This document shows, one piece after another, positions 1 through 64,000 of a stretch of DNA of 64,000 bases; the first letter of the stretch is position 1, and each line of letters begins with the position of its first letter. Position numbers and translations under genes: made by a program. Source of the DNA: Planctomycetota bacterium (GTDB lineage Bacteria; Planctomycetota; PLA2; JAEUHO01); NCBI GenBank assembly GCA_965223505.1, contig CBDCWP010000039.1, positions 288,001-352,000 of the forward strand, given 5' to 3'. The notes under the pieces are model-generated. The model was not told the DNA's origin. It made no database searches and saw only the letters and a list, made by a program, of their open reading frames with translations.

Positions 1-1
1 C

Positions 2-796
2 CTTTCGCTCGGCGAAGACCTGGAGAAGCTCGAGTTCCAGGCGCTGCTCTCCGGCCCGCTCGACGCGAACGGCGCGTATCTGCAGGTCAACGCCGGCGCC
101 GGCGGGACCGAGTCCTGCGACTGGGCCGACATGCTGCGGCGCATGTACATCCGCTGGGCCGAGCGCATGGACTTCGAGATCGGCGAGATCGAGCGGCAGA
201 CGAACGACGAGGCGGGCATCCGCTCCGCGACGCTCGAGATCAAGGGGCCGTACGCCTTCGGGTACCTCAAGTCGGAGACCGGGGTGCACCGGCTCGTGCG
301 CATCAGCCCGTTCGACGCGCAGAACCGCCGGCAGACGACCTTCGCTTCGGTCGACATCACGCCGCTGGTCGAGGACGAAGGCGAGCTCGAGATCAACGAC
401 GCCGACATCGAGATCGAGACGTTCAAGGCCGGCGGCGCGGGTGGGCAGCACGTGAACAAGACCGAGTCGGCCGTTCGCATCCGGCACCTGCCGACCGGCG
501 TCGTCGTCTCGTGTCAGAACGAGCGGAGCCAACATCGCAACCGCAAGGTCGCCCTGAAGATGCTCAAGGCCAAGCTGCTGCGGCTCGAGGACGAGAAGCG
601 CCAGGCGGACCAGGCCGGTCGCTACGACGAGAAGGGCGACATCGCCTGGGGCAATCAGATCCGCAGCTACGTGATGCATCCGTACCAGCTCGTCAAGGAC
701 CATCGGACGAGCCACGAGACCGGCAACGTCTCGGCGGTCATGGACGGGGATCTGCTGCCGTTCATGGAGGCCATGCTGCGAGAGGCGATGGCGTAG
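2..796 (+). CDS. prfB: Peptide chain release factor 2 (5'-truncated by window edge)
   Basis: Frame open from nt 2; [23 protein letters not shown] (SPF = RF2 tripeptide), GAGGQHVN (GGQ), WGNQIRSY. Confidence 0.97.
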
Positions 797-831
797 CAGG
801 GAAGCGACACCGATGGACGCACGTAGGCGTT

Positions 832-1104
832 GGGCAGCCACGAGGGCTGCCCCTACGGGTTGTTCGACCGGCGCGGCGGGGACATCGGGTTCGGGAATCG
901 GGATCGGGTTCGGGGTCGGGATCGGGTTCGGGAATCGGGATCGGGTTCGGGGTCGGGATCGGGATTGGGATCGGGATGGATGTAGGGGCGACCCTTGTGG
1001 TCGCCCAACCGGGCAGCCACGAGGGCTGTCCCTACGGGTTGTTCGACCGGCGCGGCGGGGACATCGGGTGCATGTTCGGGAACGGACTCGGAATCGGGTT
1101 CGGG
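832..1104. repeat. Cluster of GTAG-type REP palindromes (832-856, 982-1006, 1011-1035) plus (TCGGGN)n hexamer array (~887-977); 59-bp direct repeat 832-890/1011-1069
   Basis: GTAGGGGCGACCCTTGTGGTCGCCC and inverse copies GGGCAGCCACGAGGGCTG(C/T)CCCTAC read directly. Confidence 0.9.
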
Positions 1105-1134
1105 TACGACGGCGAACACGCTAAGAACGGGGGC

Positions 1135-2731
1135 ATGCCCGACCTCGTCTCCGTCAAACGCGCTCTTCTCTCCGTCTACGACAAGACCGGGCTCGTCGAG
1201 CTCGGCCAGGCGCTCGCCGGCCGTGGCGTCGAGCTGCTGTCCACCGGCGGCACCGCGCGCGCGTTGCGCGATGCCGGTCTCGACGTCAAAGACGTCTCCG
1301 AAGAGACCGGCTTCCCCGAGATGATGGACGGCCGCGTCAAGACGCTGCATCCGCGCATTCACGGCGCGCTGCTGGGCCTGCGCGACAACGCCGAACACAG
1401 CAGCGCCATGGACGAACACGGCATCCGTCCGATCGATCTCGTCGTCTGCAACCTCTACCCGTTCGAGGCCACCGTTCAGCAAGAAGGCGTTTCCTTCGAA
1501 GACGTCATCGAGCAGATCGACATCGGCGGTCCGTCGATGGTGCGCAGCGCGTCGAAGAACCACCGCAGCGTCGCCATCGTCACCGACCCGGTGCAGTACG
1601 GAGCGCTCTTGAGCGAGCTGGAGGAGCACGACGGCCGAACGAGCGCCGCGCTGCGCACCCGGCTCGCGCGCGCGGCCTTCGCGCGCACCGCCGCGTACGA
1701 CAGCGCGATCGCTCGCTGGCTCGCGCAACAGGCGGGCGAGTCGTTCCCCGCGACGTTCAGCGTCGCGCAGCGTGTCGCCGAGCTTCGCTACGGCGAGAAC
1801 CCGCATCAACAGGCGGCGCTCTACGTCGATCCGATGGCCCCGAGGGGCAGCCTCGCCGCGGCGAAGCTGCTCGGCGGCAAGGCGATCTCGTTCAACAACT
1901 ACGGCGACGTCGAATCGGCCTGGGCGCTCGTGCGCGAGTTCGACGACCCCACCTGCGTGGTCATCAAGCACGCGAATCCGTGCGGCGCGGCGACGGCCGC
2001 GACGCCGCTGGACGCGTACGAGCGCGCGGTCGCCTGCGATCCGCGCAGCGCGTTCGGCGGCATCGTCGCGCTCAACCGTCCGCTGACCGTCGACGTCGCG
2101 AAGGCGATGGCGGTCAAGGAGCGCTTTCTCGAGGTCGTCATCGCACCGGGTGTCGACGACGACGCGCTCGCGGCGTTCACCGCCGAAGGCGCCCCGAAGT
2201 GGGGGAAGAGCCTCCGCGTGCTCGATGCGGGTACGGCGACGACCGCGCCCTACGGCATGGACGTTCGCAGCATCGACGGCGGCTTCCTCGTGCAGACCCG
2301 GGACGCGATCCCCTTCGGCGACGGCTGTCCCAAGGTAGTGACCGAGCGTCCGAACCCACCGAACAGGAGATGGCCGCATGCGCTTCGCCTATCTCGTCTG
2401 CAAGCACACGCGCTCCAACGCCATCGTCTTCGCCAAGAACGGGCAAGCGGTCGGCGTCGGCGCGGGACAGATGAGCCGTGTCGAAGCAACGGAGATCGCG
2501 GCGACGCGCGCGCGGCGCTTCGCCGAGGAGACGGGAACGGATCTCGCCGGCATGGTTGCGGCAAGCGACGCGTTTTATCCGTTCAACGACGGGATCGAAG
2601 CGGCGTTGGAGGCGGGCGCGACGGCGCTCGTTCAGCCCGGCGGATCGCGCAACGACGACAACGCGATCGCGCTCTGCAACGAGCGCGGCGTCGCCATGTG
2701 GTTCGCCGGAAACAGGCACTTCCGGCACTAG
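1135..2731 (+). CDS. purH: Bifunctional AICAR transformylase/IMP cyclohydrolase; frameshifted at ~2350-2378 (probably sequencing error)
   Basis: KRALLSVYDKTG, GRVKTLHP, IDIGGPSMVR, LRYGENPHQ, VIKHANPCG in one frame; KHTRSNAIV, GAGQMSR, ASDAFYPF, QPGGS, RHFRH in another. Confidence 0.93.
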
Positions 2732-2925
2732 CGCACATTGGAACTTGGGGCCGCGTAGGCCTGTGCTACCGTTGAGCCCGACGGCCCGCGCTGATCGGGC
2801 CCGGACCACCCTTGGGCAGGCACGAGCAGGTTCTCCGGGCCTCACCACCGCTCGCCGTTCACCGTCCTTGCGCTCCCTCGTTTGGAGCCGGACGGCTGTC
2901 GAACACTCGACGCGAGACGGACATC

Positions 2926-4263
2926 TTGGAACCGACCGACAAACGCCTGGCAGAGTGCCAGCGGATCATCGGCTACCACTTCGCATCCACCGATCTGCTG
3001 CGCGTGGCGCTCACGCACTCGTCGTTGCGCTCGCCGGATCGGGAGTGCAACGAACGCCTCGAGTTCCTCGGCGACTCGGTGCTCGGCTTGGTGATCACCG
3101 AAGAGCTCTATCGATACCTGCCGGACAGCTCCGAAGGCGAGCTGACGCGCATCAAGTCGGCCGTCGTCTCGCGCGGCGCGCTCTTCCGTACGTCCAAGCG
3201 TCTCGGACTCCCGCAATTCGCCGAGTACGCGCGTGGCGTCGGTCGCCGCGACGAGCTGCCGACGTCGGTCGTCGCGAACCTCGTCGAGAGCGTGATCGGC
3301 GCGATCTACCTCGACGCCGGCTACTACCCCGCGCGCGAGTTCGTGCTGCGCCACATCGGCGCCGAGATCGAAGACGTGCTGCACGACCGCGGCGCGAAGA
3401 ACTACAAGAGCCTGCTGCAGCACGAGGTGCAGCAGGGCATCGGCGTCACGCCGCACTACCGCACCATCGAGGAAGAGGGGCCCGACCACTGCAAGGAGTT
3501 CACGGTCGCGGCCGTGATCCAGGGCCGCGAGTGGGGGCGCGCCGCGGGCGCGAACAAGAAGGCCGCCGAGCAAGACGCCGCCAAGAGCGCGCTGGAGAAG
3601 TGGGAACGCCGCGGGCGCGGGCGCCGCCGACGGCGCCGCAAGAAAGCCGCCGCGAACGCGTCGGAGGCCGACGCGCAGGAAACGGCGGTCCAGTCCGAAG
3701 GCCCCCTCGATCGGGCAACCGAGACGCCCGCGGGCGAACCCGCCGCGTCGGACGACGCGTCCGTCGGGCGGAAGCCGAAACGTCGCAAGCGCTCGCGCGC
3801 GCGCACGAAGTCGAACGCGAAGCCGAACGGAAAGCCGAGCGCGAAGCGGAACGCGAAGTCGAGTGCGAAGTCGATCGCGCCCGAGCCCGAGGCGGCCGCC
3901 GACGTCCCGGCGCCCGAGCTCGACTCGGCCGCGCCGGCGCCGGACGAGAAGCCGCGTTCGCCGAAGAAGCGGGCCGCGCGCAAGAAGCAACCGACGAGGG
4001 TCGAGAAGCCCGCCGCCGAGGCCGCGTCCGACACGCCGGCGGCCGCGGCCGAAGTCGAGGCGCGCGCGAAGGCGCCGCCGCCGCCGCCCGCTTCGGACGG
4101 GTTCGCGGCCGGGATCGACGTTCCGAAGCGCAAGCCCGCGCCGAAGGCCAAGCCGCGCAAGGTGAAGCCGTCTCGGAAAGTCCCGGCAAAGGCCAAAGCC
4201 CCCTCTAGCCGGCCCCCGCGTTCCGACGATGATGGGGACGACTTCGGCGCCGGTCTCGAGTAA
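2926..4263 (+). CDS. rnc: Ribonuclease III with long low-complexity C-terminal extension (TTG start inferred)
   Basis: ALTHSS, NERLEFLGDSVLG signature, ESVIGAIYLD, dsRBD NYKSLLQ...GPDH...KKAAEQ. Confidence 0.95.
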   Translation: MEPTDKRLAECQRIIGYHFASTDLLRVALTHSSLRSPDRECNERLEFLGDSVLGLVITEELYRYLPDSSEGELTRIKSAVVSRGALFRTSKRLGLPQFAEYARGVGRRDELPTSVVANLVESVIGAIYLDAGYYPAREFVLRHIGAEIEDVLHDRGAKNYKSLLQHEVQQGIGVTPHYRTIEEEGPDHCKEFTVAAVIQGREWGRAAGANKKAAEQDAAKSALEKWERRGRGRRRRRRKKAAANASEADAQETAVQSEGPLDRATETPAGEPAASDDASVGRKPKRRKRSRARTKSNAKPNGKPSAKRNAKSSAKSIAPEPEAAADVPAPELDSAAPAPDEKPRSPKKRAARKKQPTRVEKPAAEAASDTPAAAAEVEARAKAPPPPPASDGFAAGIDVPKRKPAPKAKPRKVKPSRKVPAKAKAPSSRPPRSDDDGDDFGAGLE

Positions 4264-4314
4264 CGAACGGCAAGGAAGCCGCTGTTCGCCGGCGTCCTGG
4301 GGCGCGACTCCCAC

Positions 4315-7596
<3,282 letters not shown>

Positions 7597-7697
7597 GCGG
7601 GAACGGGCCGGAACGCACCGAGTGTCGTTGGTCACATCCGGGTCACCCCTTCGTACGGTCTTTCGTGGTTCCGCACCCCGCCCCGTATCCTGCCTGG

Positions 7698-8891
7698 ATG
7701 CGCGTCTCCCTGACCGTGCTGCTCGTCTCGGCCGTGCTCTGCACCGCCTGCTCCTCGGATCCCGAGACGGGACCCTCGCCCATTCCGCCGCAGGTCGCCT
7801 TGCGCGGTGGCGGCGAACCCAGCGAGCTCGACGACGACCCGCGCGCCGCTGGCGCCGACGGCGAGAGCCTCGACGAGCTGCTCGCCTGGGTCGAGGGCCG
7901 GCCGCTCACCAAGACGACCCTGCTGCGACGCCTGCAGCTGCCGGAAGAGGACGACGGCGACCCGGAACGCCAGCGCGACATCCAGCGCGGCACCCTCATC
8001 TGGGCCAAGGAGCAGATCTTCTTCAAGGCCGCGGAGCGCGCGGGCCTGACGCTGCGGGAAGGCATGCTCGAAGACCACGTGCGTAGCCGCATGGAGGAAC
8101 GACTCGCCGCCGCGTCCGAGGAAGCCGAGCGCGAGGTGACGCAAGAGGAGTACCTGGAGAAGCAGGGCATCACGTGGGCCGAGTTCTCCGAGAAGGAGCG
8201 CGGCCTGCTCATGCAGGGCATCTACCTGGAGAAGCTCCTGCGCGGCATCGGGCCGTTCCGACCCCAGATCGATCTCTACGTCTCACCCGCGGAGGTGCGG
8301 CGCGTCTACGCCGACCACCCCGACGCGTTCGACGAGACCGCGGGGGTGAAGTTCGCGCTGTTCCAGGTGCCGTTCGAGTTCTTCGAGCAGAAGGGCTTCG
8401 AGGGTCTCGACGTGGACGACAAGGCCATCGAGCGCGCCGAGGAGGTGAAGCGCAACATCGAGATGGGCATGACCCCTGAGGCCGTGGCGAAACGGCACGG
8501 CATGGGCAAGCCGGGACGGCTCTGGCAGGTCACGCCCGACTTCGCCGACGACTATCCGGATCCGCAGATGAAGGCGTGGCTGCTCGATCCGGAGCGCAAG
8601 CCGGGCGACGCCAAGGTCGTACCGACGCCGACCGGCCCGTGGATCTTCGGCGTCGTCGAGACGCGGCCCGCGCGCCACCTGCCGTTCGAGGAGGTGCAGG
8701 ACGACATCCGCAAGCACATCCGCCTCGGCAAGTCCGTGCGTCTGGAAGCGCTGACCATGGTCGAGCTGCTCACCAAGGGCGGCAGCACCGTCTGGCCCGA
8801 GGAGCTGGCCGACGCGCTGCTGGCCGACGCGCGCAACACGCTCAAGGAGATCTCGAAGGACGACGTCTGGCGGACGGCGCGGCTGCGGTGA
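7698..8891 (+). CDS. Lipoprotein, probable SurA/PrsA-like periplasmic chaperone
   Basis: Signal peptide with lipobox CTAC; LAWVEGRPLT, VSPAEVRRVY..H...F, LPFEEVQDDIR resemble SurA-like proteins; the position after mfd is typical. Confidence 0.6.
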   Translation: MRVSLTVLLVSAVLCTACSSDPETGPSPIPPQVALRGGGEPSELDDDPRAAGADGESLDELLAWVEGRPLTKTTLLRRLQLPEEDDGDPERQRDIQRGTLIWAKEQIFFKAAERAGLTLREGMLEDHVRSRMEERLAAASEEAEREVTQEEYLEKQGITWAEFSEKERGLLMQGIYLEKLLRGIGPFRPQIDLYVSPAEVRRVYADHPDAFDETAGVKFALFQVPFEFFEQKGFEGLDVDDKAIERAEEVKRNIEMGMTPEAVAKRHGMGKPGRLWQVTPDFADDYPDPQMKAWLLDPERKPGDAKVVPTPTGPWIFGVVETRPARHLPFEEVQDDIRKHIRLGKSVRLEALTMVELLTKGGSTVWPEELADALLADARNTLKEISKDDVWRTARLR

Positions 8892-9925
8892 AGCGAACGT
8901 CGCCGGCCGCGCTCGGGATCGCCGTCGTGCTCGCGTTGCTCACGGCCGGGGCCGCCGTGCGGGCGCTCGTCGTCGAGATGCCTCCGCGTCTTCCCACCGG
9001 GGTGTACGGCCCGGAGCACGGGCCCGAAGCCCGCACGCTGGTGTTGCGTCTCACCGAGGGGCTGATCGAACGCCAGGTCGACGACGGCGGATTCGAGCTG
9101 CCCGAACGCGACGGGCATCTGACCGACATGGAGCGGCTGAGCACGTCCGCCGTCGTGATCGCCGCGCTCGCTCAGGTGCATGCGCTCGGGGACTGGGCGC
9201 GCTCGCCGCGGCTGGAGGCCGCGCTTCACCGCGGCCTGGCGTATCTCGTGAGCGAGCAGATCGAGACCGGACCCATCGGGCAGCTGCCGCTCGGCGGCGG
9301 AGGCCAGTGGCATCAGGTGGACGCGACCTCGGCCGCCACGCTGGCGTTCGTCCTCGCCGACCGGCCCGAGGACCAGCCGGCGCTCGCCAAGTGCGGCGAG
9401 GCGATGGCGCGCTTCGCCCGGGGCGGCCTGCGCAACGGGTGGACCCGCTCGCTCGCGGCCATGACCGTCGACCGCGTGTTCGCGCTCGGACAGGATTCGA
9501 TCTACCGTCCCAAGGACGGCCGGCTCGTCCGCGGCCGCGATCCGGGCGAACGGCGCGACACGTCGGACTGGCGCGTGGCCGAAGCCATCGTGCGCCTGGT
9601 GCTGCTGGCCGGCCGCGACGTGTCCGCGGTGGATCCCTATCCGGGTGAGATCATCGCGGCCTGCCTGGCGTCCCCGTGCCGGTGGAACGGCCAGAGCTCG
9701 GACCTGCAGTCCTGGTGGATGCGGGCCTGGCTGGTCGCACGGGCGCGCGACAGCGGCGAGTGGTTTCCCGACCTCCTGAAGGCGATCCGAGACGAGGCGC
9801 TCCTGCAGGGGGACCGGGTGCTCAACCGGGTCCCCGGCGGCGACTACGCCGACTCGCTCCTGCAGACGTCCTGCGCCGTGATGGCCCTGGTGGAGGGGCT
9901 CGGGGCTCAACCCGCTGTCAAATAG
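8888..9925 (+). CDS. Membrane-anchored hypothetical protein, likely alpha/alpha-barrel (prenyltransferase/squalene-oxidase-like)
   Basis: GTG overlaps the upstream TGA; N-terminal TM segment; RGLAYLVSEQ..G and TSCAVMAL repeat-like motifs. Confidence 0.55.
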   Translation: MKRTSPAALGIAVVLALLTAGAAVRALVVEMPPRLPTGVYGPEHGPEARTLVLRLTEGLIERQVDDGGFELPERDGHLTDMERLSTSAVVIAALAQVHALGDWARSPRLEAALHRGLAYLVSEQIETGPIGQLPLGGGGQWHQVDATSAATLAFVLADRPEDQPALAKCGEAMARFARGGLRNGWTRSLAAMTVDRVFALGQDSIYRPKDGRLVRGRDPGERRDTSDWRVAEAIVRLVLLAGRDVSAVDPYPGEIIAACLASPCRWNGQSSDLQSWWMRAWLVARARDSGEWFPDLLKAIRDEALLQGDRVLNRVPGGDYADSLLQTSCAVMALVEGLGAQPAVK

Positions 9926-9994
9926 GCACTTAGATTCCCAATTCGGGTCCGAAACGCCGTTCGGATTGACGTGAACCCGAACTCCGCCGCCCCG

Positions 9995-10023
9995 TTGGAT
10001 CTGTTGTAGGCACGGCCTACAAT
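9995..10023 (+). promoter_or_regulatory. sigma70-type promoter TTGGAT-N17-TACAAT overlapped by palindrome TTGTAGGC-N3-GCCTACAA (10004-10022)
   Basis: Read directly; 17-bp spacer; ~90 nt upstream of ATG 10113. Confidence 0.55.
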
Positions 10024-10112
10024 GCGGCCCTGCCGCTTGGAATTCAGCCGCCACGCGCCTGTGGGAAGCCACTTCCCGGGGCGCACTGAGAAGAGACGGG
10101 AGCCAGACCGCA

Positions 10113-11705
10113 ATGGCACGCTATCAGCGACACGAGCACGAGTACGCCTTCACCCAGCAGGGCGACTTCAACGATCAGCTCTACATGGCTCTGCGCAAGA
10201 GCCCCTGGTGGATGATCTCGATCGCCGTCCACGTCTTCATCTTCGTCATCGCCAGCCTCATCAGCACGGCGAAGCCGCTCGAGAAGAAGCCCCCGGCCTT
10301 CAAGGCCGTGGTCTCCGACGAGGAGATCCCGGAAGACCTCGAGGAGACGCCGGAAGACACCGAAGAAGTGCACGAGAAGGAAGTGGTCACCGAAGAGCCG
10401 GTGATCAAGGACGAAGAGATCGACGATCACGTCGAGACGGACAACGACCTTCCGTTCCAGGAGAGCCTGGGCGAGCAGGGTCTGTCGGATGCGCCGTTCG
10501 AAGGACCTGCGAACAACGGCACGATCGGTATCGGCGGCGGTGCCGGTGGTGCGTTCGGCGGTCGCGGCGGTAGCGCGGACAAGACGCCCGGCGGCGGCGG
10601 CAAGAAGCGTCAGGACGCGGTGATGGACGCGCTCAAGTGGCTCAAGGCGCACCAGTCCAGCAACGGCGGTTGGGAAGCGGCCGGTTTCAACAACTGGTGT
10701 GACGGCAAGCCCACGACGCAGACGAAGCCCGACGGTCTCGGCAAGGCCATGTACGACCCGGGTGTCACCGGCCTCGCGCTGTGTGCGTTCCTGGGCGCCG
10801 GGTACACGAACCGCGGCAAGCACCCCTTCAAGAACACCGTTTCGAAGGGCCTGCGCTACCTGAAGAACATCCAGGACCCGGAGGGCTGCTTCGGCGCCCG
10901 CAGCGGTCCGAACTACATCTACAACCACGCGACGGCGTCGCTGGCGATGGTGGAAGCGTACGGCATGACAGAGAGCCCGATCTTCAAGGGCTCGGCGCAG
11001 CGTTGTCTGCAGTTCATCGGCTTGTCGCGCAACCCGTACTTCGCGTGGCGCTACGGCGTGAAGCCCGGCGACAACGACAGCTCGGTGACGGGCTGGATGA
11101 TGATGGCGATCAAGAGCGCGAAGATCATCAACGCGGACGCGCTGCGCCGCGGCAAGCAGGCGCCGCTGGCGGTCGACGACAACGCGTTCGACGGCATCCG
11201 CGCCTGGCTCGACAAGATGACGGACCCGGACTACGGCCGTGTCGGCTACATCCAGCGTGGTAGCGGCCCGGCCCGACCGAAGGAGCTGGTGGACCGTTTC
11301 CCGGCCGAGAAGTCCGAGTCGATGACGGCCGTGGGTGTGCTGGCGCGCATCTTCATGGGCGACGACCCGCGCAAGGACAAGGTCATCCAGCAGGGTGCCG
11401 ACCTCCTGGCGAAGCTGCCTCCGACCTGGAACCCGAGCGACGGTTCGATCGACATGTACTACTGGTACTACGGCGCGCTCGGCATCCACCAGGTGGGCGG
11501 CAAGCACTGGAAGATCTGGAAGGAAGCGATGGACAAGGCCATCGTCGAGACGCAGCGCAAGGACACGACCTACTGCGTCTACAAGGGCTCGTGGGACCCG
11601 ATCGGTCCGTGGGGTCCGGACGGCGGCCGTGTGTACTCGACGGCCGTGCTCGCCATGTGCCTCGAGGTCTACTACCGCTACGACCGCGTGTTCGGCGCCA
11701 AGTAG
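10113..11705 (+). CDS. Prenyltransferase/squalene oxidase repeat-containing protein (TM anchor, acidic linker)
   Basis: PWWMISIAVH anchor; ALKWLKAHQSSNGGW, GVTGLALCAFLGAG, GLRYLKNIQ, YNHA, DSSVTGW, YYWYYG, GGRVYSTA..LEVYYRY. Confidence 0.85.
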   Translation: MARYQRHEHEYAFTQQGDFNDQLYMALRKSPWWMISIAVHVFIFVIASLISTAKPLEKKPPAFKAVVSDEEIPEDLEETPEDTEEVHEKEVVTEEPVIKDEEIDDHVETDNDLPFQESLGEQGLSDAPFEGPANNGTIGIGGGAGGAFGGRGGSADKTPGGGGKKRQDAVMDALKWLKAHQSSNGGWEAAGFNNWCDGKPTTQTKPDGLGKAMYDPGVTGLALCAFLGAGYTNRGKHPFKNTVSKGLRYLKNIQDPEGCFGARSGPNYIYNHATASLAMVEAYGMTESPIFKGSAQRCLQFIGLSRNPYFAWRYGVKPGDNDSSVTGWMMMAIKSAKIINADALRRGKQAPLAVDDNAFDGIRAWLDKMTDPDYGRVGYIQRGSGPARPKELVDRFPAEKSESMTAVGVLARIFMGDDPRKDKVIQQGADLLAKLPPTWNPSDGSIDMYYWYYGALGIHQVGGKHWKIWKEAMDKAIVETQRKDTTYCVYKGSWDPIGPWGPDGGRVYSTAVLAMCLEVYYRYDRVFGAK

Positions 11706-11740
11706 ACGGGCATAGCCCGGCAACTTGCCAAACGACTTTC

Positions 11741-11768
11741 GAAGCGGGCGCCGATCGGCGCCCGCTTC
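11741..11768. terminator. Perfect 28-bp palindrome, candidate bidirectional terminator between convergent genes
   Basis: GAAGCGGGCGCCGATCGGCGCCCGCTTC is its own reverse complement; no long U-tract. Confidence 0.55.
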
Positions 11769-11877
11769 TGCAATTGGGATCCGCCGCGGCTGGCACACGA
11801 ACATCCAGAGCATCCCGAGACAGATGATCGGGATCACGAGCGCGGGCAAGACCGCGTCGGTGGCGGGAGTTCGTGTT

Positions 11878-12243
11878 TCAGCGGAAGCGCTGGATGAGTC
11901 GTTCGAGCATTTGGCAGACGCGGGCGGCGAGGTGGAGTGCCGACAGTACGGCGTCGGGGGACGCGAGGCGTCGGATCTCGATGAGTTCGAGGGCGGCGGC
12001 GCATTCGGTGCACTCGGCTTGGGCGATGCCGTAGCGATGGGCTTTTTCGCGGGGACTGTGTTTTGCGGCGCCTTCGCCGATGTTGAGCAGGGTGGACTCG
12101 GAGGCGCGGCGCAGCTGGTCGGCGAGCTTGGCGCGCCCCCGTGGCATGTGGTCGGCGATATCGCCTGCTTCGATGGCGAAGCGTTGGGCGATGCGGTGAA
12201 CATCGAGTCGATGGAAGGCGAAGGTGGGGCGGTTATCGGTCAT
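11878..12243 (-). CDS. Four-helix-bundle protein (23S rRNA IVP / TIGR02436-like)
   Basis: F.RLDV, LADQLRRASES..LNIGEG, IAQAECTEC. Confidence 0.85.
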   Translation of the reverse strand: MTDNRPTFAFHRLDVHRIAQRFAIEAGDIADHMPRGRAKLADQLRRASESTLLNIGEGAAKHSPREKAHRYGIAQAECTECAAALELIEIRRLASPDAVLSALHLAARVCQMLERLIQRFR

Positions 12244-12400
12244 GTGGCTGTCTCCGGTTGATCGTTCCTGCGCGACGGAGGTGCCGCGCGTAGCCTGTTG
12301 GCGGTGCCTCCGTCGCGCGGGGCGACGGATGGAAGTCGCTTTCGGGCCGTGGCCCCGGCCGCGCCCTTGCCCCCGATACCGACGCCGATACAGGCTTTGA

Positions 12401-12528
12401 GCCCGACCCGGACCCCGTCCCGAATCCGAACCCGATACCGACCCCGAACCCGTTCCCGCCCCTGATTCCGACCCCGAACCCGACCCCGATACCGCCTCCG
12501 ACCCCGATACCGACCCCGAACCCGATTC
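12401..12528. repeat. (NCCCGA)n hexamer array
   Basis: cccgac/cccgaa/cccgat tandem units read directly. Confidence 0.9.
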
Positions 12529-12624
12529 CGCTGATCGACCAGCGGCCCCCGGTCAGGGCCCCTGAATCCGCTCCTCCCCCCGCACCACGTTGATGGCTCC
12601 CTACGGTTCGGGTACCAAGGCAGC

Positions 12625-13812
12625 ATGACGATCAGCCGTGCAGTCATGGAGGCCATGCAAGGCGCCTCGTGGATCCGCCGCATGTTCGAAGAGGGCATTC
12701 GGTTGAAGAAGGAGCTCGGGGCCGAGAACGTCGCCGATCTCTCCCTCGGCAATCCCGTCATGGAACCTCCGGCGGCCGTCACCGCGCGCCTGCGCGACCT
12801 CGCCACGGACGACACCGCCGGCACGCACCGCTACATGCCGAACGCCGGGTTCCCGTCCACCCGCGGCGCGATCGCCGCGTATCTCGCGGGCAAGGCGGGC
12901 GTTCCTTACACCGGGGAACACGTGGTCATGTCCGTCGGCGCCGGCGGCGGGCTCAACGTCATCTTCAAGGCTTTGCTCGACCCCGGCGACGAGGTCATCT
13001 GCCTCGCGCCCTATTTCGTCGAGTATCGCTTCTACATCACCAATCACGGCGGCCACATGGTCCTGCTCCAGACCAACGAGCAGTTCCGTTTCGACCTCGA
13101 CGCCATCGAGAACGCCATCACGCCAAAGACTCGCGCCCTCGTCGTCAACGCGCCCAACAACCCGACGGGCGTCGTCTATCCCGCCGAGGACTACGACGCG
13201 CTCGCCGACGTCCTCACACGCGCATCCGAGCGCTTCGGCCGTCCCATCTACCTCGTCTCGGACGAGCCGTACCGCGCGATCGTCTACGACGGCGTCGACG
13301 TGCCGTGGCCCGTCAACCACTATCGCGACACGATCCACGTCACGTCGTTTTCGAAGGACCTCGCGATGCCGGGCGAGCGCATCGGTTACATCGCGGTCAA
13401 TCCCGCGAGCGAGGGCGACGGCGAGCTGGTCGGTGCGCTCACGTTCACGACGCGCACGCTCGGTTTCGTGAATGCCCCGGCGCTACAGCAGCGCTTGATC
13501 GAGGGTCTGCTCGACGTCACGGTCGACATGGAGGGCTACACGAACAAGCGCGCGCTCCTGTTGGGCGCGCTGGAGGCCGCCGGATACGAGGTGGTTCGGC
13601 CGGACGGCGCGTTTTACATGTTTCCCAAGGTGCCGCACGGTCTGGACGACGTGGAGTTCGTACGCGCCTGCCTCGCGGAGCGGTTGCTGGTGGTGCCGGG
13701 TTCGGGCTTCGGGACGCCGGGCCATTTCCGGATCTCGTATGCGGTCACCGATCGCGACGTCGAGCTCGCCGTTGATGCGCTGAAGCGCGTTGCCGAGAAG
13801 GTGGCGGTGTAG
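12625..13812 (+). CDS. PLP-dependent aminotransferase class I/II (aspartate aminotransferase-like)
   Basis: DLSLGNP, NAPNNPTG, SDEPY, SFSKDLAMPGERIGY, GAFY, VVPGSGFG. Confidence 0.93.
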   Translation: MTISRAVMEAMQGASWIRRMFEEGIRLKKELGAENVADLSLGNPVMEPPAAVTARLRDLATDDTAGTHRYMPNAGFPSTRGAIAAYLAGKAGVPYTGEHVVMSVGAGGGLNVIFKALLDPGDEVICLAPYFVEYRFYITNHGGHMVLLQTNEQFRFDLDAIENAITPKTRALVVNAPNNPTGVVYPAEDYDALADVLTRASERFGRPIYLVSDEPYRAIVYDGVDVPWPVNHYRDTIHVTSFSKDLAMPGERIGYIAVNPASEGDGELVGALTFTTRTLGFVNAPALQQRLIEGLLDVTVDMEGYTNKRALLLGALEAAGYEVVRPDGAFYMFPKVPHGLDDVEFVRACLAERLLVVPGSGFGTPGHFRISYAVTDRDVELAVDALKRVAEKVAV

Positions 13813-14181
13813 GGGCAGCCCTTGTGGCTGCCCAAGGTGAACCGCCGATTGGGCGACCATGAAGGGTCGCCCCTACGTCTCAGTGCTGAGCACGTTCGTT
13901 CGCCGGCCCCGACGGGCATCTGATCCTGGTGTCGTGCACGATCACGTGCGCGTGGTTCGGATCCGACCCCGACCCCGACCCCGATCCCGACCCCGATGCC
14001 GATCCTGATCCCGGACCCCGACCCCGATCCCGACCCCGATGCCGATCCTGATCCCGGACCCCGACCCCGATCCCGACGATCCCGAACCCGAACCCCGGAT
14101 CCGGCGCGTACGTACGGACAGCCCTCGTGGCTTCCCAATGTGGCACGCGCCTGATGCGCGACCACGAGGGGTCGCCCCTAC
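13809..14181. repeat. Composite repeat: REP pair 13809-13833/13851-13876, GTGCAC-type repeat ~13920-13954, hexamer array ~13961-14100 (43-bp higher-order period), degenerate REP pair 14112-14136/14156-14181
   Basis: Read directly. Confidence 0.88.
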
Positions 14182-14194
14182 ATCAATCCCGTCG

Positions 14195-14452
14195 CTAGCC
14201 GTTGACCAGCTTGGTCAGATTGCTCTTCTGGTTGGCCGCGTTGTTGTCGTGAATGATGTTGGCCTTCGCACACTTGTCGATGGCCTGGTAGGCGTCGGTC
14301 AGCAGCGCTTGGGCCTGCGCCTTGTCACCGGCCTCGACCGCCTCGCGGACCTTGCGAACGGCGGTGCGCATGTTGGAGCGCTTGGTCTTGTTGGCAAGCG
14401 TGCGCACCTCGGTCTGGCGGACACGCTTCTTGGCGGACTCGGTGTTCGGCAT
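14195..14452 (-). CDS. rpsT: 30S ribosomal protein S20
   Basis: MPNTESAKKRVRQ...IDK...IIH.NNAA..KS. Confidence 0.97.
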   Translation of the reverse strand: MPNTESAKKRVRQTEVRTLANKTKRSNMRTAVRKVREAVEAGDKAQAQALLTDAYQAIDKCAKANIIHDNNAANQKSNLTKLVNG

Positions 14453-14584
14453 CGTCTCTCTCTCGCTCTTGGCGCCCCGGGCGGGCGCAAGCCGCAGATT
14501 TTGCCCCGATCAGCCGGGACGGACGCGGTTTTCCCGAAAGCGAGGGGGCCAGCCTGATTCGCCGGCGGCCCCATGGGCGCGGCG

Positions 14585-15931
14585 CTACGCGGAAGCGGAG
14601 AGCTTCTCCAGGCGGTTCAAGGCGTCCTTGAAGCCCGCGTCGGCCTCCACGATGCGCTCGAAGATGTCACGGGCCCGATCCAGCTCGCCCTTGCGCTCCA
14701 GCAGGTCGGCCAGCTCGTAGTTGACCTCCTTGGACCGGGGGCTGGCCAGCGTCGGGAAGTCCTTCGCGGCCTCCTCGACCTTCTTGACGGCCAGGCTGAT
14801 GATGCCCTTCTTCTCGAAGCACTTGGCCTGGAACCGCAAGCTCTCGGTCTTCCGGTTCGGGTCGTTCACCGTCTGCTGGAATTCCTGCAGCGCCTCGTCG
14901 GTCTTGCCTGCTTCGAAGAGCCAGCGGCCTAGGGTGAACCGTGCCGCGAGGTCCAGAGGGTGCGCCTTCACCCGCCTCCGGTGCTCGGCCAGGTTCGCCT
15001 CGACGAGCGCCTCGCGCGCGGCGTGCAGCGCCGACTTCAGCCCCTCGTCGTCGGGGGCCTCGTCGGCGGCCTGCTTGGCCGCCTTGTATGCCCCGGTGAC
15101 GTCGCGCAGCTCGAGATCGCCGACGCGCACGGACAGGTCGTAGTTTTCGGGATCGATCTTCAGCGCGGCCTTGAGCGCTTCCAGCGCTTCGGCTTCGTTG
15201 CCGCGATTGAGCTCGAGGTCCGCGAGCCGCACCTGCTTGCGCGCGTCGTTCGGGTTCTCCGCCAGCTCCGCGCGCAGCTTGTCGATCTCCGTCGCGGCGT
15301 GCTCGGGCGTGAGCTGCAGACGCACCTCCGTCTCGAGATCCTGCGCGACCTTCTCGTCCTTGATGAGGTCGCGGCTCGACTTGGCCGTCTCGTAGCCGGA
15401 CAGCTTGAGCGCGCCCTCGGCCGCGAGGTTCTTGCGCAGCTTCGACGCCTCCTGGTCCTTGGGATTGATCGACACGGCGCGCGAGAGTGCGTCGAGCGCC
15501 TCCGGAATGTCGCCGCGCCGGCCGAGTGCTTCGCCCAACCGCTTCCACGGCGTGCTGTCCGCCGGGTCGGCCTCGGCCGCGTGCTTGTAGGCTTCGGACG
15601 CGGCGTTCATGCAGCCGGCTTCGAGCGCCGCGTCGCCCAGCGCCATCAGGACGCCCTTGGCTTCGGGGTTCTTCGCCAATGCGCGAAACGCCGACGCCAT
15701 GCGCTTCTTGGGATTCTTGGACGAACCGACCGAGACCTTGGAGAGCATCCCACCGAACAGGCTCTTGCCCTTCGTCTCGCGCGCCTTCTTCGCCGCCTGG
15801 AAGAAGCCCTCGACGCCCGCCTTGTCGTCGGGCTCGAACTGAAGCAACTCGAGGTAGACCTCGACGGCGTAGTCGTAGCGCTTGCGCTTGAAGGCGTCCT
15901 TGGCCTTGTTCCTGAGGTCTGCAACACCCAT
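14585..15931 (-). CDS. Tetratricopeptide repeat protein
   Basis: Repeated TPR-like helices (WKRLGEAL..G.EAL.AL.RA...NP); start inferred at MGVADL. Confidence 0.85.
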   Translation of the reverse strand: MGVADLRNKAKDAFKRKRYDYAVEVYLELLQFEPDDKAGVEGFFQAAKKARETKGKSLFGGMLSKVSVGSSKNPKKRMASAFRALAKNPEAKGVLMALGDAALEAGCMNAASEAYKHAAEADPADSTPWKRLGEALGRRGDIPEALDALSRAVSINPKDQEASKLRKNLAAEGALKLSGYETAKSSRDLIKDEKVAQDLETEVRLQLTPEHAATEIDKLRAELAENPNDARKQVRLADLELNRGNEAEALEALKAALKIDPENYDLSVRVGDLELRDVTGAYKAAKQAADEAPDDEGLKSALHAAREALVEANLAEHRRRVKAHPLDLAARFTLGRWLFEAGKTDEALQEFQQTVNDPNRKTESLRFQAKCFEKKGIISLAVKKVEEAAKDFPTLASPRSKEVNYELADLLERKGELDRARDIFERIVEADAGFKDALNRLEKLSASA

Positions 15932-16045
15932 GTGGATGGCTCCATCGGCTGCGAGGGGAGGAAGATGGTAGTTGAGCGCCGCCCTGCGGTCCATGCGGAC
16001 GCGCCCCGAGGGGGGCCGTCCTGAGGGCGCTGGTATCATCCTGGC

Positions 16046-16552
16046 ATGAAGTTGGACATCGTGCTTTGGCCCGATCCCGTGCTCCTGGAAGGCACGTTAC
16101 CGGTCACCGAGGTGGACGACGAGCTCCGCCAGGTCGTGGGGGAGATGCGTCGTGTGATGTTCGATCTCAAGGGCGTCGGCCTCGCCGCGCCGCAGGTCGG
16201 CGTGAGAAAACGTCTCATGCTCGTCTGTGAGACCGGCAAGCCCGGCGACGAGGTCGTCGTGATCAACCCGCGCATCGTCGAGAAGGTCGGCAGCGAGCTC
16301 GGCGACGAAGGCTGCCTCTCGTTCCCCGAGATCTACGGCACGGTGCGACGTGCCGTTCGGATCCTCGTGCACTATCAGGACCTCGATCTGCGCAACCGCG
16401 AGATGCATCTCGAAGGATTCGTCGCGCGCATCTTCCAACACGAGATGGATCACCTCGACGGCAAGGTCTTCATCGACAAGATGGAGCCCGCATCGCGCGC
16501 GAAGATCGAGGATCGCCTGGAGGAACTGCGAAACCAGTTCGCAGCGACGTAG
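16046..16552 (+). CDS. def: Peptide deformylase
   Basis: GVGLAAPQVG, EGCLSFP, QHEMDHLDG. Confidence 0.97.
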   Translation: MKLDIVLWPDPVLLEGTLPVTEVDDELRQVVGEMRRVMFDLKGVGLAAPQVGVRKRLMLVCETGKPGDEVVVINPRIVEKVGSELGDEGCLSFPEIYGTVRRAVRILVHYQDLDLRNREMHLEGFVARIFQHEMDHLDGKVFIDKMEPASRAKIEDRLEELRNQFAAT

Positions 16553-16555
16553 GCC

Positions 16556-17491
16556 TTGGCCATCCGCCTCCATCAGGGCCGGGACGGACTCACGCCGTCG
16601 GCGTTTCGCAAGCCCGTCGTGACGATCGGCATGTTCGACGGCATCCACCGCGGACACCGGCACGTGCTCGAGCATCTGCGCTCGTTCGCCGACGGGCTCG
16701 ACGGCGAAGCGGTCGTGGTCACGTTCGACACGCACCCGATGGCCGTGATCGCCGACGCGCCGCCCCGGCGCATCCTCTCCGACCGGCACCGCATGCTGCT
16801 GATGGAGCGCCTCGGCGTCGACGCGATGGTGCTACTGCCGTTCGACGAGCCGACGCGCAATACGACCTACGACGACTTCGTGCGCGAGATCCTCGTCGAC
16901 GGCATCGGGATCGAGGGGCTGCTGTTCGGCTACAACAGCAACTTCGGCTTCGAGGGCAAGGGCACGCCCAACTCGGTCGCGCCGTTGGCGGCGGCGCACG
17001 GCTTCCAGGTCGTCGAAGCGCCGGCGATCTCACTCCATGGCCGGCCGATCTCGAGCAGTCGCATCCGGAATGCGATCGAGGACGGTGAGCTGGCGGTGGC
17101 CGCGGAGATGCTCGGTCGCCCACCGGCGTTGTACGGCGTCGTCGTCAAGGGCGACGGACGCGGCCGGACGTTGGGCTTTCCGACGGCCAACGTCGATCTC
17201 GAGGGCGAGCTCATGCCGCCGTCGGGTGTGTACCAGGTGATTGCCGACGTTCGCGGTCAGCGCTACGCCGCGGTTGCCAACATCGGTGTTCGGCCGACGT
17301 TCGATCCGGACGGCAACGCGGGGCCGTCGACGCCGGTGCTCGAGGTGCACATACCCAATCTGGACTTCGAGTTCTACGACGAGCGGATCGAGGTGGAGCT
17401 GGTGCGGAAGATCCGCGACGAGCGCAAATTCCCGTCGAAGGAGGCGTTGGTGGCGCAGATCGAGGAGGACGTGGCGTCGTTGGGCCTGTGA
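16556..17491 (+). CDS. ribF: Bifunctional riboflavin kinase/FAD synthetase
   Basis: IGMFDGIHRGH, ISSSRIR, GRTLGFPTAN, NIGVRPTF, IRDERKF. Confidence 0.96.
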   Translation: MAIRLHQGRDGLTPSAFRKPVVTIGMFDGIHRGHRHVLEHLRSFADGLDGEAVVVTFDTHPMAVIADAPPRRILSDRHRMLLMERLGVDAMVLLPFDEPTRNTTYDDFVREILVDGIGIEGLLFGYNSNFGFEGKGTPNSVAPLAAAHGFQVVEAPAISLHGRPISSSRIRNAIEDGELAVAAEMLGRPPALYGVVVKGDGRGRTLGFPTANVDLEGELMPPSGVYQVIADVRGQRYAAVANIGVRPTFDPDGNAGPSTPVLEVHIPNLDFEFYDERIEVELVRKIRDERKFPSKEALVAQIEEDVASLGL

Positions 17492-17576
17492 GGTCCGATC
17501 GCCCCGAACGACGGCGCGAAAATCCCTTGCCGGGCCCCAGTCTCCGGGTTCCCATCCTTCCCGACAGTCGCAGCGT

Positions 17577-17652
17577 GGCCAGATAGCTCAGCTGGTAGAG
17601 CACCTGACTGAAAATCAGGGGGTCGGCGATTCGAGTTCGCCTCTGGCCACCA
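17577..17652 (+). tRNA. tRNA-Phe (GAA), CCA encoded
   Basis: 76-nt cloverleaf: acceptor GGCCAGA/TCTGGCC, D arm GCTC/GAGC, anticodon arm CCTGA-CTGAAAA-TCAGG, T arm GGCGA-TTCGAGT-TCGCC. Confidence 0.97.
17608..17652 (+). repeat. attL core (45 bp, 3' half of tRNA-Phe)
   Basis: Identical to 27400-27444. Confidence 0.95.
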
Positions 17653-17760
17653 TTTACTAGCCGTTTGCGGATGATTCGGCCTTCTAGCCGAACCCACTGC
17701 CCTCACATTTGCCCTCACAATCGGCGTTTCCTGTGTACGATCCGGGCCGTCGTGGCAACC

Positions 17761-18780
17761 GTGAAGATCCGTCGCCGAGGCAAGCGCGGGGTGTTTCACC
17801 TCGAATGGAGGTACGGCGGACGCGGAAGTCGATGGGGATCAAAGTCCCTAAAGACGACCGATCCGACGATTGCGGAGCAGCTCAAGCAGGACTTCATCGA
17901 GAGCCTGCCTCCGAGCATGACGGGGATGAAGCCGGCCGAGGCCCTTGACGGGTTCCTGGACCATCTGACGTTCCTCAAGCGCCGGCCCAGGACCATCGAG
18001 TTCTACGAGGGCCTCCTCCGCCCTCTGTTCGACCGCTGGGGCACGACGCCGCTTCAGAAGTGGACCAGGGCACGCCTGGGGGCCTACGTGCGCCGGCGCA
18101 CGAACTGGTCGGCTCGGACGACGCAGATGTTCCTGAACGCCTGCAGGTACTTCTATCGGTGGTGTGAGGACGAGGGGATCCGCTGCGCGGACTTCGTCGG
18201 GCGCCTCAAGGGGCCGCCTGTTCGTCGGGCAGAGCGACAGACGCTCACCGCCGAGCAGATCCAAGACCTCCTGGAGCACTGCCACGGGCACTACCTCGAG
18301 TTGCCGATCGCGCTGGCGGCCTACGCGGGCCTGTCCAGAGCAGACATTCGTTCGCTCAAATGGTCGCACGTCGATCTCAAGGCCGGCCGAATCGCGAAGC
18401 CGCGCTCGAAGACGCGGACCAAGATCCGCACGCCGATCATTCCTCAGTTGCTGAAGATCCTGAGCCGGCGACGGGCGCTGTCCGGTCCGGTCTGCAGGGA
18501 CCTCCCTGCATCCGACTCGTCGCTGCTCAAGGCGCTGCATCGGCAGCTCGCGGCCTCCGGCATTCCGCCGGCACCACGCGGGCACAATGGCTGGCACCGG
18601 TTCCGGCACTCCGTGGCGACAATTCTCGGGCAGCTCCGCGTTCCTATTCCTGTGATAGGGCTGATTCTGAGCCACACACCGGGGAGCACAGTCACGCTCG
18701 AGTATGTCCATGCCGACGAGGGCCAGGTCCGCGACGCGATGGAGGCGTACTCGAACGAACTTCGGCGCGTCGCAACCTGA
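17761..18780 (+). CDS. Tyrosine recombinase/integrase (start approximate, GTG 17752 or 17761)
   Basis: AYAGLSRADI.L.W..VDL, HRFRHS, LSH, TLEYVH; arm-binding-like N-terminus. Confidence 0.9.
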   Translation: MKIRRRGKRGVFHLEWRYGGRGSRWGSKSLKTTDPTIAEQLKQDFIESLPPSMTGMKPAEALDGFLDHLTFLKRRPRTIEFYEGLLRPLFDRWGTTPLQKWTRARLGAYVRRRTNWSARTTQMFLNACRYFYRWCEDEGIRCADFVGRLKGPPVRRAERQTLTAEQIQDLLEHCHGHYLELPIALAAYAGLSRADIRSLKWSHVDLKAGRIAKPRSKTRTKIRTPIIPQLLKILSRRRALSGPVCRDLPASDSSLLKALHRQLAASGIPPAPRGHNGWHRFRHSVATILGQLRVPIPVIGLILSHTPGSTVTLEYVHADEGQVRDAMEAYSNELRRVAT

Positions 18781-19550
18781 CGATTGAGCGGCAGCTTTCG
18801 ACGACCGTCTTTCCCGCCGCCGTTCGTGGGCAGCCACGCCCCTGCTGAGTCCGGCGTGTGCTTTCGCAAGGCCACCGAATTTCCGGGTCCGTACCTATTC
18901 GTCCTCTCCTGATCGGTCAGATGGGATGTCACTTACTAGGGACCGCTCTGTTGTCGTTGCTCGAACGGCCGACTTGCGCTTGGTGCGTCAGCCGAAGAAC
19001 GCCCGGGGAACAGTTGTGCCCCCCGGGCGAGTGCGGGAAACCACCTGTCGAACGTTCGTTCTGGGGGATGTCCGAGGTAGTACCAGCGGCCACCTCTCAT
19101 CATAGGAGCGCGCGCGAGTACCACTACCGAGTCGAAGGCCACACATTGCGGATCGCATTCGTCCGGAAGTTCGACACCGCTCATGCGCTGATCGGTATTG
19201 CTTCGGTCGTCGTCGCTCATCGATACACTCGACTCGTCGCGCCAGTGGTCTCTCGAACTCGTTCGAGCTTCCCAGGTGTTTGTGTTGCAACTTCTCTTGG
19301 AGAAACGGCCGCTGGCGCGGCACTTGCTTAGGACTTCCATTCCGAATTCGCTGTTGACGAACCTACTGGACTGGCTAGGTTCGTAGTTGCAACACAAACA
19401 CCGCTTGTGGGGAGCAGAGACGTTCGAGGGGGACCAGGCTTCTCTTCGCGGCGCTTCTTCCGCCAGCGGCCAAAAAGGGCACTCCTTGTGTCCATTAGAT
19501 GAACGACGCCGCGAATTCGCGCATCGGGTGCGTTGGAGGAGAACGACGCC

Positions 19551-19883
19551 ATGCTTGTTGGAACCACGATGTACAAGATGGACGGGACGCCGTACTACAG
19601 TCCCGAGTTCCCCCGGGGAGGTCTTGCGGCGACGTTTGCCGTTGACGTGACCCAGATCGCCGGCACTCCGTCGGTTGTAATCACTGTCGCGCATCGAAAC
19701 GCCGAAGACACGTCGTTCACAGACGCGGGTGCGTTCTCAGCGATCACTGCCGCGGGCGACTACCAAAAGGACCTAACTGGTCTCAAGGAGATCGTTCGCT
19801 TCCGATACGACTTTGATGCCAGCGACAACGCGTCGGACGGGATGCACTTCCTTATGCAGGCGCCCAGCTGGCGTCCGTACTAG
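19551..19883 (+). CDS. Hypothetical beta-rich protein A (110 aa), paralog of next gene
   Basis: GGAGGA SD; ~57% identical (manual count) to 19909-20244 with many synonymous differences. Confidence 0.88.
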   Translation: MLVGTTMYKMDGTPYYSPEFPRGGLAATFAVDVTQIAGTPSVVITVAHRNAEDTSFTDAGAFSAITAAGDYQKDLTGLKEIVRFRYDFDASDNASDGMHFLMQAPSWRPY

Positions 19884-19908
19884 CAGCTTCCAAGAAGGGA
19901 GATGACCC

Positions 19909-20244
19909 ATGATTGTGGGCACCACGATTCAGCGCCTTGACGGCAATACGTACTACAGCCCTGAGTTTCCGAGGGGAGGACTGGCGGCGACGTTTGTCGT
20001 TGACGTGACGCAGTTGGTCCTGTCGAGCGGGTCGCTCAGCGTGATCGTTGAGCATCGCAATGAGGAGGATACGACTTGGTCGACGGCGGGCACCTTCACT
20101 GCCATCACGGCGGTGGGCGCAGCAAGTCTCGACGTGACGGGCCTGAAGGAGGTTGTTCGCCTAGCTTTCGGCTTCGTCACGACAACGACCACGACCGATG
20201 CTGCGCACTTGTTGGTCCAGGCTCCGAGTTGGAGGCCGTACTAG
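19909..20244 (+). CDS. Hypothetical beta-rich protein B (111 aa)
   Basis: AAGGGAG SD; shares YYSPEFPRGGLAATF, HRN.EDT, TGLKE.VR, QAPSWRPY with protein A. Confidence 0.88.
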   Translation: MIVGTTIQRLDGNTYYSPEFPRGGLAATFVVDVTQLVLSSGSLSVIVEHRNEEDTTWSTAGTFTAITAVGAASLDVTGLKEVVRLAFGFVTTTTTTDAAHLLVQAPSWRPY

Positions 20245-20269
20245 CCCAGGCGCGCTAGAGGAGGACCTA

Positions 20270-21546
20270 ATGGCGTGTTGCGCCCAATGCGATGGCGGGC
20301 TCCAGGCTCACGAACACCAGGCGGCTGCTCTTCGATGGGGCGTGTCGTTCGCCGACGCAGGGCCCTCTGCTGACCCGTTCTTCAGGGCGGCGTCAGTCGG
20401 GGACCTTGTAGCGAAGGCAGTGCCGCGAGGGGGCAACTCCTGGCCCCGCCGGGATGTTCATAGCGGGCTGATGACCTACTACTTGGACTACTCCGACGGC
20501 GGGTCGGGAACCACCTCTCCGAATTCGGCCCGTCTTGACGAGTTGGGTGAGTTCGCCTGTATGCACGAGAAGAAGATGACGATGAGCTTCCTTGGTTGGA
20601 CCAAGGGGACGACGAAGAAGAGCCTTGGGACTTGAAGGACGAGGACAAGCCCGAGGAAGTTGCACAGTGCTGTTGCAAGGTGCAGTACGCCCACATACGG
20701 GTCATGAAGAACGAGGAAGAGAGGGGCTAGTTCCGCCTGTATGCACGAGAAGAAGATGACGATGAGCTTCCTTGGTTGGACCAAGGGGACGACGAAGAAG
20801 AGCCTTGGGACTTGAAGGACGAGGACAAGCCCGAGGAAGTTGCACAGTGCTGTTGCAAGGTGCAGTACGCCCACATACGGGTCATGAAGAACGAGGAAGA
20901 GAGGGGCTACGCTCGATCGAGATTCAGGGTAAAAGTGAGGATGTCGTACAAGCCAGGCGACGAGAACCCGGACAAGTGCTCTCTCGTCTGGGAGGAGCGT
21001 ACTTCGAGGACGTACCACGTCCCGCCTCGTACCACTGATGGTGCCATCACGGCGACTCCTCCGGAGGACGAGATTGAGGTGCCCCAGGGGCCGACGCAGC
21101 CGGGCGCAATCGAGCCCGACCTTACTCCTGAGTGGGTCGATGTGAGCAAGCAGGCGCGCAAGACACCCGGATGGAAGAACCCTGGCGCTGGCGTTGCAGA
21201 CGAGCCCAGCTGGAATGATCGACTGCCGACGAGCGGCTGCCCCGAGCGCGTCATTTGGCGGAAACTTGACGAGCCGGGCGCGCCAAAGAAGGGGTGGCCG
21301 CGAACGCTTCAGGTGAAGATCACGATCAAGAATGGGGCAAGCTGCGCCGCGTCGACGGTCCTGAAGTTCCGGCAGCACATTAACGGTCAGGGCCGGGTCA
21401 CGACTGACCCATCGCATACGAGTGGAAATTGGCGAAACCCAGGCGTCATTTCTGTCGAGCCGGGCACCGAACAGCCCGACCCCGAGGGCTGGCTGGAGCC
21501 AAAGGCGGGGGACAAGGATGCGAAACCGAAGGATGACGGGAAGTAG
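20270..21546 (+). pseudogene. Hypothetical CCxxC-headed protein (365 aa when repaired) interrupted by a ~180-bp tandem duplication
   Basis: GAGGAGG SD, MACCAQC start; removing 20550-20728 joins ORF 20270 to ORF ..21546 in frame (1098 nt). Confidence 0.7.
20554..20909 (+). repeat. Tandem direct repeat: 176 bp exact (20554-20729 = 20734-20909)
   Basis: Identical sequence at offset 180. Confidence 0.97.
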
Positions 21547-21605
21547 CGAGGATTCCCTTGTTGGGTCAGTGCTACCGGGCGACGATTCGGCAGGGAGGCG
21601 TGCGT

Positions 21606-22199
21606 ATGCACCGATGCGGGATACTAGTGAGCCTCAGTTTCCTCCTGTCCAGCACCGTAGCTGGTTGCGGAGACTCGGGGGACGGGGGGGGGGCGCGCGC
21701 ATCGGTGCATCCCGCGGGCATGGGCCTCATCTTCGACGGGATTGTCGACCTCGAGAAGACGGCTGAGCCCTACCGTTGCGAGCTTTCTCTTGGCGTCTAC
21801 GAGGATGCCAATGACCGGCCTTTACGCATCGCATTCTACAGCGACTCCGGAACACAGGTGGCCGCTTGGGACGTGACCTGGTACGACGCTTTCGTAATTC
21901 GCGACAGCGTCTTGTATCGGGCGACCCTGCAGTTCCCGTGGGGTCCTGCGCGGAGTGGCAATGTCCTGGCGGCCCTCGATCTACGTCGGAATGGCGCAGA
22001 GTTGTGGAGTACGCGAATTCCGGTCCCAGCAGGGGCGTTAGCGGAGGGTCGGGTCCGTGGGGCAACGGTCCGGTTCGAGTTTGACTCCGCCGGCGGCCTG
22101 TTGCTTGTTGTCCAGGGAGATGATGGACCGGCGGTTCCGTACGCTGTCGAGCGCACGACTGGGGCGCTGAGCGAGCCGTCCCTCCTAAGTGACTCCTAG
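21606..22199 (+). CDS. Hypothetical lipoprotein (beta-propeller-blade-like), G10 tract just after the lipobox
   Basis: GGAGG SD; signal peptide with VAGC lipobox; LAALDL..G.ELWST (PQQ-like blade). Confidence 0.7.
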   Translation: MHRCGILVSLSFLLSSTVAGCGDSGDGGGARASVHPAGMGLIFDGIVDLEKTAEPYRCELSLGVYEDANDRPLRIAFYSDSGTQVAAWDVTWYDAFVIRDSVLYRATLQFPWGPARSGNVLAALDLRRNGAELWSTRIPVPAGALAEGRVRGATVRFEFDSAGGLLLVVQGDDGPAVPYAVERTTGALSEPSLLSDS

Positions 22200-22233
22200 G
22201 TAGGCAGCACGTGCTCCGGAGGAGCCTGACCTC

Positions 22234-22503
22234 CTAGGCGACGTCGCTATGAGCATTCGCCCTCTCGGGAGGAACGCTGCTGTCTCGAACTCTGACGGTC
22301 ACCTGTGTGCCCGGAGCCGTTCCGATCGGAACCGTCGCGTTTGCGGCGCTGCCTGACTGGTGTGGGGTTACGGAGGCGCCAGGAGGGTTGACCGGGGGCG
22401 GAGGAACCTCGAAGTCATATGGGGGATTCCCACCCGATACGGTGACCTCGAAACCCTGCAAAGGGTCGAAGGGATCCGGGTCAACTGTGACGACCAACGG
22501 CAT
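22234..22503 (-). CDS. Small Ig-like hypothetical protein (89 aa)
   Basis: GGAGG SD; VTVSGGNPPY...G...VTVRVRDS resembles SprB/He_PIG Ig-like repeats. Confidence 0.6.
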   Translation of the reverse strand: MPLVVTVDPDPFDPLQGFEVTVSGGNPPYDFEVPPPPVNPPGASVTPHQSGSAANATVPIGTAPGTQVTVRVRDSSVPPERANAHSDVA

Positions 22504-22555
22504 TCGCACCTCCTCTTCAAGGTGCTATATCACGCCGTTCTTGCCTCCCAAGTTT

Positions 22556-23056
22556 CTACTGTCGCTCAATGGTCGAGATGAGCGCTTCGGCTCGCTTTCG
22601 TGCGTCCCCTGATGAGCCGTCGCGGATCGCCTTGATGGAACGTAGGTGCATCGGGTCGGCGAGGTCCTCCAAGATCGTGAGTATCTCGTCCACGCGACTC
22701 CCGCTCTTCGACTCCATGTCCCAATGCACTAGATTGGCGACCAGGGCGGCGCGGCGAGCTCCATTGGTCTGACGAACCGCCTTGATCAACGTTGGCCGAC
22801 ACGAGACCCAATCACCCTCGCGAACCACTCGAGCGGCAAGTCCTGCTGCGTTGTCATTCGCGCCTGTGAGAGCGGCTTCCCACCTTTCGCGTGCTTGCGA
22901 GTCATCACCGCTTCGCATCATCAGCCGGGCGTAGATCATCTGCTGCCAGGCATCCCCTGCGTCTTCCTCCAGTCGGCTCGACGCGAAGACAATCGCATCC
23001 TTGCCAGGTTGGATCATCCCCGAGAGATAGCGCTTGTGTCCCCTACGCGTTAGGCC
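22556..23056 (-). pseudogene. Helical/HEAT-like hypothetical protein, probably 5'-truncated by the transposon (alternative start ATG 23017)
   Basis: Frame stays open from ATG 23017 up to the transposon end. Confidence 0.45.
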
Positions 23057-24149
23057 GCGTCCGCCAAGCGGAAACTAGTGTTGATAAGCGCCCTCTCCGG
23101 AACTGTAGATAGCCGTGCTTGCAGAGCGTTCTCTGCGTCGCGCTGCGGTCGATTGACGCGCGCTCGATGCACGTCGGCATTCTAGCGTTTCTTTCCTTGA
23201 ATGTCTTGAGCGCGGCATCGGTCTCGAACTTCAGATCGTGCTCAAATGCCGTTCTCTCTTGCCTCGTGATCGGCCGGCGGTCTTCAAGAGCCTCCGCCGG
23301 CGTCGGCCCAGTCGCACCCCATGGCCTCGCCGTCGTATTCGCAACGAGCAAGGCGTCGTCGAGGTTTTGAGGTAGCCAGATGCGGGGATGTCCTTCCATC
23401 TGCGCGATGTGCTGTACACGTCGCTTGAAGTTCCCGCCGCTGCGCTCGCACGCGCCGTTGTAGGCGGGCGTGTACGGCGGCGACGTGAGTGGCGTGATGC
23501 CGTGCTCCTCGAGCAACGCGGCCGTCTGTTCCGAGCGAAACGCGCCCGCGTTGTCCTTCTTCAGAATCAGCGGCGCTCCGAACAGCGTGATCAAAGCGAG
23601 CAGCGCCGCGCACACAGTCTTCGTCTTCTCGCCCCGGCAGGCTACGGCCGCCAGCTGCGCTCCGCTTCCGAGATCGCGAACCAGGAACAGTCGATCCTTG
23701 CCCTGCCAGAGGCCAGCCTTGGGCCTGGTGAAGTCCGCCGCCCACACCGCCCCGGAACGAACCCACTCTAGCCGCTTGCGATACCAGCGCCATCGACGCA
23801 GCGCCACCCGTAGCAGGCGCCTCTTCATCTCTGAAAGCACGCGATACGGTACGTCGCTGAACATGCCCCGAAGTACGGCCACACCCGAGAACGGCCCCAG
23901 CTTGAACATCGCATGCAGCACCTTCTGCCGCTTCGCTCGTGGTACGTCATCGGCCTTGCGGCCACGCTTCTCGTACACCGGCTTGCCCTGGCGAACGCGA
24001 AGCTCCCAACGCCTGATCGTTCGCTCGGCCACGCCAAGGACTCGCGCCAGGTAGGCGCGTGTTTCCTTGTCCCAGCCACTTCGCCGCATCACCTCCACGG
24101 CCTGAAGCCGGAACTTCACCTGCTCCTCGTACGACATCTTCTCGCTCAT
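23043..24149 (-). CDS. DDE-type integrase/transposase (rve) with N-terminal HTH
   Basis: LARVLGVAERTIRRW; WAADFT (D), KKDNAGAF (D), PAYNGACER (E); ATGA overlap with the upstream gene. Confidence 0.88.
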   Translation of the reverse strand: MSEKMSYEEQVKFRLQAVEVMRRSGWDKETRAYLARVLGVAERTIRRWELRVRQGKPVYEKRGRKADDVPRAKRQKVLHAMFKLGPFSGVAVLRGMFSDVPYRVLSEMKRRLLRVALRRWRWYRKRLEWVRSGAVWAADFTRPKAGLWQGKDRLFLVRDLGSGAQLAAVACRGEKTKTVCAALLALITLFGAPLILKKDNAGAFRSEQTAALLEEHGITPLTSPPYTPAYNGACERSGGNFKRRVQHIAQMEGHPRIWLPQNLDDALLVANTTARPWGATGPTPAEALEDRRPITRQERTAFEHDLKFETDAALKTFKERNARMPTCIERASIDRSATQRTLCKHGYLQFRRGRLSTLVSAWRTRPNA

Positions 24150-24541
24150 CGCTGCCTCCAACCTTCCTGGTGCGCCACATGCAGCGCGTGCCGAACCCGC
24201 GGCGCCTCGCCAAGCCCGCAATCGAAGATGTCCACCTGCGTGCGCACCACGCGCACTCGGTGCCGTAGCTTCGACACCTCGCGCTCAAGCTCATGATCGT
24301 CGTCAGGCAGCACGGCGCGCGGCCGGCCACAAGCGCCGCCTTCAAGCGCCTCAACGCCGGCCTGCAAGAACCTACGTCGAAGATCCTGGAAGCGCGTTCG
24401 GCCGATGCCCAAACGCTCGCACGCATCGCCAACGCTCCACTGCCGGCCAAGCGTGAGCAGAATCACCTTCACGCGCTCACGCGCCGTCTCGCTCGCCGAC
24501 GTGCGCGCCACCAGCGTCGGCATCTCGCTTCGCCGTCCCAT
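24146..24541 (-). CDS. HTH protein of the transposon
   Basis: RVKVILLTL.. SVGDACERLGIGRTRF..LRRR...GRP. Confidence 0.8.
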   Translation of the reverse strand: MGRRSEMPTLVARTSASETARERVKVILLTLGRQWSVGDACERLGIGRTRFQDLRRRFLQAGVEALEGGACGRPRAVLPDDDHELEREVSKLRHRVRVVRTQVDIFDCGLGEAPRVRHALHVAHQEGWRQR

Positions 24542-24983
24542 CGCCGTTTCCTTTCTCTTCAAGGCCCGTGCGCAGCGTCTTCAGCACCGTCTTGCCGCGG
24601 TGGCCGCGCTTGGCGCTGCGGCCCTTCTTCGAGGATGCCTGCTTGCGCCCGCCGCGCGCCAGCCCCAGGCTTCGATTGGCCGCACGAAGCAGGGACTGGT
24701 GCCGCCGAAGCTCCTTCTCCAGGTGCTGTTTCTCGGCCTTCAGCGCCAATATCTCGCGCTGCGGCGTCTTCTGGATGCCGCGCTTCTTCGGCTCCATCGC
24801 CCGCAGCATGCCCTTCAAAGCACGGCCTTCGAGCTGGTAGTAGCGCGAGAGCGACACGCCCATCTGCTCAGCCGCCTCGCTCGTGCCGATCTCGCCTGAG
24901 AGCGCTTCCAATATCACTGCCACGTGCTTGCGCGACGTCTTGCTCGCCGTGATCGTCGTCACGTTCTTCTTCTTCGTAGGCAT
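24477..24983 (-). CDS. HTH plus coiled-coil protein of the transposon
   Basis: VILEALSG...EAAEQMGVSLSRYYQLE.RAL; TAATG overlap with the upstream gene. Confidence 0.82.
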   Translation of the reverse strand: MPTKKKNVTTITASKTSRKHVAVILEALSGEIGTSEAAEQMGVSLSRYYQLEGRALKGMLRAMEPKKRGIQKTPQREILALKAEKQHLEKELRRHQSLLRAANRSLGLARGGRKQASSKKGRSAKRGHRGKTVLKTLRTGLEEKGNGDGTAKRDADAGGAHVGERDGA

Positions 24984-26344
24984 TACTCCTGCTCCTTCGT
25001 GGGCGCCTCGTCAAGGGCCTTGAGCTCCTCGAGCACGTCGTCGAGCACGCTCTCGCCCGGCCCCTCCTTGGCCGCATCCTTGCGCTTGCCCGATGCCCGC
25101 AAGTCGACCTCTTCGCGAACGCCGTCCTTGTCCGTCAACAGCACCTTGTCGCCCTCGGCGTGAAGCGACACCGGCTCGTCGCCGATTCGACCCGCCAGGT
25201 ACAAGGGCTTGCGCGGCTCACCGTGAAGCGCCAACTCCTTGGCGTTCGTTGCAACCGCCTCCTGCAGGGCGCTGCGCACGCTCTGCGAGGCTTCGAAGAA
25301 TCGGTCCGCTGGAACCAGGCCGCCAATGCCCTGGTGGGTGCGCTGGAAGTTGTAGAAGCCGATGAAGTGGGCAATGCGCGTCTTGGCGTCCTCCATGCCG
25401 CGGAAGATCGCTCCGTCGATCAGCTCGCGAAACAGCGTGCCCCAGAAACGCTCGATCTTGCCAAGCGTCTGCGGCCGCCTCGGCCTGGCCACGATCTGCT
25501 TGATGCCGCGCTTCTCGCAAAGCTTGCGAAACGAGCTCTTCCCGCGCCAGGTCTGATACTGCGCGCCGTTGTCGGTCAAAATCTCCTCGGGCGCGCCGAA
25601 GTTCGCGATCGCCTGCTCGAACGTCTCCCGAACCATCGCACCCGACGCCGATGCGTGAAGCCCGAAGCCCACGATGAAACGCGAGAAGTCGTCCAGGTAG
25701 CAAACCAGGTGCACGCGCCGACGCTCGCGCTTCAGGAGAAACGTGAATAGATCCGTTTGCCAAAGCTCGTTCGGTCGCTTGCGCTCGAATCGCTTCACCT
25801 TGGGCGGGTTGCGCGCCGGCGCAACCGCCTCCACCTCGTAGCCCGCTTCCTTCAGCACGCGCTGAACCGCGCCGCCTGAAACCGAGATACCCTCCGTTCG
25901 GATCAGCATGTCGTGGATCCGATCCTGGCCCCAGTCCGGATGCGCGTCCTTCATCATCAGGATCGCACGGCGCGCCGGCTCGGGCAGCCCGCTGCCCTTC
26001 ATGCCGCGCTTGTGCCCGAGCAAACCGGCGGGGCCCTCCTCCTCGAACTTGCGACGCCACGCGTACAGCGACGCCGTGCTCACGCCGATCAGCGGCGCGA
26101 ACTCCGTGGCCGCAAGCTCGCTGCGAAACCAACAGTCAAGCGCCAACAGGCGCTGCTCGCCCGTGAACTCCGCGCTACGCGATGCGTCGCTTCGCACCGT
26201 TCGAGCACGACGGCTGCGTGTGCCGCGGGGCACGTAGCCGCTCACGGCCCGCTTCCTCCGCTCGGCTCCGGCGACTTCGTCGCCTCCGCCTCCCTTCGGA
26301 AGCGGGCCGTCCAACCTCTCGGGCGCCTTCGTATCGTCGTTCAT
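24983..26344 (-). CDS. IS481-like DDE transposase
   Basis: GVSTASLYAWRRKFEEEG, HPDWG, RFER.RPNELWQTD (D), LTDNGAQY (D), PQTLGKIERF (E), YNFQRTHQGIGG.P. Confidence 0.92.
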   Translation of the reverse strand: MNDDTKAPERLDGPLPKGGGGDEVAGAERRKRAVSGYVPRGTRSRRARTVRSDASRSAEFTGEQRLLALDCWFRSELAATEFAPLIGVSTASLYAWRRKFEEEGPAGLLGHKRGMKGSGLPEPARRAILMMKDAHPDWGQDRIHDMLIRTEGISVSGGAVQRVLKEAGYEVEAVAPARNPPKVKRFERKRPNELWQTDLFTFLLKRERRRVHLVCYLDDFSRFIVGFGLHASASGAMVRETFEQAIANFGAPEEILTDNGAQYQTWRGKSSFRKLCEKRGIKQIVARPRRPQTLGKIERFWGTLFRELIDGAIFRGMEDAKTRIAHFIGFYNFQRTHQGIGGLVPADRFFEASQSVRSALQEAVATNAKELALHGEPRKPLYLAGRIGDEPVSLHAEGDKVLLTDKDGVREEVDLRASGKRKDAAKEGPGESVLDDVLEELKALDEAPTKEQE

Positions 26345-26419
26345 CTCTCTTCCTTTCCCTGGCACATAGGCCAGCCAAAGGAGAGAGCCTTATCAACACC
26401 GGTTTCCTGCCCTTCGCAG

Positions 26420-26713
26420 GTCACCTATTCGTCGAGGGAGACAGCTGCGAATGTTGCCGTCGGTAGCACGGACGTATCCCAAACGGCCTTTGTTCAAGAA
26501 GGCGACTGGGATGCGCTTGATCAGCTCCTGGCCGCCCACGACATCCCGCGGGACGACGTAGCTGACCTCAAGAAGGCGGTTGAAGCGGAGCCCGATTCGA
26601 ATGCCCTTGGTCCGCGGGTGGGTGGATGGCTCGCAAAGATGGCGAACAAGGCCTCCGAAACAGCTGTCGCGGCGGTCACGAAGGGCGTGCTCGGGTACTA
26701 CGGCATCGGCTAG
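26420..26713 (+). pseudogene. C-terminal remnant resembling AbiTii-domain (abortive infection) proteins
   Basis: NVAVGS..V.Q...GDWDAL...DLKKAVEAEP...GPRVGGWLAKM..KA...LGYYG; no start codon, begins at the transposon end. Confidence 0.55.
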
Positions 26714-26809
26714 GTCGGGAGTGGGTAGAACGCGCAAATCAGCGGCCCGCCTTTGGGTGTGGTAGGGTCGAAGCCCTAGCGCCGTGGCGACTTGGAGTGA
26801 GCCCCGGGC

Positions 26810-26962
26810 ATGGCCGAGGACAAAGACAAGAAGAAACGCCCCCCTGGACGCCCTGAGGAGCCTCTGAAGGCCCCGGCGGACGATTGGGAGGACAACCTCG
26901 ACCGCATCCTCAAGGCGGGAGCGCCTAGAGAGCGGAAGCCCAAGAAGGGCCAGGGGAAGTAG
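26810..26962 (+). CDS. Small basic protein (50 aa) inside the cassette; not in the ORF track
   Basis: MAEDKDKKKRPPGRPEEPLKAPADDWEDNLDRILKAGAPRERKPKKGQGK; resembles small ORFs seen next to IS1595 transposases. Confidence 0.6.
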   Translation: MAEDKDKKKRPPGRPEEPLKAPADDWEDNLDRILKAGAPRERKPKKGQGK

Positions 26963-26978
26963 CCCCGGAGGCTCATAC

Positions 26979-27206
26979 GTGCCCCAAAGGCGGGATGTTC
27001 CATACAGGCCCCCGGTGAATCCCGGCGGCAAGTTCTGCAAGGCTGGGGTCTGTATCGCAGTCGTGGGGCTCGTCGCGATGGTGCTGGTGCGGATCTATGG
27101 CCCCAGGGACATCCGGGACCTAGCCTGGACGTTTGCAGCAGCGGCGACGGTCTTTCTTCTCGGGGGCTTCATGTACGCCTTTGGAATTTTGATCCGGGGG
27201 CGATAG
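26979..27206 (+). CDS. Small two-TM membrane protein inside the cassette
   Basis: GGAGG SD; two hydrophobic segments. Confidence 0.55.
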   Translation: MPQRRDVPYRPPVNPGGKFCKAGVCIAVVGLVAMVLVRIYGPRDIRDLAWTFAAAATVFLLGGFMYAFGILIRGR

Positions 27207-27399
27207 CAGCAAGATTTGCGCGTTCTACCTACCCCCGGGCTAGGTAGCGCGGCCTCGGAACTTCGATTTGCCCTCACCGAATGTGAGGGCACGCGCCGCA
27301 GAGCCCCATTCGTTCAAATGCGTTTCGGCGCGAAGATCGCCATCAGATGGGCGACCGAGCCCTATTCCTTGCGGGATGTAGCCCGAACCGCAAGTGCGT

Positions 27400-27444
27400 C
27401 TGAAAATCAGGGGGTCGGCGATTCGAGTTCGCCTCTGGCCACCA
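27400..27444 (+). repeat. attR core (45 bp, duplicated 3' half of tRNA-Phe)
   Basis: CTGAAAATCAGGGGGTCGGCGATTCGAGTTCGCCTCTGGCCACCA, identical to 17608-17652. Confidence 0.95.
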
Positions 27445-27584
27445 CTCTTTTCTTCGTCCTCGAGCGAGATCCAAAGGGCGAGGAACCCCGAGCTCTTCAT
27501 TCCCGGCCCGTGCCTCGTTCGGTCTTCCGTCTCCCGGGCTCCCCGCGTTCGTCTCGTCCCGTGCGCTCCCGCGGCGCGCGACCT

Positions 27585-29879
27585 CTACTTCCCCAGCGGG
27601 ACCCAGCCTTCGACCAGCGGACTCCGCCGCCAGGTCCCGGCGTCGATCCACTCACGGGTGCGTCGCCTACCGGCGCCGCCGAACCCGTCATCGAACGGGA
27701 GCGTCGGGTAGACGCCCTGCAACATCAGCATCCACTCATGGCCCAAGCAGCAGTTACTGTCCAAGCGATCCAGCCAGCGATCGATGAACGTTCGCTCGAA
27801 CTCCGCGAGCACGTCGTCCTCGAGGTCCATCAGCAACCACGTTCGATCCTCGTCGAGAAAGGCCGTGAGCTCCGATCGCGCATCGGCGTCACCGGCGAGT
27901 GCCAGACCGATCGTTGCCTCCCAGTACAGCGCATTGTGTCGAGCAGCCCGTAGCTCGCGCAGTCGTGTTCGTACGCGGACGTCGTCAACCAGCCCGAGGA
28001 GATACACGAACTCGGAGTCGTTTCGAGAGGCCTGTATGAGTGCGTCGATCGGTCTCCCATCGAGCAAGAGCTCCCTCGCGCGCGCGAGCCGCTCCGGGGG
28101 CTCGATTTCGTGGACGTATCCGCCCCAAAACACGGGCCGCGTCGCCGCGGGCAAGCCCGACTGGATCGCCAACGCCGCCAGTGCTTGCGCCGCCTGGGCG
28201 TCGTGCTCACTCGAGGCCCGGGCCTCAAGGAAGGCGCGCACGCGCTCGTCCTTGACGAACCCCAGCATCCAACCGTCGTCGGCCCATTCGCACCAGCGCG
28301 GCCAGTCCGCAATCATCGCGTCGACGTGCTGCGTGTCGCCGAGACGCGCCAGAAGCCGGAGGACGCCACTACGGGCTCCCGGTTGTGTGGTCAACCACGT
28401 GCGCAGCAGGTCCCGGAAGGCTCTCGGGCGCCGTAGCTCGAGCGTGGCGAAGAAGGGGATCAGGCCCTCGAGATCGACGTCCTTGTCCCAATCCAAGGCG
28501 CCGATCGATCGCAGTCGCTCGATCAAGCGTTCGACACGGGCGTCGGAGATGCGTCCCTGTCGGACGTGCGCGTGCCACCAGAAGAGCGTCAGCGTGCGCG
28601 CACCGCGTGTCCAGAGCTCGTCCTCGATCCAATCGAGATCGTCTTCGAGGATCCGGATGTCCCACTGGCGTTCCAGGATCAGCCGTGCCTGGGGAGAGAG
28701 TTCCTGATCCGAACGCGCGGGGACCGCCCCCAGGATCCGCGTTACGGATTCGTTGCGCGCCAACGCTCGATCGACGATCCACGTGAGCGGCTCGACGTCT
28801 ACGCCGGCATCGTGCATGGCGCGAAACCGCGTTGGGTTGCCGAGCATGGCGAGCGCCGTCGCCGCGTAGGTCGCGATCTCGTTCTTGCCCGCGGCCCACG
28901 ACGCGACCTGCTCGCGGCCGTTCGGTCCCGGAAGCCGCGCCATCTGCCGTAGCGCCCAGAGAACCAGGGCCGGCGCGACGACGAAGCCGTACTCGCCAGT
29001 GTTGGCCTCGACGAGCGCGTTCAGATAGGACAGGTCCTTCTCAGCCGCCACGAGCGTCAACGCCCAGCGAATCAGCCACCGATGGGGGAGTTGGAAGTAG
29101 AGCGGCGGCAGTTCATGAGCCGGTGGATAGCCCCGGATCTCGTCCTCCAGAAACGACGGCGCGATCCTCACGAATGCGTCGGGCAGTCCGCCGCCTTCGG
29201 GCGTTCGCAGTTCCACGCGCAGCGCCTCGAGCTTGGGGCGCGGTTTGCCCTCGCGTTCGGCGCGCAGCCGCTCCAAGGCGTAGAGCATGCCCTTGACGGC
29301 CACGTCGCGATGGCGATCCTCTCGGTCGTAGAGCGCGCACTGGCCGAAGTTCCATGCCAGTCGGGAGAAGATGAGCGGGTTGCCCTCCTCCAGCAACGGC
29401 AGCAGGGCATTCATGTGTCGCGTGCGAAGGAGCTTGTGGACCCGATTCACGTTTCCGGGCTGGGGTTCCTCGAAGTCGGACGTGGAGACCAGTCCTCTCC
29501 AGAAGGGGAGCATGTCGATGCTCCCAGCCGGCTCATTCGGTCCGTTTCCCCACCAGGCGCGGAAGTTGTCGTTCACGAGCGACAACGGGCGCTTCGCGAG
29601 CAGCGTGCACATCCGGCGGATCTCGCCCAGGTCCAGACAGCGGGGGTCCACGGCTCGGGCTGCGATCGTCGCGAGCTCCGTGTCGTCCGATCCGAGAGCG
29701 GCTCGTAGATGGAGGACGCGGCTCTCCTGGGAGAGTGCGTTCCACCACTCCTTCGCTTCCGAGTGTGCCGCGTGCTTCGGGGCCGCGAGGGCTCTCAGCC
29801 GGCTCTCGACGGACTCTTCCGCCCGAGCGTGGCCGGCGCTGAGAAGGGTGATCAGGACGATGACGACGCCGTGCCGCAC
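27585..29879 (-). CDS. Secreted helical-repeat (HEAT-like) hypothetical protein
   Basis: Signal peptide ending ARA; repeated LRAAL/LARLG/ALAAL helices. Confidence 0.75.
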   Translation of the reverse strand: MRHGVVIVLITLLSAGHARAEESVESRLRALAAPKHAAHSEAKEWWNALSQESRVLHLRAALGSDDTELATIAARAVDPRCLDLGEIRRMCTLLAKRPLSLVNDNFRAWWGNGPNEPAGSIDMLPFWRGLVSTSDFEEPQPGNVNRVHKLLRTRHMNALLPLLEEGNPLIFSRLAWNFGQCALYDREDRHRDVAVKGMLYALERLRAEREGKPRPKLEALRVELRTPEGGGLPDAFVRIAPSFLEDEIRGYPPAHELPPLYFQLPHRWLIRWALTLVAAEKDLSYLNALVEANTGEYGFVVAPALVLWALRQMARLPGPNGREQVASWAAGKNEIATYAATALAMLGNPTRFRAMHDAGVDVEPLTWIVDRALARNESVTRILGAVPARSDQELSPQARLILERQWDIRILEDDLDWIEDELWTRGARTLTLFWWHAHVRQGRISDARVERLIERLRSIGALDWDKDVDLEGLIPFFATLELRRPRAFRDLLRTWLTTQPGARSGVLRLLARLGDTQHVDAMIADWPRWCEWADDGWMLGFVKDERVRAFLEARASSEHDAQAAQALAALAIQSGLPAATRPVFWGGYVHEIEPPERLARARELLLDGRPIDALIQASRNDSEFVYLLGLVDDVRVRTRLRELRAARHNALYWEATIGLALAGDADARSELTAFLDEDRTWLLMDLEDDVLAEFERTFIDRWLDRLDSNCCLGHEWMLMLQGVYPTLPFDDGFGGAGRRRTREWIDAGTWRRSPLVEGWVPLGK

Positions 29880-29954
29880 GATGCCTCCGGGCGCTGTTCC
29901 CTTCTAGCTAACGTCCATCCCCGGTCTCTTTCGCGTCTTTCGACTCCCCGCGCT

Positions 29955-30374
29955 TCACCGCGCCTGCTTCTTCAGCACGAGGCCCAGCACGTCGAGGCGA
30001 AGCGCCCCGTCTTCGACGCGCCACCTCTGCGCGCGCGGTTCCGCAACGGGCTTGTCGTCTTCGTGCCTGACGGTCGTCACGACGACATTGTCCGCTCGCC
30101 TCCACGTTCCGCGCAGGCGCTGCGTCGTGTTCCCGCCGTCGGCGCTCCAGTCCAGCGTGAAGCGGCCTTCGTCCTCGACGTCGCCCTCGAAGAGATCCAG
30201 CCGCGCATGAAATGTCGCATCGCTTGAAACCCGCTCCATCGATTCGGGGTCGAGCACATAGGACCCATGGACCGGGATCGAAGGTCCTGCCTCGTCAACA
30301 TCGCGTCCGCAAGCGGCCAAAAGGGTTGTGAAGATGAGCACAGTGACAGACGCCACGGAGAGCCGGTATCGCAT
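29955..30374 (-). CDS. Hypothetical lipoprotein (lipocalin/NlpE-like beta barrel)
   Basis: LAAC lipobox; GSY.L...GTW...V. Confidence 0.65.
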   Translation of the reverse strand: MRYRLSVASVTVLIFTTLLAACGRDVDEAGPSIPVHGSYVLDPESMERVSSDATFHARLDLFEGDVEDEGRFTLDWSADGGNTTQRLRGTWRRADNVVVTTVRHEDDKPVAEPRAQRWRVEDGALRLDVLGLVLKKQAR

Positions 30375-30437
30375 CCGGGGCATTGTAGGGTCCCGTGGTG
30401 TGTTCTTCGGACCTGCCATCGAGAGACGGGAGAACGG

Positions 30438-31004
30438 ATGAGCCACGCGCTCGTGGTCGGCGGAACCGGGATGCTGCGCGACGCGACGCTGCAGCTCGCC
30501 GAACGCTTCGCGACGGTCACCGTCATCGCGCGCCGCCGCAACGGGCTTCGCAAGCTGGCGGCGGACGCGGCGCACCTGCCCGCGAGCGTCCACGCGCTCG
30601 CGCTGGACTACCGCGACAGCGGCGCCTTGCGCGACGCCCTGATGGATGCCCAAGCGCGCTTCGGCCCGCTCGCGCTGGCCGTGTGTTGGATCCATTCGAC
30701 CGCGCCGGATGGACCGCAGGTCGTTGCTTCCTGCGCAGGGCTTGCGCAGGCGGACGGCGGTCGGTGCGACTTCCTGCACGTGGTCGGCAGCGCGTCGGCC
30801 GATCCCTCGCGGGACGCCGACGACCAGCGGATCGAGATGGCCGGCGTACGGTACCGGCAGGTCATCCTCGGCTTCGTTCTCGAGGGCGGCGGCTCGCGTT
30901 GGCTCACGAACGGCGAAATCAGCAAGGGTGTGATCGCCGCCGTCGACTCGGGTGACGCGCGTTCGATCGTCGGCGTGGTTCGGCCCTGGGAACGAAAGCC
31001 GTAG
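30438..31004 (+). CDS. Short-chain dehydrogenase-like Rossmann protein
   Basis: HALVVGGTGML, CWIH, HVVGS, VILGF...SRWLTN.EIS.GV. Confidence 0.85.
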   Translation: MSHALVVGGTGMLRDATLQLAERFATVTVIARRRNGLRKLAADAAHLPASVHALALDYRDSGALRDALMDAQARFGPLALAVCWIHSTAPDGPQVVASCAGLAQADGGRCDFLHVVGSASADPSRDADDQRIEMAGVRYRQVILGFVLEGGGSRWLTNGEISKGVIAAVDSGDARSIVGVVRPWERKP

Positions 31005-31286
31005 CTACAGGACGTCGAGCTCGTGCTCGATGACGCGCGCGGCCGGATGGGTGCGAAGCGACTCGAGGACCTTCTCGACCATCTCCTTCGCGTGGCGCGC
31101 GGAGCCGCTGACCGACGCGAAGCCCAGAACCGCTTTGCGATGCAGCTCCTGGTCCTCGACCTCCGCCGCGGCGACGCCGAACCGGTTGCGGGTGCGGTCG
31201 AGGATGCTCTTCACGACCTGGCGCTTCTCCTTCAGCGAGTTCGCGTCCGGAACGTGGATCGAGACGTGGAGGAGGCCGACGTGCAT
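31005..31286 (-). CDS. DUF503/YlxP family protein
   Basis: SLKEKRQVVKS...RF.V..AEV..Q. Confidence 0.9.
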   Translation of the reverse strand: MHVGLLHVSIHVPDANSLKEKRQVVKSILDRTRNRFGVAAAEVEDQELHRKAVLGFASVSGSARHAKEMVEKVLESLRTHPAARVIEHELDVL

Positions 31287-31337
31287 GAGGTACGGGACTA
31301 TACGTGCCGGAAGGTGTGGTGGGGGCGGGCGGGGTTG

Positions 31338-31439
31338 GGGGCGGGATCGGGTTCGGGATCGGGTTTGGGATCGGGTTCGGGGTCGGGGGGGACGGCCGAT
31401 TCGCGATGACGTCGTAGGGGGCGGGGTTCGACCCCGCCC
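31338..31439. repeat. (TCGGGN)n array plus family-2 REP GTAGGGGGCGGGGTTCGACCCCGCCC (31414-31439)
   Basis: Read directly. Confidence 0.8.
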
Positions 31440-31540
31440 GCCGCGCCGGATCGCTCGACGGTTCCACGCGGACCGCCCGCGAACGCCAACCCGTTGCGTC
31501 CCCTGCGCCGACGGAGTGGCCGAGTAGATTCATCCGTCCG

Positions 31541-32434
31541 ATGGCATACGATCTCGACGACAAGCTGGTCGTGGGCATCTCCACCCGCGCTCTCTTCGAC
31601 CTCGACGAAGCGCACCGCGTCTTCGAAGAGCAAGGCCTCGATGCCTACACCGACTTCCAGGTGCAGCGCACCGACACCGAGATCCCCACCGGCGCCGGCT
31701 TCCCCCTCGTGCGCGGGCTCCTGCGCATCAACGAGCTCGCGGGCGAACCGCTCGTCGAGGTCGTCGTCATCTCCCGCAACAGCGCCGAGACCGGACTGCG
31801 CACCCGACACTCGATCAAGTCACTCGGCCTGCCCATCACCCGCGCCGCGTTCACCCGCGGCCGTCCCGTCTATCGCTATCTGGACGCCTTCTCTTGCGAC
31901 CTCTTTCTCTCCGCCCACGACGAAGACGTGCTCGGCGCGCTTCAAGCCGGCTTCGCCGCCGGCAAGGTCCTCAGCGTTCCGCCCGCCGTCGCGGAGCTCT
32001 CGAACGAGGTTCGCATCGCGTTCGACGGCGACGCCGTGCTGTTCTCCGGCGCGAGCGAGGACCTGTACCAGAAGCAGGGTCTCGAGGCGTTCCAAGCCCA
32101 CGAAGCCTCCCAGGCCGACGTACCGATGGAGGCCGGACCCTTCATGGGGTTCCTCAGGGCGTTGTGCGCGATTCAGCAGCGCTTCGATCCGGAGCAGTGT
32201 CCGATCCGGACGGCGTTGATCACTGCGCGCGACACCATCAGCCACGAGCGCGTCGTCAACACGCTCCGAGCGATGAACGTGCGCATCGACGAGTACTTTT
32301 TCCTGGGGGGGGTGAGGAAGCAGAAGGTCGTGAAGGCCTTCGCGCCGCACATCTTCTTCGACGACCAGATCGTGCATGCCGGTCCGGCGTCGGAGGTGTC
32401 GCCGACGGCCCAGGTGCCGCGCACGGACACGTAG
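31541..32434 (+). CDS. 5'-nucleotidase (PF06189-type)
   Basis: LVVGISTRALFDL, SRNS, RIAFDGDAVLFS, TAR, HIFFDDQ. Confidence 0.92.
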   Translation: MAYDLDDKLVVGISTRALFDLDEAHRVFEEQGLDAYTDFQVQRTDTEIPTGAGFPLVRGLLRINELAGEPLVEVVVISRNSAETGLRTRHSIKSLGLPITRAAFTRGRPVYRYLDAFSCDLFLSAHDEDVLGALQAGFAAGKVLSVPPAVAELSNEVRIAFDGDAVLFSGASEDLYQKQGLEAFQAHEASQADVPMEAGPFMGFLRALCAIQQRFDPEQCPIRTALITARDTISHERVVNTLRAMNVRIDEYFFLGGVRKQKVVKAFAPHIFFDDQIVHAGPASEVSPTAQVPRTDT

Positions 32435-32630
32435 GGGCGGGGCTTGACCCCGCCCGCTGCGTACGCATCACAGCCGGTGTGGGATCACGCGGCGTGTTCG
32501 CCGGCGGTTGCGTCCGTTGCGTTCGCACGACCGGGCTCGCGGGCGGGGTCAAAGCCCGCCCCTACAAACGCGCCGTGATCCGCCGATCCCGATCCCGACC
32601 CCGAGGCCCGGCCCCGAACCCGCGCCCGAC
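32431..32630. repeat. Inverted family-2 REP pair (32431-32455 / 32541-32565; REPIN-like) followed by a short hexamer array
   Basis: GTAGGGGCGGGGCTTGACCCCGCCC ... GGGCGGGGTCAAAGCCCGCCCCTAC. Confidence 0.85.
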
Positions 32631-32639
32631 GCCGCGCAC

Positions 32640-34295
32640 CTACCCGTGAATGTGCTCCGCCACTCGGAGCCCGTTCGCGTAGATGGTGAAGGTGAACGGC
32701 GCACACCCGCCGCTCGGCATGAAGCTGCCGTCCGTGACGAACAGATTCTCGCAGTCGTGCGCGCGGCAGTCCTTGTTCAGGACCGAGGTCTTCGGGTCGT
32801 TGCCGAAGCGGCACGTGCCGCCCATCAAGTTCGTCGACGGTGTGCCCCACACCGGCGCCGTACGCGGATTCTCCGCGCCCATCTGCGTCAGCATCTCCAC
32901 CCCGCGGTCGAGCAGGTAGCGCGCCGTCTCCTTGTTGCGCGGGTGGCTGTACTCGCGAACGTGCGCCACCGGCAGTCCCCAGGCATCTTTCGTGTCGCTC
33001 GAGAGCGTCACGCGGCAGTCCGGCGACGTGAGCCACTCGCAGAACAGCTCGAACTTCAGCCGCTGGACGTCGCGGAAGTAGTGCGAGAGCTTCTGCTTCA
33101 GCGCGGCGCCCCACACCGGGAGCTTCTCCGGTCCGGTTTGATCCCAAAACGCCTGGTACTCGGCGCCGGCGATCGGGTTGGGATGCATCAGAAGGAAGTT
33201 GATCGACCCACCCTTGCGGTAGCCCAGCTTCTCGTCCTTGATCTCGTAGAAGTCCTGCACGACGCGGTTGACGAACGGTTCCTTCGACCGCAGCCACTCC
33301 CCGTGCTTCGAGTACGCGAAGTCGCCCCAGCCAGCGCCGAACGTGCTCGAGACCAGGTTGCGTCCGACCTGCCCCGTCGTGTTGCCCAGTCCCTTGGGGT
33401 GTCTCGGCCCCGTGGAGAGAAGCAGCAGGCGCGCCGTTTCGATGGCCTGACAGGCCACGACGAACACGTCCGCCTGCACCCGCTCGACCTTCCCGTCGGC
33501 GTCCCGGTACTCCGCCGCGACGACGCGGCCCTGGGCGTTCGAGATCAGCTTCTGGACCATCGCCTGCGAGCGCACCTCGCAGCGGCCCGTGCGTTCGGCG
33601 CGGTGCAGGAACGACTCCTCGGCGTTGCCTTTGGCGCCCGTCGTGCAGCCGTAGCTGCCGCAGTAGCCGTTGTAGTCGCACGCCTTGCGTTCCCCGACGT
33701 CCTGCGACAACACCGCGCGCGGGAGCTTGAGCGGGTGCAAGCCCATCGCCGAGCACTTCTCGTCCACGAGCCTGGCGAACGGATGCTCGCGCGTGGGCGG
33801 CAGGGGGAAGTCGGGCGTGCTGCGCTTCTCCGTGAGCTCGGCCGGCATGTCGCGCAACGCGCCGGACACACCCGCGAGCTTCTCCACCTCGTCGTAGTAC
33901 GGCACGAGCTCGTCGAGCTCGATCGGCCAGTCCACCACCTCCGAGCCGTCCACCGGCCCGAAGCGCGACCGCATCTTCAGATCGCTTTCCTTGAGCCGCA
34001 GGAAGAAGCCGCTCATGAGATGCGACGCTCCGCCGACCAGCGTTCCGTTCCAGTACTTCGTCGACGGCTTGCCGCGCCAGCTTCCGTCGGTGTACAGGAT
34101 CTCGGAGATCGACGGGTGGGCGTTCGACGGCCAGAACGTGGGCCGGCGGCACTGGACGATCTCGTCCTTGAGGAACTCGGTGCGTGCGAAACGCTTGCCG
34201 CGCTCGAGCACGATCACGTCGTGGCCCTTGCGCGTGAGCGCGTCGGCGACCGACGACCCGCCGGCGCCGCTGCCGATGATGCAGACCGTGGTCAT
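32640..34295 (-). CDS. GMC family oxidoreductase (gluconate 2-dehydrogenase flavoprotein-like)
   Basis: IIGSGAGG, LERG, VGGAS, DWPI...L.PYY, ETARLLLLS, MGGTCRFG, NLFVTDGS. Confidence 0.92.
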   Translation of the reverse strand: MTTVCIIGSGAGGSSVADALTRKGHDVIVLERGKRFARTEFLKDEIVQCRRPTFWPSNAHPSISEILYTDGSWRGKPSTKYWNGTLVGGASHLMSGFFLRLKESDLKMRSRFGPVDGSEVVDWPIELDELVPYYDEVEKLAGVSGALRDMPAELTEKRSTPDFPLPPTREHPFARLVDEKCSAMGLHPLKLPRAVLSQDVGERKACDYNGYCGSYGCTTGAKGNAEESFLHRAERTGRCEVRSQAMVQKLISNAQGRVVAAEYRDADGKVERVQADVFVVACQAIETARLLLLSTGPRHPKGLGNTTGQVGRNLVSSTFGAGWGDFAYSKHGEWLRSKEPFVNRVVQDFYEIKDEKLGYRKGGSINFLLMHPNPIAGAEYQAFWDQTGPEKLPVWGAALKQKLSHYFRDVQRLKFELFCEWLTSPDCRVTLSSDTKDAWGLPVAHVREYSHPRNKETARYLLDRGVEMLTQMGAENPRTAPVWGTPSTNLMGGTCRFGNDPKTSVLNKDCRAHDCENLFVTDGSFMPSGGCAPFTFTIYANGLRVAEHIHG

Positions 34296-34954
34296 TCGCC
34301 CTCCGGGCGCCAGTTCGGCTCGGTCGGCCGCAGCTCGGGCGGTTCGTAGTTCGCCCACTTCCACGCGATCTGTTCGGGATTGCCGCCGTGCACCGGATCG
34401 CCGAAGAACGCTTCCAGCGTCAAAGAGAGCATGCGTCGGATCCAGTTGACGCCCGCGCGGCCGTTGGTGGGGTCACGCCGGTTGTCGATGAACGCCTGGA
34501 TGGGGCCGTCGCGTTCCGCGTCGGTCAGGACCGCGTACTCCTCGGCGTTGAATTGCCGTCGTGCGCGGTGATCGAGCACCGTGGCGCCCCACTTCACCAG
34601 CGCCATCGTGTCTTTGCTGATCTCACCCGAGGCGAAGACCGCGTCGAGGTAGCCGATCGCGTTGACGTCCCGCGCGCCGGGCGAGGCGGGGCCCCCCGAA
34701 GGCAGGAGCCGGTCCTGCGCCGCGCCCAGCGTGCGGAACTCGCGCGCCGTGAGGTTCTGCAGGGGCGCCCCGGGCTCGGTCGGATCGATCAGCTTGCGAC
34801 GCGCCGGTTCGCCGAAGCACTCGAACCAGAACGTGCCGACGGTCAACAAGCCGGCGGTTGCCGCCGCGCCCTTGGCGAGCTGCCGGCGGCTCACGCCGCG
34901 GGCGGCCTGATCGTCGCTGCCGCTGCTCGGCGGGAGAGGTTCTTGATCCGACAT
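34292..34954 (-). CDS. Gluconate 2-dehydrogenase subunit 3 family protein, Tat signal
   Basis: SRRQL twin-Arg; PGA, FFGDPVHGGN...W; ATGA overlap with the GMC gene. Confidence 0.88.
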   Translation of the reverse strand: MSDQEPLPPSSGSDDQAARGVSRRQLAKGAAATAGLLTVGTFWFECFGEPARRKLIDPTEPGAPLQNLTAREFRTLGAAQDRLLPSGGPASPGARDVNAIGYLDAVFASGEISKDTMALVKWGATVLDHRARRQFNAEEYAVLTDAERDGPIQAFIDNRRDPTNGRAGVNWIRRMLSLTLEAFFGDPVHGGNPEQIAWKWANYEPPELRPTEPNWRPEGE

Positions 34955-35037
34955 GACGCTCGGGGGGCTCTACCGGGGGACCTTGGGGACCGGGGATGAT
35001 ACCCGTCCTCTTGGCGGTCCCGCGCTCCCGACCCGCG

Positions 35038-36237
35038 CTATTGCATCGTCGGCGTCGAACTCATGATCGGCGAGAGGGCGTCCGTGCCCGGCTGGCGCGG
35101 TTCCGCGACCTTGAAGTTGTCGCGGCCGTTCTCCTTGACGTAGTAGAGCGCGCGGTCCGCGTCGTCCAGCAGCTTCGAGAGGCTCGTGTCGGGGTCGACG
35201 GACGAGCGTTTCGGGTCGAGTACCGCGACGCCGATCGAGCAGGTGACCTTCAGGTTCGGCTTCATCTGACTCCACGGATGGGTCCGGAAGCGTCGCAGGA
35301 TGCGTTGGGCGAGCTCGCTGCCGTGGCCGTCCTCCGCAGCGACCGCGGCGACGGCGAACTCCTCGCCACCGACGCGCGCGAGGTGATCGATGGTGCCGAC
35401 GGTGTCCCGCAGAAGCTTCGACGTCTGACTGAGCACGGCGTCGCCGAAAGCGTGACCGTGCTGGTCGTTGACCTGTTTGAAGTGGTCGAGGTCGATGACC
35501 ATGATCGAGATGGGCCAGGCGTAGCGTTCCGCGCGCTGGATCTCCTGGCGCATCTTCTCCATGAAGCCGCGGCGGTTGGGCAGCATGGTCAGGGGATCAC
35601 GGGTCGCGTGATCGGTGAGCGACGAGACCTTGGCCTGGAAACCGTGCGCAAGCCGCAGCGCGATGAACATGAACGCGAACAGGAAGCCGCAGTGCAACGC
35701 GAGTGCGGTGAACTCTTCCTGGGACAGCGCGCGTCCTTGACTGAGCATGGACTCGACGCCGGGCATGCCGCCGAGCAGAAAACCGTTCGGCGGACGCATC
35801 CATGTCGCGAAGACGTAGACCGCGGCGATGACCGACGTCAGCAAGACCGCGGACCGGCCCTGCATGACCAGGGCAGCGAAGACGCAGTTGAGCACGATCA
35901 GCATTGCGAACGGGCTCGCGAGTCCGCCGGTCTCGGAGCTGACGAGTACCAGGTACAGCCCCAGGAAGAAGAGGAACGTGCCCTTCGGCTTCTTGCGTGG
36001 CGTCCCAGGCATCTCGGCCGGCCCCGTGAGCTCGTAGCCCAGGTATCCGAGCAGCAACAGGAACGCGTCGGTTCCGAGCACGTACGGGGCGAACTGGTCG
36101 CCGAACCCGCCGACGAAACCGATGATCGCGTGCAGGACCAGGACGGCCGCGCCCGTCGTGAGGACGATGCGATAGTAGAGCCGCAGCAGTCCGCGCGGGC
36201 CTGTCGTAAAGCCGGTACTTTTCGTGTCTTCCGACAA
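35038..36237 (-). CDS. Membrane diguanylate cyclase (GGDEF)
   Basis: Multiple TM segments; DPLTMLPNRR, DLDHFKQVND..GH..GD, ARVGGEEF; start inferred. Confidence 0.93.
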   Translation of the reverse strand: MSEDTKSTGFTTGPRGLLRLYYRIVLTTGAAVLVLHAIIGFVGGFGDQFAPYVLGTDAFLLLLGYLGYELTGPAEMPGTPRKKPKGTFLFFLGLYLVLVSSETGGLASPFAMLIVLNCVFAALVMQGRSAVLLTSVIAAVYVFATWMRPPNGFLLGGMPGVESMLSQGRALSQEEFTALALHCGFLFAFMFIALRLAHGFQAKVSSLTDHATRDPLTMLPNRRGFMEKMRQEIQRAERYAWPISIMVIDLDHFKQVNDQHGHAFGDAVLSQTSKLLRDTVGTIDHLARVGGEEFAVAAVAAEDGHGSELAQRILRRFRTHPWSQMKPNLKVTCSIGVAVLDPKRSSVDPDTSLSKLLDDADRALYYVKENGRDNFKVAEPRQPGTDALSPIMSSTPTMQ

Positions 36238-36352
36238 AGCGCGTCTCGTGTTCCTGCAGGGGGTGGAGTGGGTTCCTCCACCACGGACCAACTATCGACC
36301 TCCGGCGTGAACGCCCTGTACCCCTTTGTGGGGCCGGCGCGGTCGTTCTCTG

Positions 36353-36685
36353 TCAGCCCTCTGTTTCGTGCGCGCCCAGGACCCAGGCCAGGTACGCAGG
36401 GAGCCCGGAATCGGGCCGAAGGGCGAGGAACTCGGGCGTTTCGTACGGGTGAATCGCCTCCAAACGGCGGGCGAGCGCCTCCACGCGGGCCGAGGACGTC
36501 TTGAGGATCAGCAAGGACTCGGGCTCATCGCGCACGGCGCCTTCCCAGCGATAGACACTCCGAATGCCGGGCACGACGTTCACGCAGGCGCACAGACGTT
36601 CCTCCACCAGCGTGTGGGCCAGATCGTGGGCGCCGTCGGGCGGCGCGGTGACGAATACGATGCGGACGTCGCCTGCGTCACTCAC
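36353..36685 (-). CDS. cutA: Divalent-cation tolerance protein CutA
   Basis: LVEERLCACVN, SVYRWEG, HPYETPE. Confidence 0.93.
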   Translation of the reverse strand: MSDAGDVRIVFVTAPPDGAHDLAHTLVEERLCACVNVVPGIRSVYRWEGAVRDEPESLLILKTSSARVEALARRLEAIHPYETPEFLALRPDSGLPAYLAWVLGAHETEG

Positions 36686-36802
36686 GGCCGGTCTCCTCGT
36701 TTCCACGGTCGGATCGTGGGCACATGATAGGTGCGGGTCGCCGCTCCCTTTCGTCGATCAATTCCGGTACCCCACGATCATCCTCTAGGGCCTGTTCTTC
36801 GT

Positions 36803-38617
36803 ATGTGCGGTATTGCCGGAATGCTCGGAGTCGGCGGCGGTCGCGTCCGGGATCCGGTTGCGCGCGCGATGACCGTCCTCGCGCCGCGAGGGCCCGACGG
36901 CGGCGCACGCGGCGAGGCGGCCCTGGGCGCGCAGCCCGTGACGTTCGGCGCGCGGCGCCTGGCGCTCGTCGATCCCGGATCCGCACGGCAGCCGGTCCGA
37001 CGACCGTCGGGCGCGATGCTCGTCTGGAACGGCGAGCTCTACAATCACGACGAGTTGCGCACCGACCTCGCGGAGCGCGGCGAGACGTTTCGAACCGCGA
37101 ATGACGGCGAGGTGCTCGCGGTGTTGCTCGAGCGCGACGGCGTCGCGGGGCTTTCGCGCGTGGAAGGCAGCTACGCGTTCGCGTTCCTGGTCGGCCCGGA
37201 GGGGCCGTTGCTGTTGGGCCGCGATCCGCTCGGTGTCCGGCCGCTCGTCTACGCGCACTCTCGCAACGTCCTTCACTTCGCGAGCACAGTCGACGCGTTG
37301 CTTGCGATGGGGGGGCTGGCGCCCCGCGCGAACCTCGAGGCCATCGCCGACGTACTGCGCGACGGCGTCGTTACGACGCGTCACACGGCCGTGCACGGCG
37401 TGCATCGGGTGACCCCGGGCGAAGTCTTGTCGTTCGACGCCGATCTGCACATGGCGTCGCACGAGATCCCCACAGCGAAGGTCACGCCCGAGATGGAGGA
37501 TCTGGACGTGCTGGACGCGCTTCGCGGCGCCGTCTGGGATCGCCTGCGCACCGACCGGCCGTCGGGCGTGTTCCTTTCGGGCGGCGTCGACAGTGCGTTG
37601 GTCGCCGCGTTGGCGCGCGAGGTCGGCGACGTTCCGGCGTACACGCTCTCGTTTCCGGGGCATGCGGGCGTGGACGAGGCCGATCGCGCCCGCCGGACCG
37701 CTGCGCGCATCGGCATCAAGCACGTCGTCGTGCCCTGCCCGGCGGATCCGACGCCCTGGGTGCTGGGCGCCGCGCGCGCGTTCGACGAACCGTTCGCCGA
37801 CGCGAGCGCGATTCCGACGTGGGGGCTGGCGCGCGCGGCGGGCCGTGACGTGCGTGTCGCGCTGACGGGCACCGGCGGCGACGAGGTGTTCGGCGGGTAC
37901 CGCCGGTACTGGCTGGTCGGCACGGGCCCCTGGCTGCGTCATGTCCCCGCGTTCATTCGAGAGCCGGTGAGCCGCGTGTTGGAGCGTACGGCGCCCGGCG
38001 GGGCGCGACTGTTGCGCGCGTCGTCGGACCCGCAGGGCATCTACCGGGGCTTGTTGCGGTTGCAGCCGGTGCAGGAGATCCGCGCGGTCGTGGGGCCGCT
38101 GCTGGCGGACGTGGCGTTACCCGTGCCGCGATCGGGGCCGACGACGGCGAAGGCGGCGATGCGGGACGACCTGCAGCGGTATCTGCCGGACGATCTGCTC
38201 GTGAAGGAAGACCGGGCGTTGATGTCGCACGGCATCGAGGGCCGGCATCCGTTCCTGGACGCCCGCGTGCGGGCGGCGGCGAGCTCGTTGGAGTTGCGCG
38301 GCCGGCCGGGGCGCGGGAAGCAGAAGAAGGTGTTGCGCGCCTATGTGCAAGAGGTGATCGACCCCGATCTGGCGCGCGTGGCGAAGCACGGGTTTGCGTT
38401 TCCGGTCGACGATCTGTATCGGGGACCGCTGCAGTCGTTGGCGCGTGACGCGTTGCTGGGCAAGTCGGCGCGCGAGCGGGGATTCATCTCGCCGGCGGGT
38501 GCGCGGCGTTTGTTGCAGGACCACGTCACGGGCGCCCGCGACGTGGGTCAGACGGTCCACGTGCTGGTGATGTTGGAGCTTTGGGCGCGTCGGGTTCTCG
38601 ACGGCGACGCCGTCTGA
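36803..38617 (+). CDS. asnB: Asparagine synthase (glutamine-hydrolysing) family
   Basis: MCGIAG, RGPD, NGELYNH, RDPLGVRPL, FLSGGVDS, GGDEVFGGY. Confidence 0.88.
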   Translation: MCGIAGMLGVGGGRVRDPVARAMTVLAPRGPDGGARGEAALGAQPVTFGARRLALVDPGSARQPVRRPSGAMLVWNGELYNHDELRTDLAERGETFRTANDGEVLAVLLERDGVAGLSRVEGSYAFAFLVGPEGPLLLGRDPLGVRPLVYAHSRNVLHFASTVDALLAMGGLAPRANLEAIADVLRDGVVTTRHTAVHGVHRVTPGEVLSFDADLHMASHEIPTAKVTPEMEDLDVLDALRGAVWDRLRTDRPSGVFLSGGVDSALVAALAREVGDVPAYTLSFPGHAGVDEADRARRTAARIGIKHVVVPCPADPTPWVLGAARAFDEPFADASAIPTWGLARAAGRDVRVALTGTGGDEVFGGYRRYWLVGTGPWLRHVPAFIREPVSRVLERTAPGGARLLRASSDPQGIYRGLLRLQPVQEIRAVVGPLLADVALPVPRSGPTTAKAAMRDDLQRYLPDDLLVKEDRALMSHGIEGRHPFLDARVRAAASSLELRGRPGRGKQKKVLRAYVQEVIDPDLARVAKHGFAFPVDDLYRGPLQSLARDALLGKSARERGFISPAGARRLLQDHVTGARDVGQTVHVLVMLELWARRVLDGDAV

Positions 38618-38621
38618 CTGT

Positions 38622-38768
<147 letters not shown>

Positions 38769-38805
38769 GCGGGGCGAGGCCATTCCCCGCCATACGAGAT
38801 CGCCA

Positions 38806-41103
38806 CTACTCGTCGCGTGTCTTCGCCTCCGCGACCTCGTAGATCTTCCCTTCCCACAGGAACGACACGCCCTCACCCAGCGCGAGGTACTTCGCGATCT
38901 TCTCGTTCTTGGCCGCCAGCTCCATCAATGCGTCCGAAAACGGCTCGATCGCGATCACGTCCAACTTCGCCTTCGCTTGCTTGCGGTGCTTCTCGATGGC
39001 GGTGTCGACCCAGCGCTCGCCCGTCAAGACGAACGTCTTGTCGGCCGCGGTCTTCACGCGTGAGCCGTCGCGATTCGCCACGTCGTCGCTACGCCCATGT
39101 TGCTTGCCCTTGCGGTCGCGCAGCGACTTCGACGCGGTGGTGGGGCTCGGCGCCGGCCTCGACGGCGGTCGCATGCCCGAGGTCGCGGGCGTCGTGGGTG
39201 TCAGCGGCGTCGGCGTGGTCGGCGGGCCGCTCGGCGGCGGCGGCGGCGGCGGTGTGGGGTCGGTGGGCTCCCGCACCGACGGCGCGAACGGGGACGGCAG
39301 CGTCCCGGTGGGTCCGCGCGGGCGGCGTCCGCCCAGATCGGCGATCCGCGCGGCCTCGAGCTCGCTGTCCTCGACGACCAGGCCCGACGTGTACGGCGTG
39401 ACGATGCCGAACTCGGTCGCCAGCCGGATGACCTCGTCCTTCAGCTCTTTGTCCTCGCCGTGCAAGCGGATCTCGTCCAGCAGGAACGCCACCTTGCGGT
39501 GCGCCCACAAGCGGGGCAGGTAGGCGGCGGTCTCCTTGTCGGAGAGCGTCACTGGGTAGACCAGCTCAACCGGCTTCCCGGCGCGCGTGCCCTTCAGGCG
39601 GATCTCTCGCTCCCCGGGTGTCTTGAACCGACCCAGGACCATGACCTGCCCGCCGGCGAAGACGTCGCCGAGCTTGCGCGGATAGAAGTCCTCGACGCCG
39701 TCGCCGAACGCGACGGTCACGTTCTCGAGAACCGGCTGGTCGACCTTCGTGAAGAAGCGACTCGTGACGATCTCGATGTCCTCGCGCGGCGCCACGTAGT
39801 CGCGCGCGCCTTCCGTCACCTCGGCGATGCGGTCCAGCAGGCGTACGTCGAGGTCGTGACCGACGCCGAACGTGAAGACACGCGCGTTCGAGACGTTCGC
39901 CTGCTTGACGATGTCCACGAGCTGTGCCGTGCCGCGAACGCCGACCGTGGGCCTGCCGTCCGTCAGCAGCACCAGCATGAACAGCCGGCCCTTGGCGCCC
40001 ATCGGCAGCGCGCGGCGCATGCCGCCCTCGATGTCCGTGCCGCCGCGCGCCTGTAGCCCGGCCAGCCACGCGCCCGCGGCCTCCTTCGACGCGTCGCTCA
40101 CGTCGACGAGTCGTTCGCGGAACACCGAAACACCGGCCGAGAACCCCACGATGTTGAAGCGGTCGCCGGCGTTCAGGCGATGGATGCCGTGGCGCAGCGC
40201 GTTGCGCGCCTGGTCGATCTTGCCGTCGTTGTTCATCGACCCGCTCGTGTCGAGCACGTACACGACGTCCTTGGGCACCCGCTCGCCGTCCGCGACGTCG
40301 TTGGACGGCGCGAATACGGCCATGAACGTGCCGCGGTCGCCGACCGGCTTGTGGCTCTGCAGCGACACACCGAGCCGGTCCGTGCTGCGGCCGACGTAGA
40401 GCAGGAAGTCGGCGTCCTGACGGCCGCCCTTCGCTTCGAACGAGACGCGCGCCTTGCGCTCGTCGTCGCGGTGGATCGCGATCTCGTGCGACGGGCTGTA
40501 GATCGCCTTGAGATCGACGTCGCCCCGGATCCTCACGTCGACGACGACCTGGGAGACGGGTTGGCCGTGCAGCCGCCCGGTGGCCAGCGGATACCGCATC
40601 TCGATCGTGCCGGCGTCCTCGGGCAGCGTCTGCTGGTACGTGAGCTCGATGGTCAGGTCACCGTTCGGCGGAATCGGAAAGACGCTGGCGCGGAAGAGTC
40701 CGCGACCGACGTACTCGAGCAGGCCGGGATCGCGGCGGCGCCGGACGATGCTCTCGTAGACGGCGCGTGCGCGGTCCGCGCGGATGATCTCCCCCTTGAC
40801 GAGCTTGCCGCCCATCGTCATGGCGAAGTCGCTGACGACGGCGCCTTCGGGCAACGGGAACAGGTACGTTCCTTCGAGCTGCCGGCCCACGTGGTTGCGA
40901 AAGACCTGTCGCACCTTCACGCTCGCGACCTGATTCTCGAGCTCCGCCTCGACGGTGTGCTCACGGAGCGAGAGCGACGACCGCGCGGTCGGTGGTGTTC
41001 GTCCGCCGCCGGGCCCCGTCACGAGCAGCCCGTGCGCGACCGCATCCGCGGCGCCGATCACCAACGCGGCGACGACCGCCACCCACAAAGCAAGCGTACG
41101 CAT
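38806..41103 (-). CDS. Secreted VIT + vWA domain protein
   Basis: Signal peptide; QVFRN...EG.Y.FPLP, DPGLLEY; VLDTSGSM (MIDAS), GGTDI, LTDGRPT, TPYTS. Confidence 0.92.
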   Translation of the reverse strand: MRTLALWVAVVAALVIGAADAVAHGLLVTGPGGGRTPPTARSSLSLREHTVEAELENQVASVKVRQVFRNHVGRQLEGTYLFPLPEGAVVSDFAMTMGGKLVKGEIIRADRARAVYESIVRRRRDPGLLEYVGRGLFRASVFPIPPNGDLTIELTYQQTLPEDAGTIEMRYPLATGRLHGQPVSQVVVDVRIRGDVDLKAIYSPSHEIAIHRDDERKARVSFEAKGGRQDADFLLYVGRSTDRLGVSLQSHKPVGDRGTFMAVFAPSNDVADGERVPKDVVYVLDTSGSMNNDGKIDQARNALRHGIHRLNAGDRFNIVGFSAGVSVFRERLVDVSDASKEAAGAWLAGLQARGGTDIEGGMRRALPMGAKGRLFMLVLLTDGRPTVGVRGTAQLVDIVKQANVSNARVFTFGVGHDLDVRLLDRIAEVTEGARDYVAPREDIEIVTSRFFTKVDQPVLENVTVAFGDGVEDFYPRKLGDVFAGGQVMVLGRFKTPGEREIRLKGTRAGKPVELVYPVTLSDKETAAYLPRLWAHRKVAFLLDEIRLHGEDKELKDEVIRLATEFGIVTPYTSGLVVEDSELEAARIADLGGRRPRGPTGTLPSPFAPSVREPTDPTPPPPPPPSGPPTTPTPLTPTTPATSGMRPPSRPAPSPTTASKSLRDRKGKQHGRSDDVANRDGSRVKTAADKTFVLTGERWVDTAIEKHRKQAKAKLDVIAIEPFSDALMELAAKNEKIAKYLALGEGVSFLWEGKIYEVAEAKTRDE

Positions 41104-41216
41104 CACGACCTCCGAGTCCCTGTGCGCCGCCTGTGTCGCAATCGGCATACCGGGCCGCATCCGGCGCGTAGCGCCGCGGCGTGAGTCACCGCGCGGTAGC
41201 ACGCCCCCGTGGCGCG

Positions 41217-42947
41217 CTACTTCTCCGGTACCAGCGTCGTGAAGTAGGTCACCGCGCCGCCGCGGATCTTGTGCAGCGTCTCGGTCTGGTAGCCGGGCCG
41301 GCTGAGGCGCACCCGGTACTCGCGATTCGGCAGCTGTTCGAGCTCGATCCGGCCGCGCGCATCGGTGCGGTGGTCGGTCGCGTCGGGCGGCGCCACCAGC
41401 GGCGCGCCGTCGTCGGTCGGCGTCACCTCGACCTCGACGCCTTCGAGCGGCAGGCCCAAAGGCGACTCGACCACCAGCGCCAATCGCACCGCGCGCTCGA
41501 GTGTGATCCGGGCCGGCGCCGCGTCGGGTCCGACGCGTGCCAGCGCCTTGCCCCACGTGTGCCCCGGCGCCGTTGCGTACACCTCGACGAGCCCATCGGG
41601 AAACGGCCCGCGCGCATCTCGATCGACCACGACGCCGCCGACGTTCGCGCGCGCGACGATCGTCGTGTCGTCGATCGTCTTGCCGTCTGCGTCGACGACG
41701 GATACGTCGACCGGTCGTCCGGCGTCCAGCTTCACGCGCTCGAGCACGGTCGTCTCGGTGCCGACCTCGATGACCTGCGGCACGTAGCCGTCGGCTTCGA
41801 CGAGCACCGTCGCGTCGATGCCGGTCGGAACGGCGGGCCGCGCCCGGCCGTCGGCGCCGCAGCGAAGCGCCGTCTCGGCGAAGAAAGGCTCCGCGAGATC
41901 GAAGCCCTTCACAGGCAGCGCGTATCGCGCGCGCACGACGGCGCTCCCGAGGCGCTTGCCCAGCGTGTCGGTCACGAAGACCTCGAGGTGCCGGTGTTCC
42001 GGAAGGAGCACGTCGTCGTCGACGTTTTCCAGCAGCTCGCCCCAGGCGACCGTCGCGCCGTGCGCGACCTCGGCGTGAAGCTCCGCCCAGGCGCCCTCGG
42101 GGTATCCGGACGAGCGCACGTGCTCGTCGGCCGGCGCTCCGTCCAAGAGCCGGCCGTCACGGCCGCGAATCGAACCAATCGCCGCGGCGGTGAAGCGGCG
42201 CCGCGGCGTGTCGTCGATCTCCAAGACGACCGGACCCTGCCGGGGATGAACGAACGACGCTGCGTGCAGCCCGTCCGCCGTCGAAGCCTTCACGTGGCGC
42301 GCGTATTCCGGAAGCACCGCCTTTCCCTCGGGGGCCTTGATGCGCTGCGCGTCCCCCCTGACGTCCACGTACTCGATCGTGGCGGCCGTCGGCGTTCCGT
42401 CGCGTCGAGAGCGGACCTCGACCTCGATGGGTCTGGATTTCCTACGCGCGGGTACGGCGGCCTTCGGCAGCACCACGCGCCAAACCGGGTCCGACGAAAC
42501 CGAGCCCGCGGCCATGTGCGCGGCGAGCACGCCGTCCGCGCGTACGCGAAACCCCTCCAGCGTGGCGCCGTCCTTCTTCGTCTTGCGAAGGCGCAGCCCG
42601 CTCGTCTGCTTGCTCGGCGTCAGATCCTCCGCGCCGCCGTCGCCGATGCCGACGCGCCATCCGGAGAGCTCGTTGCCGTCGGCGTCGAACACCTGGATCA
42701 AGACCGCGTCCTTGCCGAGCGCCTTCACGAGGTCGTCGATCGGATCGGGTGGGCTCAGCCGCGTTGCCTTCGCGCCCGAGCGGTTGCCGTCGACGTTCAG
42801 CGCGTCCGACTTGCGGAAGCCGCCTTCGCCGCCGCCGCCGGGCCAGCCGCCGGGCAGGAAGCGGTTGAGCTCGAGCAGCAGCAGCAGCAGCGCGATCAGG
42901 GCGAGGACGGTCAGCTTGCGGCGAACGCGCAGTTTCCGGCGGGCCAT
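41217..42947 (-). CDS. Membrane-anchored carboxypeptidase regulatory-like (prealbumin-fold) repeat protein
   Basis: N-terminal TM segment; TDARGRI, Y.V..S.PGY, EADGY. Confidence 0.7.
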   Translation of the reverse strand: MARRKLRVRRKLTVLALIALLLLLLELNRFLPGGWPGGGGEGGFRKSDALNVDGNRSGAKATRLSPPDPIDDLVKALGKDAVLIQVFDADGNELSGWRVGIGDGGAEDLTPSKQTSGLRLRKTKKDGATLEGFRVRADGVLAAHMAAGSVSSDPVWRVVLPKAAVPARRKSRPIEVEVRSRRDGTPTAATIEYVDVRGDAQRIKAPEGKAVLPEYARHVKASTADGLHAASFVHPRQGPVVLEIDDTPRRRFTAAAIGSIRGRDGRLLDGAPADEHVRSSGYPEGAWAELHAEVAHGATVAWGELLENVDDDVLLPEHRHLEVFVTDTLGKRLGSAVVRARYALPVKGFDLAEPFFAETALRCGADGRARPAVPTGIDATVLVEADGYVPQVIEVGTETTVLERVKLDAGRPVDVSVVDADGKTIDDTTIVARANVGGVVVDRDARGPFPDGLVEVYATAPGHTWGKALARVGPDAAPARITLERAVRLALVVESPLGLPLEGVEVEVTPTDDGAPLVAPPDATDHRTDARGRIELEQLPNREYRVRLSRPGYQTETLHKIRGGAVTYFTTLVPEK

Positions 42948-42976
42948 CGAGGCACCATACCCTCCCGTGCCGCGGT

Positions 42977-44044
42977 CTACGCGTGCGCGGTCTCGGCGGC
43001 CGCCGATTTCGCGATCGCGTCGCCGACGGCGTCGAGGTGGTCGCGCTGCGGCGCGACGACGAACAGGTATTCCTTGTTGCGCAGGTGGCTCACACGCCCG
43101 ACGCGCTCGCCCTTCGGGTTGTGGATCCCGATGCGGGCCCCGACGTACCGGTCGTAGTCCGACTCGAAGACCCGTACGTGGCCCTTGCGGCCAAGCAGCG
43201 TCTCCATCTCGGCGCGACTGACGAAGCCCTCGTTGTTGAACGAGACGATCAGGTAGCGCGCGCGCACGGCATCGACCACGCGCTCCAGTGCCGCGTGGAT
43301 CTTGCGCTTGCTGTTGAATTCCGACTTGAACGAGCGGCAGTCGACACGCTTGCGCGCGATGCCGTAGGTGCGCGGCTGGTCGTTGCGGACGAGCGTTTCC
43401 CAGACGTGGTAGTTGCCGCGATAGCTGTGTTGGTTGTACGGCGGGTCCAGATACGCGAGGTCCGCGGAGAAGACGCTTGCCGCGGTCTCCGCCTCGAGCC
43501 GCGTCGCGGTGCCGACGCCCGGAAGGACGTCGGGAACGCGCAGCTCGAGATCGTTCGACGCGCGGGACGCCCACGACTTGAGATACGCCATCTGGACCCC
43601 GGTCGTCGAGTCGACGCGATCCGTCGCTTCCATGAGCGACGTCAGGCAGATCGCCTCGATGTCGGGATCGAGGTGGCGCAAGGCGATCTCGGAACGAATC
43701 GCGTCGACGCGCGCGCCGTTGCGGGGGTGCACGTAGCGCGCGTCCTGGCAGAACGTGCGTGTGAAGTAGCCGGGCGACGGACCGACCTGGTTGAGCTCGC
43801 GCAGGACCTTGCGCGCTTCGTCGAGGTGCAGCGCGGCGTCGGCCTGCACGTAGCAGCGCGCGATGACGTGCGCGAACGTGTTGTGGTCGTTCGCGACGAC
43901 GTGGTACCCCGCGCGTTTCAGGGCGTGGCCGACGCGCGAGGTGCCGGCGAACAGGTCGAGGACGCGCCGCACGCCGGGGAGCGCACCCGCCGCTGCCACG
44001 ATGCGCGGAATGAGCAGGCGCTTCGATCCGAGGTACTTGATCAC
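42977..44044 (-). CDS. DNA adenine methyltransferase (D12/FokI-like, alpha group), orphan
   Basis: IKYLGSK, DLFAGT (motif I), YLDPPYNQH.Y (motif IV), SFNNEG. Confidence 0.9.
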   Translation of the reverse strand: MIKYLGSKRLLIPRIVAAAGALPGVRRVLDLFAGTSRVGHALKRAGYHVVANDHNTFAHVIARCYVQADAALHLDEARKVLRELNQVGPSPGYFTRTFCQDARYVHPRNGARVDAIRSEIALRHLDPDIEAICLTSLMEATDRVDSTTGVQMAYLKSWASRASNDLELRVPDVLPGVGTATRLEAETAASVFSADLAYLDPPYNQHSYRGNYHVWETLVRNDQPRTYGIARKRVDCRSFKSEFNSKRKIHAALERVVDAVRARYLIVSFNNEGFVSRAEMETLLGRKGHVRVFESDYDRYVGARIGIHNPKGERVGRVSHLRNKEYLFVVAPQRDHLDAVGDAIAKSAAAETAHA

Positions 44045-44109
44045 CGGCTCATTGTCCCGGTGCCGGGGACGGGGGTACCGTGGGCGGCCCCGAACAGGAA
44101 GGCGAACCG

Positions 44110-44352
44110 ATGAACGCACCGGGCTTGAAGGTCGAGGATTGCTGGAGCGAAGGGGGCAAGCTGCGCCTCGAGGTGCACGAGGGCGGTCAGCGCATTCGCA
44201 TGGCGGGCAACGCCGAGGGCATGGTCGGCCTCGCCCGTGTGTTGCTGTATCTCGCGCACAACGGCCTGGACGAGGGCAAGGTCGTCTCCTTGGAGGCGTT
44301 CGACGCGTTTGGGGCAGGCGACCCGACACTGGAGTTGGGGCCGCCCACGTAG
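44110..44352 (+). CDS. Small hypothetical protein, Imm32-like
   Basis: AGGAAGG SD; GNAEGMVGLARVLLYLA resembles the Imm32 'GN.EGL..LA..L..LA' motif. Confidence 0.5.
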   Translation: MNAPGLKVEDCWSEGGKLRLEVHEGGQRIRMAGNAEGMVGLARVLLYLAHNGLDEGKVVSLEAFDAFGAGDPTLELGPPT

Positions 44353-44514
44353 GGGCCGCCCTTGTGGCTGCCCGACCGTGATGTAGGGGCAGCCCTTGTG
44401 GCTGCCCAATTGGGCGACCACGAGGGTCGCCCCTACATCCAACCCCGACCCCGATCCCGGAGCCCGGATCCGGTAACGAGCCCGGATCCGGCAACGAGCC
44501 CGGATCCGGCGACC
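44349..44514. repeat. Three REPs (44349-44373, 44383-44407, inverse 44412-44436), short hexamer run, and 3x 18-bp AGCCCGGATCCGGYRACS
   Basis: Read directly. Confidence 0.88.
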
Positions 44515-44527
44515 GCGAGGTTCGCCG

Positions 44528-46012
44528 CTAGTCGAACAGACCTGCCCACCTCGTGCCGCGCATCGCTTCGTACGCATTCTTCTGCACCGCGCGCCGCACC
44601 GGGCTGTCCGTCGGCAGCAAGCGCAGATCCTGCGCCAGCTCGACCGCCTCCAGGCCACGCTCCGCGTCGATCGCCTCGGCGTGGCCGTCCATCTGCTCGC
44701 TCACGCTCTCGAGCAACTTCGTCGCGTGAACATACGCCTCGTCCAGGATCGCCTGGCGCGCCGCCTTGAGTTGCGCGTGCGCCCATACGTGCGCCTGATG
44801 CACCAGACGACGCAGCGCCGGATCCGGCGTTCCCTTCGTCTTGGCCGCATGCGCGAGCACGTCACGCCACTGCCCGCGCGCCGCCGCCTCCTCGATCCGC
44901 CGTAGTCCGGTGCTGCGCCCCGCCGCGCGTTTCGGCGCCGTCGCCTTCGCGCTCGCGCGCTTCGTTCCGGAGGGCGTGAAGACACCGCCGTGCGGCCTCG
45001 TCGTCACCCGCGGTCCGGCCGAGATGTTCGCCGGCGGAAGGCCCACGTCGTCGGCCTGCAGCTCGCTGTCGGGGCTGCCGAAGGCCTCGTTCAAGTCGAC
45101 CGCCGTCGGGCGGGACGGCGGGAGATTGGGCGCAGGGACGGTCCGCACCGGCTGCGGCGGGGGCGGCGGCGCGAACGTCGGCGGCGCGTCGCCGTCCGGG
45201 CTGCCGAACGAACTCGGCGCAGGCGGCGGTGCGGCCGGACGCGGACGCGGCTTCGCAGCGGCCGTGCGTCCCGGCGTGACGCGCGGACCGGGCTGCACCT
45301 TCGGTCGCGAGAGCTGTGATGGCGGAATCGGGTCGAAGCGCGGCGCGCCGCACTGCCCGTTCGCGCACTCGCCGTCGCAATCGTGGAAGAGCGGGCCGCG
45401 CCACCCGTCGGGCTTTTTCGCGACAGGCTGCTTCGGGTCGCACGGAACGGTGAGCGTCTTGGACTTGCGCGGCTGCACCCTGCGCGGCTTGGCCGGCGCC
45501 GGTTTCCTGCGCGACGTCGAACGCGCCGTCTTGCGGTGCGCCGCTTCGACGATCGTGAGGTCGCGGGCGAACTGCGCCGTCGTGCGGCGTCCCGCGAAGC
45601 CGTGGATCCATGTGCCGGACGGCGTCAGGAACGCGATGAACGGCAACATGCGGGCGTGTGCCAGCTTGCTGCGGAAGACGGCCTTCACCTCGGGTTCCGG
45701 CTCGTCGCACTCGGCCGCCAGCCCCACGCAGAGCTTGCTCATGCGACTGCGGATCGTCTTGTCGGGCAGCACCTGCGCGCAGAGCTTGCGGCACTGGGTG
45801 CAGCGGCTGCGGCCGTACTCGACGAAGATCACCTTGTCGAGCCGCCGCGCCGCCCGCTTCGCCTCGGCGAGCTCGGTGTACCAGACGAGCGTGCCCCGGT
45901 CATCGAAGTAGGGGTGCCGCCCGCCGCCCGCGTCCGCCCGTTCCGCTCCCGCCAACATCCAACCCGCGAGGGTGGCCAGCACCAACCCACGCGTGAACTT
46001 CCGCATCGTCAT
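44528..46012 (-). CDS. Secreted thioredoxin-like (CTQC) protein with Pro-rich linker and helical C-terminus
   Basis: Signal peptide; WYTELAEAKRAARRLDKVIFVEYGRSRCTQC, LPFIAFLTP.G.WIHG. Confidence 0.8.
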   Translation of the reverse strand: MTMRKFTRGLVLATLAGWMLAGAERADAGGGRHPYFDDRGTLVWYTELAEAKRAARRLDKVIFVEYGRSRCTQCRKLCAQVLPDKTIRSRMSKLCVGLAAECDEPEPEVKAVFRSKLAHARMLPFIAFLTPSGTWIHGFAGRRTTAQFARDLTIVEAAHRKTARSTSRRKPAPAKPRRVQPRKSKTLTVPCDPKQPVAKKPDGWRGPLFHDCDGECANGQCGAPRFDPIPPSQLSRPKVQPGPRVTPGRTAAAKPRPRPAAPPPAPSSFGSPDGDAPPTFAPPPPPQPVRTVPAPNLPPSRPTAVDLNEAFGSPDSELQADDVGLPPANISAGPRVTTRPHGGVFTPSGTKRASAKATAPKRAAGRSTGLRRIEEAAARGQWRDVLAHAAKTKGTPDPALRRLVHQAHVWAHAQLKAARQAILDEAYVHATKLLESVSEQMDGHAEAIDAERGLEAVELAQDLRLLPTDSPVRRAVQKNAYEAMRGTRWAGLFD

Positions 46013-46501
46013 CTGGAGGCAACCTCCCGCCTTCTTCCGTCCTACGGGCTGGACGCGACGCAAGCTCGGGACGGCGACTGCGCCGAGCACCCGGCAAGCC
46101 GGGAGCCTCGAACTCGGTACCGGCGACGAAGCGTTCCTTCGTGCGTCGCTCGCGAAGTGTCGGCGGCGCGTCCGATGAGCGCGCGCCGTACTCGATACGA
46201 GTACTTCGCGAATGGAATGCGACTCACGCGGAGCATTCAGGCGCCGAACCCCTCCCGATTGGCGGGCACCATTCCGCTGCAGACGTCACGTCCTCCTAAT
46301 CGGGCTCTCGGCCGGAATAACTCGGGCCTTGAACGATCGTGCGAAAAAAATTGCGGCGCGACGGGGACGGGCCGTTTCCGATCCGCCGAACGTGGCCGAA
46401 TCGTCTCGACCTTCCCCTGGCTTCCGCGCGCGCGGCGCTCGCCTGCACCGTGTTGCCTGCGCGTCGTATCGCGAAGGCGACCGAGAGAAACGAGCGTCAG
46501 C

Positions 46502-47803
46502 TCACGCCGAGAAGAGCTCGCCCCACATCGAAGCTCCGAGGTCGCGCTTGGCGCGCTCGAGCCACTTGCTGCGCTCGTTCTTGTCGTGCGCGCCGCGCAC
46601 CTTCTTGTAGTTGTAGATCGCCACCGTGCCGCGCGCGGCCTCGCGGGCCAGGTCCGTGTCCGGCAGCTTGCTCTTCACGGCGCGCAAGGTGTACTTCGCG
46701 GCGTCGTACTCGCCGCTGCGGATCTTCGCGAGCGCGTCGCGCAGCGCCTGGCGGGCCCAGCTTTCCAGCGCCTCGCTCGGCACGGGCCGGGGGCCGCTGG
46801 CCACCGGACGCGGCTTCGACGCCGTGGTCGACGGCGTCGGACCCGACCATTCCGGGGTGGAGGCGGCCGGCGCGGGGCCGGGCTCGCGCAGCGGGGGCAG
46901 CGACGACGGCGGCGGCGGCACGCCCGGTCCCGTGTACGCGAGACCGTCCGCGACGACGGGCGCTGCGTCGACCACCGCATCCGGGCTGCCGAGCGCGGCC
47001 GGTCGCGGAGCCACCAGACCGTCCGGCCGCAGCGCGTCGCTCTCCGGCGCGGGTGTGGTGTCCGCCAGTAGCGTGTCGGCCTCCGGCATCAGGTCCTCCG
47101 GGCGCGGCGCGGGCGCGTCCGGCGACGGACGCCCGGTGATGGCGTCGATCGGCTCCGGGTCGTCCGTCGGCCAGACGTCGCCGGGCATGCCGTACTCGCG
47201 CTCGCCGAACTCGTTGATCACCGACGCCATGCGCGGGCCCTCGGGCATCGTCGCGCCGATGCGCCGGTTCGACGCGACCGGGTAGATGCGCTGGGCGGTC
47301 GCGATGTCACCGAGGAACTCGCTCGTGTTGCGCGGGCCCCAGAAGCCGTGCACCCAACCCATCTCCGGCGTGAGGAACCCGACGAGCGGCATCAGCGCCG
47401 CGCCCTTCAGGTTGGCCCGCAGGGTCTTGTCGACCAGCGGTGTCTCCGGATGGCGGATGTCGTAGATGTAGCCCACCGACATCTGGCCGCAGCGCTGCGC
47501 GGTCGCCGGGACGATCTGGTTCTTGAACTTGTCGCAGAGGCCGCAGCCGGGCTTCGTCGAGACGCAGAGGATCAGCTTCTGCTCGGCCCGCGCGGCCGCC
47601 TGGGCCTGCGACATGTTCGTGTACCAGCGGTAGGGCCCGGCGAGGTTGGCCGTCGTGCCGCCGGCCCCACCCGTGGAGGGGCCGTAGTTCACGACCGACG
47701 GCGTCGGCCGCGACGGCGCCGGCGTCGAGGCACCGGAGCTGCATGCGGCCAGCAGGGCGAAGACGCCTGCCAGCGCGACGAGGGTGACGAGGTTCCTAGC
47801 CAT
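46502..47803 (-). CDS. Thioredoxin-like (CGLC) lipoprotein, paralog of the downstream gene
   Basis: LAAC lipobox; WYTNMSQAQAAARAEQKLI...CGLC, MPLVGFLTP..GWVHGF. Confidence 0.8.
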   Translation of the reverse strand: MARNLVTLVALAGVFALLAACSSGASTPAPSRPTPSVVNYGPSTGGAGGTTANLAGPYRWYTNMSQAQAAARAEQKLILCVSTKPGCGLCDKFKNQIVPATAQRCGQMSVGYIYDIRHPETPLVDKTLRANLKGAALMPLVGFLTPEMGWVHGFWGPRNTSEFLGDIATAQRIYPVASNRRIGATMPEGPRMASVINEFGEREYGMPGDVWPTDDPEPIDAITGRPSPDAPAPRPEDLMPEADTLLADTTPAPESDALRPDGLVAPRPAALGSPDAVVDAAPVVADGLAYTGPGVPPPPSSLPPLREPGPAPAASTPEWSGPTPSTTASKPRPVASGPRPVPSEALESWARQALRDALAKIRSGEYDAAKYTLRAVKSKLPDTDLAREAARGTVAIYNYKKVRGAHDKNERSKWLERAKRDLGASMWGELFSA

Positions 47804-47902
47804 GGATCAACTCCCTGTGTTCACCGTCCGGTTCAGGTCGGAAGGTAGCGCCGCCGTCCGACGGAACAATCATTGGACGCCCGCCCTCCCCGGCTCGCGG
47901 GT

Positions 47903-48050
47903 GGACAGATTGTCACGGATTGCGGGTCGCGGGTCGAGCGCCCTGACAACATGGCATGGGCCGCGGCGACCGAGATCGACGCACTGGAACCCAACCTGAA
48001 TGACAACAGGGTGTTACGTCGATTCACCGCTGCCCGGCACGCGCTTGGCA
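47903..48050 (+). promoter_or_regulatory. Candidate sigma54 promoter CGGCACGCGCTTGGCA (48035-48050) with upstream dyads GGACA-N3-TGTCA (47903-47915) and TGACA-N3-TGGCA (47944-47956)
   Basis: GG-N10-GC spacing with GGCACG core. Confidence 0.6.
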
Positions 48051-48094
48051 ATGCGTGCGGGACCGGGAGTCCCGGTTCGTCCAGAGGAGATGAC

Positions 48095-49723
48095 ATGGCG
48101 GCCAAGCAACTGGCGTTCGATCAAGAGGCTCGCGAGAAGATTCGCGCCGGCGTGCAGAAGCTCGCCCGCGCCGTCAAGGTGACCTACGGCCCGCGCGGCC
48201 GCAACGCGGTCATCGACAAGGGCTGGGGCAGCCCGACCATCACCAAAGACGGGGTGACGGTCGCCGAGGAGATCGAGTTCTCCGACCCGTACGAGGACAT
48301 GGGTGCGCAGCTCGTCAAGGAAGCCGCGACCAAGACGTCCGACGTCGCCGGCGACGGCACCACGACGGCGACGGTCCTCGCCGAGGCCATCTATCTGCAG
48401 GCGCACAAGTACGTCGCCGCCGGCGCCGGCACCGCGGCGCTTGCACGCGGCATTCGCGCCGCGACCCAAGCGACGGTGGATGCGCTGAACAAGATGGCGC
48501 GCAAGGTCTCGTCCGACCGCAAGCACGTGAAGCAGGTCGCGACGATCGCCGCCAACGGCGACACCGAAGTCGGCGCGATGATCGCGGAAGCGATGGACAA
48601 GGTGGGGAAGGACGGCGTGATCACGATCGAGGAGGGCAAGACGCTCGACACGACCGTGAGCGTCATCCAGGGCATGCAGTTCGATCGCGGCTTCCTCTCG
48701 CCGCACTTCGTCACCGACCCGGAGCGGATGGAAGCGGCGATCGAGAACCCGCTGATCCTCGTCTGGGAGGACAAGATCTCCGCGGCCGCCAAGCTGGTGC
48801 CGTTGCTCGAGTCCATCTCGAAGACCGGCCGTCCGCTGGCGATCATCGCCGAGGACATCGAAGGCGACGCACTCGCCACGTTGGTGCTCAACAAGCTGCG
48901 CGGCGTCGTGCAGACGGTCGCGGTGAAGGCGCCCGGCTACGGCGACCGCCGCAAGGCGATGCTCGAGGACATCGGCGTGCTCACGGGCGCGACCCCGATC
49001 TTCAAGGATCTCGGCCGCGACCTCGACACCGTCACGCTCGACGACCTGGGCACGTGCCGGCGCCTGACGGTCGACGGCGACACGACGGTCATCGTCGAGG
49101 GCGCCGGGACGGCCAAGGACATCAAGGCGCGCATGGAGCGCATCCGCTCGGAGATCGAGGCGACCGACTCGGACTACGACCGCGAGAAGCTCCAGGAGCG
49201 TCTGGCGAAGCTCTCGGGCGGCGTGGCGCAGATCGAGGTCGGCGCCGCGACCGAGACCGAGATGAAGGAGCGCAAGGCGCGCGTCGAAGACGCTCTGCAC
49301 GCGACCCGCGCGGCGGTCGAAGAGGGCATCCTGCCCGGCGGCGGCACGGCGTTCGTCCGCGCGGAGAAGGCGGTCGACGCGCTGTTGGCGTCCGGCACCT
49401 ACGAAGGTGACGAGGCGCTGGGCGTGCAGGTCGTTCGCGACGCGCTCGCCGTGCCCGTGCGCGCGATCGCCGACAACGCCGGCTACGAAGGTCACGTCGT
49501 GCTGCGCAACGTGCGCCGCGCGAAGAAGTCCGAGGGCTTCGACGCCCACAAGGGCGAGATCGGCGACATGTTCGAGGCCGGCATCGTGGACCCGACGAAG
49601 GTCGCGCGCTCGGCGTTGCAGAACGCTTCGAGCGTCGCGGCGCTGCTGATGTCGACCGACGCGCTCATCGCGAACCTGCCCGAGAAGGAACACGAGGAAG
49701 AAGACATGGAGGAGGGGTTCTAG
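48095..49723 (+). CDS. groL: Chaperonin GroEL (copy 1)
   Basis: [41 protein letters not shown]. Confidence 0.97.
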
Positions 49724-49744
49724 GCCCCTTTCGAGGAGAAGAAC

Positions 49745-50032
49745 ATGGGTATCCGTCCCCTCTACGACCGCATCGTGGTCAAGCCCGTCGAAGCCGAAGA
49801 GAAGTCGGCTGGCGGCATCCTGCTTCCCGACAGCGCGAAGGAAAAGCCGCTGCGCGCCAAGGTCATCGCGACCGGCGACGGCGAGCTGCGTGACGGCAAG
49901 CGTCTGCCCCTCACCGTCAAGAAGGGCGACGAGATCCTGTTCGGCAAGTACGCCGGCACGGAGATCAAGTACCAGGGCGAAGAGCTCAAGATCCTGAAGG
50001 AAAGCGAAGTCCTCGCCATCTTCGAGAAGTAG
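49745..50032 (+). CDS. groS: Co-chaperonin GroES
   Basis: [29 protein letters not shown]. Confidence 0.97.
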
Positions 50033-50084
50033 GAACCGGAACCAACGCATCCCCGCGGCGAAGTCGCGGCAAACGGAGAGGCCC

Positions 50085-51695
<1,611 letters not shown>

Positions 51696-51745
51696 CGCTC
51701 CGGCCCGTCTCCCGAATCCCGTAGTTCCCCGGAGTACCATTCGCC

Positions 51746-52891
51746 GTGCCCGACGTGGGAAAGCGCGACTACTACGAGGTGCTCGGGGTTGCCCGCACCG
51801 CAAGCGACAAAGAGATCAAGGCCGCCTACCGGCGGCTCGCGCTCAAGCTGCACCCCGACAAGAATCCGGGTGATGCGAGCGCCGAGGAGCGCTTCAAGGA
51901 GGCGTCCGAGGCCTACGACGTGCTCTCGGACGGCAACAAGCGCGAGATATACGACCGCCACGGTCACGCGGGGCTCGACGGCCAGGTCGGGTTCGGCAAC
52001 GTCGGCGACATCTTCGGCGCCTTCCAGGACATCTTCGGCGGGGACCTCTTCAGCTCGTTCTTCGGGGGCGCCCGCTCCGGTCGGGCTCGGCGGGGCGCGG
52101 ACGTGCCCGTCGAGGCGCGCCTGACCTTCGACGAGATGGCCGACGGCGTCGAGAAGACCCTCAAGATCCGTCGCCGCATGAGCTGCGAGACGTGCGACGG
52201 ATCCGGTTCGCGCGAGGGCAAGCCCCCGCTCACGTGCACGACGTGCAACGGCAACGGCATCGTCATGTCGAGCCAGGGGTTCTTCTCCGTTCGCCGCACG
52301 TGTCCGCGCTGTCGCGGCGAGGGCAGCGTCGTGCAGGACCCCTGCGCGAAATGCGACGGCGAGGGCGCGGTCATGGGACGCCGCGACCTGACGGTGAAGA
52401 TCCCCGCCGGCGTCCACGACGGCGTGATCCTGCGCGTGCCGCGCGAGGGCGAGCCCGCGCCGCGCGGCGGTGTGCCGGGCGACCTGAACGTGCACGTACG
52501 CGTCGAGGAGCACCCCATCTTCGTGCGCTCGCCGGAAGACCCGTCGGATCTGTACCTGCGCGTACCGATTCCGATCGCGACGGCCTTGCTCGGCGGCAGC
52601 GTCGAGATCCCTTCGTTGGAGGGGTCGATGGAGATCGACGTCGATCCGGGTACGGCGCCCGGGGCGACGTTGCGCGTGCGCGGTCAAGGCCTGCCGCGGT
52701 TCCAGTCGCGCGGACGCGGCAGCGTCTACGTGCGCGTGGCCTACGACATTCCGAAGAGCCCGAGTCGCAAGTTGCGCAAGGCGCTCGAGACGTTGCGCGA
52801 TGTGGAGCAGAACGAAACCGGCCCGGAGCGCCGTCGTTTCGCCGACCAGCTGCGAGAGCATCTGCGTGCCTTGGAGAAGAAGCGGCGCTAG
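51746..52891 (+). CDS. dnaJ: Chaperone DnaJ
   Basis: [11 protein letters not shown], four CxxCxGxG repeats. Confidence 0.97.
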
Positions 52892-52930
52892 CGCTCAGCG
52901 CCCTCGAACGAAAGTGATTGAGCAAGACCG

Positions 52931-53551
52931 ATGAACGAACCCGACGAGCTGCCGGCCCCCGAGGACGACACCGAAGCGATCGTCCCCGACGAGGCCGAGG
53001 CGCAAGACCAGGAGCAAGCCGACGAGGAAGCGCTCGACGTCGACGCCTTGAAGGCGCGCGCGAAGCGGGCGGACGAGCTCGAGGACCGCCTGCGCCGGGC
53101 GGAGGCCGACTTCATGAACGAGACGAAGCGACTTCGCCGCCTCGCCGAGAACGATGCGAAGTTCGCGGTCGAGCAGGTCGTCGTCGAGCTCATCCCGCTC
53201 ATCGACGCGCTGCACAGCGCGGGTACCGGGCTCGGGGACGGCGAAGCCGCCGCCAACATGCGGCAGGGGCTCGACCTCGTCGGCAAGCAGCTGCTCGACG
53301 TGTTGAAGAAGCACGGCGTCGAGCCGATCGACGCCGAGGGCGAGACGTTCGACCCGAACCGCCACGAGGCGATCTACGTGCGTGAGCTCGAGGACGTCGA
53401 GCCGGACAGCGTCATCGAGGTGCTGCGTCCCGGGTTCAGCCTGCATGGCCGCGTCGTGCGACCCGTCGAGGTCGGCGTCGCGAAGGCGCCGGCCGGTGAG
53501 CCCGCCGAGCCGAGCGACGAAGGCGGCGGCGAGTCGGAGGAGGGCGCGTAA
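52931..53551 (+). CDS. grpE: Nucleotide exchange factor GrpE
   Basis: ADFMN..KR, FDPNRHEAI, G..L.GRVVRP..V.V. Confidence 0.95.
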   Translation: MNEPDELPAPEDDTEAIVPDEAEAQDQEQADEEALDVDALKARAKRADELEDRLRRAEADFMNETKRLRRLAENDAKFAVEQVVVELIPLIDALHSAGTGLGDGEAAANMRQGLDLVGKQLLDVLKKHGVEPIDAEGETFDPNRHEAIYVRELEDVEPDSVIEVLRPGFSLHGRVVRPVEVGVAKAPAGEPAEPSDEGGGESEEGA

Positions 53552-53850
53552 TGCCGACCTACGACTACGAGTGCTCCGGCTGCGGACATCACTTCGAGCA
53601 TTTCCAGAGCATGTCGAGTCGCAAGCTGCGCAAGTGCCCGTCGTGCGAGAAGCCGAAGCTGGTTCGCCTCATGGGTTCCGGATCCGGCGTCATCTTCAAG
53701 GGCTCGGGGTTCTACGAGACGGACTACAAGCGCTCGTCGACGCCGTCGTCCGATGCGTCGAAGGACGGCGAGAAGAGCGCGTCGAAGGACAGCGCCTCGG
53801 AGACCAAGTCCGAACCCGCGTCCGACACCACGTCGAGCACGGACGATTGA
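53551..53850 (+). CDS. FmdB-family zinc-ribbon protein
   Basis: MPTYDYECSGCG...CPSC...FKGSGFYETDY. Confidence 0.92.
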   Translation: MPTYDYECSGCGHHFEHFQSMSSRKLRKCPSCEKPKLVRLMGSGSGVIFKGSGFYETDYKRSSTPSSDASKDGEKSASKDSASETKSEPASDTTSSTDD

Positions 53851-54071
53851 GCGACGCGGCGTCCCAGGCCGCGAAGTGCCCGACCTGCGACGGGGAGGTC
53901 GCGGCGGACAGCGTTGCGGCGCCCTTTTGCTCCGATCGCTGCAAGTGGGTGGACCTCGGCCGGTGGCTTCGGGGAGACTATGTGATTCCCGCGGAGGACG
54001 CGGTCGACTTCGGCGACGAGGTCGTGCCGCCCGAGTCCGAAGCCGTCGGAGGCGACCCTGACCACGATTGA
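53847..54071 (+). CDS. yacG: DNA gyrase inhibitor YacG
   Basis: CPTC...PFCSDRCKWVDLGRW...Y.IP; TTG start overlaps the upstream TGA. Confidence 0.9.
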   Translation: MSDAASQAAKCPTCDGEVAADSVAAPFCSDRCKWVDLGRWLRGDYVIPAEDAVDFGDEVVPPESEAVGGDPDHD

Positions 54072-55155
54072 CCTTTGGCACCGAGCCGGCCGCGCCGCGG
54101 GCGACGACCGCAAGCGCTTTCTAGCGTTGCAGGGCGTCCTCTGGTCGGTGCCGGTCCTCGTGCTCGGCGCCTTCGCGACGCATGCGGTCACGGTCGGGTT
54201 CGCCGCCGCGATCGACGGCTTGAAGCAGCCGTACGAGCTCGTGGTCGCGCCCTTGCGCGGCGCCTACGAAGCCGACGCCGATCTCGCGCTGTTCGGCTAC
54301 GTGCTGTGGCAGAGCTTCCTGTTGTGTCTCCTGTGGGGCTACTTCGGCGGGGCGCTCGCCCGTCTCGCCGCGGTGGATCTCGCGTTGGGCCGCAAGGAGG
54401 AGGGCGCGGCGGCCGCCGAGTTCGCGCGGCGCCACTGGCGCGGCAACGTCGGCGCGCGGCTTGCGATCTGGGCGGCGATCCTGATGCCGCTCGTCGCCGC
54501 GACGGTCGTCGCGCTCGCCGGCCGCATCGGGGGGCCGATCGGCGCGGCCCTCCTGGCGGCGGCGGTCGTCGTGGCCGCCGGGCTCGCGCTGTTGGCCGTC
54601 GTCCTCGGCAGCGTCTACGTGTTGGCGGGCTTCCTCACCGGGCCGACGGTCGCGTGCGAGGACTCGGACGCGTTCGACGCCGTGAGCCGCACGTTCAGCT
54701 ACGCAGGCGCGGGCTTGCCGCGGCTCGTGTGGTTGCGATTGATGTTCCTGGGCGGCGTGCTGCTCGGCGTCGGTTGGCGCCTCGCGCGGACCGTGCTGAT
54801 CATCGCGTTGACCCTCGTTTGTCTGCGCGTCGGCGCGGGCGCGGAGCGCATCGAGCGCGCGACGGCCATCCTCGGCGCGATGGGAGCGCCGCACGACGCG
54901 GATCGTCTCGGCATCGGCGCGATGGACTACGTCGTCGCGTTGACCATGGTGCTGGCGTTCGGCGGGCTCGTCGTGCTGTGGATCGCGGACTGGGTCTCGC
55001 GCGTCGCTTGCGCGCGCGTCGCCGTGTATCTGCTGCTTCGGCGCGACACGGATCACGTGCCTGCCGATCAGCTGCGCACGCCGCCGCGCGCCACGGGTCA
55101 TCAAGGTCCGGAGGAAGCGGGCTTCGTCGAGGTGGCGCGCGTCGCGGATGAGTGA
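54058..55155 (+). CDS. Multi-pass membrane protein (start uncertain: CTG 54058 or TTG 54127)
   Basis: Many TM segments; EDSDAFDAVSRTFSY. Confidence 0.75.
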   Translation: MTTIDLWHRAGRAAGDDRKRFLALQGVLWSVPVLVLGAFATHAVTVGFAAAIDGLKQPYELVVAPLRGAYEADADLALFGYVLWQSFLLCLLWGYFGGALARLAAVDLALGRKEEGAAAAEFARRHWRGNVGARLAIWAAILMPLVAATVVALAGRIGGPIGAALLAAAVVVAAGLALLAVVLGSVYVLAGFLTGPTVACEDSDAFDAVSRTFSYAGAGLPRLVWLRLMFLGGVLLGVGWRLARTVLIIALTLVCLRVGAGAERIERATAILGAMGAPHDADRLGIGAMDYVVALTMVLAFGGLVVLWIADWVSRVACARVAVYLLLRRDTDHVPADQLRTPPRATGHQGPEEAGFVEVARVADE

Positions 55156-55912
55156 AGCGCGCGTTCCGGTGCTGGAGGTCTTCTCGACGTTCCAGGGCGA
55201 GGGCCCGTTCGTCGGCGAGCGCCAGATCTTCGTGCGGCTCGCGAAGTGCGACCTGCGCTGCGCGTTTTGCGACACGCCCGAGTCGTATCCGACGCCGCTC
55301 ACGGCGCGTTTCCAGATCGAGCCGGGCGGTGAGCGCGACGAACACGTCGAGAATCCCGTCGCGATCGACGAGCTGATTCGGTTGGTGTTGCGCCTCGACC
55401 GGCCCGCGGGCGTGCACGCGGGCATCTCGATCACGGGCGGCGAGCCGCTCCTGCATCCCCACGCCGTGCATACGCTCGGCGAGGCGGCGCGCGAGCGGGA
55501 CCTTCGCGTACACGTCGAGACCGGAGGGCACAAGCCGGGCGCCGTGAAGCACGTCCTGCCGGTCGTCGATTGGGTCTCGCCCGACTTCAAGCTCGAAAGC
55601 GCGACCGGCGCGCCGACGCCGTGGGGCGCGCACCGGGAGACGTATCAGCTGCTGGAGCACTTCGGGAAGGGGCTCGCCATCAAGATGGTCGTCGGCGCCG
55701 CCGCGGTCGCGGAAGAGGTCGAACGCGCGGCGCGGTTCTGCGCCGAGAACGCGCCGTCGATTCCGCTCGTGCTGCAGCCCGCAACGCCCTACGGCGACGG
55801 ACCGGCTGCGCCCACGCCGTCTCAGCTCTTCGCGCTGCACACCCGCGCCGCGCTGCATCACCGCGACGTACGGGTCATCCCCCAGGTGCACCGACTCCTG
55901 GGACTGCGGTAG
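55148..55912 (+). CDS. queE: 7-carboxy-7-deazaguanine synthase (radical SAM)
   Basis: EVFSTFQGEG, FVRL..CDLRCAFCDT, TGGEPL, ETGG, RVIPQVH. Confidence 0.88.
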   Translation: MSEARVPVLEVFSTFQGEGPFVGERQIFVRLAKCDLRCAFCDTPESYPTPLTARFQIEPGGERDEHVENPVAIDELIRLVLRLDRPAGVHAGISITGGEPLLHPHAVHTLGEAARERDLRVHVETGGHKPGAVKHVLPVVDWVSPDFKLESATGAPTPWGAHRETYQLLEHFGKGLAIKMVVGAAAVAEEVERAARFCAENAPSIPLVLQPATPYGDGPAAPTPSQLFALHTRAALHHRDVRVIPQVHRLLGLR

Positions 55913-55977
55913 CCTAGACGCGTACGAGAGGCCGGATCCCCGCCGGCGCGAGCAAACGCCCCCGGAGGGTCGGAGCG

Positions 55978-57225
55978 ATGAAGAACGTCGTCATCTGTGC
56001 TGTGTCGTGGTTGTTGACGGTCGGCGCCGCGTACTGGGTGGGATCGGAATACGCGTCCAAGGGCGAAGGCAACGACACCGTCGCCGACACGGGGGATCTC
56101 GCGGAGCTGCGCGCCGAGAACGACCGGCTGCGCGAGGCGCTGAACCGGCCGGTGCTGGAGTCGAACGTTCCGGCGACCGAGCTCACCGGCCTCCAGGGTG
56201 GATCGTCGCCCGCCATCGACCTGACCGGCAAGGACATCGAGCCGACGCCGACGTTCACGCTCGAAGGCGTCGAGACCGTCGAAGACGCGAGCAACCGGCT
56301 GATGGCGTACCTGGCCGCGATGCTGCAGCAGGGCGAGAAGGGGCACCTGGCCGTGCTGAAGACGTGGCACGACCTCTTCGAGGGCGACGAGCTGAAGAGC
56401 CTCGTCGAGGGCGCGGACGAAGAGTCGTTGATCGCCAATCACATGTACGACTGGATCCGCTTCGCTGTGCGCAACGACCGCTACGTCGTGGACCTCGAAG
56501 AGACGTACTTCAAGACGATGGCGACGAACCCGAAGTGGTTCGAGGGCATGGACGACGACCCCTTCGAGATGTTCAGCGAGGGCATCGCCTACATGTTGCC
56601 GAGCATGACGACGAAGGAGCGGATGGAGCGGTTCAAGAGCTACGCCACGACGATCCTCGAGACGCCGGAGGAGCGGCAGCCGAAGGCCGTACAGCGTGCG
56701 CGTCGCGACATCCAGCGCCTGATGCGCGTCTGGGTCGGCCCGATCTCGCCCGAAGACGCGCTCGCGAAGCTGATGTCGGGTGAATACAACCCGTCCGAGG
56801 TCGGCATGCTGCTCGGCCGCGTGCGGCCGGAGGACGTGACGAAGCTCGACATGACCAAGTTCATCGGGCCGATCCTGGAGAACCACGACTGGCGCGCGAT
56901 GCAGTCGCTTCGGCGGATGGAGCTCGACGCGCGCACGCTCGACGCGATGGACCGCCAGGCCATTCAGTCGGCCTCGGGCGGCAAGTTGCGCGAATGGACC
57001 CTGCGGCAGTACCTCGAGGTGACGCGGCGGGGCAAGTGGGAAGATGCGCGCAGCTTCATGGAGTCGGGTTGGGAAGCGGGCGGCAAGGCGACGGACGTGT
57101 TCGCGTCGTTGACGATGCAGCTGCGCGAGCGCCCGTCGAGTGACTGGGTGCAGTACATGCTCGAGCGGCATCAGGTGAGCGATCACATCGTGCGGGGTCT
57201 GAAGCAACGCTTCAAATTGAAGTAG
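55978..57225 (+). CDS. Hypothetical membrane-anchored protein
   Basis: GGAG SD, N-terminal TM plus coiled coil, strong GC3 bias. Confidence 0.8.
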   Translation: MKNVVICAVSWLLTVGAAYWVGSEYASKGEGNDTVADTGDLAELRAENDRLREALNRPVLESNVPATELTGLQGGSSPAIDLTGKDIEPTPTFTLEGVETVEDASNRLMAYLAAMLQQGEKGHLAVLKTWHDLFEGDELKSLVEGADEESLIANHMYDWIRFAVRNDRYVVDLEETYFKTMATNPKWFEGMDDDPFEMFSEGIAYMLPSMTTKERMERFKSYATTILETPEERQPKAVQRARRDIQRLMRVWVGPISPEDALAKLMSGEYNPSEVGMLLGRVRPEDVTKLDMTKFIGPILENHDWRAMQSLRRMELDARTLDAMDRQAIQSASGGKLREWTLRQYLEVTRRGKWEDARSFMESGWEAGGKATDVFASLTMQLRERPSSDWVQYMLERHQVSDHIVRGLKQRFKLK

Positions 57226-57337
57226 AGACGACGGCGGGATCGAACGCGGGGCACGGCGCTGCGGGTGCCACCGAGGTGTCGTGCACGCGCTCGCGCACGA
57301 CGGGCCGGATGAGTCGCATCCGGCTACCCTGACCGGG

Positions 57338-58714
57338 ATGTCCGCCGAAACCGGCCCCGACTGCGAAACCGCCGCCGAACGCCCGCCCGTCGTGGCGATC
57401 GTGGGCCGGCCGAACGTCGGCAAGTCCACGCTGTTGAACGCGCTCGCCCGCAGCCGCATCGCGATCGTCGAGATGACCCCGGGCGTCACCCGCGACCGCG
57501 TCGGCGTGCTGTGCACCGTCGCCGAGAAGACCGTCGAGCTCGTCGACACCGGCGGCGTCGGCATCGTGGACGCCCAGGGCCTCGACGAGCACGTCGAAGC
57601 GCAGATCAATTCCGCGGTCGAGCAAGCCGCCGCGATCCTCTTCGTCGTCGACGCCCGCGACGGGCCGATGATGCTCGACGAGCGCGTCGCCAACCTGCTG
57701 CGCCGCTTCGCGGATCGCGTCATCCTCGTCGCCAACAAGGTCGAGTCCGACAAGATCGGTTGGAGCGTGGCGGAGTTCACCGCGTACGGCTACGGCGAGC
57801 CCGTGGCGATCTCGGCCAAGGAGGGCTACCACCTCGACGACCTCGAGGCGCGCATCGACCCTCTCCTGCCCGAAACCGCCCAGATCCTCACCCGGCCTGC
57901 GCCACCGGATCTCAAGCTCGCGCTCGTCGGACGCGTGAACGCAGGGAAGAGCACGTTCGTCAACAAGCTGCTCAACGACGAGCGCATGATCGTCAGCGAG
58001 ATCCCGGGCACGACGCGCGACTCGGTCGACCTGCGCTTCGAGCGCGACGGCAAATCGTTCGTGGTCATCGACACGGCCGGCATCCGCAAGGAGAAGTCGG
58101 TGCAGGGGTCGGTGGAGTTCTACGCGCAGCGGCGCGCGGAGAAAGCGATGCGGCGCGCGGACGTCACCGCGCTGTTGCTGGATGCGACCATCGACACCGG
58201 CCGCCTCGACCGCCAGATCGCCGACTACGCGCTGCGCCATCACCAGCCGATGATCATCGTCTGCAACAAGTGGGATCTGCGGCCGCGCGGCATGAAGCCC
58301 AAGGACTTCTCGGCGTACCTCGAGAAGACGTTGCCGGGCTTGCGTTTCGCGCCGGTGGTGTTCACGTCGGCGTTGACCGGACACAACGTGGAGCAGGTCG
58401 TCGACATCGCGATCGACCTGGCGGAGCAGTCGCGCCATCGCGTGTCGACGGCCGAGGTCAACCGGGTGTTGGAGGAGGCGTACGCGCGCCGCAAGCCGCG
58501 GCCGCGCCAAGGCCGCATCGGCAAGCTGTACTACGGCAGCCAGGTGGACGTCTCGCCGCCGACGTTCCTCTTGTTCGTGAACGAGCGCTATCTGTTCCAG
58601 CCGGCGTACATCCGCTACCTCGAGAACCGTTTCCGCGACGCGCTGCCGTTTCCGGAGATTCCGTTGCACATCGTGCTCAAGGAACGGGAGCGGTCTCCTT
58701 CGAAGAACCAGTGA
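57338..58714 (+). CDS. der: Ribosome biogenesis GTPase Der (EngA)
   Basis: Two G domains (GRPNVGKS/DTGG; GRVNAGKS/DTAG/NKWD) plus KH-like C-terminus (Y.RYLEN). Confidence 0.96.
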   Translation: MSAETGPDCETAAERPPVVAIVGRPNVGKSTLLNALARSRIAIVEMTPGVTRDRVGVLCTVAEKTVELVDTGGVGIVDAQGLDEHVEAQINSAVEQAAAILFVVDARDGPMMLDERVANLLRRFADRVILVANKVESDKIGWSVAEFTAYGYGEPVAISAKEGYHLDDLEARIDPLLPETAQILTRPAPPDLKLALVGRVNAGKSTFVNKLLNDERMIVSEIPGTTRDSVDLRFERDGKSFVVIDTAGIRKEKSVQGSVEFYAQRRAEKAMRRADVTALLLDATIDTGRLDRQIADYALRHHQPMIIVCNKWDLRPRGMKPKDFSAYLEKTLPGLRFAPVVFTSALTGHNVEQVVDIAIDLAEQSRHRVSTAEVNRVLEEAYARRKPRPRQGRIGKLYYGSQVDVSPPTFLLFVNERYLFQPAYIRYLENRFRDALPFPEIPLHIVLKERERSPSKNQ

Positions 58715-58729
58715 CGACGGGGACGGGCC

Positions 58730-58992
58730 GTGGGGGCGGGGCTCGACCCCGCCCGCGCCCAACCGGCTGCGATTGGGCCTCATTGGCGTGTCGTGCACGA
58801 TCACGTGCACGTTCAGGTGCGCGTGTGACAAGGTGATCAAGACGGTACTGCCGGATCGATCGATCTCTCGCACTCGCGAAGGCTCGCATCCTCGCTTCCG
58901 ACGGGGTGCGGATGCTTCGAGTCCATCGATCGGCCTCGTCGTCCCACGTGGACGTGCACCTGGACGTGATCGTGGTCGACACCAGGATCAGG
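58730..58992. repeat. Degenerate family-2 REP (58730-58754) and GTGCAC/GTGATC-type repeats (~58788-58825, ~58940-58992)
   Basis: GTGTCGTGCACGATCACGTGC shared with ~13929-13949; CGACACCAGGATCAG is the reverse complement of 13920-13934. Confidence 0.7.
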
Positions 58993-59099
58993 GAACGATT
59001 CGTGAGGAGCTCGTCGTCGCCGTCGAGCACGCGTTCGAACCGCCATCCGGACGCGCGGAAGACCCCGCCCCTCCATCCGTTGCGTACGATGCCCCGCCG

Positions 59100-60554
59100 A
59101 TGAAGCTCGCCTCCGCCCTCGTCCTGTGCTTTCTGAGCTGCGCCTGCGGTCCCGAAGAAGCGGCGCCGCGCGACGCCGCGCCGCAAGGCACATGGGTCGA
59201 GATCGACGAGGACGAGCCCATCGAGCTCACGGGGAATCCCACGGCCCCGGGCGACGCCATCCTCACGCCGCCGCGCGGTCGTTGGTTGTTCACGCGCGAG
59301 GTCGTCGACGGCGCCGAGTTCTACCTGCGCTACGAGGATCCTGGCACGGTGCTCATGCAGGCGCAGGTCTTCGAGGTGCAGGGACCGCGCGATCCCACAC
59401 CGGTGCTCAAACAAGCGGTCGACCGCTTGCACCGGTTGCGCAACATCGACGGCGTCGGCTGGGGCGCCGGCAAGGTGCTCGACATCTGGGGCCGTCCCGC
59501 CGCCGAGCGCAGCTTCCAGAGCGCCTCGGCAGGGCAGCGACGCGCGGGTTTCGCGCGACTCCTGCTCATGACCGATCACAAGTGGGCGTTCGCGTGGTGC
59601 GACTTTCCGGGCGACGCCGACGAGGCGATGCGCGAGACCGCCTACGCGTTCGTGCGCTCGCTCGAGCCCAAGGAACCCGCGTTCTACACGCCGGCCTTCC
59701 GCGCCCTCGCGCGCCTGAACGGCCGCGTGACCGCGGTGGCCGGCGAAGAGCCGGTGCTCGGCCGCCACGTCGCGGCCGTCCAGCTCTGCCTCGAAGCGAC
59801 CGTCGGGGTGCGCGCGCCGCTGAGCGAGCGCACCAAGATGTTCGACGCCGTCGTGACCGGGTTGCACAACGACACGGTCGAGACGCGCAAGGGCTTCCGC
59901 GAGTCCGGTGAACGCGTCCGCGAGTGGATGGCGCTCGACCTCGAGGAGCGGCTTCCGAACTTGGAAGCGCTGGGCGCGCAGGTGATGAAGGGCCTGGTCG
60001 CCCGCGCCGAGAAGGGCGACATCGCCGCCGCGCAGGTGCTGCTGACCTTGAACGGTGCGGGCGCCTTCCCGATCGGCGACCGGGCCGACGGTCTCTCGCA
60101 GTTCCATCTCGACGGCTGGATCGAGATGTGCGCGTTCCTCGTTTCCATCGCACGCGACGAGAAGGTCGTGCTGACGGACGAGCACCGCGCGCGGATGCGG
60201 AAGGCGCTGCACGCGCGCTGGGAGACGTCGCTCGATCGCGAGAGGGTCGAGCTTCGTAGCACCGACCGCCAGTGGGCGGCGCTGCGCCGTGCCTGGGACC
60301 TCGCCGACGGTCCGCAGCGGCCGCGCGCGCACTTTCGGCGCCTGGTCGCCGAGTACCTCGCGCCCGACCCCGCCAAGGGCGACGTCCGCTCGCTGACGAA
60401 CCTGCGCGACCTTAAGAGCTGGATGCTCGATCTGCGCGAGCAGGCGTCGCTGGAGAGCCTGCTCGACCGTGCCGGCGCTTTGCCCGCGGCGGACCGCGCG
60501 GCGCTGTTCGACGCGCTCGGCGTGCCGTCGGACGGTTACCAGCTCGGCTGGTAA
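59100..60554 (+). CDS. Hypothetical lipoprotein
   Basis: MKLASALVLCFLSCAC signal/lipobox; long GC3-biased ORF. Confidence 0.75.
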   Translation: MKLASALVLCFLSCACGPEEAAPRDAAPQGTWVEIDEDEPIELTGNPTAPGDAILTPPRGRWLFTREVVDGAEFYLRYEDPGTVLMQAQVFEVQGPRDPTPVLKQAVDRLHRLRNIDGVGWGAGKVLDIWGRPAAERSFQSASAGQRRAGFARLLLMTDHKWAFAWCDFPGDADEAMRETAYAFVRSLEPKEPAFYTPAFRALARLNGRVTAVAGEEPVLGRHVAAVQLCLEATVGVRAPLSERTKMFDAVVTGLHNDTVETRKGFRESGERVREWMALDLEERLPNLEALGAQVMKGLVARAEKGDIAAAQVLLTLNGAGAFPIGDRADGLSQFHLDGWIEMCAFLVSIARDEKVVLTDEHRARMRKALHARWETSLDRERVELRSTDRQWAALRRAWDLADGPQRPRAHFRRLVAEYLAPDPAKGDVRSLTNLRDLKSWMLDLREQASLESLLDRAGALPAADRAALFDALGVPSDGYQLGW

Positions 60555-60621
60555 GCCCGCTCGCGCCACGCAGGCCCGCGGGCTAGGATCCGCCTCCCCG
60601 CGCCGAACCTGGGAGGACCGC

Positions 60622-62211
60622 ATGCGGCACGCCGCGATCTCCATCTTGCTTCTTCTGCCGTTGCTCGCCGTCGGCGCGTGCAGCTCCGACGAGGAAGGCG
60701 ACGGCTCGCTCAAGGTCGTGCTGAGCCACGGCGCGAACAGCCGGCCGTATCTGCCGTGGCCGCGCGACGTCGCCAAGCAGGTCGCCGGCGACCTCGAAGA
60801 CGTGGGCTTCACGGTCGAGATCCGGCCCGAGCCGTGGAGCGCCTACATCCCGACGGTGACGAACGGGCGCCATCAGCTGGCGCTGCTCGGTTGGTCGCCG
60901 GACCTTCCGGACACCGACAACTACCTCGTTCCGCTCCTGCACTCCGACAGCTCGGAGATCGGCTCGGCCAACAACATCAGCTTCTACCGCAACGAGGCGT
61001 TCGACGCGTTGCTCGACGAGGCGCGCCTGCCGCACACCCGCGAGGAGCGCGCGGCCCTCTACGAGAAGGCGCTGCGCATGGTGTTCCGCGACGTGCCGAT
61101 GGTGCCGCTGATCTACGCCGACCGGCGCATCGCGTTCCGCAAGGGCCTCGCGCCGCTCCAGGTGGAGTGGGTGACGCATCCGCTCATCCGGCGCGTCACC
61201 GAGGCGCCGAGCGACACGCTGGTGTTCCTGCGGGGCGCCGACTCGAACAGCCTCGACCCCGGCGACGTGACGGACGGCGAGAGCAGCAAGGTGATCGAGC
61301 AGGTCTTCGATCGTCTCGTACGCTACGTCCCCGGCACGCAGGACGTCGAACCGGCGCTGGCTACGTCGTGGTCGCAGAGCGACGATCACAAGGTCTGGAC
61401 GTTCCAGATTCGCGAGGGCGTGACGTTCCACGACGGGTCGGCGCTCGACGGGGCCGCCGTCGCGACGACGTTCGAGCGCATGCGCGACCCGAATCACCCG
61501 TATCACTTCCCGGACGGCAAGTGGGACAACTGGAAGGGCAGCTTCCAGCGGCTGATCGGCAAGGTCGAGGTCGGCAGTCATCCGATGGAGGTCGTGTTCC
61601 GCTGCAACCACGCCGCGCCGAGCTTCTTCCTGCACATGCTGGCGATGTTCGGCTGCTCGATCATCTCGCCCGCCGCGCTCGAGAAGCACGGGGCCGACAT
61701 CCGCATCAACCCTGTCGGCACGGGCGCGTTCAAGTTCGTGAAGTGGGACAGCGGCCGCGAGATTCACCTCACGCGCAACGACGACTACTGGGACGGGGCG
61801 CCCAAGCTCAAGGACGTCTACTTCCGCATCTCGCAGGACGCGACGGTGCGCGCCGACCGGTTGATCGCCGGCAGCGGGGCGGATCTGATCGACAACCTCG
61901 GACCCGACACGATTCCGCAGCTCGAACAGACGGAGTCGGTGGTCGTGTCGAAGCTTCCGCAGTCGAGCTTCTGCTACCTCTCGATGAACTGCTTGAAGCC
62001 GCCGTTCGACAATCCCAAGGTGCGCGAGGCCGTGGCCTACGCGCTCAACAAGGAGAACTTGATCAAGCTCGCCTACCGCGGGTACGCGAAGCCCGCGCTC
62101 GTTCCGACGTTGCCGAGCTTCGTGGGCTTCCCGAAGGACCTGGAGGATCGCCCCCACGACCCCGAGAAGGCCAAGGCGCTGCTGCGCGAAGCGGGCTACG
62201 ACGTGAAGTAG
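60622..62211 (+). CDS. ABC transporter substrate-binding lipoprotein, family 5 (DppA/OppA-like), circularly permuted
   Basis: VGAC lipobox; SLDP, EPALATSW, TFHDG, PVGTGAFKF, VREAVAYA, DPEKAKALL; the usual C-terminal motifs sit at the N-terminus. Confidence 0.88.
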   Translation: MRHAAISILLLLPLLAVGACSSDEEGDGSLKVVLSHGANSRPYLPWPRDVAKQVAGDLEDVGFTVEIRPEPWSAYIPTVTNGRHQLALLGWSPDLPDTDNYLVPLLHSDSSEIGSANNISFYRNEAFDALLDEARLPHTREERAALYEKALRMVFRDVPMVPLIYADRRIAFRKGLAPLQVEWVTHPLIRRVTEAPSDTLVFLRGADSNSLDPGDVTDGESSKVIEQVFDRLVRYVPGTQDVEPALATSWSQSDDHKVWTFQIREGVTFHDGSALDGAAVATTFERMRDPNHPYHFPDGKWDNWKGSFQRLIGKVEVGSHPMEVVFRCNHAAPSFFLHMLAMFGCSIISPAALEKHGADIRINPVGTGAFKFVKWDSGREIHLTRNDDYWDGAPKLKDVYFRISQDATVRADRLIAGSGADLIDNLGPDTIPQLEQTESVVVSKLPQSSFCYLSMNCLKPPFDNPKVREAVAYALNKENLIKLAYRGYAKPALVPTLPSFVGFPKDLEDRPHDPEKAKALLREAGYDVK

Positions 62212-62217
62212 CCAGGC

Positions 62218-63234
62218 ATGCTCGTCTTCCTCGTTCGCCGGATTCTGATCGCGATTCCGCTCCTGGTCGCGGCGTCGCTGATCGTCTTTCTGGTCGTCTC
62301 GGCGTTTCCCGGCGACCCGTGCGCGGAGCAGGTCAAGTACAAGACCAAAGAGGCCATGGCGGCCTGCCGCAGCTCGCTCAACCTCGACGGGCCGCTGCAC
62401 GAGCGCTACGCGCGCTACATCACCCGCGCGGCGCAGCTCGACTTCGGGCACGACGTCTACAACGACCGGCTGCAGGTCGGCGACGAGCTGAAGAAGCGGT
62501 TCCCCGCGACGGCCGAGCTGGCCATCGTCGCGCTCGTGATCGCGTACTTGATCGGCACGTGGGTCGGGACGCGCTCCGCGCGGCGGCCCGGCACCTGGAT
62601 CGACGCGTTGGGACAGATCCTCAGCCTCGGAGGCATCTCGATCCCGGTCTTCTGGCTCGGCATGATCCTGATCGCGGTCTTCGGCGTGAAGCTCGGGTGG
62701 TTGCCGTTCGAGGGTTGGAGCGACACGGCCATTGCCGGGGAGGACTACTACCGGACACGCTGGTGGCTGTTCGAGCCGCTGTTCCGCTTGGACTTCGGAA
62801 CGTTCTTCACGGCCCTGTCGCACATCACGATGCCGGCCATCGCGCTCTCGACGATCCCGTTGGCGACGATCACACGCATGACGCGCTCGTCGATGCTCGA
62901 GGAGCTCGGCAAGGACTACGTGACCACCGCCCGCGCGAAGGGCCTCTCGGAGCGGCGCGTCGTGAAGAAGCACGTGTGGCGCAATGCGCTGATCCCGATC
63001 ATCACGATCACGGGCCTGCAGCTCGGAACGCTCCTGTCGGGCGCCGTATTGACCGAGCGCGTGTTCAGCTGGCCGGGCCTCGGCACCTACATGATCGACG
63101 CGGCCCTGCGAGTGAACCACTCCGTCCTCATGGGCTGCATGTTGCTCTTCGTCGTGACGTTCGTCGTCGTGAACCTCGTCGTGGACCTGCTCTACGGCGT
63201 CATCGATCCTCGCATCAGGCACTCGAGAGGATGA
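62218..63234 (+). CDS. Peptide ABC transporter permease (DppB/OppB)
   Basis: PGDP, RFPATAEL, SIPVFWLG, TRSSMLE...DYVTTARAKGL, VDLLYGVIDPRIR. Confidence 0.95.
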   Translation: MLVFLVRRILIAIPLLVAASLIVFLVVSAFPGDPCAEQVKYKTKEAMAACRSSLNLDGPLHERYARYITRAAQLDFGHDVYNDRLQVGDELKKRFPATAELAIVALVIAYLIGTWVGTRSARRPGTWIDALGQILSLGGISIPVFWLGMILIAVFGVKLGWLPFEGWSDTAIAGEDYYRTRWWLFEPLFRLDFGTFFTALSHITMPAIALSTIPLATITRMTRSSMLEELGKDYVTTARAKGLSERRVVKKHVWRNALIPIITITGLQLGTLLSGAVLTERVFSWPGLGTYMIDAALRVNHSVLMGCMLLFVVTFVVVNLVVDLLYGVIDPRIRHSRG

Positions 63235-64000
63235 GGGAGCGTCTCCGCGAGATTTGGCGGTCTCTGAAGCGAGAGCGCGGCGCGATGTTGGGCCTCGGCC
63301 TGCTGGTGATCGTGCTGCTCATGGCGTTCTGCGCGCCGTTGGCGCCGTACGGCCCGAAGGAGAGGGATACGAGCGTCGGCACCGCCGGTCCGTCGTCGGC
63401 GCATCTGCTCGGAACGGATGCCAGCAGCTACGACGTCTTCTCCCGCTTGCTCTACGGCGCGCGGACGTCGTTGCTCACCGGTCTGGCCGCGATCATGTTG
63501 GCGTTGCTGATCGGCGTACCGATGGGGGCGTTGAGCGGATACGCCGGCGGCTGGGTCGACGGGTTGCTCATGCGCACCGTGGATGTGATGCTCGCGTTCC
63601 CGAGCGTCGTGCTCGCCATCGCCATCGCGACCATGCTCGCGGACCGCACCGTGACCACGGTGATCATCGCGGTCGGGATCGTGAACATCCCGACCGTGGC
63701 GCGGCAGGTGCGGGGGTCGGTCCTGCAGGTGCGCGAGCAGGACTACGTGCTCGCGGCGCGTTCGTTGGGCTACAGCCCGCTGCGGATCATCGCGAAGCAC
63801 GTGCTGCCGAACTGCGTCGCGCCGATCATCGTCCTCTCGACACTGGGCGTCGGGTACGCGATTCTCTCCGCCGCCGGATTGAACTTCCTCGGCTTGGGGC
63901 CGGAAGCGCGCGTCGCGGAGTGGGGCGTGATGCTGGGCGAGGTGATGAAGCACATTCGCCAAGACGAATGGTGGATTTACGTTCCACCGGGCGTCGCGAT
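63231..64000 (+). CDS. Peptide ABC transporter permease (DppC/OppC), 3'-truncated by window edge
   Basis: HLLGTD...DVFSRLLYGARTSL, DYVLAARSLG, HVLPN, FLGLG...EWG.ML; ATGA overlap. Confidence 0.93.
   Translation, partial: MRERLREIWRSLKRERGAMLGLGLLVIVLLMAFCAPLAPYGPKERDTSVGTAGPSSAHLLGTDASSYDVFSRLLYGARTSLLTGLAAIMLALLIGVPMGALSGYAGGWVDGLLMRTVDVMLAFPSVVLAIAIATMLADRTVTTVIIAVGIVNIPTVARQVRGSVLQVREQDYVLAARSLGYSPLRIIAKHVLPNCVAPIIVLSTLGVGYAILSAAGLNFLGLGPEARVAEWGVMLGEVMKHIRQDEWWIYVPPGVA

Follow-up and report, generated by a model that had tools for sequence, protein, structure and literature searches.

A four-gene insertion sequence encoding two DDE transposases within a single pair of inverted repeats in a Planctomycetota bacterium

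An insertion sequence of 3,409 bp, whose four genes include two for DDE transposases, lies complete on the minus strand at 23035..26443 of the 64,000-nucleotide stretch of Planctomycetota DNA analysed here (the window). It is probable, at roughly 0.7, that this is a single intact copy, active in the recent past, of an autonomous insertion sequence and that its lineage, for which we found no description, is a widespread one within the IS3/IS481 (rve, TGT...ACA) superfamily. The lineage would be defined by one translationally coupled operon within a single pair of bipartite inverted repeats, and the operon would consist of two paralogous DDE transposases, an IS481-like one (orf1) and a faster-evolving, unclassified rve protein (orf4), together with the paralogous small HTH proteins orf2 and orf3.

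Results

Extent of the element and its genomic copies

The ends of the element were set by aligning the five full copies in the genome together with their flanks. The copies stop matching exactly at 23035 on the left (TGTGTCCCC...) and 26443 on the right (...GGGAGACA), and the tips of the element read TGT...ACA. Contigs from public runs agree with these limits, as they halt exactly at 26443 and diverge at 23034/23035, and their depth inside the element is about five times that of the flanks. The contig sets carrying the element numbered four, all from one study, and no RNA set was among those listed. The original prediction had placed the ends too far in, and the copy alignment and the run contigs both move them outward. 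In the run contigs aligned to the window we found neither an empty-site joint nor a junction of abutted ends (a circle junction). One X2 run contig skips 23281-25587, with an anchor on one side of only 21 nt, which is too weak to be relied on.

The five full copies are 98.5-100% identical and co-linear over the full length, with all four ORFs intact in 5/5, and two pairs of copies are identical across the 3,409 bp; besides these, the genome has two partial copies and one end fragment. The element moves as a whole unit. Its four genes are co-directional on the minus strand, as the ORF coordinates confirm, and the co-linearity of the copies and the lack of an internal end motif support the earlier view of one unit as opposed to two nested insertion sequences.

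Terminal inverted repeats

The inverted repeats are imperfect and about 65 bp each. The orf1-proximal repeat (IRL in gene orientation; 26379..26443, minus strand) is composed of a terminal TGTCTCCCTCGACG and a subterminal block, with 46 matches over ~66 nt to the other end. The orf4-proximal repeat (IRR; 23035..23099, plus strand) is composed of a terminal TGTGTCCCCTACG and a subterminal block and has the last codons of orf4 built into it, the orf4 stop being 8 nt from the tip of the element. These ends are conserved among 8 ends of 4 elements, all four of which carry an additional base at position 12 of the orf1-proximal end.

The subterminal repeats GGAAACTAGTGTTGATAAG (23070..23088, plus strand) and GGAAACCGGTGTTGATAAG (26389..26407, minus strand) were previously taken for the left and right arms of the inverted repeat; they do exist at both positions, but represent only the inner half of the terminal repeats. 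The subterminal block is presumed to be a transposase-binding block. Its motif, GGAAAC-NN-GTGTTGATAAG, has only these two matches in the window against 0.03 expected, and the window motif scan found no internal copy inside the element. One outward-facing promoter-like site was detected by a consensus scan (23207-23179), and nothing convincing as a junction promoter was seen by eye across the abutted ends.

Target duplication

The true ends of this copy are flanked by a 3-bp direct repeat, GCT, at 23032..23034 and 26444..26446, which is weak as a candidate target duplication. The earlier statement that AGGCC/AGGTC was the best available duplication is wrong for this copy, and the adjacent deletion or rearrangement then proposed need not be invoked. 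A consistent target duplication was sought in the genome's own copies, G167, G276, single metagenome loci, a four-contig set of one insertion sequence and pooled statistics, and none was found in any of them. Of the 20 elements examined, one has a 3-bp repeat exactly adjacent to its ends and none has such a repeat of 4 bp or more, where the flanks may be rearranged or chimeric; repeats of at least 4 nt offset by up to 3 nt occur in 3/20, against 14/360 mismatched controls. Short-read assemblies supplied many of the flanks, in which chimeric joins across a repeat may occur.

Two candidate causes were rejected. An inversion between the two inverted copies on C44 would explain the AGGT at the left of L005 and the right of L003, but the reciprocal pair is mismatched. 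Retention of a spacer from a circle junction is known for IS2, and as a cause of the 2-nt offsets here it is not supported by the three cases. The absence of a consistent target duplication is unusual for DDE elements and is without explanation here.

The two DDE proteins

The product of orf1 (24983-26344, minus strand; 453 aa from an ATG that fits the N-termini of its homologues) is an IS481-like DDE transposase by Pfam, NCBIfam and homologue alignment, with a disordered N-terminus, two HTH domains, an RNase H-fold core, a small beta domain and a conserved C-terminal helix. Its rve domain scores 75.8 bits (Pfam) and its DDE triad, D198/D258/E298, is invariant in 31/31 aligned sequences. The match to the IS481 model NF033577 runs end to end at 207.3 bits, below the cutoff of 224, and the IS3 model NF033516 gives 147 bits (cutoff 160). 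All 31 aligned homologues match the IS481 model (best E 3.3e-70), and some of them are named IS481 family transposase at NCBI. We regard orf1 as an IS481-type DDE transposase, though a borderline one. The closest plasmid-borne IS481 transposases found by tblastn are only ~30% identical to it.

The second DDE (rve) protein is encoded by orf4 (23043-24149, minus strand; 368 aa from ATG; Pfam and homologue alignment) and has two N-terminal helical/HTH domains, an RNase H-fold core and C-terminal helices; the extra C-terminal beta domain and tail helix of orf1 are missing from it. The rve domain scores 43.3 bits (Pfam) and the triad, D139/D199/E235, is invariant in 27/27 aligned sequences, and thus both triads, predicted to be intact, proved so in the homologue alignments. 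The protein and all 26 of its aligned homologues fall far under every NCBIfam IS-family cutoff, orf4 itself scoring 65 bits against the IS481 model and 68.9 bits against the IS3 model (cutoff 160). The orf4 model matches the TnsB and retroviral integrase cores; sequence and fold searches of the PDB gave nothing beyond these cores, a protein atlas search gave generic rve clusters only, and tblastn against plasmids gave no match. In the genome contigs, a single-protein scan for orf4 gave no match whereas an alignment-based scan succeeded. An alignment of the orf1 and orf4 profiles spans 262 columns (95% probability) and keeps the DDE residues in register; orf4 is a distant paralogue of orf1 and falls outside every curated IS family. 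The prediction of an orf1-orf4 complex gave no answer (score 0.00) and counts neither way. Comparison of the genome's own copies shows 12 nucleotide differences in orf1, all synonymous, and 29 in orf4, with 10 differences at the amino-acid level.

orf2, orf3 and the gene junctions

Between the two transposase genes lie orf2 (24477-24983, minus strand), encoding an HTH protein of 168 aa with a predicted coiled coil, and orf3 (24146-24541, minus strand), encoding an HTH_28 protein of 131 aa from ATG. In Pfam, HTH_28 is found in orf3 and the orf2 match to it is sub-threshold only. The two are paralogous helix-turn-helix proteins, with 34% identity over 64 aa (E 8e-9). The orf1 stop and orf2 start overlap as TAATG, orf2 and orf3 overlap by 65 nt, and the orf3 stop and orf4 start overlap as ATGA, with GGAGG 6 nt upstream of the orf4 start; these are the TAATG, long and ATGA overlaps described before. 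In 9/140 loci scanned, orf3 and orf4 form one open frame. Programmed frameshifting from orf3 into orf4 was considered and rejected, because the overlap has no slippery heptamer, though orf4 is in the -1 frame relative to orf3, and because the ATGA overlap has GGAGG upstream. Nor could a -1 shift join orf2 to orf3, which lies in the +1 frame with respect to orf2.

Conservation and spread among relatives

All four genes are present in order in 15/25 reference-genome loci, with three more cut by the contig end, and in 43/80 metagenome loci; in metagenome loci with enough sequence, orf3 is found in 56/58, orf2 in 42/44 and orf1 in 36/37. Loci fetched by orf1 have orf2 and orf3 downstream, and orf4 wherever the sequence extends far enough, and even among distant orf1 relatives (38-45% identity) a second rve gene follows downstream in 10/12 loci. 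A single repeat pair surrounds all four genes in six relatives (L010, L013, L014, L015, L017 and L020) and also in G167, G276 and further metagenome loci. The DDE triad is kept in both orf1 and orf4 in 42/42 complete elements. Gene order and both triads, whose conservation was proposed as a check in the original prediction, are therefore retained among relatives.

Compared pair by pair, identity in orf1 rises with identity in orf4 (Spearman 0.58; Mantel 0 of 999), and orf4 evolves faster, with a mean identity of 40% versus 61% for orf1; orf4 identity goes down to 31% in loci with the same order. Over deep divergence, the order of the genes, the two catalytic triads and the structure of the ends have all been conserved. 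The shared order within a single repeat pair and the retention of the triads therefore identify a conserved insertion sequence lineage, not two nested elements, and the shared divergence of orf1 and orf4 likewise favours one unit. Matches to orf1 occur in 40/401 and matches to orf4 in 37/401 sampled genomes of the phylum, and the record titles of matching loci name Planctomycetota, Myxococcales, Sandaracinaceae and Candidatus Acidoferrum.

In a few loci (L021-L023, L028, L134, L136 and L148), orf4-like genes with intact DDE triads have no orf1 nearby, and the orf4 lineage can therefore persist alone. No recognisable inverted repeats surround these solo genes, and those of L022 and L023 are 86% alike only inside the gene, giving no sign of recent mobility. 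No orf1-like gene stood alone in any locus whose sequence permitted a judgement. The occurrence of the two transposases apart, each with its own terminal inverted repeats, had been named as evidence against the original reading; orf4-like genes do stand apart, but without such repeats, and orf1-like genes do not.

Discussion

Comparison with known systems

The two-transposase layout is common to many uncultured bacteria and is apparently not yet described: our literature search, to which ISfinder and TnCentral were external, found no description of an insertion sequence with two rve transposases, including in the parts consulted of PMC10045372, 10.1101/2022.12.17.520857 and PMC11708052. The suggestion of an unclassified family holds to the extent of these searches: orf4 is under all NCBIfam cutoffs, orf1 is a borderline IS481 protein (207 vs 224), and the literature search gave no such element.

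IS481 members are ~1-1.3 kb long, have a single ORF and make 4-15-bp duplications, whereas the present element has 3,409 bp, four conserved ORFs including a second DDE protein, and no consistent duplication. The ends of IS3/IS481 elements are described as beginning 5'-TGT and as having a terminal block for cleavage and an inner one for binding (10.1101/2022.12.17.520857), and both ends of our element likewise start with TGT and have a terminal and an inner block. The IS481-like transposase here is also made without a frameshift. IS3 elements have 5'-TG...CA-3' ends and a 3-5-bp duplication. The TG...CA ends and the rve DDE core are shared with IS3 members such as IS911, IS2 and IS150, one copy here has a 3-bp flanking repeat (the only one among the 20 elements examined), and a small HTH/coiled-coil protein upstream of a DDE protein resembles orf3 followed by orf4; the orf3-orf4 proteins read as one in nine relatives can be likened to OrfA/OrfAB. 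Unlike in IS3, the orf3/orf4 junction has no slippery heptamer and uses an ATGA overlap with its own Shine-Dalgarno sequence, and the element carries one more complete transposase gene and one more small HTH gene.

Tn7, with its heteromeric TnsA + TnsB transposase, is a precedent for two different catalytic transposase proteins encoded side by side, but TnsA is a restriction-enzyme-fold nuclease and not a DDE enzyme, and Tn7 also requires the ATPase TnsC and target selectors. None of the four proteins has TnsA-like, TnsC ATPase or target-selector domains, and the orf4 core resembles TnsB or integrases in fold only. In Tn554 and the 'recombinase in trio' elements, two or three paralogous recombinase genes stand in fixed order, but these are tyrosine recombinases, in contrast to the two RNase H-fold DDE enzymes here. 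IS21 is likewise a multi-gene insertion sequence whose transposase has HTH and rve domains, and its helper (IstB, beside IstA) is an AAA+ ATPase. Both orf1 and orf4 match IS21 models weakly (30-43 bits), and an IstB-type AAA+ ATPase domain is absent from all four proteins. IS66 elements have the gene order tnpA-tnpB-tnpC and a DDE transposase of their own type. No IS66 transposase or TnpB match was found in the four proteins; the IS66 TnpA accessory HTH model gives weak matches in 11/31 orf1 homologues and 1/27 orf4 homologues. The domain and family-model searches thus agree with the earlier remark that the element has no ATPase helper and is neither IS66 nor IS21.

Possible roles of the two transposases

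Our preference, by a little over even odds, is for a combined model in which both DDE proteins are needed, in a mixed transpososome or by dividing the labour between two ends, two strands, or excision and integration. By analogy with IS3 OrfA relative to OrfAB, orf3 would be a detachable DNA-binding head of orf4, and orf2, coupled to orf1, may serve it as an OrfA-like partner in binding or regulation. The chemistry would be that expected of IS3/IS481 elements, with 3'-OH cleavage and strand transfer taking place at the CA-3' tips. That orf1 and orf4 act together is suggested by their conservation. Three observations weigh against this model: the faster evolution of orf4 could fit an accessory role, orf4-like genes persist without orf1 nearby in a few loci, and there is no consistent target duplication. 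A stronger form, which we hold only tentatively and consider rather doubtful, is an obligate two-DDE transposase in which orf1 and orf3/orf4 share the reaction, split between slightly different ends, strands, or excision and integration, with orf2/orf3 bridging them; it would be the first such prokaryotic transposon family. In an obligate mixed transpososome, the missing regular target duplication would reflect an unusual geometry.

It is less likely, though credible, that orf1 is the sole transposase and orf2-orf4 an accessory or regulatory module, in which case orf4 could be inhibitory, take part in target choice or immunity, or act as a helpful non-essential nuclease. That orf1 is the best conserved of the proteins fits this, as do its position as the only one of them near a curated IS family, its additional C-terminal domain and helix, and the purely synonymous changes among the genome's own copies. 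However, genes unneeded for mobility are normally lost from insertion sequences, and orf4 retains its triad in every complete element, lies downstream of orf1 in every locus with sequence reaching there, and contributes its last codons to the inverted repeat.

A reading in which the working transposase is orf3 plus orf4, split like the OrfA/OrfB pair of IS3, and orf1 and orf2 are accessory, seems improbable. The single-frame forms in nine loci and the solo persistence of orf4-like genes are in its favour, and IS3/IS481 transposase genes adjoin and overlap the element end, as orf4 does; the stronger constraint on orf1 and the lack of inverted repeats or recent mobility around the solo genes stand against it. 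A chance composite of two unrelated insertion sequences, nested or fused and co-amplified in this genome only, could draw on the distance between the paralogues orf1 and orf4 and on the solo orf4-like genes, but it is very improbable, given that dozens of loci, spread over several phyla and with orf4 identity as low as 31%, have the same order in a single repeat pair, that internal ends are absent and that orf1 and orf4 diverge jointly.

Significance

In textbooks, the insertion sequence is the mobile element at its most minimal, a single transposase flanked by two ends. In the present lineage another DDE enzyme, catalytically intact by its sequence, has been kept beside the first across several phyla, in an element whose genes occur in roughly a tenth of the genomes sampled from the host's phylum, and its persistence therefore implies a role in mobility beyond what one enzyme provides. 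Should both prove necessary, the element would provide a natural two-DDE transposase and a new case for how a transpososome divides cleavage, end choice, and excision and integration, and possibly a compact system with two separately tunable catalytic subunits. Current annotation splits these 3.4-kb units into two unrelated 'DDE-type integrase/transposase' genes and hypotheticals. Their recognition as one element would improve the annotation of Planctomycetota and Myxococcota genomes and would account for contig breaks of ~3.4 kb in metagenome assemblies.

Gene organization and ends of the element

Four tightly packed ORFs occupy the minus strand between window positions 23043 and 26365, and the original prediction described these genes correctly. 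Counted from the ATG also used by homologues, orf1 (24983-26344, minus strand, 453 aa) encodes an IS481-like DDE transposase and orf4 (23043-24149, minus strand, 368 aa) a second rve-DDE protein; between them lie the small HTH genes orf2 (24477-24983, minus strand, 168 aa) and orf3 (24146-24541, minus strand, 131 aa). The orf1 stop and the orf2 start have one base in common (TAATG), orf2 and orf3 overlap by 65 nt, and an ATGA overlap joins the orf3 stop to the orf4 start, with GGAGG 6 nt upstream. No slippery sequence was found at the orf3/orf4 junction of the window, so the two proteins are made separately there. The sole sigma-70-like site in the element (window 23179-23207, minus strand, AAGACA-17-TAGAAT; 1 found vs 0.1 expected) faces outward via the orf4-proximal end and could drive flanking genes or, with the ends abutted, orf1.

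The ends were mapped by aligning the five full-length copies of the host genome, each with 1.5 kb of flank. Identity among the copies starts at window 23035 (TGTGTCCCCTACG...) and stops at 26443 (...GGGAGACA), giving an element of 3,409 bp with the tips TG...CA. In four public runs from one study, contigs end precisely at 26443 and begin to diverge at 23034/23035, and read depth within the element is about five times the flank depth. Each end has a terminal block, TGTSYCCC, and a subterminal block, GGTGTTGATAA, and the full inverted repeat is bipartite, its two arms matching at 46 of about 66 nt. The inverted repeat originally predicted (GGAAAC-NN-GTGTTGATAAG) is real and is found only at the two ends of the element (2 matches vs 0.03 expected), but it is the inner block of this longer repeat and does not mark the true ends at 23035 and 26443. 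The subterminal block encodes the final orf4 codons (RRGRLSTLVSAW), yet the same block is non-coding DNA upstream of orf1, and therefore the motif is constrained as DNA in its own right. One additional base at position 12 of the orf1-proximal end, present in 4/4 elements compared, gives the two ends a conserved asymmetry. In three relatives (L013, L015, and L087), the bases immediately outside the TGT tips form inverted repeats (7, 4, and 5 nt, respectively); either these subfamilies have more distal ends or palindromic targets were chosen.

Copies in the host genome and their insertion sites

Besides five full-length copies, the host genome contains two that are partial and a short fragment of one end. 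The full-length copies, with all four ORFs intact in each, represent three sequence variants: L001 is identical to L002 and L003 to L004 over their entire 3,409 bp, and L005 is set apart by 42-52 differences. Because identical copies sit at different loci, these sequences indicate that the element has recently moved as one unit. Among the genome's copies, the 12 nucleotide differences in orf1 are all synonymous (12/12), and orf4 shows 29 nucleotide and 10 amino-acid differences.

Inverted pairs of copies were seen on two contigs of the host genome, bracketing about 12.5 kb on C26 (109801-129070) and about 24 kb on C44 (275683-306808). AGGT is found both on the left side of L005 and on the right side of L003, a hint of inversion between the two copies on C44. 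The C26 segment carries transglutaminase-like and REase_MTES_1575/DUF3320 genes, and a 781-bp partial copy lies between the pair; the REase_MTES_1575/DUF3320 ORF stops about 30 bp from this partial copy and may have been truncated by it. A low-depth contig from the public sequencing run X2 joins window 23281 to 25587 and skips 2,305 bp, with no more than 21 nt on one side, and could be either noise or a copy with an internal deletion.

Once the true ends were used, GCT was found on both sides of the window copy. GCT is a candidate target duplication there. No regular duplication was seen over the 20 elements for which both flanks were available: the window copy was the only one with a 3-bp repeat lying exactly next to the ends (1/20), and 4-5 nt repeats displaced 2 nt from one end were present in 3/20 elements vs 14/360 mismatched controls. 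No duplication was seen at two identical copies in G167, nor at two in G276, both being other genomes with related elements. Recombination between copies and adjacent deletions are named as causes of missing duplications in PMC11708052. Some flanks may also be assembly chimeras, and three contigs have one left flank in common and different right flanks.

When one GCT copy is removed, a plus-strand frame runs from 22891 to 26713 across the insertion site (window 22891-23034 + 26444-26713), and the element may interrupt a small gene instead of sitting between divergent genes. Since a minus-strand ORF (22556-23017) overlaps this frame, only one of them can be genuine. Just upstream of the element's neighbourhood, an acidic ORF contains a seemingly perfect 180-bp tandem duplication (window 20550-20909; 2.0 copies, 99% matches).

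Conservation of the four-gene unit

A profile of orf4 homologues yielded 25 loci in reference genomes. The four-gene unit is conserved: orf1-orf2-orf3-orf4 occur in the same order and on the same strand in 15/25 reference-genome loci, all four genes are present in 43 of the 80 metagenome loci, and both DDE triads are intact in 42/42 complete elements. A further three reference-genome loci are cut by a contig end and still have orf2-orf3-orf4; in the other seven, an orf4-like gene stands by itself or is joined by one small HTH gene. Where metagenome loci offered enough upstream sequence, orf3 was found in 56/58, orf2 in 42/44, and orf1 in 36/37, the exceptions being L134 and L136. Of 401 genomes sampled from the host phylum, 40 had matches to orf1. 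Loci fetched with orf1 at an identity of at least 54% and with enough downstream DNA had orf2 and orf3, and orf4 was present wherever the sequence reached, or on the same contig. Distant orf1 relatives (38-45% identity) took a three-gene form, with a downstream second rve gene in 10/12 loci.

All four genes lie between bipartite inverted repeats of this kind in L010, L013, L014, L015, L017, and L020, and also in G167, G276, and several metagenome loci. Pairwise identities of orf1 and orf4 across the 42 complete elements, several near-identical pairs included, were correlated (Spearman 0.58, reached by 0/999 permutations), and orf4 is the faster-evolving gene (mean identity 40% vs 61% for orf1). 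By record title, the members belong to Planctomycetota, Myxococcales, Sandaracinaceae, and Candidatus Acidoferrum. Two relatives are interrupted, L076 by ~3.1 kb between orf1 fragments and L069 by ~1.1 kb between orf2 fragments, and other mobile DNA was probably inserted into them.

Rve genes of the orf4 type, with their DDE triads intact, were found without an orf1 neighbour at nine loci (L021, L022, L023, L027, L028, L033, L134, L136, and L148), and none of these solo genes is surrounded by recognisable inverted repeats. L022 sits between pentapeptide-repeat and ceramidase-like genes; it and L023 come from the same MAG and resemble each other (86%) inside the gene only. The solo genes may descend from the second transposase, either as old derivatives or through domestication.

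Orf3 and orf4 form one uninterrupted frame in nine of the 140 loci scanned (a near-identical pair of contigs among them), with orf2 also in frame in one. These single-frame loci suggest that orf3 serves as a DNA-binding head of orf4. IS3 OrfA relates to OrfAB in much the same manner.

Proteins of the element

In Pfam, orf1 and orf4 have rve plus HTH domains, orf3 has HTH_28, and orf2 has an HTH match below threshold only. Searches of Pfam and NCBIfam detected no ATPase, TnsA-like, or IS66-type domain in the four proteins, in agreement with the earlier statement that the element lacks an ATPase helper and the IS66 layout. Orf1 matched the full length of the NCBIfam IS481 model with 207 bits (cutoff 224) and the IS3 model with 147 bits (cutoff 160), and its D198, D258, and E298 were kept without exception in 31 aligned homologues. 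Its AlphaFold model (mean pLDDT 67) has a disordered N-terminus, two HTH domains, and an RNase H-fold core, together with a small beta domain and a terminal helix that is conserved. Against the IS3 and IS481 models, orf4 scored 69 and 65 bits, respectively, and it reached no curated IS family; all 27 aligned homologues behaved likewise on the IS-family models, and D139, D199, and E235 were invariant among them. The orf4 model (mean pLDDT 83) has two N-terminal helical domains, a catalytic core, and C-terminal helices, and its nearest solved folds are retroviral integrases and TnsB.

The orf1 and orf4 profiles aligned over 262 columns (95% probability), and all three catalytic residues matched up; we infer for this reason that the two are distant paralogues sharing one layout. 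Paralogy also holds for orf2 and orf3, with 34% identity across the N-terminal 64 aa (E 8e-9).

Proposed mechanism and relation to known families

A two-domain end organisation has been described for IS3/IS481/IS1202 (10.1101/2022.12.17.520857). In our element the inner repeat block is the putative binding site, and 3'-OH cleavage and strand transfer, predicted by homology to be IS3/IS481-like, would occur at the CA-3' tips; the element would work much as an IS3/IS481-type IS does. IS481 is defined by a single ORF and a characteristic size. The element has neither; it also lacks the frameshift of IS3 and falls short of the IS3 model score, and the helpers of IS21, IS66, and Tn7 are absent from it. 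In the literature searches made, no IS with two rve transposases was found.

Insertion sequences tend to shed unneeded parts, yet orf4 has its triad in every case and is always found with orf1, so both proteins are probably used. The main rival, in which orf1 is the sole transposer and orf2-orf4 constitute an accessory module, seems rather unlikely to us. We favor, with a probability of roughly 55%, the reading that both DDE proteins would take part in transposition, either in a mixed complex or in successive steps.
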